Origin: Bugula neritina | Taxonomy: Eukaryota; Animalia; Bryozoa | DNA: 64,000 nt | Direction: 5' to 3' | Assembly: GCA_964035545.1 (NCBI GenBank) | Contig: OZ037765.1 | Location: 19,840,995-19,904,994 of the forward strand | Shown: in pieces, positions 1-64,000 of the stretch | Numbering within the stretch: the first letter of the stretch is position 1 | Layout of the letters: the number at the start of each line of letters is the position of its first letter | Position numbers and translations under genes: made by a program | The notes under the pieces: model-generated | Databases searched by the model: none | Seen by the model: the letters and a program-made list of their open reading frames with translations, nothing else | What the model was told of the DNA's origin: nothing

Positions 1-3000
1 GCAGCTAGAACGTAGCATAGTATAGCTAAGATAGCACTAAAAGAGAATGCTATCAACACTCATAGCAGTAGGTTATGATGGTAAAAATGATCTAAAAAGT
101 TGCCTGAAGAAAAACTTTGTATAACAAGTTATTCAACAGCAATTCCTATAGTTGAGAAGGTATTATTTTTTCAAACTATTCAAAGTCTCCTAACATGCAA
201 CTTTAAGAAGTGTCAATAATTTGGCAAGGCAAAAAACAAGCACCTGCACCTGTAACCTTAAAAATAGCTGACAGTTGCATTCTTAATGCCATTTACTTCA
301 GTTATTGAATATTGTTATGGCATTTGATTCTAAATGAATATTCATGAAGCTCCCTGATACTGTCTCCTCGGCTGAATACAACTGTTGCTCAACACATTGC
401 CATTGTTTAAAACCAGGACTACAACACCAATATTTCAGATGGGTGGTTTTTGCTATCATATTAATATGCCATTATGCTTTAGTTAGAGTGCATGCCAACT
501 TACGAAATATTAATTTATGGTAAACAGAAAGAAAATTCTATGAGAGCTTTATTTAAATGTCAGATGTCAGGATTGTCAGTTGGAACTGTTGTTGTGATGA
601 ATTGTTATATAAATGGCAAGCTGAATTATGTCTTTCTTACTATATTTCTGCACAAATGTTCATTGTCTGATAGTAGCAATAATCGGACAAATGCTATTTA
701 AATTGTAACGCAATATATTTCCTACAAGTTTTAAAATATAATTAATTACCCCCATTTCCTTTCATTTATTGGAATTTGAACATGTTGCTGTATAATAATT
801 AGCAATGCAAACACGATACTGACAAAAAGATATGCTGTTGAGGGGAGATATAACAGTTGTAATTGTACACCTGTGAGATTAACACAAATGTTACTGCTAG
901 ACTATCTTATTACAGGTCATGCACACAGTTCTAGTTTTCATAGCAATTGTTAAATTAATATTTACATGTATTTTGTTCAGTAATTAGGTATGCTGTATGT
1001 ATCCTATGCCCGTTGATAGAACTTCTATTTCAGTAGCTAGTATTACATTTATCAGTCTTATGCGTGTGTTTACTCTGGTAAATATCAGTCCTCTTGAGTA
1101 ATGGATAAACTTTCTCATGCAGTTAGGCATCTTTTCCAAAAGCAATGCCATATTATTTGTCTCATGACTCTCCGTAATTATCAAACTATTTAAGATATCC
1201 AAAGGGAGTTGGTATATAGCTGTAGTTGTGACAATACCTGATTATAATGCAGAAACAAAATACTTATTGGTTGACAACGCAGCCGAGGGAATATTGATTG
1301 CCATTCAATTCTATACCTCATTTTCTTCCCATTTTAACTTATTCATAATTGTACTTGGATTGAGACCAGGAGCGTGACAAAACTCTAAAACTCAGGCTGA
1401 GTAGCTGTTGCATAAGATTCTTCTTCACCATTTGGTCATGACCATACCAGGCAGGCATCACCTGCATAGAGACTTGCGGCTTTGGCTATTCCATTTTTTG
1501 TGAATAATTTATGATAAAACATATAACCTACATGTCAAGCAGTGCATCCTCAATGCTCAAAAGGGTTTATACTTCCTTTCAGCTGGTAAAGGCATCATCA
1601 ACTTAGCTGTTTATGATATTACAGACCGACAAGCATTACTAATGCACCAATACTAGATTCTATACTAGAAAGATAGTGTCGTGATAAACCTTGTGGTTCA
1701 CCAAAACATATTTTCTGCATACTTTCAGGCTGCCAGTCATCATAAGGGAGGAAAAAGATAAGATGCTATTCAAAGCTAATACACAGATCATAGTATATAG
1801 AACTCTACTGTCTTTTTGCCTTCTCTCAATCACAGGTCAGTAGACATTAGATCAGCTATTTTAGAGACTAAAGGAAAGAGTGAGCTGGTCACTAGCTGTA
1901 TTATCAGCCAGTCACTAACTGGAATGTCACACTGTGAGACTGAATGTTTGTAGTTGCCGTTAGGCTTGAGCTTATATAAACATATAAGTGATGCAGATCT
2001 ACAGTTCTCCTCTTCCATTATTCCAACAGCAAATATTTGAGTTGGAAAAGTGACACTGGTTATATTTACTGGTGACTGTTAGAGGAGCTGGCTAATAGCA
2101 GTAAACAAGCAAAGAGTAAATAGGTGAAGGCATAGGTTGATAGTATCCCTCTCTATGACAAGCATTCCACATTCAGTTCAAGACAAACGGCTCTTGGGGT
2201 TATATCATGTTGTCTGTTGTAAACATAGTTCAAGGGATATGTTTTACAGTGTTGTAAATTCCTTCCAGGCTGTAATATAGCTTCTCAGGGCAGCCCTTCT
2301 TAGACTCTAGAGTCTAGCTCATCATATTTCGAATCTATTTTGTAGTGTTTTTACTAGTAGGAAAGTAATTTTAAGTCAGGGCAACTGGTTTAAGGTAAAT
2401 GCTTTAAAGTTTACTCTGTTTGAAATTAGAGAAGGCTTCAAATGCTAGTTTATGCATTCAAATATGTTTAATTTCATTTTGCTTTAGTTAATTCTTTATT
2501 GATCCTCACCAGAATTGTCAAAGAAATAATATTTATTGCTTAAACAATAACAATTCCATGTTCTAAAAATAGCTACTAGCATCTCAGGTTAGGTTTTCAT
2601 TTTACACTAAAATGTCAGATCCCGCAGATGAGCTAGAAATATAGTGTTCCTATTTTACAGCTACTATCATGTTGAATGGCTAAAATCTTTTGATATATTG
2701 TACTAAAGAGGGGAATAGATTTTTGCATAGTCTGAAAATACAAGATTATTTTATGTGTGTCTAAGCAGATATTGTTGACCTAAACTAGCTGAAAGATATC
2801 TTTAGCTGCCCTAAGAGACCATTATTATTACATTGTGAATGTCACATTAATTACGTCTTTCCTTATTTTATTAGCAACTATTATCTGATACTAGCAAAGT
2901 AAACCAAAACACACCCTGGCTGAGGTAACATTGTAGAAAATTAATAATACACTCAAGGGTAGTTGAATGTGTGAATGTTTACTTTTACTTACTTTCAGTA

Positions 3001-3742
3001 ACTATATCTACACAAAGCACCCAGTTGGAGTGATAAAGCTCTAACTCAAGCTCTAGTAATCAGTAGACATATTAGTTTAATGTAAATTTTCGCTAATAGA
3101 GCACCTAGTGTGATAAACAAATATTAGTCTCTAATGTAAAGAGAAAATTTACATTAGGATAAGGAGTTGAAATTAAGGCTTCTCAGCTTGAAACTTTTCT
3201 GTTAATTAAGTAAGAGCCTCTCCTTCAAGTGTCAGAATTTATCTCGTTATTTCCCTGCCTGCACTTTAGTAATCTAAATATCTGCTGGCTATTTCCAGCT
3301 CAGCCAAAGTAACATAATCTACCACTCATGTTCTGTACAAGTGTCAGGCTGAAATCCCGTTCTAAATATCCAGTATTGAGTTAAAGAACTCTACTAACAA
3401 AAGCTTAATTTTATGCCACATGATAAGAAGTGAATTCTAATCCCTCTCATGGCAACTTTGTACCTCTAGTAGCTCTTCTAATAAGATTACAGGCTGTAAT
3501 GTCATTAGGCTTACTATAGTTTAGGATTTCAAATCTAATTCTCTTTCATTTGATTTTAATTTACAAAATCACCAAAAGAAAAATATAGATTATACTTTAC
3601 ATTTCAAAAAGTTGTGAAGCTATAGAAGAAAGATCATTTGGACCCAAAAATTAGAACAATTGATTTATTTTTGATGGGCCAAATAAACTGTATCAAGAAA
3701 TATTATAATAGTCCTATACTCTATGCATTCTTGATATTATAG

Positions 3743-6700
3743 AAGGAGGCAGGAAAGTCATCAACACAAGGATAGGTGAAGATATTGAGTTGAAGTGTCA
3801 GAAGACTGATGGAGTGCTCTATACCTGGTACAAAAATGACAGGGTGTTGACTGAGCACTCAGACTTGCAAATCAGAGAAGATGTACTCAAGATCACAAAC
3901 CTAAAGCCAATAGACGAAGGCCTTTACAGCTGCCAGGCAATCAGTGGCTATGGACCACAGGCTTGGAAAAACATAAGCTTATTTGTTTATGGTTAGTTGG
4001 AAAGTTTACTATCGGTTTTGGGTGGTCACTTGAAAGTTTTAATCTAACGTTTGGGAACTTAGCTGCCATAATACACTTGTTTGGTAAATATTGGGTTATA
4101 CATTGGTTAGACATCCCGCAAAGATAGGGATTGACTAGCCATGTCTATTGTTAGTTATTTGCTTGCCCATTGATCCCTCACAAGTAGTGTACAGCTAGGT
4201 TCTAGAACCTAGAATGAGTGAGGGAGTTTTGTTGACAACTCTTTAAATTTGCACACTGAATAGGCTGATGGAATAGACTGATCAATACTGTCTAATAAAA
4301 TTAGAGCAATCGCATTATACTTTTAAGTGACTCTACAGTTTAATGCAGGAATAAGATACTATTAAGGGCTTAAAGCTTATAATATGGTTGAATTTAGATT
4401 AGACTTTAAACTTTTTTTTAGCCATTTGGCGAATCTAGGCCTAATGAAACCATTTACTGCTGTTTTTTAATTCTTAAAACTTCTTATTAAGAATATATAC
4501 TTTCAGAAAGTTTTTTGACATAAGAATTTTGTACTAGAAACAAATAGATGAACTTAAAAATAATAGCTTTGTAAGCTTTTCAAATCACGTGTATAAGATG
4601 CTAGTCTGCTTTGAGTAAACAAACATGATTTATCATCAATAAAAATTTAATAAGTTTAGATATAGGATAAACATAAGTTATTTTAAACCAGATTAGCGAC
4701 CATTAAATTACCTGATTTCAATCCAATCGTTTTTATTGCTGAATGAATACCTAAATTTTAACTTCTTATAGTATATATACCAGTTGTGTTTTGGTAACTT
4801 TCTTGATTCAAATAATATAGACCAAACAAATTAGTTGTTTGTTTACTTTCTTAGTGAGTAGGTCACTAGCTGCCGACTTTACCAAAGATATGTGTACTAA
4901 TTTGCTATTGTGGGTTTTGTAGCTGCAGACACAGTAACCTTTCCAGCAAATTCCGTCTTGAAAATTGCTACGTCTGCAACTGCAGGTAAGAAGATGTAGA
5001 ATTGTTTTCTTATACTTGAGTCTATAGGAGTAAAGTCTGCTGAAACAGTCTCAAATTCTAAGCTATGAATTCTAAGTTTTCTGACTTCTTGAAAATAATT
5101 CAGACAAATAGAAAGCCCTGAACATCAAATCTCAAACTGTTATCCCAGCATTAAGTGAAAGCATTTGTAAGACTTTGAGTCCATTTGAATAAAAGGATAT
5201 GACATCACACCGGCATGAGAGGTATTAACTTGGTTGGCTACGTCAATGGGCAAGCTCTATCTTTTCGACCACTTTGTTAGAAAATCATAAAAAGTTGATA
5301 CACTTTACCAACTCAACCCACTATAAACCTAGGATTATGAATATTTTGATTCACAACAAATTCCTGACAATGTAGTGAATAGACTGAAAAGCTACAAGCT
5401 TTAAAAACAGCAAACATTGCCTAAGGGTTTAATTGTAAACTGATGCAATGGTGACAATTACCCACTCATTATTACATGACTGAATGAAAATAGTTTCATA
5501 TTACAACCATCCTAGTCTTTCAGAAACAGACAAGTCTACAGCTTGCAGTAATAACCATTTAGTTTTCTTAATAGATGTTTCATAGAAATATAACTTGAGC
5601 AAACACATTTAGCACCTCAAGTTTTGGAGTTGGCAGTTTAACAGTTGTGCTGACTATTAGTTTCCAAGCAAGAGCTTCTTTGATGATGCCTTTGTAACAC
5701 ACTGGAAAATATATTAATGCTGGCTTAGTGAGTGTAGGAGCTTTTTTGGAAGCCCCTTCCAAAGAATACTATGAAAGGCAAACAGGTGGTGAGAAATGAA
5801 GTGCTAAATCATTGAGCAGACACATGATTTATACTTGATTTATATTTAATTGATGATTTACTATGTACACATTGTCCGATTATGATTATATACAAGATAA
5901 GCAGGGTAGAGTAGAAAAATGTAGAGTTACATGGAACAAAGGATAAAATAATATCAAAATACCCTGTGACAGTAGAGTGCCCCTATCACTCTGCCATTAG
6001 ACTAAGCCTTCACCAAAAAGTTATGGGATCACACCTTGCTACGGTCAATTTATTCCCTATGCATGTCATTAGTCATGCTTCTGCTACACAATTTGATGTC
6101 TATTTTCTAGTTGCACCAAGGTTCATAGAAAACCCTCCTGGCAAGAGAGAGCCAACCCTTCATGTTGCCACCAGTGCCAAACTTCGATGTAGAGTGCAAC
6201 CAGATGCTAACGCTGAGATAAGCTGGTATAAAGATGACCACCCTCTAGATTTCCAAAGAGAAAACATTGTCAAAGAGGGGTTTGGTATCAAGTTCAATCA
6301 CCTGAAAATGGCTGATAAAGGCAGATACATGTGTATAGTGTCCAACTCACAAGGATCTGTCAACTTCACCTACTATGTCACGGTAACAGGTGAGAGACCT
6401 AAGGCTATACATTCTTCAACACTGACTCCTTTACTTAACTTATGATACCCTGCAAAAATTATGGAAATTTTTAAATAGTTTCACTATTTCCCAGACACCG
6501 AGCTGTTTTGGAATTACCAAACTTATAATCAATAAGCAACTTTTTGCTTTTGAAAATATTGTACCTTTCAATACAATGGCCTTTTTAATGTAGTTTAGTT
6601 TATTTTAAAATTATTGGCAAAAAACTGACTTTGAAATTTGAATAATTTGTACTCACGAAAAATGTATGCAAACAATATTAAATTGGCAAACTTTTTAAAA

Positions 6701-9700
6701 TTGCTAAGGAATTTTTGGACTTAAAATTGGTTCTTGTAAGGCTGAATAAGTTCTAAAATATTTTTCCTGCTCCAATGTATCTAAAAAGAGCTAAAGTTTG
6801 CTGTTGTTGCTTTCCGTCCCTAAACTTTCCCAGCACAGACTTTGTTTCTGACCACAAAATGAGCCTAAAGAATTAATATAAACATTTAAAACTTCAACTG
6901 AGTCTTCAACTCTCACAATAATATTTCTGTAAATAGAGCTCAAGGGAGATTTAGTGTTTGTGTATTTGAGATAGCAAAAAAGGGACAGTTGGGCAAATAT
7001 TGGCCCATCGCTATGCTACCCTGAGCTAATAAATACTAGCTGAAACAGATATGAAAAGGTGCCTAACTATGTTTAAATAAAAGATTGTGACATATCATTT
7101 TCCTACTAAGGCTAGACCAACAATTAATCTACAAGGATTTTAAATGCAACACAATAGACTGTCAATCAGTCTTTTATCACAGTTTGGTAACTATAAGTTA
7201 CCAAACTGTGATAAAAGACCAATTTTTTCAGAAAGAAGTTATGGATCTTTGATATTTGTTCACTGTTAAAATCCAACTAAAACTGGAAGTGTAGTAATAA
7301 GGAAATTGCTAGTTAGTGCACATTGTACATGAAGCTTTAGTTTTAATGGCTATAATAAATCAGCCCCATTACATATGTATTGTAGTTGTTTTATGGCCAC
7401 AATCATAATCACATGTTAGTCTCTAATGGTCTCAATGCCCTAATAAAAATAAAAAATAGTACTGAGGTGGAAACCTATGTAAACTTTTTACAGTACGCTA
7501 CAGTTACTGTATTTGTATTCATAGGATTAGAAGTAATTTAACAGCTTATTATAACCCTGACAGTATTTTTTTCTGTTTTTGGCCTAATGTTTTCAATTAA
7601 TAAAACTAACATCAATGATTTATTTTTACTTGTCTGCCTATGTTTTGGCAGTTTAACTTTGCTCTTCACCAAAATTAAACAATTTTTCTATTTGCAGATG
7701 TGAACACTCCAGCCGCAACAGTAGTGGTTCCATATCCACAGAACACCTCCGTCATGTATGGCTCATCTGCCTCATTACAGTGTAAAGTCAGAAGCTACTC
7801 CAGACCTTCCATAACAGTGAGTTTATTGATGAATCTACCTTCATTGCAGTAGTATAGAAATTTTGATAGCCCAAGTTCTTTAATTGTCTTTAATAATTTT
7901 GGTTTGAACAAAACTTCTTTTGTTACATATGTTCTAATGTAAAACACAGACTTGTCTGAATTTCTCCATCACTGCACTTCCCTCAAAACCTTACAGTATT
8001 GTCACCTGTTGAGTTTTGTAGCCATAATTAGCAACCATTAAACTATACTTATAAATATTACAAACTTGTATAGATGTAGTATTTGAATAGCTATTGGTAA
8101 TAAATGACTAAAATATCTTGTAATAAATGGCGAAAAAGATTTAAAAGGTAAAAAAAGCAATAAAATAAAATTAGGCAGTTTTGAGATTAAAAGATATTGA
8201 AACAATCTGAGACAGTTGCTAAGGTATATTTCTATGGAAGACCAGCACAGAGTAGTAATTACCCATAACTTGCTTGCTTTGTAAACCAGCTGCATGCTCA
8301 GTTAGGTAAGGATGAGTTGGGAAGACAATATAATGAACACCAAGTAACCTGATTCTGTTGACACATCAGTGTTTAATTGACTTTGAAAATGTCATTTTGG
8401 TGTCAGTGTCATCATCTAGAAACCCCAACTGATTTGAAGTGGATCATTTTCTGCAGCGCTTAAGTTCAAATCTTTATTTACGTGATGACTAACTGTATCC
8501 TCATATCTAGTTAAGTTTGTAAATTCCCTTATATTATATTTGAAGCTTATGTGGAATTTTGCTTCTCAACTGTTAAGATTAGTCCCTAGATGCAATAGTT
8601 TATGAATAGGCAAGTTCCATTTACCTCTCATATTTAATGTATATTTACATTCTTACAGTGGCTGAAGGAGGTGACATCACCAACTAGTAAAGCCAGCTTG
8701 CAGCTAAATGGTAAAAGATATATCCTGATTAAGAATGAAACTATGATGGTGGAAACTGAAGAAGGAGCTTATCTGAACAAGCTTTTACTGGTCAATGTAA
8801 AGATGGAAGATGCTGGAGTCTATGTCTGTCTAGGAATGAACCCAAGAGGAGGTTCTGACTACCGTGAAGCCTTGGTTACAGTGATTCAACCCAGCGGTAT
8901 GTAGATATTTTGAATGTTGAAATATAATTTAATATTATCCCAAGACAATGATGCTATTAACGACTAGCCAGTAGCCACTCACACTTACTTCCTGTGAATG
9001 CAATTGTAAGAGCAATTTCGTCAGCCAAAACTGATTCTAATTTTTCAACTGACTGAAACTATTACTTGTCTATGCATAGACTGGTCAGAAGATTTCAGAC
9101 TTATAGATTGTCATCTCAGTGTATTAGCATAAACATTGGGTTGCCTTCCTGTTGAATAAGTAGTTTCTACCCATACTAATAAATAAGCCTTTTGGTTTTT
9201 CAACAAAGGATGTCATTTGTGGTAATCAGCAGCAATTAGTGGCTGATAATAGTTCTAATTGGCAGGCATGGAGAGAGTTAATTACTACAATCACTTTTAG
9301 TCTCAAAATTTATGCAGTAAGCAGAGGGGAGGGAGGGATAGTAAATGGCCAGTGTCAACTCAGTAATCGTGTACCTCGGAGCCAAACGATGCAAACTTAA
9401 GTGTTGGGAGGGGTTTGTTGGGATGGAACAAGAGGTTTTTTCTCATTGTCCTTGTTTAATAAACTGCATTAGTTATTGAGAGCATGAATAAATAATATGC
9501 AACTAACTAGCAAGTTATTAAATTACACTAAATGCCCTTTACTGTCCCTTCCAATATTACAGTAAGTTATTCAACAAAGAGGGTTCTGACACTGAACGAA
9601 TTCAGTTAATTCTATAAGGACATGCATCTCTTGGTAATTTGCAAGAGTTTGCTAATTACTCACCTAAATTTTGTGGTAGAAGATATTATATTTAGATTGA

Positions 9701-10414
9701 TAGAGAATCTACTTATTCTTATAATCAATGAGACTATTTAATACTTATCTTGTAGTCATGGCAACTACTACAGTGTATCCATCTGCCAAGGACAACTCCT
9801 GGGAATACATGTTTGGATCACCTTCAGCTACTCTGGCGGTGTTAATAGCCATTCCAACTATATTTATCGTAATAGTAACAGCAGCAATTGCTGTTGCTGT
9901 AAATAAAAGAAACAAGAACACCGGGACCCAGCAAAGACGTCGGCCGAGTAACATGTTGAGTGATCATGAAGTCGCAGTTCCACTAAACATGAATGCAAAT
10001 AACGGCAGCTACACTGGACAGCATACGAGCAGCCGTGGAAGCAACGGAAGTTACAATAAAGTTCCATATAATAATGGAGAATATAGACATGTAGCTGAGA
10101 AGCACCGAACTCCTTCATATAGCAAATCTCCGCCTCTTCAATATTCACAATACTTGCAGTCTGATGGAAGTTGTAGGTCAACACTGCAGTATCAACCAGT
10201 GGGTCTGATGAAGCCTATACCAAATTACATGATAGATGCTGGAGATAGTGACAGTCAGTTCTCCAGTGTATCTCACACGCGACCACAATATATGAACAGC
10301 TCAAGAAACCCATATGATGACAGAGACATTCACTCTGATCCTGCTGCTAGCAGAGTTGGGGGCCATCATTGTCCACCCCCTCCACCTGGTAGCTACTACA
10401 GCGGCCAATGGTAG
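3743..10414 (+). CDS. FGFRL1: Fibroblast growth factor receptor-like 1 (nou-darake-like): 3 Ig domains, TM helix, kinase-less tail; 5' partial
   Basis: Exons 3743-3991, 4923-4985, 6111-6389, 7698-7816, 8659-8896, 9756-10414, all GT-AG and in phase. Ig3 (CKVRSYSRPSITWLK...GAYLNKLL...EDAGVYVCLGMN) closely matches FGFRL1 Ig3 as I recall it (CKVRS..P.IQWLK...GSYLNKLL...DDAGMYICLGAN). TM LAVLIAIPTIFIVIVTAAIAVAV, then a stop with no kinase domain. Signal-peptide exon not located. Confidence 0.9.
7169..7219. repeat. Perfect 24 bp-stem hairpin in FGFRL1 intron
   Basis: GTCTTTTATCACAGTTTGGTAACT-ATA-AGTTACCAAACTGTGATAAAAGAC. Confidence 0.9.
7844..7979. mobile_element. MITE family C, degenerate copy (FGFRL1 intron)
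   Basis: TGCAGTAGTATAGAAATTTTGATAGCCCAAGTTCTTTAATT...AATTTCTCCATCACTGCAC aligns by eye to the 55079 copy. Confidence 0.6.
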
Positions 10415-11239
10415 ACTCTGTAGCATTCTGTATATATTTACTTTTCTACATTGTATTAGTCACTGGTGTGTGAAGTCTTCTAATAATCTAAGTCATGTAA
10501 AGTTACAGAGTCAACCTCAAATCTTATTTTACTGTTAAATTATATATTAGAGCGCAGTGCACCAATTTGTAATTGCAATAGTCAATGTTTCTATAATATA
10601 TTTTCATTGTTATAGCTAGTCCTTTTTTGTATTTTATTTCTGATAACAATCATTTTCCTAATTTCTCTGAGCACACTTTATGCCAAAGAAATTTTTATAA
10701 ATATATTATTGTAACACTATAGCTGGTTTTGAACAATTTTTAAATTTCTGTTTACTAATTTGATATTTTTGTGATAATATAGGAGTTATAAATGATTATT
10801 AAAAAATCTTGTTACTAATTGTACTGGATCCCTTACACTAACTACTTTCACCGATGACTACTTTCTGTGTACAGCAATAGTGCATTTCTCCCAGACAACT
10901 ACTCTGAGATGCTTTCGAGATAAAATGAGCAAACTAATGCAAGTTTAATAGCCCATTGCTATCATGATTGAGAGCCTTACACAGTTACATCTTTGCAAAT
11001 GACTTTTCACTACATTAAATATTAGATGCTGTTGCATATCATAACCAAAATACAACATTTGATCAACTTCTTGGTCACACTACATTTTATTGCTTATAAA
11101 TATAAATCATGTCGCAAACTCTTTTGTATATGTTGTATAGTACATTTCTAAAAATCATATTACAATGCAACTTCTGGTTTGGAACCTATTCTTGGACTAC
11201 TCTTCTAACCAACACAGCCATTAGCACTAGTCGCTGGTG

Positions 11240-14200
11240 TCATGTGAGCAGAGGCATTGTTTCTTCTAGAATCATCTCAAGTATCCCAGATTGAGAAGTG
11301 TTCTAAAATTAGACACACCATTAATCATGACAAACCACTCCACCTATTGACTTGTGGTAAAGAAGCATCAACTAGAAAGAAAATTATTTAGAAATGGATG
11401 AAAAATCTTTCACAGCTGCACTGGTTTTGCGTGCATAGCAACTACATTTAGTATTCTGCTATTCTTTTTCCATTGATTATAAACTACGCAAGTGTGCATA
11501 AATTTGAAATGTGTGGGGAAGTGCTAATGCATAATAAAGTATGGAACATGTCTTACTAAGACTTGATGTCACTATAGCCAAGTGGACTGGTAGTATCAAC
11601 ATCGTCAAACCATATCAAAGCAACATTAAGAGTCATTTCAAAATCACTATGATAATTTATGATCTTAAGAATTATAATTCTCCAATGTTTGCTATAAAAC
11701 ACTGAGCTAATTAACCATAGCAACTGTCCCAAGTCTTTGATATCAGAAACTCGTTATAAGAAAAGGAGACAACTCTATATAATTTTAGACTAAACCAGGT
11801 TCAAAAGGTCAAATATGCAAGTAACTTGATTTGTGAGACAGCTGCATTAGAAAGAACAGTTTTTTTATTTATCACTCTACCATATTTAGACAAAACTTTA
11901 TGTAAAATTCGGGTGGCGTCACATAATTTTTAGTTAAATAAAGAAAAGTCAGTGAAAAACAAAAAAAAATATACTTGGAATTTTAGCACAATACAAGCAG
12001 CAGGATTGAGTTAAGTGGCACACAGGAAGTTAATAACTATGAGTCTAGTTTTCACCTGCAACTCGGCTATAGAATGGTTGGTAAGTTTGAGAGACAGAGA
12101 AATGAGGTCTGTACGGCTAACACTAGCTAAGTACTGCTCTAATGACAATGAGGATGCCTTTGATTGGTCCAACCAAACAACATTTGTAGCAGTTTTTCCC
12201 AGCTTCTGTCCATCTTCAGTTACAACTAATGGAACAGTAACTCCTGTAAATAATTAGCAGAATTATAGGATGGTGTAGAAATGGAGAAGTCACCTTAGGC
12301 TTTCCCAAAGTTTAGATATTAGCATATTTATTAGATTACCATTTGCCAAGAATATTATATAATATACAGATGTAAACATAATTGAAGCCTTCATTCATAA
12401 TAAAGAAATAAAACAATACAATATTAAAATGTTCAAGTTATTTACTAATACAGATTCTTTTTTAGTAAAACATCAAGCTCAGTTTGAAAAGAAGGAGAAT
12501 TAACCATCACGCCATGCAAACACATCCTTCAAAAATTCTTTAGTCCATTTTTGCTGATTGAAAATGATTTCATTATACATTAACATTATGAAGCACACTC
12601 TAGATTTGAGTAGAAATAATAGAACAGTTTACCATGCAAGATATAGAATTTGCAAAAGCATTCATCAATCTTAATTAAATTAGATGTTTCGTAAGTATTC
12701 CATAAAATTATACAAAACAATTACCAGTCAATAGGAAAATCCCAACTGACAGATGACAGAATGAGAAGAATATTTATTAATTACTCACAATATATAAGAC
12801 TTACAGACATTTAGATTATCTAATGCGGCTTATGATGAGGTGATTGAATTTTAAACTTTTTGTTTCTTTAAGAGAAGCCAGGTGTTGAGAACGATCTTAA
12901 ACCTCGAAGAAATGATGACACCTAACTAAATCTGTCAACTTATTTTTAAATTATAAATTTTTAGCATAATTAGCATAAAAAATAATTAACAACAATAAAT
13001 ACATATTGCCGCTTTCTACAGTAGGTGAGGTGGTAAAGAAAGTAACTATAACTACAAGCAGAGGGCTGACTCCGACTTTCTACCTGCTAAAGTAGGAAGC
13101 TGATGAAGACTTCTCCACACAAAGTCATAGCCATCTTCGATGTTACCAAGCTGGTCATGCCCACCCACCTGAAATATAATAACACTAAAGGTTTTAGAAA
13201 ACAAAATTTATGATTCGGTTACTGATATGCTGTAAAGATTAACTCTGTAGCATCACACACCCATAGAAAGTACACTAGTATAAAGACAACGTAGCATACT
13301 AGTCCTTGTAAACAAACAAGAATCACTTTCTATAAGCTGAGCAAAAAAAATTAAAATTATAGTTGCTTTCTTCTTAAAACAAACTATAAGCTTACTGTAT
13401 ATGCTACACAATGAAAAAAGCATATGAAGAAAACATACAGATTAACAATCTAAAGAATCACTATGTATATACAAACAAGGTTAAGCAAAGGTAAGTACAG
13501 TAGCCTATTAGACAGAATAAGTGAGTAAGTTATGAAATGTAGGTGATGTATCAGTTACTCTGTCCATTTACACTTATTTCTTTCTTAATTTTATGCTAAC
13601 CATCTCCTTGTTTAAAGTCACTATAACCATGATAGTTGTCCATTATTTATTAGTTCATTTGCATTCATAACCAAATTACTTCCCAAAAAAACAATGGAAA
13701 AAAGATCTGAATAACTAAAAATAATGAAGCACCTGCACCCATCGGAGGAAATGTTCAATAAGCAATAATTTTTAAATATATGCTAAAATTGGTAGACTCC
13801 AGTTATTAAATATGAGTGTGAATATGATTTGATGAAAAATTATTTATCAATAAAAGCATGGTGAGGAAAACTTATTCCTTCTTCACGGTTTCAGTAAAAT
13901 CTAAGGAACCATTTTGATGTTGAATCCTAGATAAACAGCTGGAACATTTCAGGGCAAAAAGTACAGTGAAAATATGCAAAATTATGTGTTCATGTGTTCC
14001 CGTAGCAATTTAATTGTATTAATACATATATTATGCAGTATGTAGTAATTGTAGCAATATTTATGTGGCCAGTCTCGTATCTGCACAAAATGGACACTAT
14101 ATAGCACAGTTTTTTGAGTTAGGTAGCATAGTAGGGAGGGGGGGGGGTCAGACTCATCCTCACCTGTATGCTGCAACCATAATGTTTATACAAATACAGC

Positions 14201-17200
14201 CAATCATACGATTGGAATGTCTGATACACAAACTCCGTGAATCTCATATCTCCATCTTTGCCCTCGAGCCTTGACTTGACACTGCATTAGTAAAAGAATG
14301 CTAGATATTAGAGTAATGCTGAAAGAGCCTTATATTACAAGATAAGAGAGGGAAATGGAGAGAAAGCATAGCCTGGTTTGATGTCACGACTCCCCCTAAG
14401 GGCATAGAGCAATAAATAACTACTTCCATTTGACACTTCGACTAAGCAATAAAGTTATATTTAACAGCTGTGCAATTCATACGCATTACTGACACTGGAA
14501 TGCCTGGAGAGATTTTTTCCACAAATGCAGATTAAAACCACTTTTGAGTAATTTATTACATAATAATGATAGAATAAGTGACCAAAGTTTATCTGAGAAA
14601 GAGCTGAAGCTTAGACAAAGACCTGGTTAGATTTGAGAGACAGTAGGAAGTGATGAGAGAAATTATAATTATGTGGTAATACTTTGTACAGAATGCAGCC
14701 TAGAGATAAGGAGGTAGGTGCAGTAATGGAGAAATTGAGAAAAGCCTGTGTTCTAGATTGAAAACTCAGCAAAAAAGTTATGTTCTCAAAAGAACTTCAA
14801 CACGCGTTCCAAACCAAAATGTAATAATAGAATTAAAGAACTTAGGCTATCTCAATTTCTCCACTACTACTCCTGAGTGGAGACAAGTAGATGAAAGACT
14901 TGAGCAGAAAGAGTATAGGACATTGTCAAGTCCTGAAAAACCTAAATCCAAATCTTGGTACATACAATTGAATAACTTTAGATTAAAACAATAAAACAGA
15001 AGTGAAATATATGCAATCTCATCGTCTAACCTAGATTCAGCATTACCAACAACGGAGTATATGATAGAAATTATACATGCTGCAGTAAAGAGAGAATATG
15101 GCTGAATATGATAGCAACTTTTAGAACAGCATTTATCAAAAAACAACCCTGTGGTTTGATTATAGCAACTAATTTCTATAGAAAAAAGCCTAATGATACT
15201 GTTTGAAACTCAATATTAAAACAGTTGGGCTTAATTTTTGCAACCAATATTGAATAAAAACCTTTGCAAAAAACAATAATTTAAGTGCAGTAGTGGAGAA
15301 ATTGAGTTAGCCTTAGCTCTGTAATTGTCTTAATAAATTTTGGGTTTGGGGTGACGGTTGAAATTCAGCATAACTTTTTTTGCTATATTTCTAAACTAGA
15401 ACACAGGTTTTTCACCATTTCTCTATTACTGCACCAATCTCATTTGATTGAATTGTGTTAACACCAATAGTTAGGAGTGAAAAAGCACAGCAGCGGCAGT
15501 GTGTCCTGAAACTGTATATTATGACTTAGCTCGATCACCTACACGGCTCTCTGAAACATGTCAACCAGTTTGAACTCTGAGGCTATGCTATCGGTGTACT
15601 GGTCAAGTGTCATAGTGCTGTACCACTCCTTGTTGTTCAGCACACTGAAATCAAAATAGGAAACCTTGCAGCTTGGTACATAGGCCTACTGAAGTACTGA
15701 CAAATGTTTAAAGGAAAGAGGACACAACTTCAAGTAGAAGAATATGCTGCAATACAAAATAGAATTAACAGGTTTATAATTATTATTGAATACATTGTAT
15801 GGAGCTATATGAGAGACATAGTAAACTTTAAAAGGTTCCACTCAGAAAATCACAATTAAATTATCTCCTATGCAAATGCCATTTCAGAAACTCAATACTG
15901 GCTAATAGCTGTTATGAAAACATCCACATGTACAACGATACACTATAAGCTTTTAGGAAGGATTTTGCCTGGAAGCTGTAACATAATTATTTAAAAATAT
16001 ATTAATGCCAAATGTCTGCACTACAAGCACTATAAATAATATATGCTGTAAGATTACCTAAAACTGCCGGAGTCTATGTTATGTTTATCAGCATAGCGCT
16101 GGAATATATTAGTGATTTGTTCCTGTAGAGCAATTGAGTTTCTTTCCAGCTGCTGATGGCTGATTAAAACTCTGTCCTCGTCTTTGCCTTCAGGATCTCC
16201 AAGTTTAGCTGTCACTCCCCCAATCTACTAGGAATATTGGAAAAACAAGGCATGTCAATTAAAAATAATTTTACCTAGTTAGTACAAACACTTCATCTAG
16301 AAAAACTAGCTAGATTAAAAGTCATAAGTATTTAGTTGCATCAGACTTTTAGCTATCTGCTGTTCTAGAACTAACAAGTCCAGCAATAACAACTAGATTC
16401 TACTGCTAGAAAGCAAGTTGCAAACATATCCAGACCTGTAAAACCAGCTTCATAAACAGTATGCAGTATGTGGGGGGGGGTTTAGAAACACAATAATAGA
16501 ATATTATACGATACACACTATTAGTCTAGAAAAAACATTATTTTTCTGATTGAAGAGAATGTGGTAAATGTAACAACTCACTAAAGCTATCACAGGAAAT
16601 CCATTCTTAGCGAGAGAGAGGAGAACAGATAGGAGAGTCATGTGACCTAGATGTAAACTGTCAGCTGTCGGGTCAAATCCACAGTAATACGCAGGAGCGT
16701 TGTTTTGTATGGAAGAAAATGTGTCAAATATTCTACAACAATTGAAGATGAATACACCAAGTTGCGAAGAATGACAACTCCCAAATGTAGAAACAGCGCA
16801 TTATTATTGCAAAGAATAAAAAACCAATTATACACTGCTTATGCACACTGTTTCCTGTAAATATTTACAGTAACCTCTATATATTATAAAGTAACACATG
16901 GAAAAATATATTACAGATGACTCTAAATTCATCAATTTTAAGCTTCTCAGTGCACAACTAAAATGTGAAAGTGCCCAACTTTTGAATGGTTCAGCATAAT
17001 AGAGTTATCCACTCTTTAAAAATGAATGTCTACTTTTGAAAATAGAATCTGGCATCATGTATTCATTATTGCACAGCACAACTAGCCTAATCTCACCACT
17101 ACCACCAAAAATTTACTGTATGTTGAAAGAAGTATATACCAAATTGTAGACAAAACCCGTATAAAATATTTATTCTATTAATTAAGCGATTTCAAAAATT

Positions 17201-17747
17201 TCTTTCAGGTTAATTATTAGCCAATCAATAAATAAGCTTCATTTTCCTATTAATCACCAAGTTAATTTTGTTTTCATATAATATAAATAAAAAGAATGAA
17301 CGTTACTTTACAGAAAAACAGATTAGGGAGCTGTTCACAAATCTTTAATATTCATTATGACTAGGAGTCCATCTGTGTATAACTGATTACAAATTTGCCA
17401 CACTCTTCAAAACGAGAGATAAAAGTATAAAGTAGGCTTGCACACATGAGGATGCACCGCATTGATAGCATTCAACTAACTTTAACAGATGTCTGTGTTG
17501 CTTTGTTTCTTCTAGCCTTAAATCAGGAGTTCGACGTCTTATTGTGACTCGACCTTTTCCCATTTTCTTTTCAGGAACTGTAATGCATTGTATCATGCCT
17601 CTCTCTATCATCTGGTGAATGCATTTCATTCTTAAAAGTATAAAGCAGACATTGTTAAACTGATTGTAATACGCAGCAATCAAGTAAAAAGGATAAGTGA
17701 AAACACAGTACTAACCTTGATGCCGTCATTAGAACTTGATTCTGCAT
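11240..17747 (-). CDS. YARS2: Tyrosyl-tRNA synthetase, bacterial/mitochondrial type (YARS2-like), ~351 aa, apparently lacking the C-terminal S4-like domain
   Basis: Minus-strand exons 17747-17716, 17630-17481, 16732-16582, 16224-16058, 15644-15543, 14281-14164, 13168-13084, 12243-12056, 11302-11240, phase-consistent. Motifs [15 protein letters not shown] (HIGH), [42 protein letters not shown] (KMSKS-like). Mostly missed by the ORF track. First and last exons are less certain than the core. Confidence 0.85.
14717..14873. mobile_element. MITE family C copy (YARS2 intron)
   Basis: GGTGCAGTAATGGAGAAATTGAGAAAAGCCTGTGTTCTAGA...TCTCAATTTCTCCACTACTACTCC; reverse orientation relative to the 55079 copy. 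Confidence 0.78.
15283..15435. mobile_element. MITE family C copy (YARS2 intron)
   Basis: GTGCAGTAGTGGAGAAATTGAG...CTAGAACACAGG...TATTACTGCACC; same orientation as the 55079 copy. Confidence 0.75.
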
Positions 17748-19900
17748 TTCAATTCACAGAAAGTACAGCTTAGTCTCAGTTTCTTTCTGAATAAAAAGTG
17801 GTGTCAGTTGAACATAGTAGTCAGACAAATGTGATGTATTAAAACACACTGTGGTCTAGAAGCTTTATAAGGTCATCTAAGCAAAGTGCAAGATTTAAAA
17901 TTCAACTCAAGTAGGCCTACATTGAACTTGAAGTTTTCATGAAGAAAAAGTCATATGACCTGCAAAAAAATTAAAACCGTGAATCAATTACTTGTAAAAG
18001 TATTGATACACTGTCTAAAAACATAATTAATATATTTCAAACTAGCCAGAGTATACCTAGCAGTCACCTATAAATCATTTCATTATTTGATGAATCAATT
18101 GTAAATCCATGAAGTTTAGCTATAGAGTTGTTATAGAGACATGTATTTAAACTTGGCTATTATAATTTTATAAATATTAGGCAGAATTGTGACAGAAAGA
18201 AATGAGATAACAGAATTTCATGCTCATATTTGACTATTAGTAATAGATGGTGCTAGTGATTTAAGACTTTAGCCTCATTACACAATGAAAACCTTCAGAT
18301 TTAGGGCTAGTGTAAATGCAGACATGTTATCATTATGAATGTAAAACTACTATGAGTTTTAAATCAAATGATACAGTAATAAAGTATCAAATCCAACATA
18401 TCTAATATTATAAATAAATATTACTGCATTCGGTTTTACTCACAGATTACAGTGTAAATTACATAAAACAATAATTTAATACATTATTGTAAGAACAAAT
18501 ACTATTTTTATACTTGATATAGGACTTAAATCTTTACTAACATGACTATATTTTCAATTTAAATTTTTATGGATAGTATTTTTAATATTTTTAGCTATAA
18601 CTTATAGTTACTCATACAAATTAACTTGTAGTAATTTACAGATATCAGTAATACTATTGAGCAGTCAGGCTCAACACCTAAACTACCAATAAAGTTTTGT
18701 TAATAAATTAACTTAGCCACTGCATCACTTAACTAATAATTATCATTAACTTTTACTGTCACCAAGTGGAACTGTAAAGTGACATTAAATAAAAATGATA
18801 ACTAAAAAAGTTTCCATGAACCGAGAACAATTAACCAAACATGAACATGTGTTTTTTTAGATAATGACATATTGATATGATTAAAATTGAACTGAAGTTG
18901 AACCTATTGGACCACAAATATGTCTTCTCACAAATATACAACTTAGGCAACATGATAAGATAGAGAAAATATTATGTCACCAACCGATTTAAACTACTGC
19001 AGCACTAACTCCCTTAGCAGTGTAACACAAGCCCTCTTTCACTGCACTATTAGAACAATTGGATAACAGGAATGCTGAATGTTATGCTCACTGGGAGTAA
19101 GAGCTCACTCCACATTATACAGGGATCCCCTCCGCTAAGCAATTTAACTCTACCAAGAATCAAACCCCAATAGTATTACATTTATGTTATTCTTCACTCT
19201 ATGACAAGTAGCTCAAATTATATAACTTATGCTAACAGGTTTTTGCTAAAAGTACAACAAGAACATAACTATAAGTAAAAGTTTTACTTGGCACCTATAA
19301 AAGCAGTATGTAGAGTTTAAGCATAACCAAAGGTGCCTGCTATTAATAGACTCTATAAATAATTCAAAGAAAAGCCCTGTGTTAATATAGAATAGGATGA
19401 GCATCATTTTTTAGTAAGCACTGAAAACACAATTTCGCTTCTCATTCACTGTTGGTAAGGTAGTTAGCAGACGCAATGCAGTAGATAACGACTCACTTCA
19501 CACTGTAAACATTAGAGATCAAACTTTATGAAGTCTGATTCCTGATGTTACACTCCCTAGCATAGTGATACTGATAGTCAGAGATGTTGACTAACATTTA
19601 ACTTTTTAATTTGATGTTACTGTTAGATAGCAACAGTAAATGTAATACACTTACAGTCTGAATCACAGACCACAGTGGACATGCCAATCACTTTATCACT
19701 TAAACTTTATGATTATCATTATGATTATCAGTAATTCAGTTTCAGTTTGTTTTGTTTTTAAATTTATATAATTTGAATTTAAAGTAGTGTTTAATAATTA
19801 ATAATTATTATAACATTAACTAAACAACCGTTAGTAAATGTAGTACTAGTATTACATTTAGTTTTACTATTACTATTAGTATTATACTTTAACTTTTACT

Positions 19901-21042
19901 TTAAAACTCTCCAGGATTGGAACAATTGACACACATATACTTCACTGGATACATAACTTCCCGACTGATAGGTCCCAGCAGGTGATACTTAATGGTAAGG
20001 TGTCAAGCAGTCTTCCAGTCTCGTCAGGAGTACCTCAGGGATCAGTTCTCGGGCTTGTGCTTTTCCTGATTTATCAATGACCTCCCAAACGAGGTAGATT
20101 GCCCAGTCGCCCTATTTGCAGACGACACCTTAATGTACCAGACCATCACAAGCCAGCAGGACACAGCCCGTTTTCAGCACAACCTGAACTCTTTGGACTT
20201 CTGGGCGTCCAGGATGAGTATGTCTTTCAATGTGAAGAAAAGCAAGATCATCATCTTCAGTGACAAGAAATTCACACATAACTATTCACTTGGAGGCCAG
20301 ACTCTCGCAGTTGTTGACCACGCATTGTATCTTGGTGTCACAATACAATCAGACCTGAAGTTTGACATGCATATCCAGCAGAAATTACTCACAGCGAAGC
20401 AACAACTCGGGATGATTAAAAGGGCACTGTATTGGGCACCAGAAAAGGCGAAGTTAATAGCATATAAAACCCTGTGTCGTCCTCACCTAGAATATGCTGC
20501 TGCTGTGTGGGACCCTAGCTCCAAGAAGGCTGCAGTAGACATCGGGCAAATGCAAGAGCAGGCTGTGAGATTTGTGGCAGGTATTAAAGGCAGGGGTAGC
20601 TCAGATGAGGCAAGATCTAGGCTTGGATTACCCCCCCCCCTGCAAAACAGGCACAAAGACCTACGACTTATTCTCTTGATGCGGATCCTGGCCAAAGAGA
20701 AATATCATCCTTCGCTCTCAAAATCGTATGAACACCTCATGGACCAGCCCACTACATCAGTTACCACCAGGTCCCAGTCAAATGGCATGCCCACCACTTT
20801 CAGGAGTAACACCTCACTATTTCATAACAGCTTCTTACCCAGAACGATACGTGATATGAAAATAACACCAAATGCTGCTCACAGACAGGCCTCATAAGGC
20901 CCTGTACTGACACCAAAGTCCTAAACAGAACTGCACCTATGTGATAAAAGTATTAACTACATTTAATAATTCTGTTCACCAAACGAGGCACGTCGCTTAC
21001 ACTAATTTAGTGGTCTAACGTGATTGCATCTTCAAGTTCAAG
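19901..21042 (+). mobile_element. 5'-truncated non-LTR retrotransposon (CR1/L2-group LINE): RT C-terminal half plus 3' UTR, defective
   Basis: Translates to WIHNF.TDRSQQVILNG..SS..PVSSGVPQGSVLG.VLFLIY, then a frameshift at ~20073, then NDLP......LFADDT; continues in ORF 20133-20897 (FNVKKSK, YLGVTI, YKTLCRPHLEYAAAVWDP). Ends in TTCAAGTTCAAG tandem tail. GC is clearly higher than the flanks. Confidence 0.92.
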
Positions 21043-21739
21043 TAAGTATAATTAATAATAATAATTTAAATTAATATTTGTATTATAACTATAACTATAG
21101 GTAATTTCAACTGTAAAGTAACAATTATTAATAAATTCAAAATGTTTTTCACTCATTTGTAATTTATTTCTAATCATAATGATATTTTGATAATCATATT
21201 ATAATTATTATCAATATCAGAGTTTTAGTTTTAAGTTTTATATAAATCAAATGATTATAAAATGTTTTTCGTTGATCTATTTCTAATAAAATTACTAGCT
21301 CACAAGCCTGTAAATATTTCCAAACTATTAGTATAAGTATGGTCTATAAGATTTAGCTGATAAATATGATAAATGATTTATCATGAAGGTGATCATCATG
21401 ATGATTATGATTTTCCATTTCATGCTGCGCATTGTAAATATCATACAAAGGAACAATAATACAGTCGCTGACTTCAGCGAATCAAGCGATTCAAGTTTGA
21501 TCTCTTCGCTTGACCCAATACTATCACTTCCGTCACTAATTTCCATTTCCCATCACATAGATGGAAGATGCATTTCATTTCAATATTTCCTACTTTTGCA
21601 AAATGAAAATTTAAATAAACCACGCCCCTGCAACTTGGGTTTGCAGCAGAATTAACTGAATTTTAGGCTTCATCAATGTTATATCTTTTTTAGTGATAGT
21701 TGTGTTAGTTCTTTTAAAACCAAGTACTGAAGTAATACT

Positions 21740-21818
21740 AGTTACTACTAGTACTAGTACTAGTAGTAGTACCAGTACTACTACTGGCACTGCTCTACTA
21801 CTAGTAATACTACTACTT

Positions 21819-21859
<41 letters not shown>

Positions 21860-21945
21860 GCTGCTGCTAGAGTGCTACTACTAGACGTATTAGTAGACGT
21901 AGTACTGTAGTAGTACTACTACTCGCTGCTATTACTAATAATAAC
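21740..21945. repeat. (CTA)n / (TAG)n microsatellite
   Basis: Directly visible; core CTA run ~21820-21860. Confidence 0.9.
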
Positions 21946-22094
21946 AGGCAATATAGTTATAAATGTTGGTATAACTATAAATATTACTGATATTAAATAT
22001 CACTGTATTACTATTAGTATTACTATTACTATTACTATTAGTATAAGTATTATATTTAGTATTACTATTAGTATTAGTATTACATTTAGTTTTT

Positions 22095-22260
22095 TAATAT
22101 TAAATATTACTGTATTAGTATTACATTTAGTTTTTTGACTGACTACTAGTACTCAGTAGCAGTACAGCTACTAATAATATTAGTAGCTGTACTGCTACTG
22201 AGTACTAGTAGTTAGTCAAAAAAACTAAATGTAATACTAATGCAGTAATATTTAATATTA
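22095..22260. repeat. Near-perfect 166 bp palindrome
   Basis: Arms 22095-22176 and 22178-22260 around a single central base at 22177; two substitutions and one indel in a T/A run. Confidence 0.9.
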
Positions 22261-22807
22261 GGTAGTAATATTAATAGTATTTATACTAATATTTCTATTG
22301 TCTGTAACTGTTAGTATTAGTATTGCATCCCAATTAATATAAATATTTATATTAGACTTAGTATTACTATTACTATGAGTATTACTATTAGTATTACCAT
22401 CAGTATTATACATATACAGATCATATTGTCTTAAGTCTACAAATAAAACTCTTAGTGCTTATGTAGCTGAAACATAGATTGTTAAATTAAATCATTGTTA
22501 TTGTTTGCTCTTATCTAAAATTTTTAGTATTTTTTATGCTGATTTATGTTAAGGATCTGGTCACTTAAAATCTACTAACAGTTTTTTATCCTACAGTCAA
22601 ATTACACTATTTTTATATATCTATACACTAGTTAGTTAATATGAAATTAGCTAAAGTGATGTTAAAAGTAATCATCCCTATAGTAGAACAAGTTAGCATT
22701 AAAATATTTTATAGCCTTTAATAAGTTTATACATGTAACTTATAAATGTTAACTAGTTAGTAGCTGTTATAAGTATCCTCACTGCATTCACTCTATTTTA
22801 GTAGCAT

Positions 22808-25800
22808 ATGGCATCTAAACTCCCTGCAGCAATTTCAGCGTCTCAAAAAGCTGAAAATGAAGTTGAGGCCAAGCATGACCATTTGATTACAGAACTCGAA
22901 TCTTCCGAAGGTCACACTCCATCAACATTGCGGTAATTGTATTCTACTAACATATTAAAAAAATCTCTTCTCAAACACTGTGTTTTTAAGCTTCATATTA
23001 TGGAAATGGATTTTTCATTTGTTGTTTTGGGAACAGTTGCATCGGATGAAACCACAGATCACAACACGCAGATCCATTCGCAAGGATTCATCGAAGCAAT
23101 GGAAACACAGTAAATAAGCAGCACATGATTAATATTATGCTGTTGCATTTATATTTTAGAACAATTTACCATGATAATGAACATGAACATTTTGCTAAGA
23201 AACTCGAATCCCGCATCAAGTTGCAGGATAAGGAGATTGAAAAGATGTGTCACCGCCATTATCAAGGGTTTATTGATGCAGTGAGAGAGCTGCTCCAAGT
23301 TCGTGGGCAGGCAAATTCTGTCAAAGTAATTTCTTAGCATTTCATTCTCTACTACAGAATTTTTTATATTATTTTTAGTTCTAACCTATCACACAGCCAC
23401 CTAGTTATAAATTAAACAAAATAAAGTTAAAACTAGTTTTAATTAGCAAACAAAAAGCTACTAAATGTTGAAAATTTGTGTTTTGACACAGGTTTTTAAC
23501 TATCTTGCACATTTTTGTGTTCGCAAAAGGTGTACAACTTCTTATTCTACTCAGCTTAGCATTTTTACTTTCTAAAATGTATGCTGCAGGGTAAAAGAAC
23601 AAAACTACCTAAACTGTATTATTAGAATGTCGTTTCACCTTACATGCATGTTGATAGTGCATTTGATTCTTGTAACGTATAATTATTTTTTATTTTTCTG
23701 CTAGTAAAGATATGTACAAATGCTAGGTTAGAGAAAACTTTTACTACATATTTCATGTCAAAAATTCTTCAATATGATAAAAGAGAGACAGATCATTCTT
23801 GATAGATCCCATGCTTCTGTATGTGTGCGGTATCTTTTTATTTTCATAACTTGCAGCCAAGGTTATGATTTAGTTGATTAGGAGGAATGCACACTACTTA
23901 CCTGTGTCATTTATCCCATGTTCTAGGATGATATAGCCCTTGTGGATAGCCAGCTGCAAGACTCTAGTAAACCTTTAATCTCCAAAGCAGAAGAATTGAT
24001 TGAGTGTCGGAAAACTCAGAAAAATGCGTGCTCTGTAGTAGAAACATTAGAACTAGCACTTCCAGGTTTGTCGATTATTGTAAGACTTGGTCCGGTTATG
24101 AATATTCAGGTCCATTAATGTATTTCCAGTTAGGCACATTTTATTATGCATTTCATTAAACCTCAGAAATCATCAATTAAGTTATTCATTAGAACAAATT
24201 GACTTTATGGCAGCGAGGGCATTATCCTTTACGACTAAAATCAACTTGTAAATTTGAGTTAGCAAAGTACAGAATAGTGGAATTGTTTATCTATAGATGA
24301 AAAAATTTAAATTCATGGATTGCCTGCAGTGGTTTTGCTTAAAACCGAGTGCAGTAGATGGTATTATTTTAACTCTACAGTTAGTTTCCTCAGCTGATTT
24401 GAGACTCTCAATCTAATTTTACTTATAGAGGATATACATATGTATTTTGTATATTCTCTAAGGATAGTATTATATCATATTCCATACATTACATACTTAA
24501 TAGAATAAATAAGCTTAGCTACTCTTAATAACCAAACATAATAATCTGTAGTTCGAAAACTTTCAAAAGTTATTCAATGAGCCACTTGAGCAATTATTTA
24601 GTCATGTAAAACGCCAATTTTGATTTCAATTATGTTATGCAATAGTAAACTTATCATTACAGTTGCAATGTCTATTATTTAGTCAAGTAAAATATCTTAT
24701 AAAAGAAAAGTATACAGCAGTGAGCTGAGCACTCATTCAATTCCAGTTGATAGTTTAATGGATAATTAGTGCAATTTCCAATTCATAGTAAGTAATTGAT
24801 CATAGCATTGCTAAGTTAACATTGAAATTCAGATAATAGTTCTAGAATTTTATTTCGCAAACTATTCTATAAGGTTTGTTGCAAGTTCTAGTTTACATCT
24901 TTTATGGCAATTGTTTGCGTTAAAAACATCCGATGTTGTACCCCAGTAGGGGTGGAAATAGCAGTTAATTTATAATTCTCTTTTTACAGTTCTGGAAATG
25001 TACTCCAAGTTGCAGGAACAGATGCTAGCCAAAAGGTCAGTTAATGCTGTAAACAAACTTGCTATAATATACATTGCTTTGTTGCTATTGTAGATTCGAC
25101 ATGAAATTAGCCAGTAAGATTTTTTAGTTAAACTATGTATATCAGTCAGCCTACTAACACGATTTTCAATGTTGGTGCAAGTACAAGAGCTAAGTACAAT
25201 GCTTTTGTGTAGTTGTTGTGCTTAGGAGTTAGTAAATGAAGAATCACTGCTTGCTGCTAATTATGGCATAAATTTTTAGGTTTTACCCACTAATGTTTGG
25301 TATTTGTGATGTACATGGGCATATAATATATTTATATATTTTTGAAATATTCATGGATCAAAGCTTTTAGCCAAATGTTACGATTTAAAATTATCTATCT
25401 TACTATAATTTTAATTCTAAAATATTAGTCAAACAAGATTGTGCAGTGGTTAGAAAATAACCATTATGCATATAGTGTAACTCTCTTGTGCTCCAATTAT
25501 AATGCCTATAAATGAACAGCATTCACTTACTACTTTTCTCAACAGGTATTATCCTGCGTTGAAAACTCTGGAGCAGCTAGAGCACACGTACCTGCCACGT
25601 ATATCTAGATTCAGGTTTACTCAGCGCATGTGCTCCACCATACCAACTATTAGAACCCAGATCAAAGAAGCCTCCATGTCTGATTTGAAAGACTTCCTGG
25701 AAAGTATTCGTCGTCACTGTTCAAGGGTGGGGGAGGCTGCCATGATACAGGTTAGTGCGGCTTTTGCGGAAAAATCTTTACACATTAACCCTTAACTCAT

Positions 25801-28800
25801 TTTTAATTTTTCTTTTTAATTCATATAAACAAGTATGAAAATTCTAAAAGGTTTTTAACTTGCTTTTGCTATTTTCTTTATTTTTGTTCTTGATTGAAAT
25901 TATGTATCTAACTTTTTGACACGCAGTCTTATTTTCTCATTAGAATAATTTCACAAACTTACACCTTAATTTCTAAGCTGCTTAAATATTTGTCATTCAA
26001 GATGGCTGTCAGATCCAAAATGGATGAGAATTTAGCCCGAAAAGTTTCCAAGAAGCAGACTGCCAATCCGATGAATCCCTTTGCAAATATGGAGGCTAAT
26101 CAGGAAGATGAGGAGGTAGCAACTCCAAACTCTTGTGTTCACAATTTTTCTGCTCGCATTCACCTTTTTATATACTTTTTTGATTACTCATAAAAATAGA
26201 TTTACAGTACTTTTTAACTGTTGCTATAATTAAGTTAGAGCGGTTGAATACAAACTTTATGTTTTGCCAAACTTTCTCTCTGTTGACAAATTTATTGAGA
26301 TTCTGAAACTATTATTTTGTGCACTTTAGGCCCCGAGTCCACAAGACTTGGTTGATTTTTCTGCTGTTTACAGATGTCTGCATATCAACACTGTTCTGGT
26401 GAGTTGAATTTTTTAGCCTTTGATTTTAGCAATATGCAAAGCTGTGATGGACTTGAAGTATATTTTAGCCTGTGGTTTCATGTTCAATATATTGCTAGGA
26501 AGTAGCAAATATTTGAAGCCAGCTTTAATAACCTACCAAAATTTAAATCAGTGAAATCAATGTTAGACAATACTAGCTCTCTTAGTTAATGCAACAAATT
26601 TCTGTTTTATTTTTATTTATTTTTTATATTTAGTTGTAAAACATATAAAATCCATGAGTTTTTTTTGTGTTGAAAAAGCTGAAATAGGCAATGTTGAAAT
26701 ATATTTACACAAGGTTCTTCTTATTGAACCAAGCTCTCTGCCAAACTAATGGTCTGCATTGTTTTATTCCAGTTGATGTGATAATACTATTATACAAAAA
26801 TAAGAGTATGCATTTGGTTTCACAGGGTGCTAGGGACCAGTTTGAGTCGTACTACAGGAAGCAGAGGCGACACCAGTGTAGACTCGTGCTTGACCCTCCA
26901 GCTAACATGGGGGAAAATCTTAACGGTTACAAGACATACTTCCACAATATTATAGGGTGAGTCATGCATGGTAATATATAATAATATAGATGACCTATTA
27001 TAGAATAATTGCGGCTAGCAGAATTTGGATATCATCTTCAACTCAGTCAGTCTATAATATAGGTTAAAAGCATTGTTTATTCCACTTTCAAATTGATTAA
27101 TTTATCACAAAACATTTGGACAGACCTTTAATAACATATTCGCAGCATATAATTTGTTACAGCCAATGTTTTTGCACACATTTTGCACGATACTTTTCGT
27201 TTGTATTTATTTTGTATCTACATTTTTGTGAATTTTCTTGTCTTTAAAACTTGTTATATGCATACATTACATGTAATAAATATACTTTTGTAGATTCTTT
27301 GTTTGCGAAGAGCACATATTGAACACGTCTGGCCTGGTCACTAGGAACTACATAGATGAGTTGTGGGACTTGGCTGTACAGAAGATTGTGGGACAACTGA
27401 AAACATACTCAGCCTATTGCACTGATGCATCACTCAACTTGAGCATCAAAAATACAATTGTACTGTTCTGTCATACCATGAAGGTGTGTTTTCTATGTCT
27501 ATTCTGCTATTAGTGTTAACTTTACTTAGGTTACTGTTACGTATAATTATGTTTTGTAGATTATAGTTTGTTGAACTGTAATATCTTTATTATAGTCTTC
27601 AATAAGGATGCAATGCTATATAACTATCAGGCATATTATTTTCAATGTTCCCATTACTGTCTAGCCTAACAGTAATAAATATTAGTTATAAATAAATAAA
27701 TTCTCGTTCACGGTTTAGTTGTCAAAAAGCATATTAGATTATTTTAAAATTAAATTAACTAGATGTATTTTTTGTAGCTTCAAAGCAAACTGTAATAGAC
27801 ACTTATATTTTGAATACTTTTCATTATTCTTTCAATAAATGATAGTAAATATTTGCACTTGTATCCACGATGGTTCTGCTGCAGGGCTATGGGTTTACAG
27901 TGAGCACCTTCTATGACCTGCTGTTGGAGGTCAGAGATCAGTACACAGAGATACTCATGTTGAAGTGGGTTCACGTCTTCCAGAAGATCTTCGAGGAGGA
28001 CGACTACACGGCTATACTAGTGAGAGACGAGGAAGAATACTATTACATCGTATCCAAGTTTCCTTACATCAATGAGAAGTTAGAGAAGGTTAGCGGATGT
28101 TTAGCATCATTTTATTTTTTCATTTGAATTGTGGCTTTTTGACAGCTCTGTTGATTTTTTGATCATATAGTTGAACCATATTTAACTCAGCAGTTTAATA
28201 AGATATATATTGTTTTATTGTATTATTTTATTTTGCTTGTTGCCAAAATTTGTTGAGTGTAATCATCATGCGTGATTATATTATGAATTTTTATTGTATT
28301 CTCAAGCTTCTTGCACTAACTGTTGGTATATGCTTTGTTTTTTTTACAGGCAAAGTTTCCAAAAAGGTTTCCTTTTTCACAGATGGTTCCCAAAGTCTAT
28401 GGTCAATGTAGACAGTATATCTACGCCTGTCTCAAGTTTTGTGAAGGTTAGGGACATGTCCAGTGTTCATTGCCGTGCCTATTTTTTTGTCCTTTCCCCA
28501 AAGATGAAGTGGAAATAAAATATTATCTAATACTTGTCGTATAGTTTAGTCAGTTGGCAAGTTACCCAATTGTTTTCTCTGCAGCAACTATCACAGTTTA
28601 TTGAACCTCAATTTTTTAAACTAACATTTTTCAGACTGTACAGTTCTTCTAAATGATAAATTTTTACTTTGATTCATTTGAAGTTGTTTCCTTTATTTTT
28701 ACCATGCATTGCAATATGCTAAGTTTAAAATGGTTTTTGAAATTCTTTGCAAAATTATGAAATGGAATGGTAATGGGTGGTTATACTGATGTCCCATCTA

Positions 28801-31800
28801 GACTAAGTATTATACATGTGCTAGTAGACTATATTAACTTGTTACGTTTTGTAATGTGTTTCACAGGACTCCATCTAAGTCATACTGAAATAGACGACAT
28901 GATACGACGCGCTACGAATGTTCTGCTCACTCGCACTCTCAGTGGTTCCGTGTCGGTCCTGCTGCAGCAGCCAAACCTCTCCTTGCTGCAGCTCATACAG
29001 ATAGCAGTCAATATGAACTACCTGGAGAAGTCATGTGACTATCTTGAGGAGTTCATATCCAACACTACTGGGTCTGTCCTCCATATTTACTCCCATAAGA
29101 TGCATATATCTAAAGTTGTTTTACCTTATTGATAGTGTGCTCTACGTGAATGTGTTAGCCTTAATACCTTAGCTGTAGTACCTTGCAATTGCAAGTGCAG
29201 ATAACTTTCCATTAAGATAACCCACTGGAGTCCCGGTACTGCTAGATCTCACTAATATTGTCATTAAATTTCCTATCTGTTAATAGTTACAATCTTGGTG
29301 AGAGCTATTTTGGCATTAGGTTTTTTACTCTGCCTTGAGTTATGCTTTCAACACGGCTTAAGGATTTGAAAGTACTGCATGAGCAATTGTGATCAGCTGA
29401 CCTCAGCATCACCAATGACCTTCATGAGATTTATCCTTTCATTCCAACATAGTTTTAGGTTGCAGCCTGAAATAAGTAGTATTTTTTCACTCTAGGATTG
29501 TTTGTTGTTTAGGATTTGGCTGCTCTTGTCTCTTATCTAGTACTAGGAATTATTTTGGCTAATTTGTTCTGTTACTAAAAGGGTTAAATTTATGGACATG
29601 CTATAGTACTTTTCCATGTGTATTAACTTCTTGTGGGGTTTACAGGGCTGAAAAGGACAGTGTACATGCATCTCGCCTCCGTGGAACAGCCATGTTTAAA
29701 GATGCCAGAAATGATGCCGAAGAAAGAATATATAGTCAAATCAATGAAAAAGTGGATGATTTCTTTGAAATAGGTAAGTGCAGGACGCATCTAACTTTAG
29801 AACATAAGTTTTTTTTACAATACTTTCAACATCATTGGCTGGCTAACTAGTCTTTGCAAGCAAAATATGTTGACACCTGTCATTTCTGTGCAGGTGTTTG
29901 TGCTGTGACATGTTTCACCACAATAACTGCGGTTCATCAAAACACTCCTATGTGTAAACTATGAAAGTACTGCTCATTCAGTGTGTATAATATATACTGT
30001 CACTTACAGTAAATCAAATGTTTCTTTACACAGCTGAGTATGAATGGAACAGGCCAGAATCTACAGGCATGGCTAGTGGCTATGTCACAGATCTAATTGC
30101 CTTCCTTCGCTCAACATTTCAAAGTTTTTCCCACCTCCCTGTGAGTACTTCATCTCTATGCATCAATGATTAATTTTATTAAAATTCGAACTTGAAGGCA
30201 ATAATATTGTAATATAATTTTGAAGTTGTTCTCTCTTTTCCATTTAATATAGTCATTCTGCAGCAATACTTGTAATCTATTTTTCTTACTCATTAAGCTA
30301 AAATTATAAAACTGTTGCAGAAAATTTGGTTAATGATTCAAATATGAAGTAGCGATTTTAGAAGTTTAAAAATAACTAGTGCCAAACTTCTTGAATTTGA
30401 ACAATCTCTTTCAATTACCATGACCTCTTATGGCTTGCAGTAGATCTCATTGCCAACCAACTTTAGTGGTTAACTAATATGCTTAACAACTGTTAACAGT
30501 ATTTCAATTTCATCAGATTTTGCACCTTTTATTTGAATTTGACAATTGAGTTGGGTTTGTAGTGATCTATGCATTTGATGGGTACTACTAATATGCTATG
30601 CTCAGTGAATAGTAGTTATCTTACCTTTACTTATTATATTATTTAGTATAAACTGGCCCAGACTGCTTGCATGTCAGTGTGCAAGCACATTGCCGACACT
30701 CTGAAGGCACAGCTACTAGATGACAATGTCAAGCAGGTGTCTGTTGGTTCTCTTCAACAGTTGAACCTTGACCTTGTGCAATGTGAAAGTAAGTTTCTAA
30801 CTAAATCATGCTGCCTTGCTTTATCTGCAAGTTGACAAATTAAAGTAGTTAACTTTTATTTCAATTTATAGGTTTGCTCTTTTAGAATAGATTTCAGGCA
30901 TTAGAAAAATAATTTATTTACTTTATATATTGTTCTAAGTATAGAATATTATTAGAAAATATTGCATGTTTTGTTGCACCAAAAATTCTATAAATTTGCA
31001 GCCTCAGCTTATGTTTGCATGATAATATTTTGGATATGAAGGAAAATGGGACATTATATAATACTGATATCTATTTTAGTGTTTGCTAGTTCTGAGCCTG
31101 TCCCTGGAATGAATGATGGAACTTTGCAGTTAGCATTTGTAGAGATGAGACAACTCTTAGACTTAGTTATATATGGAGACTGGTCATCATATATAGCGGA
31201 TTATGGCACAGAAAGGAACAAATATGCTCGGGTACAACCGCAGACGGTGCTTGCCATTCTTGATAAGTACGTTACTCGAAATTATAGGCGTGATTGTTTA
31301 ATAGACCCTTTTCAGAGGTCCTCGATATCCCCTTTACAATAAAGAGTTGTGTCCTCCCCAAGTGAATAGGTTGAACCTTTGTATAAAGAGCAAATTCATT
31401 AAAAATTTAAAGTTTGGCTGCTACTTAAAATTCTAACTATGCTATAGAATTGTTCTTTTAGGAGATTGATATTTTAGTTTAAGCACACATATTAGCAGTT
31501 CAAAAAACAATTTGAAAAATATTTCTTCATGAAATATTTTGAAGAAAATAAACTTGAAAACATTTTTGTGTTTTTGGTTACTGAGCAATGCTGAAGTGGC
31601 ACTTCAGCATTGCTCAGTAACCAAAACCACAAAAATGTGTTCAAGTTTATTTTCTTCAACAATTTTTATTTTGAGAGGACACAACTCTTAACTGTAGGGG
31701 AATCTTGGGAACCTCTGAAAAGGGTCTATTATACTACAACAATATCAGAAAGTAGAGTGTCTAATGTTAGAGGGGTATGCAGTAGTTATACTATTACTAC

Positions 31801-32076
31801 AAAGGAAAATATTTTATGATGGTGACAATGAAGCTTTACATTTAATAGATTATAAAATGGATGACTTGTTTTAATAAATTTTCATTGATCACGATGTAAT
31901 AGGTTGCCATAGCGAATTGCATGTTTAATATACTTGCTGTTTACTGTAGAATGAAAGCCAGTGGACGTAAGCTCAATAATTTCCTAGATTCATTCTCTCG
32001 TTCCAAGAAACCTGAAAAGGACAAGCAGCAGCTACTAGAGACTGTAATGAAACGAATCAAGGCACTCAATCCGTAG
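22808..32076 (+). CDS. EXOC6: Exocyst complex component 6 (Sec15), ~793 aa
   Basis: 17 exons: 22808-22932, 23160-23325, 23927-24065, 24990-25035, 25546-25750, 26002-26115, 26330-26398, 26826-26956, 27294-27483, 27885-28088, 28350-28446, 28867-29071, 29646-29773, 30034-30140, 30647-30788, 31080-31266, 31950-32076. Sec15 motifs DKEIEKMC..HYQGF, YYPALKTLEQLEHTYLP, DLVDFSAVYRCLHI, FESYYRKQR, LHLSHTEIDDMIRRATN, LRQLLDL-like MRQLLDL. Confidence 0.96.
31301..31729. mobile_element. MITE family A, copy 1 (last EXOC6 intron)
   Basis: TIRs ATAGACCCTTTTCAGAGG...CCTCTGAAAAGGGTCTAT, TA on both sides; internal hairpin with ~60 bp arms at 31539-31659; second copy at 36691. Confidence 0.85.
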
Positions 32077-32287
32077 TGACAGCTAGTGCATTATATTCCT
32101 TAATTTATAGAAAGCATTTGATGTATGCGGACACCTTAGCTATAGTCTCCCGAAATAATACTATATGTTATATCATGTATATTTTTCTACCATTAAAATA
32201 TTTATGTTTTTATAAATAATTTCATTTCACTATTGCACTTTTCCTGAAAGGAATAACTTCATTTTGTTATTCACATTTTATGCTACT

Positions 32288-32293
32288 AATAAA
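32288..32293 (+). promoter_or_regulatory. Candidate EXOC6 polyadenylation signal
   Basis: AATAAA ~210 bp after the stop; weak evidence in AT-rich DNA (an ATTAAA also lies at 32192). Confidence 0.35.
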
Positions 32294-32881
32294 CAAGAAC
32301 AAAACAAATGGTAAAATAGAGGATGTTTAAACTACTAATAATATGTTTTCTTATTTAAAGTTTTATTGATAGTTTTTAATTGGTAAGCAATTGGATCTAT
32401 TGACAATTCGTAGCATACAATATAATGCAGTTATGTTCTATGATTTGATGATAACTTGATGGCAGCAATAGTTGATCAATCAGTTTTATTAGTAAAATTA
32501 TGTGTGACTTTTCCTTGGTTATGGATAAGTAATGCGTTATAGATGGTAAATAGTAGTCATACTGAATATTATCAGTGCCCCCTCTGAGCTAGTATCTCCA
32601 CTCTCTTGCAGCTGGCAACTATTATCTTAATGTTTTACCTAAATGGAACTCGCCAATATTTGCTCGACTATTATGACGTTCGCATCAGCTGTTTACCGTT
32701 GATAACTCTACCTTATCATTTGTATTGCAAATAACGTGTTGCCAAGCGCAGATTCTTATTGCAGAGATTATGTAGCAGTGCACTGACAGTCTCAAAGGTG
32801 AAAAATGCAGGTCTCTGCGTGACTTGCTTCGTTATATTTATTTTGAATTTTGTCTTGTGACTTTCTAGTTTTTCTGCATCT

Positions 32882-35766
32882 ATGTCGGGTATTACAACTC
32901 CTGAAACTTTCTCTAATCCAGAGTGTGTTATTACATTACAACAACAAATACATTTAAGTAATGGTTTCAACACCACAAGTATGTATTATTAGCTACATAT
33001 TCTATTATTCAAGTAGTTTTATTTTTATTAATATTATTCTTTGCTATAGCAGCTATTAAATCTGATCTTTGTTTGCAGCAAACTAAACATTGCAATTTTG
33101 TAGCTTACAAAACTTTTGTTCACTAGTAAAGGTCTAAACCTTAAGGAAATTCTGTAATAAATTTGGAATATATTAATGTAAGACAATGTTAATAAGCTAA
33201 CATATTTTTATATACATCTTGATGTATGCTGATCTATTTTTCTGCAATATTGAATACTGATTGAATATTGAATATTGAATATTGCAGAACTTACGTATAA
33301 GAATTATGGCCCACTGCCAACATCTGAAGAAATCAAATTAACTCTTCTAGTTCTGTTGTCATTGATTTTATTGGCTGGAATCTTCTTCAATATTCTTGCT
33401 ACCATCTGGATAGTGAAAGGGAAAACTAAAAGGGCAAGGTTCGTGTGCATCATATTTGCATTATAGTAGTTAATGCACCAGCATCTACTTGAAATTTTAC
33501 CCAACACAAATCATGATGTTTAAATCTTTGGACGGTTTCTTGAAAATTTCTTTTTGAGCAAAATTGTTGGAGTTGTATACTTTTTAATGTTGCTTAAACC
33601 AATTTTGCAAGACACTCACAGCTTGCTATATAAGATTACTCTGGTTGACAAAATGTTATGAGTGATAATAACATCTAAGTTTTAATTTGGGCTTAGATGA
33701 ATGAGAAGACAGATGCTTGTTGATATTTAAACAATATCGCAATGGTCTATTAGAGCTAAAGTCATTTTAGTTGAAGCCTTATATAACATTAATTATTAAA
33801 TGTTTTGTAATGCTTTGCACTCTAAAAGTGTATTTGCAGCACAAATAACCTTTGCTAGAGTACTTTATTCTCAGTTGTATCATGCTTATATTATGTTACT
33901 ATAATGATCTTTCTATGTGATGCTTGTGTTTCAGTGTAGACCTGTACATGGTTTCCCTCAGCATTGCCGATTTGGTGACAGTCTTAACCAGAGTTCCGTT
34001 CCAAATAACTTTAGTATTCATAGACTACAATCTCAACGTATTTCAAGAATCTCAGTCTCAAACATTATGCAAAGCTGGGGCGTACGTGCACACAGCCACA
34101 ATATTTATCAGTCTGCTCACTTTAGATATCATAGCAATTGACAGGTAAATTCATATTAGTTGTACATAATAAATAATATGCAACTTAATTACTACAAGAC
34201 CTATAGTATATATGTCCAGCAATAGCTCACTTTGAATGTCTGCATGTCAACATAATACATGGGTATATACTATATACAGTGCTACAATTCTATATGAAAT
34301 TTAAAAATACTTTTCATTATTGTATTTTACTTATAAAGTTTCTTGCACACGTCAACAAATTGCAAAGAAATTTGTTTAGAAACAGCAACAGAAAAATTTG
34401 AAAAACTCAAGCTTTTAATTCGAGATTTAGGTTTGTGACACAATTTGAAGTTCTCACAAAAAACATAATTTCTCTTGCTACATTTCTTATCTAGAACAAG
34501 GCTTTTCTCTATTTCTCTAATACTGCACCTTCAACTAATTATATGTGAGCTATTGTATGTATAAAATTAATAATAGTAGAGCCTATGAGACTCATCTTTG
34601 AACTGAGCCGAGAAATGGCAGTAATGCTTCTGTAATAAGAAAAAAATATAATTGTTGCAAATTGATTTCTTACAGATATATCGCAGTCTGTCATCCTATG
34701 TTCCATTATAAACTGAAGGGCAAGAGAACTAGATTGACCTGTGTTATCACAATTATAACCACATGGCTCGCTGGACTGCTATTAAGTATTAAAGATATTT
34801 TCGACAACCGCTTATCTCTTTCTCTAGATGACATTGAGGACTATACATTGTATGGTTATTCAAATCAACTGGAGCTGCTGTCAGAAGTAAGAAATACATC
34901 AATGCACCATAAATAAAGTGTTGAAAGTGAAAACATTATTCCTACATATAGCTGCATGTAATATTTATCTGTATAAATCTTCTTTGTATAGGTTATCTTT
35001 ATAATACTTTAAAATAGTTTATAACAATTTTATGCATACTCAGCTTATCCTACTTATCAAAAAGTGAAACAATTGGTTGGAAAAAAGTTATTTCATTTAA
35101 TTGATTGATCATCTTTATACTATTCCAGTTTATTATATTACACAATGATCTCTATATGTATGATATATAATTTGTAGGAAATCATGTATGTACCCGATCT
35201 GGATTACTATAAGAAACATGACCAGCTCATACCCGGGGTGAAGACTTTGAAGGATGGCTGCGAAGTACTTCGATTTTTCCGTGAATGCACACATACAGCT
35301 ACAGATGAAAGATTTTCGACTACTGTACTGTTTGTGCTGATATACATCATACCCCAAGCTGTGTTAGGGTTCTGCTACATCAGAATCTGTTATTGGTATG
35401 TTGAGTAAAACTACCGCATGAGGACTTTTTTGTTATAGCCTCTGCTGGTTATGAACGTTTTTTGTATATTAATTATCCTTAAAGCTTTATTACTTGGCTG
35501 AAAAGTGAAAAGTACTGACATGAATTATCATAAAGGATATGAACTGGTAGCCATCTTTTAGATAAATATCTGCAATACTGTAATTAGCATAGGTTTCAGT
35601 AATTGGCTTTACATTTGGGAATAGAGCTCTGTTTTATGGTGAGACAACTTCTTATGCTGCAAATGTTTGCTGAGCTTGATGTGGTTCAAAAAAATGTGAA
35701 ATTCTACTTTTTGGTCAATTAATTTGCTAAACCTTTTTTATCGTTTTACGTACAAAAATTAACTTA

Positions 35767-35797
<31 letters not shown>

Positions 35798-38053
35798 CAT
35801 ATAAACAATATTTCTACTGTTTTGTTTTGTTACAGCTTATGGATCAGGAAAAAAGTAGGACTGTTAATTCTGCACCATTCAAACCAATCAACTGCTCCAC
35901 CTCACACTGTCAAAAAGAAAACTGTTATAATATTGATAGTAATGGTGACAGCTTTTGGGTGAGTCAAGTAATAGTTAAACAATTGCGAGTGTTAATGAGA
36001 TAACAGTAATAGTAACAATATTAGTGGCAGTAACAGTAGTAGAAACAGTGTTGTTAACAGTGACCATAACAGTAACAATAGTAGCATCAGTAGTGATAAC
36101 AGTAACAGTAGTATAGTAGCAGTAACATTAGTACCTGTAATCTTCTGACAGTACTGTGCCAGTAAAAAGGCTGGGTACTTTAGCAACAGATGTATTTGTA
36201 GTCCTTAAAGTACGCCAGCTATTACATTTGGTGTAAGTATGCCAGATGCAAAATTCTGACCAGCTTGTAATGCTTCATGCAGACTGTACCTGTGTTAATT
36301 ATTTCAAGATTTTCTATTTCTAATTTATTGTAAAGTTGATATTAGTTGCAGTCTTGCATAATTCACCAACTGTACAAGCAGCAGAAAACTCCTTGTAACC
36401 CTGCTATTTTATGTCAAGCTTGATAGAAACTAATACGCTCTCATCCATACGCTTGAGTCTTAATATATTCTCTTTAAAGAACCTTTTCTTCTTGAACTTG
36501 GCTTTAGCTTTCAAATGAATACCAGTGTGTTAATTCCTGACTTGAGAAGATTGTGAAATAGTATTGCAAAATTGATAAAAAAACTGTGATAATTGCTTTG
36601 CTTCAATTTTTTCAACATATTTATAAATTCACTGATCATCTAACCTCTTTTGGTATAATCGCTTTCTTCAAGGCAAGCCTTGCAAAGATAATAAACCCTT
36701 TTCTGAGGTCCCCGATATCCCCTTTACAACTTAGAATTGTGTCCTCCCATAGTGAATAGGTTGAACCTTTGTATAAAGAGCAAACTCACTAAAAAATTAA
36801 AGTTTGGCTGCTACTTAAAATTCTAACTATGCTATAGAATTGTTCTTTTAAGAGATGCATATTTTGGTGTAAGCGCACGTATTAGCAGTTCAAAAAAGAA
36901 TTTAAAAATATTTTTTCATGAAATATTTTGAAGAAAATAAACTTGAACACATTTTTGTGGTTTTGGTTACTGAGCAATGCTGAAGTGGCACTTCAGTATT
37001 GCTCAGTAACCAAAACCACAAAAATGCATTCATGTTTATTTTGTACAATTTTCATTTTGGGAGGACACAACTCCTAATTGTAAGGAGGATATTGAGGACC
37101 TCTAAAACGTCTATTCAACATGTATCATGGCATGTTGAAAAAATACATGCAGAAATTTCCAAATTTTCACTGAATAAAATAATTATTTTGCCAACAGAGC
37201 GCTCTGGCTACCATATTGGTGTGTAAAAATGTACGAGACATATAATACCACCCCATTAGACAAGCCTCGGAAGTTTGATGGTTTAGACATGGCAGTCACT
37301 TTGCTTACATACTTCACTCTTATATCCTCACCTCTTATCTACTTGTTTATGGACAGGTAGGTCTGCTAGCACTAGGTTATTATGTAACTGTGTATATACA
37401 TTCTGGGCTAGATTACCCAAATAATAAATGCATGCATTTAGAAAGATATATAAAAATATGCTGTTACACAAATTGTTAACAGTACTTCATGTAAACGCTG
37501 AAAGATCTAAGCCTTTACAAGTTGCTGCATTGCTAGTAATATAAAATTCACATCATTTTATAAAAGTTTAACAATGATTTGAAAGATAAAATACACTTTC
37601 CATCACAATTCTAACTGAATAATAGGCCTATAGACCGCAGGTCAAGTTGTGATAGAACTTGAGTTCAACTTTTAACAATGAAGTAAATCTCAGATTTATG
37701 TAGCTTTAATGATACTAAACATGCAATAGTGACTGTATATATAAACTAATGTCAACTATTTTATTTTGTAAACTCTCTATTGTGGTGAGTTTAATGTTGG
37801 ATATTTTTATACTTTTCATATAAAAATGTTTATAGTTAAAATATTCTTTTCCAAGTTTAAACATGACATTAAAAATGTATATAGTTGAGACTTGTATACA
37901 AGGATTCCATATTTCATTGTGCAATTATATTACATGTGCGTATTAATGATACCATAATTATATAATTTTATTTGTAGAGATTTTCAAAAGAAATTAAAGA
38001 ATTTTTGCAAACAACACAGCAAAGATAAGGTAGTACCAGATGGGAAATTTTAG
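32882..38053 (+). CDS. Class A (rhodopsin-like) GPCR, divergent neuropeptide-receptor type, ~414 aa
   Basis: Exons 32882-32978, 33288-33438, 33935-34144, 34676-34886, 35178-35395, 35836-35958, 37198-37356, 37978-38053, in phase. TM2 LSIADL, TM3 LCK...IAIDRYIAVCHP, TM4 W, TM5 YIIP..LGFCYIRI..LW, TM6 WLPY, TM7 SPLIY, helix 8 RDFQKKL, N-terminal NTT sequon. Start exon less certain. Confidence 0.85.
34380..34530. mobile_element. MITE family C, degenerate copy (GPCR intron)
   Basis: 3' end ATCTAGAACAAGGCTTTTCTCTATTTCTCTAATACTGCACC matches the family terminus; 5' end decayed. Confidence 0.55.
35768..35802. repeat. (TA)n microsatellite
   Basis: Directly visible. Confidence 0.85.
35995..36135. repeat. 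Degenerate (AGT/AAC)-type low-complexity repeat
   Basis: Runs of TAACAG/TAGTAG; source of the poly-Leu ORF 35992-36186. Confidence 0.7.
36691..37114. mobile_element. MITE family A, copy 2 (GPCR intron)
   Basis: Colinear and highly similar to 31301-31729 over its full length, same orientation; termini slightly decayed. Confidence 0.85.
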
Positions 38054-38630
38054 AATGTTGCAGCTTCCCGAAAAAGCGCAACTGCTAATAAAAAAAGACA
38101 CTGCTATTTTTCATGTGTATTTACATGGTGAATTTGTATAAATATAAATGAAGTATTAAGTACACTAGCCAATGTGTCATGATGCATAAAATTTTAAAAA
38201 TGTAAGTACAAATATGATAATAATAATCTACAGAAATTTTTCCAACTAAATAGATGCATAGCCCACCTAACTGCTTTGATTCTACATTAATTATATAAAA
38301 CCGAATAGGCATTATGGCAATTCTAGTTATTAATTATAATGGTAATATCATTAAAATTTTATCAGTTTAAAGTCAGCTCAAGTGAAATTGACTTATGCAC
38401 AACAACCAAGGTAAATAGAAAACATTACCTGCATACTTACAGCACCGGTAATAACTACTTGCACAAAAATTAAAGAACCATTAAAACTCTAGAAAAAATT
38501 AAATATAATTTCCAAAATAGATCACATTTCCTTCAATATGATTTCTCAGACACAATATTATTACCAACGCAAGCCCGTGGTTGCTTAGCATAAGGTAGGA
38601 AAGTTGGAAAACAGAGCTGGAGGTGAGAGA

Positions 38631-41600
38631 CTAAGACTTGAGTGTTTGAGACATGTGAAGCGCGCTCAGCATCATGGCGAAGGCACAACCCTCCAGGTTG
38701 GCTCCTCTCAGATTAGCGTCCAGAAGGTCACAGCCTGAGAGGTCACAGTTCTCCAGGTTTGAGCCGGCTAGTATAGCGCCCCGCAAGTCACAGTTACGTA
38801 GATTACTGTTCTTCAGTGTAGCTACTCGTAGGTTTACACCAGCCATGTGACTACCTTCTAAGTTCACCTCTTTTAGATTAGCTCCTAAAATACCATCCAT
38901 AATGCAGCATTACGTTCCATCTCTCATCAGCTTAAATACCATATATATATATTGCATTGGTGGCCAACTATAGGCCTACTAACTAATTGACTATTTATTA
39001 TGTATTAGCAATTTTCACACATTATATATAAGTTATTCTTTTTACTCCTGATGAGAAGTTCAAAACTGTAGGTATATACAAGATGCAACACAATTCTATT
39101 TAAACTTTGAAAGCACAGGCTTATTGTAACTACGGCACCTATTCTATAAAAAAAATCCAGATTATGACAAACAAAGCTCTCAAACTACTTTATGATCAGA
39201 GAATGTTACCTTCCATGTTGGCTCTACTGCCAGAAGGATCTTCAAAATTACATCCCTTCATAGATGCACCTTCCAATTGAGCACAGACCAGCTTGACTGC
39301 CATCATGTTAGCTCCCTGCAAACCAAGCAAACAATATAACAGCTCAATTGCTATACACTGTCAAGCGAAAGTAGCAAACTGCAAGCAAATATCATTTAGC
39401 GCCAGGTACTAAGTCTAAAACTGTTGCAGAACTTGAGCCGAGTGAGCAAATTCGAGACCAAGTGTAAACATGTCAATTGGAAACAAGAATATTTTCAGGA
39501 TTACTTGTGCTTACGTTTCAGCTGAATATTTTTACTAAGGAAGTGATAGAAAAACAAGCATATATGCTATCCTGAATGACTTAAATTAGTTTTAAAATAT
39601 ACTTAGTAGGTACATTTTTCTGTAAAAATGAGTTGATTAGTTTATATCATGTGGCAAACTATAAAAGTGTAGTGAAAAATAATAAAAATCCATTTTTATT
39701 GACCCAAGTTTTACTGTTGAAACGGCAGGTCTAAGTTATTGGAATCATCTCCACCATTCAACGAATGCATCGAAATGCTGCAAATGTATTGATATTAGTT
39801 GTGATTTATATCTCAGCAAATGGTTACGCAATACTTGAAGTAAAGAGCAATAAATAAGTAATATGATATATGAGAGTATTGAAAGTAGTAACCGGGAGTT
39901 GTATGCACATCGTAATTACTCACATCTAAACAAGAGTTACTGAGGTCGGCTCTCTCAAAGTTCACATGAGATAAATTTGCACCAGCAAGGTTGGTGTCAC
40001 TCAAGTTGGCATATTTGAAGTTGATGTTACGGAGATCTAGTTTAGATAGATCAGCTCCGCTAAAGTTCAGCCCCTACAAAACAAATACCACATACAAAGC
40101 TATTCAATTTATACACTTTTGCATCTTAAATACCCATTGCTTTGAAAAATCACATTTGAGCTTTTAATAATAACTGTACTGCATATGCCAATAGAGGGGT
40201 TTCAAACATCCCTCTAGAGGAATTTGTATTTTAAAGTTGTCTCCCCCTAAAGGTATTGGGGGCAGTCTTCATAATATATAGAAGGCCCATAAAATAAGTA
40301 GAAATGTAAGGTTTGAGTGAAGACTACTACTAGTATAAGTTTCATTTTTTCTGAGATTAATATTTTGGCATAAGTACACATATGAGCAGTTTCAAAAAAT
40401 TTTTAAAAAATTTTGTTAATGATAAATGGCACAAAAACAAAACTTCAAAGCATATTTGTGGTTTTGGTTATTGAGCAAATCTGAAGCTGGCAGCTGTCAT
40501 TATTATTTGCTTTGCTGACTGTAACCAGTCTGTTTAGAGCTGCTAACCTTTCAACTCTTAGAACAATAATAACATGCTCGTAGACTATATAGCTGCACTA
40601 GTGGGCTCTGTCTTACTGAACTCCAAATGCTCCAAATTATGGGTTGGAACACATGCCAGTACGTTTATGAAGGCACTGGCTCATTTGTATTAACATGTTC
40701 ACGTACTTACACACCTATACTATAAAAATAACTAAGCCACCCTACTATCTAATATTTCTATATATCAAAAAAATTATTATAAATATAAAGATATGTATTA
40801 AAATAGATAGATTAAATTTGTAATTTCAAACAACATCTTATCTAAAAATGCTAAACACTGTATAACTATATATATGTTTTAAAAGCATTTGTTTTCATGG
40901 CATGCCTGCAAGTCAATGAAAATATTTAGAGAACAGTAAAAAGAAGCATATAAATTTTCGAATAGTTTCTTTTTTTCTGACATAAATATTTTGGAAATGT
41001 CCCACAATCCAACATTTAAATTAAGTCTGTAAAAAAAATTTCACAGTGTATTTTCAATAAATAATTATTCTTGCAAGCTGTTGGTATACCAACATTCCTA
41101 ATACAGAAATGTTTTTGGAGCATTGTAAATTATATACTGCTGCATTGCAGAAAAAAAATCATCAAAAAAAGCACTTTTCAGCCAAAGCAACTTGGCTTGT
41201 TTCCAAAAAAGAGTTGAAATGTACATTTAGTACCAGCTGTAAAGTATAGAAAGAACGAACTATGTCATAATGACTGCATTCTTATGACACTAATGAAATT
41301 AAGATTGGCTTTACTCCATACGGGTCTTGCTCAAAGGTGGAGTTTTAAATAATGCTACAAAGTTTCACTAAATTCCCAGATAATACTTTTTATATCAAAT
41401 CATTTGGCTTTGCTGATTTAGCTATATTATGTACATTTTGTACTTATTTATCTCTAAGTCAGTTTTCAGCCATATATTTGACCACATTGCTATACTTCCT
41501 TTGTGCCAGCATTCTCTCCTTTATATTTTTTCTGTGGTTTCTAATAATTTTCAGTGGTATATTACTGTATGTAAACCACTGAGCTGAAATAGCTTAATAA

Positions 41601-44600
41601 TTATTGAGTTTATTGATGTAAACTATGTGAACCATCAGGCTATCTCTTATACAATGCATGCTGCTATAAGAATAACAGCAGCTGTTTTGTATTCAATCAA
41701 CCTCGGTGCAAGAATTTTGTTTGCTTGAAGCTCTCTGTTGAGTAGCTGTCTTTCTATATTACATAACTGCTTGTTCAAGAAAGTGCACGATGAGAACTGT
41801 CCAACTTTAGCTGTCTAACTTAAATTACATTATATAGGATTACATCACTACATAATAAGCTGATTAAACAGCACATATAAATCGGCCAAAAACACCACAC
41901 ACTTGACTAGCTCTAGTTTGACTCATTTATATTTCGAGTTTTTCACATTACTTGAACATGCCGTAGCTAATTTGTTGCATTATTTTTTATCCATACATGT
42001 AATACAAAGATTTAGTATATTATTTTTTTAAGTTTGGATCGTCTACTAGGCAGGTATCGCAGATATTTAATCAGACTGTGAAGTTGCATAGAGAAGTTCT
42101 AAATCTAATGATAGTATTTTATCAACACACGAGGTTAATAAAACAATTCCACCTCAATGAACTTTGACCTAGTTAACTAGACCACTGTAAAATGGCATGC
42201 CAGAACAAACGCAAACCAGCTTGCAAGAATAATTATTCATTGAGAATACACTGTGAAATTTTTTTTACAGACTTAATTTAAATGTTGGATTGTGGGACAT
42301 TTCCAAAATATTTATGTCAGAAAAAAAGAAACTATTCGGAAATTTATATGCTTCTTTTTACTGTTCTTTAAATATTTTCATTGACTTGCAGGCATGCCAT
42401 GAAAACAAATGCTTTTAAAACATATATATAGTTATACAGTGTTTAGCATTTTTAGATAAGATGTTGTTTGAAATTACAAATTTAATCTATCTATTTTAAT
42501 ACATATCTTTATATTTATAATAATTTTTTTGATATATAGAAATATTAGATAGTAGGGTGGCTTAGTTATTTTTATAGTATAGGTGTGTAAGTACGTGAAC
42601 ATGTTAATACAAATGAGCCAGTGCATTCATAAACGTACAGGCATGTGTTCCAACCCATAATTTGGAGCATTTGGAGTTCAGTAAGACAGAGCCCACTAGT
42701 GCAGCTATATAGTCTACAAGCATGTTATTATTGTTCTAAGAGTTGAAAGGTTAGCAGCTCTAAACAGACTGGTTACAGTCAGCAAAGCAAATAATAATGA
42801 CAGCTGCCAGCTTCAGATTTGCTCAATAACCAAAACCACAAATATGCTTTGAAGTTTTGTTTTTGTGCCATTTATCATTAACAGAATTTTTTAAAAATTT
42901 TTTGAAACTGCTCATATGTGTACTTATGCCAAAATATTAATCTCAGAAAAAATGAAACTTATGCTAGTAGTAGTCTTCACTCAAACCTTACATTTCTACT
43001 TATTTTATGGGCCTTCTATATATTATGGAGACTGCCCCCAATACCTTTAGGGGGAGACAACTTTAAAATACAAATTCCTCTAGAGGGATGTTTGAAACCC
43101 CTCTATAGCCGTGGTCTAGGGGTTAGAACACTGGCTTAGTAAGCACGAAGTTACGGGTTCGAACCCCAATAAAGGCCATTGATGTTAGGGAGAGCATCTA
43201 GTAATAATAGCTCCTGTGCCCAATCTGAATAAGTCCTTAGCCCAATTAAAAAAAAACCCTTCCCATCAGGGGTTCGCGCAGGGATGGTGACTATAAACTT
43301 ATCTGAGCTTTTATATGACAAAATTGTAAAAGACCGCAAAGCATCTGAGACTCAGTGCCAATAAACTACTTGAAGAGTTAAACTTAGAGAAACTCCATAC
43401 CTGGCAGCGAAGTTCACAGTTGGAAGGAGTGGTCATGAGTGAGAGGGAGATCTGGTGGCGGGTGAGAGGAGTGTAGTCTGTCGGCTTTACATTCAGCTAA
43501 ACAATACAATCAACTGGTTGAAAGTATTTAGTTACAGTTCTCACATAAAAACTCTTTAGTTATCTTTTTAAATTAGCTTAGGGCCACACGACGCGATTTA
43601 GACATGCCACACACAATGCGTGTGTTGCGAGTGCAGAAATTTATTAGCTAATGATGTTAGTGTTAAACTTTACTGCCCGCCTAAAGACGTTTGTTTTTAA
43701 AACTACATCATCGGCAAAGTGACTTTAGATATTATAAAAACGAAAATTTTTATGCAAACTATATAAAACTATTTTAATTCAGTTCGATAAAAGCTAAAAC
43801 GTGAATTAAAATAAAAAGGTGTGCTCGCTGAATGATAATAAGCCAATTAGATCAAACACGCATGAGCTTGCCGCACTTCTTGCTCAGCATGTTAGACGCA
43901 TGAAAATCCTGCACACAACGTCCCATTTTTGGGCGAAGCCTAGGGCCACACGGCGCGTATTTTCGCATGCGAAAATTGAAATCACAAGTAGCAAAGGTGT
44001 CCACTGTGCGCGTTGAGAAAACATTCGCACTTGTCGCTCAGCATTTTCAACGCAAGTGCGAATCGTCTCTGTCGTCGTCACCTAATTGGCTGGTAGTTAT
44101 TCAGCGAGCCCAATTTCTTTATTTTAGTGCTACATTCCAGTAAATTGCGTTTTATTGAAAGCGAGTGCGATTTAAAAATGAAAGCTTTATTTATCACGCA
44201 TCACTGACGCTACAGTGGACACCTTTGCTACTTGTGATTTCAATTTTCGCATGCGAAAATACGCACAGTGTGGCCCTAGGCTAAATGAGTTTTCTCGCAC
44301 GTCACGCGCGTGTAAACCGCGTCGTGTGGCCCTATGCTTAATCAGCCAAGTTTTCTGTCTACTAACCGTTATCTGTTAACTTTTTTTTAATACAAGTTAA
44401 AAAATAAAACGGTTTTTACAAGATTAGATGTCTAGAGCCTAGGTCTAAAAATGACGCTGCATACTGATGTTAAGCCAGATGAGGGGCAAGCCATGTTTTT
44501 ATTGATTAGATTTGTCTACCTGCTGGTTTTTAAAATACTTGTGAAGCAGCAATAGTAAAACATATCAATTGTAATGGAGCAAGACATTTCACAGCAATAA

Positions 44601-47422
44601 TAGCGATGCGACATGCATGGAGGGCACAACTCTCAAAATGACAAACTGAGTAAAATCAAGTTTAAAACAGTAGAAGATTTTTTGTAACTTGAACTAACTA
44701 GTGGATAATTACCACACATGAAATTATAGATCTGCTGGCACAAGATTATAAACATCTGGTTATAACTTAATAAGTCAACAGTAGAGAAAATTTGTAAAGT
44801 TCATGAAGTAGAAAAAAGTTGTTGGCATTATAAAAAGCCTCCAATTTTTCACACTGACTATTTAAATAGCTTGTAAGATATACCTAATAAAGTATATCCG
44901 GTGTATTTTAAGTTACAAAATATTTTAGAATCATAATTTCTAATCATTAAACTTTTATGTAAAATTTATATTCTTTTTGGATTAAAAAGAGAATAAAAAA
45001 TTATTGTAGAAAATATTTTAACATAATCACTGATACTTGATGCATTGTTTAAATATTAGGTAACTGTAAAGCTACACAATGCAAAATAATCAGCTACAAC
45101 AAAGTTATTCTTTCCAAATATAACCAGTCCAATAATCTTATTTTTTGACACAGAAATTGTTTTTTTTGTCAATAAAATAGCTTTAGTTTAAAATCTCGAT
45201 ACATAAAAACTGAGGTATTTTCTTGCACAAGCTACTAAATTTATATAATTGAACTAAATGTGAGGTGATAGATTTACTAAGTGACATATCGACCGTTACC
45301 TGCACCATTTGTTCCAGACGAGGTTGAATTGACATGATGCCAAAGAACTTAGCCTCTTCGAGGACACCGGCAGGATTGACTGAGTCATCAATAATGAGCT
45401 GACCGTGTCTGAGATAATTTAGTATCGGCAGGAAGTACTGGGCGGGCCGGTCTATCAGGTATGCTCCTGTCTGGTCAACACGGCTAAACCACTGGTTGTC
45501 TGGCATATAGAAGAATTCTATTAGTTGTAGCACAATCTACTGTATCTTACAGTTCATTCACACAGATAACTCATATCAAACAGCCTACATGAAACATTCA
45601 TCAGAAGGAACAAACTTTAGTTTAGAGTTAAAAAATTTATAATCAAGCAATTTATCGTTGAACCTCACCATACTAGTTGGGTTTTCCCTTCAGAGGTGTG
45701 TTAGTATATGTGGTGTTTGTAAACACTACTAACTAAATTACATAAATTTAATGTGTATTATCAACACCTTGATAATTCAACTGCACTTTTTATACAAGAA
45801 CTATATAAAGTATATATTTAAAAATTATTTTACTTCATCAATAGTAATTACAAAATTTTTCAGTAAGTTACGAAAAATTAACCTCTCAAACTGTATAATA
45901 ACATGGCTAAAATGGGTCAGCTATGAAAGCAGAAACAACCACTGCACTGCATACCTTCAGATTGTGAAAACATTGTGGCAAGCATGCTACCAGGTTCCTT
46001 TTTAGTTAATGTGTCTTTAGTGGTGGTGACATGGACACCCCCAATATTCAGCGTGATGAAATCCTGATTCCGGGTACGTGCTAGCCCATTGCATCCTAAT
46101 TAAATTTACAATACTGCAATGAACAACAGAAAAGTTGCCTAAAATATTATGATAATGAAATACACGGAGAGTAAATGCACTTAAATTTGAGAAGTATTGT
46201 ATTAAACCAAAAGTCATAGCAGCAAAAACAGTATCTGACCAAGCATCATCTAGCAGTATTAGCTTAGCAATAATAATTTTCAATGGCTTTACAAGCCTCA
46301 TGAATTACATGTATACATACATGCTTGTCAGGTATAATTTCATCTCTCAGAAAACTATACAATAAGATATCTTATAAAACCCGAAACGAGTCATCCTTAT
46401 AAGAGTTACTTTGACAACCAATAAAAATTAACACCAGTTTTACAAACTACAATTACTAGATGTTATTTTACCTGCAAACAGTTCTGTAAGACTAGAGCCC
46501 ACGTATACTGTATCGTCATCTCTGCAATATACAGAGGGAATATTCTTATATCAAACATGGAAATACTCCAATAATGAATTTATTTACCACGACCTATAGA
46601 TAATGTAGACTATATGATTGCATGCAAATATATTGAGTAGAAACATTAAAATATTCATTAGGCATATCACCAATATCATAATTTGATAAAATTATTTATG
46701 CATCTAATTCATATTTCTGTTAGAATGTATTAGAAACTCTGCCAATACAATATATTCAAAGAGATTACACATTCAACTTTGAGTAAAGTTAACGACTACA
46801 TTTAATAAACTAAAGATACACATTTGTGAAGAGTGAACTAGTAAGAGTTCCAATACCTGAGTACATCTACACCGAGAACTCGGGCACCTTGTTTATTGTA
46901 CATAATCTGTACGGTAGAAACATCTAGTTTACAGGCTATAGTTTCCATCAGCTCAGAAAAACTTGATGATTTGGATAATGATAACACCTGAAATTTGAAT
47001 GAAAACTTATTTATGCGATTCGATAGAATCATGTGCATGTGGTATTACTATACGTGTGCACAGCTATAACCGCGACTAAACCATCGAACATAATGTTTAT
47101 AAGCAGATCTCATTTTTGCTGCCTCGGTAGCTAATGATGTGTGAGTTAATACAGTTAAATATAGCAACCAAACCAGACAATATTTCTCAATCTTTGCTAC
47201 TAAAAGAGTACAAGCATTTGGTGCAAGTTGCTAATATAAACTCTTTATTTGTTACAGAATTTGCTGAATTATTAAAAATTTACTAGTTGAGACTCGCAAC
47301 AAATATGTCATGTGATAAGATTATTTCATTCATTATTGGTATAAACTTTAAAAGAGTTTTCTTACACATGACTTTGAATGGTCACCATTTTTGAAAACAT
47401 TTATTCGGATAGGATTTTCCAT
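38631..47422 (-). CDS. KCTD9: BTB/POZ domain-containing protein KCTD9 (KHA + BTB + pentapeptide repeats), ~394 aa
   Basis: Minus-strand exons 47422-47366, 46987-46857, 46521-46472, 46095-45955, 45499-45300, 43496-43401, 40073-39924, 39315-39210, 38884-38631. Motifs [68 protein letters not shown]-terminal LHMSQ. Confidence 0.96.
40191..43106. mobile_element. Foldback-like non-autonomous DNA element with ~890 bp terminal inverted repeats, in KCTD9 intron
   Basis: 40191-41080 (ATAGAGGGGTTTCAAACATCCC...) is the near-exact reverse complement of 42217-43106 (...GGGATGTTTGAAACCCCTCTAT), with only scattered substitutions; 1136 bp spacer. Confidence 0.88.
43107..43320 (+). mobile_element. tRNA-derived SINE-like element (tRNA-Thr(AGT)-like head); 3' boundary uncertain
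   Basis: GCCGTGGTCTAGGGGTTAG (A box), TTAGTAA loop, GGGTTCGAACCC (B box). Acceptor and anticodon stems do not pair well; a non-tRNA body follows. Confidence 0.6.
43581..44332. mobile_element. MITE family B, outer element (GGGCCACAC termini) containing a nested relative
   Basis: TIR GGGCCACACGACGCG...CGCGTCGTGTGGCCC, flanked by TA on both sides; CpG-rich relative to the host DNA. Confidence 0.8.
43943..44276. mobile_element. MITE family B, nested inner element
   Basis: ~65 bp TIRs GGGCCACACGGCGCGTATTTTCGCATGCGAAAATTGAAATCACAAGTAGCAAAGGTGTCCACTGT and its reverse complement; TA on both sides. Confidence 0.85.
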
Positions 47423-50400
47423 GCCTATGAGCTGTCACCATGTGGAGCAGGGGATGGTCTACAAAACAAATTTTTAATCATCATGTTAATAAATATTTGA
47501 GAAGCTCTTTTGATAAACAAAAACATGCAAGGAAAGTGAAAGAAACATTAAATAATGGAAATTGCATTAGGCAATTAAATTCCATACACGTATTATCACT
47601 GATACTAATAGAAATTTGAAGTGGAACTAATAATACAAATATAAATATAATATGTGATTATATATACATAAAATATATATTAGATTATAATATAAAAGAT
47701 TAGCTCAGCATTATTTAGACTGCCGCACTTTTGTTCTCAGGGGTGCAGTAGAGATTAGTGAGTAAATCAAACCTATCATTTTTATTTAAACAACACCTGA
47801 TAGCTATAGCCCTCAAAAGACTGTCTAGCATGGCTTAAGGTAAAAGTAATAGCTGCCTGAACACCTTCACCATTACGGTTTACACGTTACAGTGATAATA
47901 AACCAACAAATGTGAGTAGAAACAAAATCAATACAATATATGTATTTAATTATAATATATGACTAAATATATTGATATTACCTAATTGGAATACTATAAA
48001 TAATAATTACAAATGAATACAGCACCATGAGCACTGGTAATCCCAGAAGAGCCGTGGGTTCTGTACTTTGCATCAACTGCCTACACGCCATGTTAACATA
48101 GCTCTAGGCACAGCTCATAGCCTGGCTAAGAACCTTTACTACTAGACAGTTATTAATATTAGGGCTGTAACAGGAATTGTGAATTTTAACAAATACCAGG
48201 GGTTTTTAAAAAATAAATAAACGGTAACACTGCAAGTCCTATGATACTGGAAAAAGTAAAATTGATTACATTTAATCACAATATAAATATTAATAATAAC
48301 CATTATTTTATAGTTATATATATGATTATATGTACTAAGTACTTATATTTATAGTACTCCTATAGCCATAGGCTATTACTATTAGTATTAGTATCAAATC
48401 AATATGTATTATTGTATATTTTTAAGCGTAAGACTAAGAGCAGGAGTAAGACTAACGCTGATAGTCATTCTCACAGTGATGCTCATACTCATAGTCATAG
48501 TGATACTGATAAGATTAAGTGAAACTCCAAGTTTATCATTATGATTATGATCATCAATATGAATATCATTAATAATAATAAGACTCCTTATGATAATGAT
48601 TATCATTAAGGTATGATAATCATAACGAGACTATGAGCAAAAAAACAAAAGTAAGTGTACTATGATTATTAATTATCTTTTTAATGGCGCAGAACAAGTT
48701 AGAGAATAAGTAGAAGTCTATTTTAAACGAGTAGATCTACCCAATGAACATAAATTTTATAAATACATTTCTATAGTATTTATAGGTTTTAATAATAGTC
48801 ATAATTATTCAATTTTGCTGTGATAGGTCTAGAGGAGTATGGAAATCACACTGATTGGCTTTCTCTTTGTTGTCAACTCATTGTTAAGGACAAGCACTAA
48901 TTTAATAACATGTCATATTAAGATTTTTAGTGAAGAGATCATTGTTAAAACCCTAGACCTAGAATCTTCAACATAGATACCGAAGAATTTTGTAATATCT
49001 GTATTGTAGCTGGAGCTCCTACCCCATACTCATAGCGTATAAATTCAAGTTGGGATTTGTAGGCTCGTTGAGTACTATTGAAGATCTAGGTTGTGGTTGA
49101 AGAACACAGCTATGAAGCATGAAGACTGGAATATTTCACTAGCAGTATCTGGAACAGCAACGATTATAAATATTTATGAAATTGAATAATTTGTTGTCAC
49201 TGATATCAATTTGCCCCTTTATTGTAATATCAATATAAATATAGTTATTATTTAATATATTAATATTTAATTTTTATTTTATAAGATTTAAAAATTAAAG
49301 TTTAACTTTAACTTTAAGATACTGATAGTGATGGTATTAATTAATATAAATATTATTATTATCATTATGATATTGATTATAATTTTGTATTATGCTTAAC
49401 TGAGACTCTTATCAGTTATTTAAGTGATAAGTATTAGTAACCCTTACCTCTTACACTTAGTCTTACACTGTGGAGTTACACTTACAGGTACACTAACAGT
49501 AACACTGTCTGAGTAACACTCTAAGTAACTGTAAGTGAGTAACTCAAACTGTTTCTGTAAAAGTATGAGTATTCCCACATTCACACTGATGACCGATACA
49601 GCTGATGCTCATACTGATAGGGATACTGATATTCATACTCTTAACGAAGTGATAGTGATCCTGAATCAGTAATTTAAAGACTATTAGTATTACTATAACA
49701 TTATGTTTCTGATTCAGTTTAACTATCTATCACTATCACTTATCAGTATTACTATGACTAAGTATAATGACTAATGACTAACCATTATCAGTAAATATAA
49801 TCACTAACAGTAAGTGTAACTATTAGAATAATACATACTCTAAGAGTAAGTAGTAGTGCTACTACTAGTACTAGGGTTTTTCACTAGATATTATAACTAT
49901 AAACAGGCACTAGTAATAGTTATAGTAGTAGATATTAAACTGATTCTGAGACATAAACATAAGAGTTGAAGCTGACTAATACTATTGCTATTAGTTTGGC
50001 TATTAGTCATCGTAATTACTGCTTTATGCTTTACAGCATAGTTGGTTAATAAATTTAGATTAAGAAATACATTATCTATTTGCAATATTTATTTGTATGG
50101 GTTCTCTGCAGGCTACTATTTCATATAGTGATAAAACAATAAGTTTGTTATAATTTGACTTATATTTATTCTTGATCCAAATTAAGGTGCAGTGGAAGTT
50201 TCAATGTAGGTTACAATTTTAGGTACATACTTTTAATAATTATTAATTAGTGAATTAATTATATATCTATTCTTTGCTAAAGAGACCAGGAGTTGCTTCA
50301 CTTTTATTTAGAGGCCGGTGTTGTTGTAGGCATGGTATATATTGTATTGTATTTTACTCAACTCAATCAAACAACCCCAACTTGGGTAAGCCAAACCTGA

Positions 50401-51497
50401 ATGCTGTGTTGTTACTAAACTAGATGATTTAATTTCCCTTTTACTTGTTGAATGAGCTAACCAACATAGAATCTGCAACCAGAGCAGTTGTGTTATTTTA
50501 TCCAAGCATAAAAATATTGTTTATTTGTGTTGTTTTATCATTAATATCAACTGAATGAAATAATAAGTAGGCTATTGAAGCATCTTTTTTGAGTAATGAC
50601 CCTATCCGCCCACACCTCTCAGCTTCATTGCTTTAAACTTAGTTGCTGTATTTCATTTGCTATATGCTGTATGTATAAAATTATATGTTCTAACAAAATT
50701 TCAGTAACGTAAAAAAATTTCAAAGCGTATCCTATTTGATAAGGTTTACACACAAAGATTTTGTGTGTTTTTGATAATGATTAAATGTACATTCTATTAA
50801 ACTTGAAGTTTATTTGGTTTTAGGTTGGAAGTTTTAATTTTGTAGTAATTGTTTAAGACAGCTATAATTTTAAGGACACTGTGATTTCATTTAAAGATTT
50901 AATGTTTAAATTTTTAGCTCTCTATTGACTTTTAGTTGAAAATTTATTCAGTAGTTATGAAACAAGTACCCTTATAATAAAGTGGTTTTAATTTTGATTG
51001 TAATATGGTATCATTATGAATATTTATTTTTTTCTTATTTTGTAGTGAAATGTTACGTTAGTTATTCTTGTTATTATTATATACATGTTGTAATCATTTT
51101 CAAGAGAAGTTTTATAACTCTGTTTCGTATTCATTAATGAGTTTAGACTCTAACACTCTACTAGCAATCAGTTTGTATTTCAATGGTCAGGATTGACATT
51201 TATTTTAAGTCAATAGACCCTATTTTTCAATTTTATTCCTGGTTAAATTTGTTATGGAGTTTTCAGAGTCTAATTGGGTAAGAGTTGAAGAAGAAAAATT
51301 CATTTTGTATACCTTTTCTGGCCTTAGTGGTTCATGTGTTATAAATATGTATTCGCTGGCACAATGTTGATACTGAATGCTAGATTTTTGCCGATGAATT
51401 TTACTATTTTTAATTTCTTTTCTTTTAATATAGTTGGTTGTCTGCACAATACTGGAGATTAGGTTAAGCACTGTACACTGGGAACCTTAGAGCACTT

Positions 51498-63064
<11,567 letters not shown>

Positions 63065-64000
63065 AATTGGCTTTGAAATCCTTGGTGAAGGCCAAGTTCA
63101 ATTGACCATGCTACTTCCTAAAGTAACATCCTGTCTCTGCAAAGCTAGATTAGTTTGCTACTTTTTAGATCCGTTTATGTACTTATTATACACACATTTA
63201 TTTATATAGTTATGTCTGACTGTGGACGTAATATGTTTGAACTATAAGAACAGGTTTTTAATATTTATTTTTGGTTTCTTGTTGTTGCTATGTGGATGTA
63301 TTATAAATGATCTGCCTATTTATCTCCTTTTCATTCATATTCGTGCACTTCTACTTGTTTTTATTGCTGGTATATTAATTATAGTGTTGGCTGTCTCAAT
63401 TAGCATGAGAACATGTAATTATTTTACAACAATATTTTCGCTGTGATGCAATTTTTTCACTGTTGATGAACATCACTTAATGTTACTTTATTCATACTCA
63501 GTTCATAGTTTTTGATGAAGTTTCATTCGTATGATTTGCCATTGCTTCAAGGCTAAACCCACCAAATGCTTCGTTGTGTTATTATTTAGTATGAGTAGTG
63601 TAGCATTGCACTATTGTACTTTTCACCATCATGTTTATACATGCTTCTGGTTTACTAGTTCATCATTGGTTGCAGACTATACCTAACAGGAGGTAAAATC
63701 TTGGCTGCAATCAAGTTAATTAAATCATGTTCATTATCATGTAGTTTTTTACAAGTTTACTCTTCAAGAGAGATGTGTATATAGTTTACTTTTTACGTTA
63801 TCAACAAATATAATTGAGTTTATAAATTTATAATGCAATACAAACTGATTTGTCTACAATTTCATATGCTTCCGAACTCAAATCACAATAACACTTTGCT
63901 TGAAAAGTTCCAGTATTTTATAATTTATAACATGGCTGTCTGCCAACTAGGTTGCTATAGTAACCTAACCAGTGCTTGCTGTACAGAGAAATGACACAAA

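Follow-up and report, generated by a model that had tools for sequence, protein, structure and literature searches.

A probably shortened mitochondrial-type tyrosyl-tRNA synthetase gene in Bugula neritina and its bryozoan relatives

A split gene on the minus strand of the window (the whole 64,000-nucleotide stretch of Bugula neritina DNA that was analysed) is, by its motifs and profile matches, a class Ic synthetase of the bacterial/mitochondrial tyrosyl-tRNA synthetase (TyrRS) type, and its recognisable coding sequence ends within the anticodon-binding region. In our reading, this locus is putatively the one nuclear gene that encodes the mitochondrial (bacterial-type) TyrRS in a bugulid bryozoan of the B. 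neritina complex. It probably encodes a truly shortened mitochondrial TyrRS that is common to a bryozoan clade. A fuller reading, in which a clade-wide mini TyrRS lost its C-terminal module, gained a basic insertion and charges a D-armless, 58-nt tRNA-Tyr by the acceptor end alone, is put forward tentatively and falls a little short of an even chance. If true, the mini TyrRS and the D-armless tRNA-Tyr would represent a co-reduction of a synthetase and its tRNA.

The gene was rebuilt as eight exons extending from 17747 to 12056 (Table 1), with GT/AG borders, agreeing phases and a joined length of 993 nt, that is, 331 codons. Addition of the 20-codon last exon proposed in an earlier note on this DNA gives the 351 amino acids stated there. 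All searches with the TyrRS gene were run exon by exon. Exon 1 lies outside the span of the contig of every relative and is putative, its basis being the splice signals; it leaves only approximately 11 residues before the mature-like N-terminal helix. Exon 1b matches positions 718–861 of the relative L024 with 46% identity (E 5e-15), and exons 1b to 7 are orthologous in the relatives at 41–68% identity.

Table 1. Features of the TyrRS locus and of its convergent neighbour (positions within the window)
Feature	Positions	Strand	Content	Basis
Exon 1	17716–17747	-	ATG at 17747; 32 nt; donor AG/GTTAGT	Splice signals; phase fits exon 1b
Exon 1b	17481–17630	-	N-terminal helix, then lineage-specific basic insertion; donor AA/GTTAGT	Sequence reading and match in a relative
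Exon 2	16582–16732	-	HIGH motif; ends PVIAL	PF00579, 31.6 bits; human mitochondrial TyrRS 2pid, E 5.5e-8
Exon 3	16058–16224	-		tblastn to full-length TyrRS; TIGR00234 positions 74–117; orthologous exon in L024
Exon 4	15543–15644	-	Ends MFQRA; donor GT/GTAGGT	Orthologous exons in L024 and L025
Exon 5	14164–14281	-	VKSRLEG start; tyrosine-binding Y..Q..D	PF00579, 20.1 bits; exons of relatives
Exon 6	13084–13168	-	GG[HY]DQ region	Alignment to TyrRS and exons of relatives
Exon 7	12056–12243	-	KMSKS loop, VWLD, opening helices of the alpha-helical anticodon-binding domain	PF00579 positions 184–242 of 292; E. coli TyrRS 222–283
Phase-0 splice donor GTGAAA	12050–12055	-		Same position in seven genomes
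Last intron, terminal exon(s) and 3' UTR	10415–12049	-	Longest stop-free piece 65 codons	No TyrRS C-terminal similarity
Candidate last exon of the earlier note	11240–11302	-		An AG and an open frame only
Last exon (228 codons) of convergent Ig-domain receptor gene	9728–10414	+	Bounds the TyrRS locus	

The family assignment rests on three exons in Pfam and on a consistent set of structural matches. Against the PF00579 (tRNA-synt_1b) cut-off of 21.1 bits, exons 2, 7 and 5 scored 31.6, 23.5 and 20.1 bits, respectively, and S4 gave no match at the locus. The exon-wise scores for TIGR00234 (NCBIfam tyrS) were 42.4, 20.6, 20.3 and 15.8 bits, to be read against a 113.8-bit cut-off that applies to the whole protein. 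In the PDB, the top matches were the mitochondrial TyrRS of human (2pid) and of fungi, together with bacterial TyrRS. The class I HIGH signature is represented by HLGH in exon 2, which aligned with HVGH in 2pid and HLGH in the E. coli enzyme, and KLGKT in exon 7 aligned with the KLGKS/KFGKT of mitochondrial and bacterial enzymes (the KMSKS loop). The tyrosine-contacting residues of TyrRS are the Y of YxGFDPT, the Y..Q..D set and the D/Q of GGxDQ; every tyrosine and ATP contact motif is kept, with GGHDQ for GGxDQ, and exon 6 shows GG[HY]DQ in place of GGSDQ across the clade. Judged by these alignments, the catalytic Rossmann-fold core is complete, together with its KMSKS loop. The HLGH, KLGKT and contact residues that the earlier note described in the spliced mitochondrial-type TyrRS are recovered.

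Homology continues for 37 residues past VWLD, reaching the anticodon-binding domain, of which it covers the first helices, and then stops at the splice donor. The earlier note had conservation collapsing right after VWLD, which is not borne out, as the Pfam match of exon 7 ends at position 242 of 292 in PF00579 and the E. coli TyrRS match at residue 283. Its description of a degenerate anticodon domain fits the SP[FY]xxYQ[FY] motif but not the next two helices, which are recognisable and conserved among relatives. Exon 7 is the final recognisable coding sequence of the gene and has the orthologous ORFs P0002, P0004–P0007, P0009 and P0010. The remainder of the helical domain (approximately PF00579 positions 243–292) had no match in the window, in the relatives' loci or elsewhere in the genome, and the S4-like C-terminal domain (PF22421/PF01479) was not found at the locus, at the relatives' loci or genome-wide; together these parts amount to approximately 140 residues in canonical enzymes, and the canonical matches P0021, P0023 and P0027 carry the S4-like domain. 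Five relatives' loci were examined for the module, covering 0.2–10 kb downstream of exon 7.

Both strands of the window and L019–L026 were scanned with a local HMM that covers the C-terminal 197 positions; it matched only over positions 1–50 (exon 7), and all matches outside exon 7 were at 4.7 bits or less. The HMM scan of both strands of the whole window gave no 3' exons beyond the convergent neighbour, and Pfam gave no match on the 13 downstream ORF pieces; the absence of a downstream S4-like exon, as previously noted, therefore stands for these searches. In the sensitivity controls, fragments of 40 residues that had been left out scored 26–33 bits when taken from the remaining helical domain and 10–40 bits when taken from the S4 core, and exon ORFs of other animals scored 20–21 bits. 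The local search would have caught 40-residue fragments of two of the three C-terminal segments.

Scans of the whole genome with PF22421 and with A1, a profile of the C-terminal region, were empty except for one noise match; run exon by exon, they had little power for pieces that are short and diverged (a match of 15 bits has an E value of approximately 5), and the A1 scan was run without a positive control. The noise match, to PF22421 at C5:16574119 (14.6 bits, E 5), contains an internal stop, reads as not S4-like and was rejected. Split or trans-acting tRNA-binding modules exist for other synthetases, and a split TyrRS, with its C-terminal module encoded by another gene and acting in trans, might be imagined on this precedent, although nothing direct points to it; with only the stop-containing match in the genome scans, we consider this arrangement highly improbable.

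The exon 7 donor is kept at the same position in seven genomes, with the forms CAG/GTGAAA, GAG/GTTTGT, AAA/GTAAGT, CAG/GTCTGT, TGT/GTAAGT and CAG/GTAAGC, and therefore at least one further exon lies downstream. Read-through of this last donor meets a stop after 14 codons, and the distance from 11240 to the stop of the convergent gene at 10414 is 826 bp; both values agree with those of the earlier note (14 codons and approximately 825 bp). Of the nine in-phase exons counted there, eight were rebuilt with matching phases, but the ninth (11302–11240) has no conservation in relatives in the cross-species comparison. It differs from L019 at two sites, one synonymous and one not, and was not endorsed as the last exon, its support being an AG and an open frame. 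A second candidate, 11895–11872 (seven codons, AATAAA 3 nt past the stop), was likewise not endorsed, as it carries three non-synonymous differences and its stop shifts in L019.

No terminal exon was singled out by tblastn of the downstream pieces against the relatives or by the substitution and indel pattern relative to the sister genome, and no downstream peptide was conserved in all-against-all blastp among five genomes. In summed Smith–Waterman comparisons of the downstream peptides, the real top score was 123 versus 118–128 for the opposite-strand control tops. A word search with exon 7 in 5.8 billion proteins returned only the sister-genome ORF P0010 and no transcript-derived fragment across the junction, and a HMMER scan of 1.84 billion representatives returned, for this clade, only exon-sized ORFs and no full-length protein.

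These data bear on whether the TyrRS is short at all. The donor may instead splice to several small exons, with the C-terminal region diverged past recognition or replaced by a non-homologous one. The conservation of the donor in seven genomes would suit this arrangement, as would the available space (approximately 1.6 kb before the neighbouring gene here, and 4–10 kb in L023 and L025) and the strong divergence of the retained helical part from the canonical SPFxxYQF and FTF motifs. However, the exon 7 remnant is still approximately 38% identical between the same genomes in which the other exons show 41–68%, downstream peptides never exceed the opposite-strand controls, stop-free pieces are all at most 65 codons, and the two candidate tail exons differ mostly non-synonymously from the sister genome, with the stop codon moving in one. 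A full-length enzyme is consequently unlikely in our judgement. Under the preferred reading of a shortened TyrRS, the mRNA would end in a short, unconstrained tail exon.

The PF00579 and TIGR00234 scans of the 216 Mb genome identified this locus as the sole bacterial-type TyrRS; a full-length copy elsewhere, the existence of which the earlier note had raised, did not appear. The other matches were three tandem cytosolic-type TyrRS genes on another chromosome, two class Ic loci that are probably TrpRS, and ciliate contaminant contigs. The gene therefore reads as the orthologue and not a side copy, and it appears to be the only mitochondrial-type TyrRS of the cell.

The earlier note had offered, as one of two options, a repurposed tyrosine-adenylating paralogue. 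In that case the mitochondrial tRNA-Tyr would be charged by another enzyme, such as an imported cytosolic TyrRS. Core-only synthetase relatives with new functions are known (GluQRS/YadB, EpmA and HisZ), and the tandem triplication of the cytosolic-type gene would be compatible with such a takeover. Nevertheless, the genome holds no full-length bacterial-type TyrRS of which this gene could be a paralogue, and the KMSKS loop and all tyrosine/ATP contacts are kept, as in a working synthetase. Each of the three cytosolic copies begins with the same MAGLSVDEKY... and has an in-frame stop directly upstream, so that no presequence is visible in any of them, and import of a cytosolic copy was not adopted. 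Repurposing is thus quite improbable. The other option of the note, a mitochondrial TyrRS with diminished recognition of the anticodon, is favoured by the sole copy, the purifying pattern described below (pN/pS 0.10), the kept tRNA-Tyr gene and the undetected C-terminal module.

Compared with the sister genome of the B. neritina complex, 25 synonymous and 9 non-synonymous differences were counted, giving a pN/pS of 0.10, and on this basis the gene is not a pseudogene. Decay into a pseudogene, or artefactual loss of the 3' exons during assembly, would explain the missing canonical C-terminus, and the synonymous divergence from the sister genome is higher in the TyrRS exons (0.146) than in the neighbouring gene (0.073). 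Against this, the eight exons contain no stops or frameshifts, two independent metagenome contigs of the sister genome (L019/L020) match it in both structure and neighbour, and the exon structure is kept in more distant relatives; either origin is scarcely credible. Orthologues occur exon for exon in at least six other related genomes, which together with the low pN/pS backs the argument against a pseudogene made in the earlier note. Most relatives' contigs are short. The convergent arrangement is repeated in L019/L020 and probably also in L023; for the neighbour, a putative FGFRL1 in the earlier note, the orthologous contig showed Ig-type domains only, and the Rfam scan of the window gave no matches.

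The C-terminal domain of Thermus TyrRS contacts the variable arm of the tRNA and reads position 35 through Asp423 (PMC1934993). The enzyme of the bryozoan clade would have lost this part of the bacterial-type protein, with which the anticodon and variable arms are held and anticodon position 35 is read. The mitochondrial tRNA-Tyr, to the structure of which the earlier note had directed attention, was represented by a single call in the mitochondrial genome, tRNA-Tyr(GTA) at C321:14429–14486, which ARAGORN predicts to be 58 nt and D-armless. The predicted site is annotated as trnV, on the other strand, in the published mitogenome. Near the N-terminus of the enzyme, before the YCGFDP strand, lies a basic insertion of approximately 20–30 residues without a PDB match; it includes RRTPDLR, which is identical in L024. 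The enzyme may still activate tyrosine and charge the reduced tRNA-Tyr mainly through acceptor-end contacts, and the conserved RRTPDLR insertion may help to grip the tRNA.

A natural, selected, sole-copy TyrRS without this module would show the limit of tRNA-recognition reduction in animal mitochondria and would offer a small natural scaffold for studies of acceptor-only recognition. The literature search gave no report of a shortened YARS2, nor any paper that mentions the run and assembly accessions of the relatives. Human YARS2 (PDB 2PID/3ZXI), the best PDB match for exon 2 and the second best for exon 7, shares with the bryozoan gene a bacterial-type class Ic core, the HIGH and KMSKS motifs and the tyrosine-binding residues, and both would be nuclear genes for a mitochondrial enzyme. 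In YARS2 the helical anticodon-binding domain is complete and an S4-like C-terminal domain is present, whereas homology in the bryozoan gene ends after the first helices with SPFxxYQF degenerate; the latter also has GGHDQL for GGSDQW and the added basic insertion.

It is textbook knowledge on bacterial-type TyrRS that removal of the C-terminal domain abolishes tRNA binding but spares tyrosine activation. The fragment 1–319 of Bacillus stearothermophilus TyrRS (PDB 1TYD, 4TS1) is likewise a catalytic domain without the C-terminal tRNA-binding domain, and its residues 217–266 align with exon 7; the truncation, as Waye et al. are said to have found in 1983, makes Tyr-AMP and neither binds nor charges tRNA. 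That fragment was made in the laboratory and retains the helical domain entire, whereas the gene in the bryozoan is a natural one in which recognisable sequence stops approximately 40 residues earlier. GluQRS/YadB, EpmA/PoxA and HisZ also consist of a synthetase catalytic domain without an anticodon-binding domain, and these proteins occur alongside a full-length synthetase and use different substrates.

A precedent in animal mitochondria concerns another synthetase class and another domain: C. elegans mitochondrial AlaRS keeps no more than a residual C-Ala domain (PMC8887476). In this enzyme too, a C-terminal domain for tRNA binding has gone, the mitochondrial tRNAs of the phylum are truncated, and the domain loss may be linked to the tRNA truncation. 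The nematode case is biochemical and the bryozoan TyrRS is known from sequence alone; if the shortened TyrRS is real, it would be a second case, independent of the nematode mitochondrial AlaRS, of a tRNA-binding domain lost in a lineage with shrunken tRNAs.

The mitochondrial-type TyrRS gene was modelled as eight minus-strand exons (17747-12056), which can be joined with GT/AG borders and agreeing phases into 993 nt, or 331 codons; adding the 20-codon last exon proposed in the earlier note gives its figure of 351 aa. All TyrRS searches were performed exon by exon, with single exons as queries. Exon 7 ranked fungal mitochondrial TyrRS first among PDB entries, followed by human mitochondrial TyrRS (2pid) and bacterial TyrRS. 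The HIGH signature was present as HLGH and the KMSKS loop as KLGKT, and the GGHDQ motif was also found, so the catalytic core had been described correctly from the sequence. These catalytic features place the bryozoan gene in the bacterial/mitochondrial TyrRS family.

Exons of the mitochondrial-type TyrRS gene in the window, with Pfam PF00579 (tRNA-synt_1b) and PDB results
Exon	Position	Strand	Observation
1	17747-17716	-	
1b	17630-17481	-	
2	16732-16582	-	PF00579 match; best PDB match 2pid (human mitochondrial TyrRS)
3	16224-16058	-	
4	15644-15543	-	
5	14281-14164	-	PF00579 match
6	13168-13084	-	
7	12243-12056	-	PF00579 match; ends CAG|GTGAAA

Homology extended further than the earlier note had allowed. 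Conservation was said to collapse after VWLD; instead, exon 7 aligned to position 242 of 292 of the PF00579 profile and to residue 283 of E. coli TyrRS, which indicates that exon 7 still encodes the initial helices of the alpha-helical anticodon-binding domain. In this helical part the canonical SP[FY]xxYQ[FY] and FTF motifs were replaced; in the stretch where the Asp259 equivalent would lie, the clade has also replaced one canonical aspartate of two. Two architectural features of the family, a complete helical domain and the S4-like domain, were not found in the bryozoan protein.

The C-terminal module was sought locally using an HMM of 197 positions after the KMSKS motif, for which 19 TyrRS hits, either full-length or C-terminal, supplied the sequences. 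On both strands of the window and in the related loci L019-L026, only positions 1-50, corresponding to exon 7, were matched, and all other matches scored at most 4.7 bits. Pfam analysis of 13 downstream stop-free pieces returned nothing but one irrelevant sub-threshold hit, bearing out the claim that no S4-like exon lies downstream. As a sensitivity control, sequences withheld from the model were cut into 40-residue fragments, which scored 26-33 bits for the remaining helical domain, 10-40 bits for the S4 core and about 0 bits for the linker (model positions 91-130), so that the linker is not detectable by this model; exon ORFs of other animals, never included in it, scored 20-21 bits. The local method would therefore have detected a canonical helical remainder and S4 core even if split into exons. 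Whole-genome scans with A1, a 148-position C-terminal TyrRS profile, and PF22421 (SYY_C-terminal) were weaker than the local search, the A1 scan having no positive control, and yielded a single 14.6-bit hit, judged to be noise by reading its sequence.

Read-through past exon 7 stopped after 14 codons, reproducing the earlier observation. A GT in a donor-like context was retained at the matching position in 7 of 7 genomes (GTGAAA, common to the window and the sister-genome contig L019; GTTTGT, GTAAGT, GTCTGT, GTAAGT and GTAAGC), which implies an intron and at least one further exon. No downstream peptide shared between genomes exceeded opposite-strand controls, the longest stop-free piece before the neighbouring gene was 65 codons, and two candidate tail exons differed from the sister genome mostly by non-synonymous changes. 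Most simply, the protein would end in a short tail under no constraint; the region after exon 7 may alternatively be a fast-evolving or novel C-terminal extension.

In the HMMER scan with exon 7, exon-sized ORFs of 45-90% identity were recovered from related genomes, and no full-length protein of the bryozoan TyrRS kind was found. The closest ORF, P0010, was located on two JGI metagenome contigs with 89-93% DNA identity to the window across exons, introns and the neighbouring gene. Exons 2-7 showed 25 synonymous differences from L019 and 9 non-synonymous ones (pS 0.146, pN 0.014, ratio 0.10), and no stops or frameshifts were found in the TyrRS exons. The exon structure was common to the more distant relatives L021-L026, and orthologous exons in L023-L025 (41-68% identity) shared the clade-specific substitutions GGVT.[KQ]LGDP[EQ]GK, GG[HY]DQ.GNIE.GY and VVTE.G.KLGKT. 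On this evidence the locus is not a pseudogene, as had been argued from its intact exons. Synonymous divergence from the sister genome in the TyrRS exons (12056-16732) was twice that of the neighbouring receptor's last exon (9728-10414; 0.073) and also exceeded intron divergence (4-7%), in a small sample. The convergent neighbour is probably also present in L023; in L025 (11825-14305) a homeobox gene (…RQVKVWFQNRRMKRKK…) lies downstream of TyrRS on the same strand in place of the Ig-domain receptor, so synteny with the receptor is not universal.

The 216 Mb assembly (321 contigs) was scanned for TyrRS copies with PF00579 and TIGR00234, and four kinds of locus were found: the window gene; a cytosolic-type TyrRS in three tandem copies on C6; on C4 and C9, another two loci of class Ic (probably TrpRS); and matches with in-frame TAA codons on two small contigs. 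The window locus thus appears to be the animal's only bacterial-type TyrRS, and is the orthologue rather than a side copy. The suggestion of a repurposed paralogue of the YadB/EpmA/HisZ type was not upheld, because such paralogues coexist with a full-length partner, whereas the bryozoan genome has none. Taken together, the canonical C-terminal module is not detectable, and an intact, selected, sole-copy catalytic core is present. The cytosolic-type copies (C6:2518624-2521844, 2565869-2568981 and 2573508-2576314) are YARS1-like, with 82-96% DNA identity and identical N-termini (MAGLSVDEKYALISRNLQ), and an EMAP-II-like tail was seen in the first only; to our knowledge, this gene is single-copy in most animals. 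The class Ic synthetase genes on the small contigs (C101:16438-17169 and C199:10706-11554; L001, L002, L011) are intronless with 7-8 in-frame TAA codons, which fits a peritrich ciliate reading TAA/TAG as glutamate.

The mitochondrial contig C321 (15,248 bp, 29% G+C) carried the published B. neritina tRNA order. ARAGORN in mitochondrial mode predicted one tRNA-Tyr(GTA), of 58 nt with a D-replacement loop, at C321:14429-14486, where the published mitogenome has trnV(-) and proposes a 45-nt armless trnY elsewhere; the mitochondrial tRNA-Tyr is thus reduced under either annotation. A tRNA-Val(TAC) was called at C321:11448-11505, the published trnE(-) site, on the plus strand like tRNA-Tyr (L027). 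Since GTA and TAC are reverse complements, the published strand at 14429-14486 and the 45-nt trnY look doubtful. Six mitochondrial tRNAs were predicted to be short (58-62 nt), and the two displayed, Tyr and Gln, were drawn D-armless. A full-length nuclear COX1 copy (C6:11174072-11175412; L016) scored 433 bits, where the mitochondrial contig reached 435, and shared its nine TGA codons, and is therefore either a NUMT of recent origin or mitochondrial sequence inserted in the wrong place. The assembly also holds COX1 genes of other organisms, on C17, C73 and C214.

Exon 1b contributes a basic stretch that follows the N-terminal helix and precedes the YCGFDP strand; the spacer is about 44 residues long, versus 12 in the canonical relative P0039. 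This stretch had no PDB match; it was 46% identical in L024, a relative whose overall identity is about 50%, with RRTPDLR identical.

An engineered B. stearothermophilus TyrRS fragment (1-319) reportedly activates tyrosine and does not charge tRNA. The bryozoan TyrRS would charge its reduced tRNA-Tyr mainly via acceptor-end contacts, possibly assisted by the basic insertion. No paper describing a shortened YARS2 was found in the literature. Bacterial TyrRS uses its C-terminal domain to bind the long variable arm and, through Asp423, to read position 35; G34 is read by Asp259 of the helical domain (PMC1934993). C. elegans mitochondrial AlaRS, which retains no more than a residual C-Ala domain (PMC8887476), offers a precedent for the bryozoan TyrRS.
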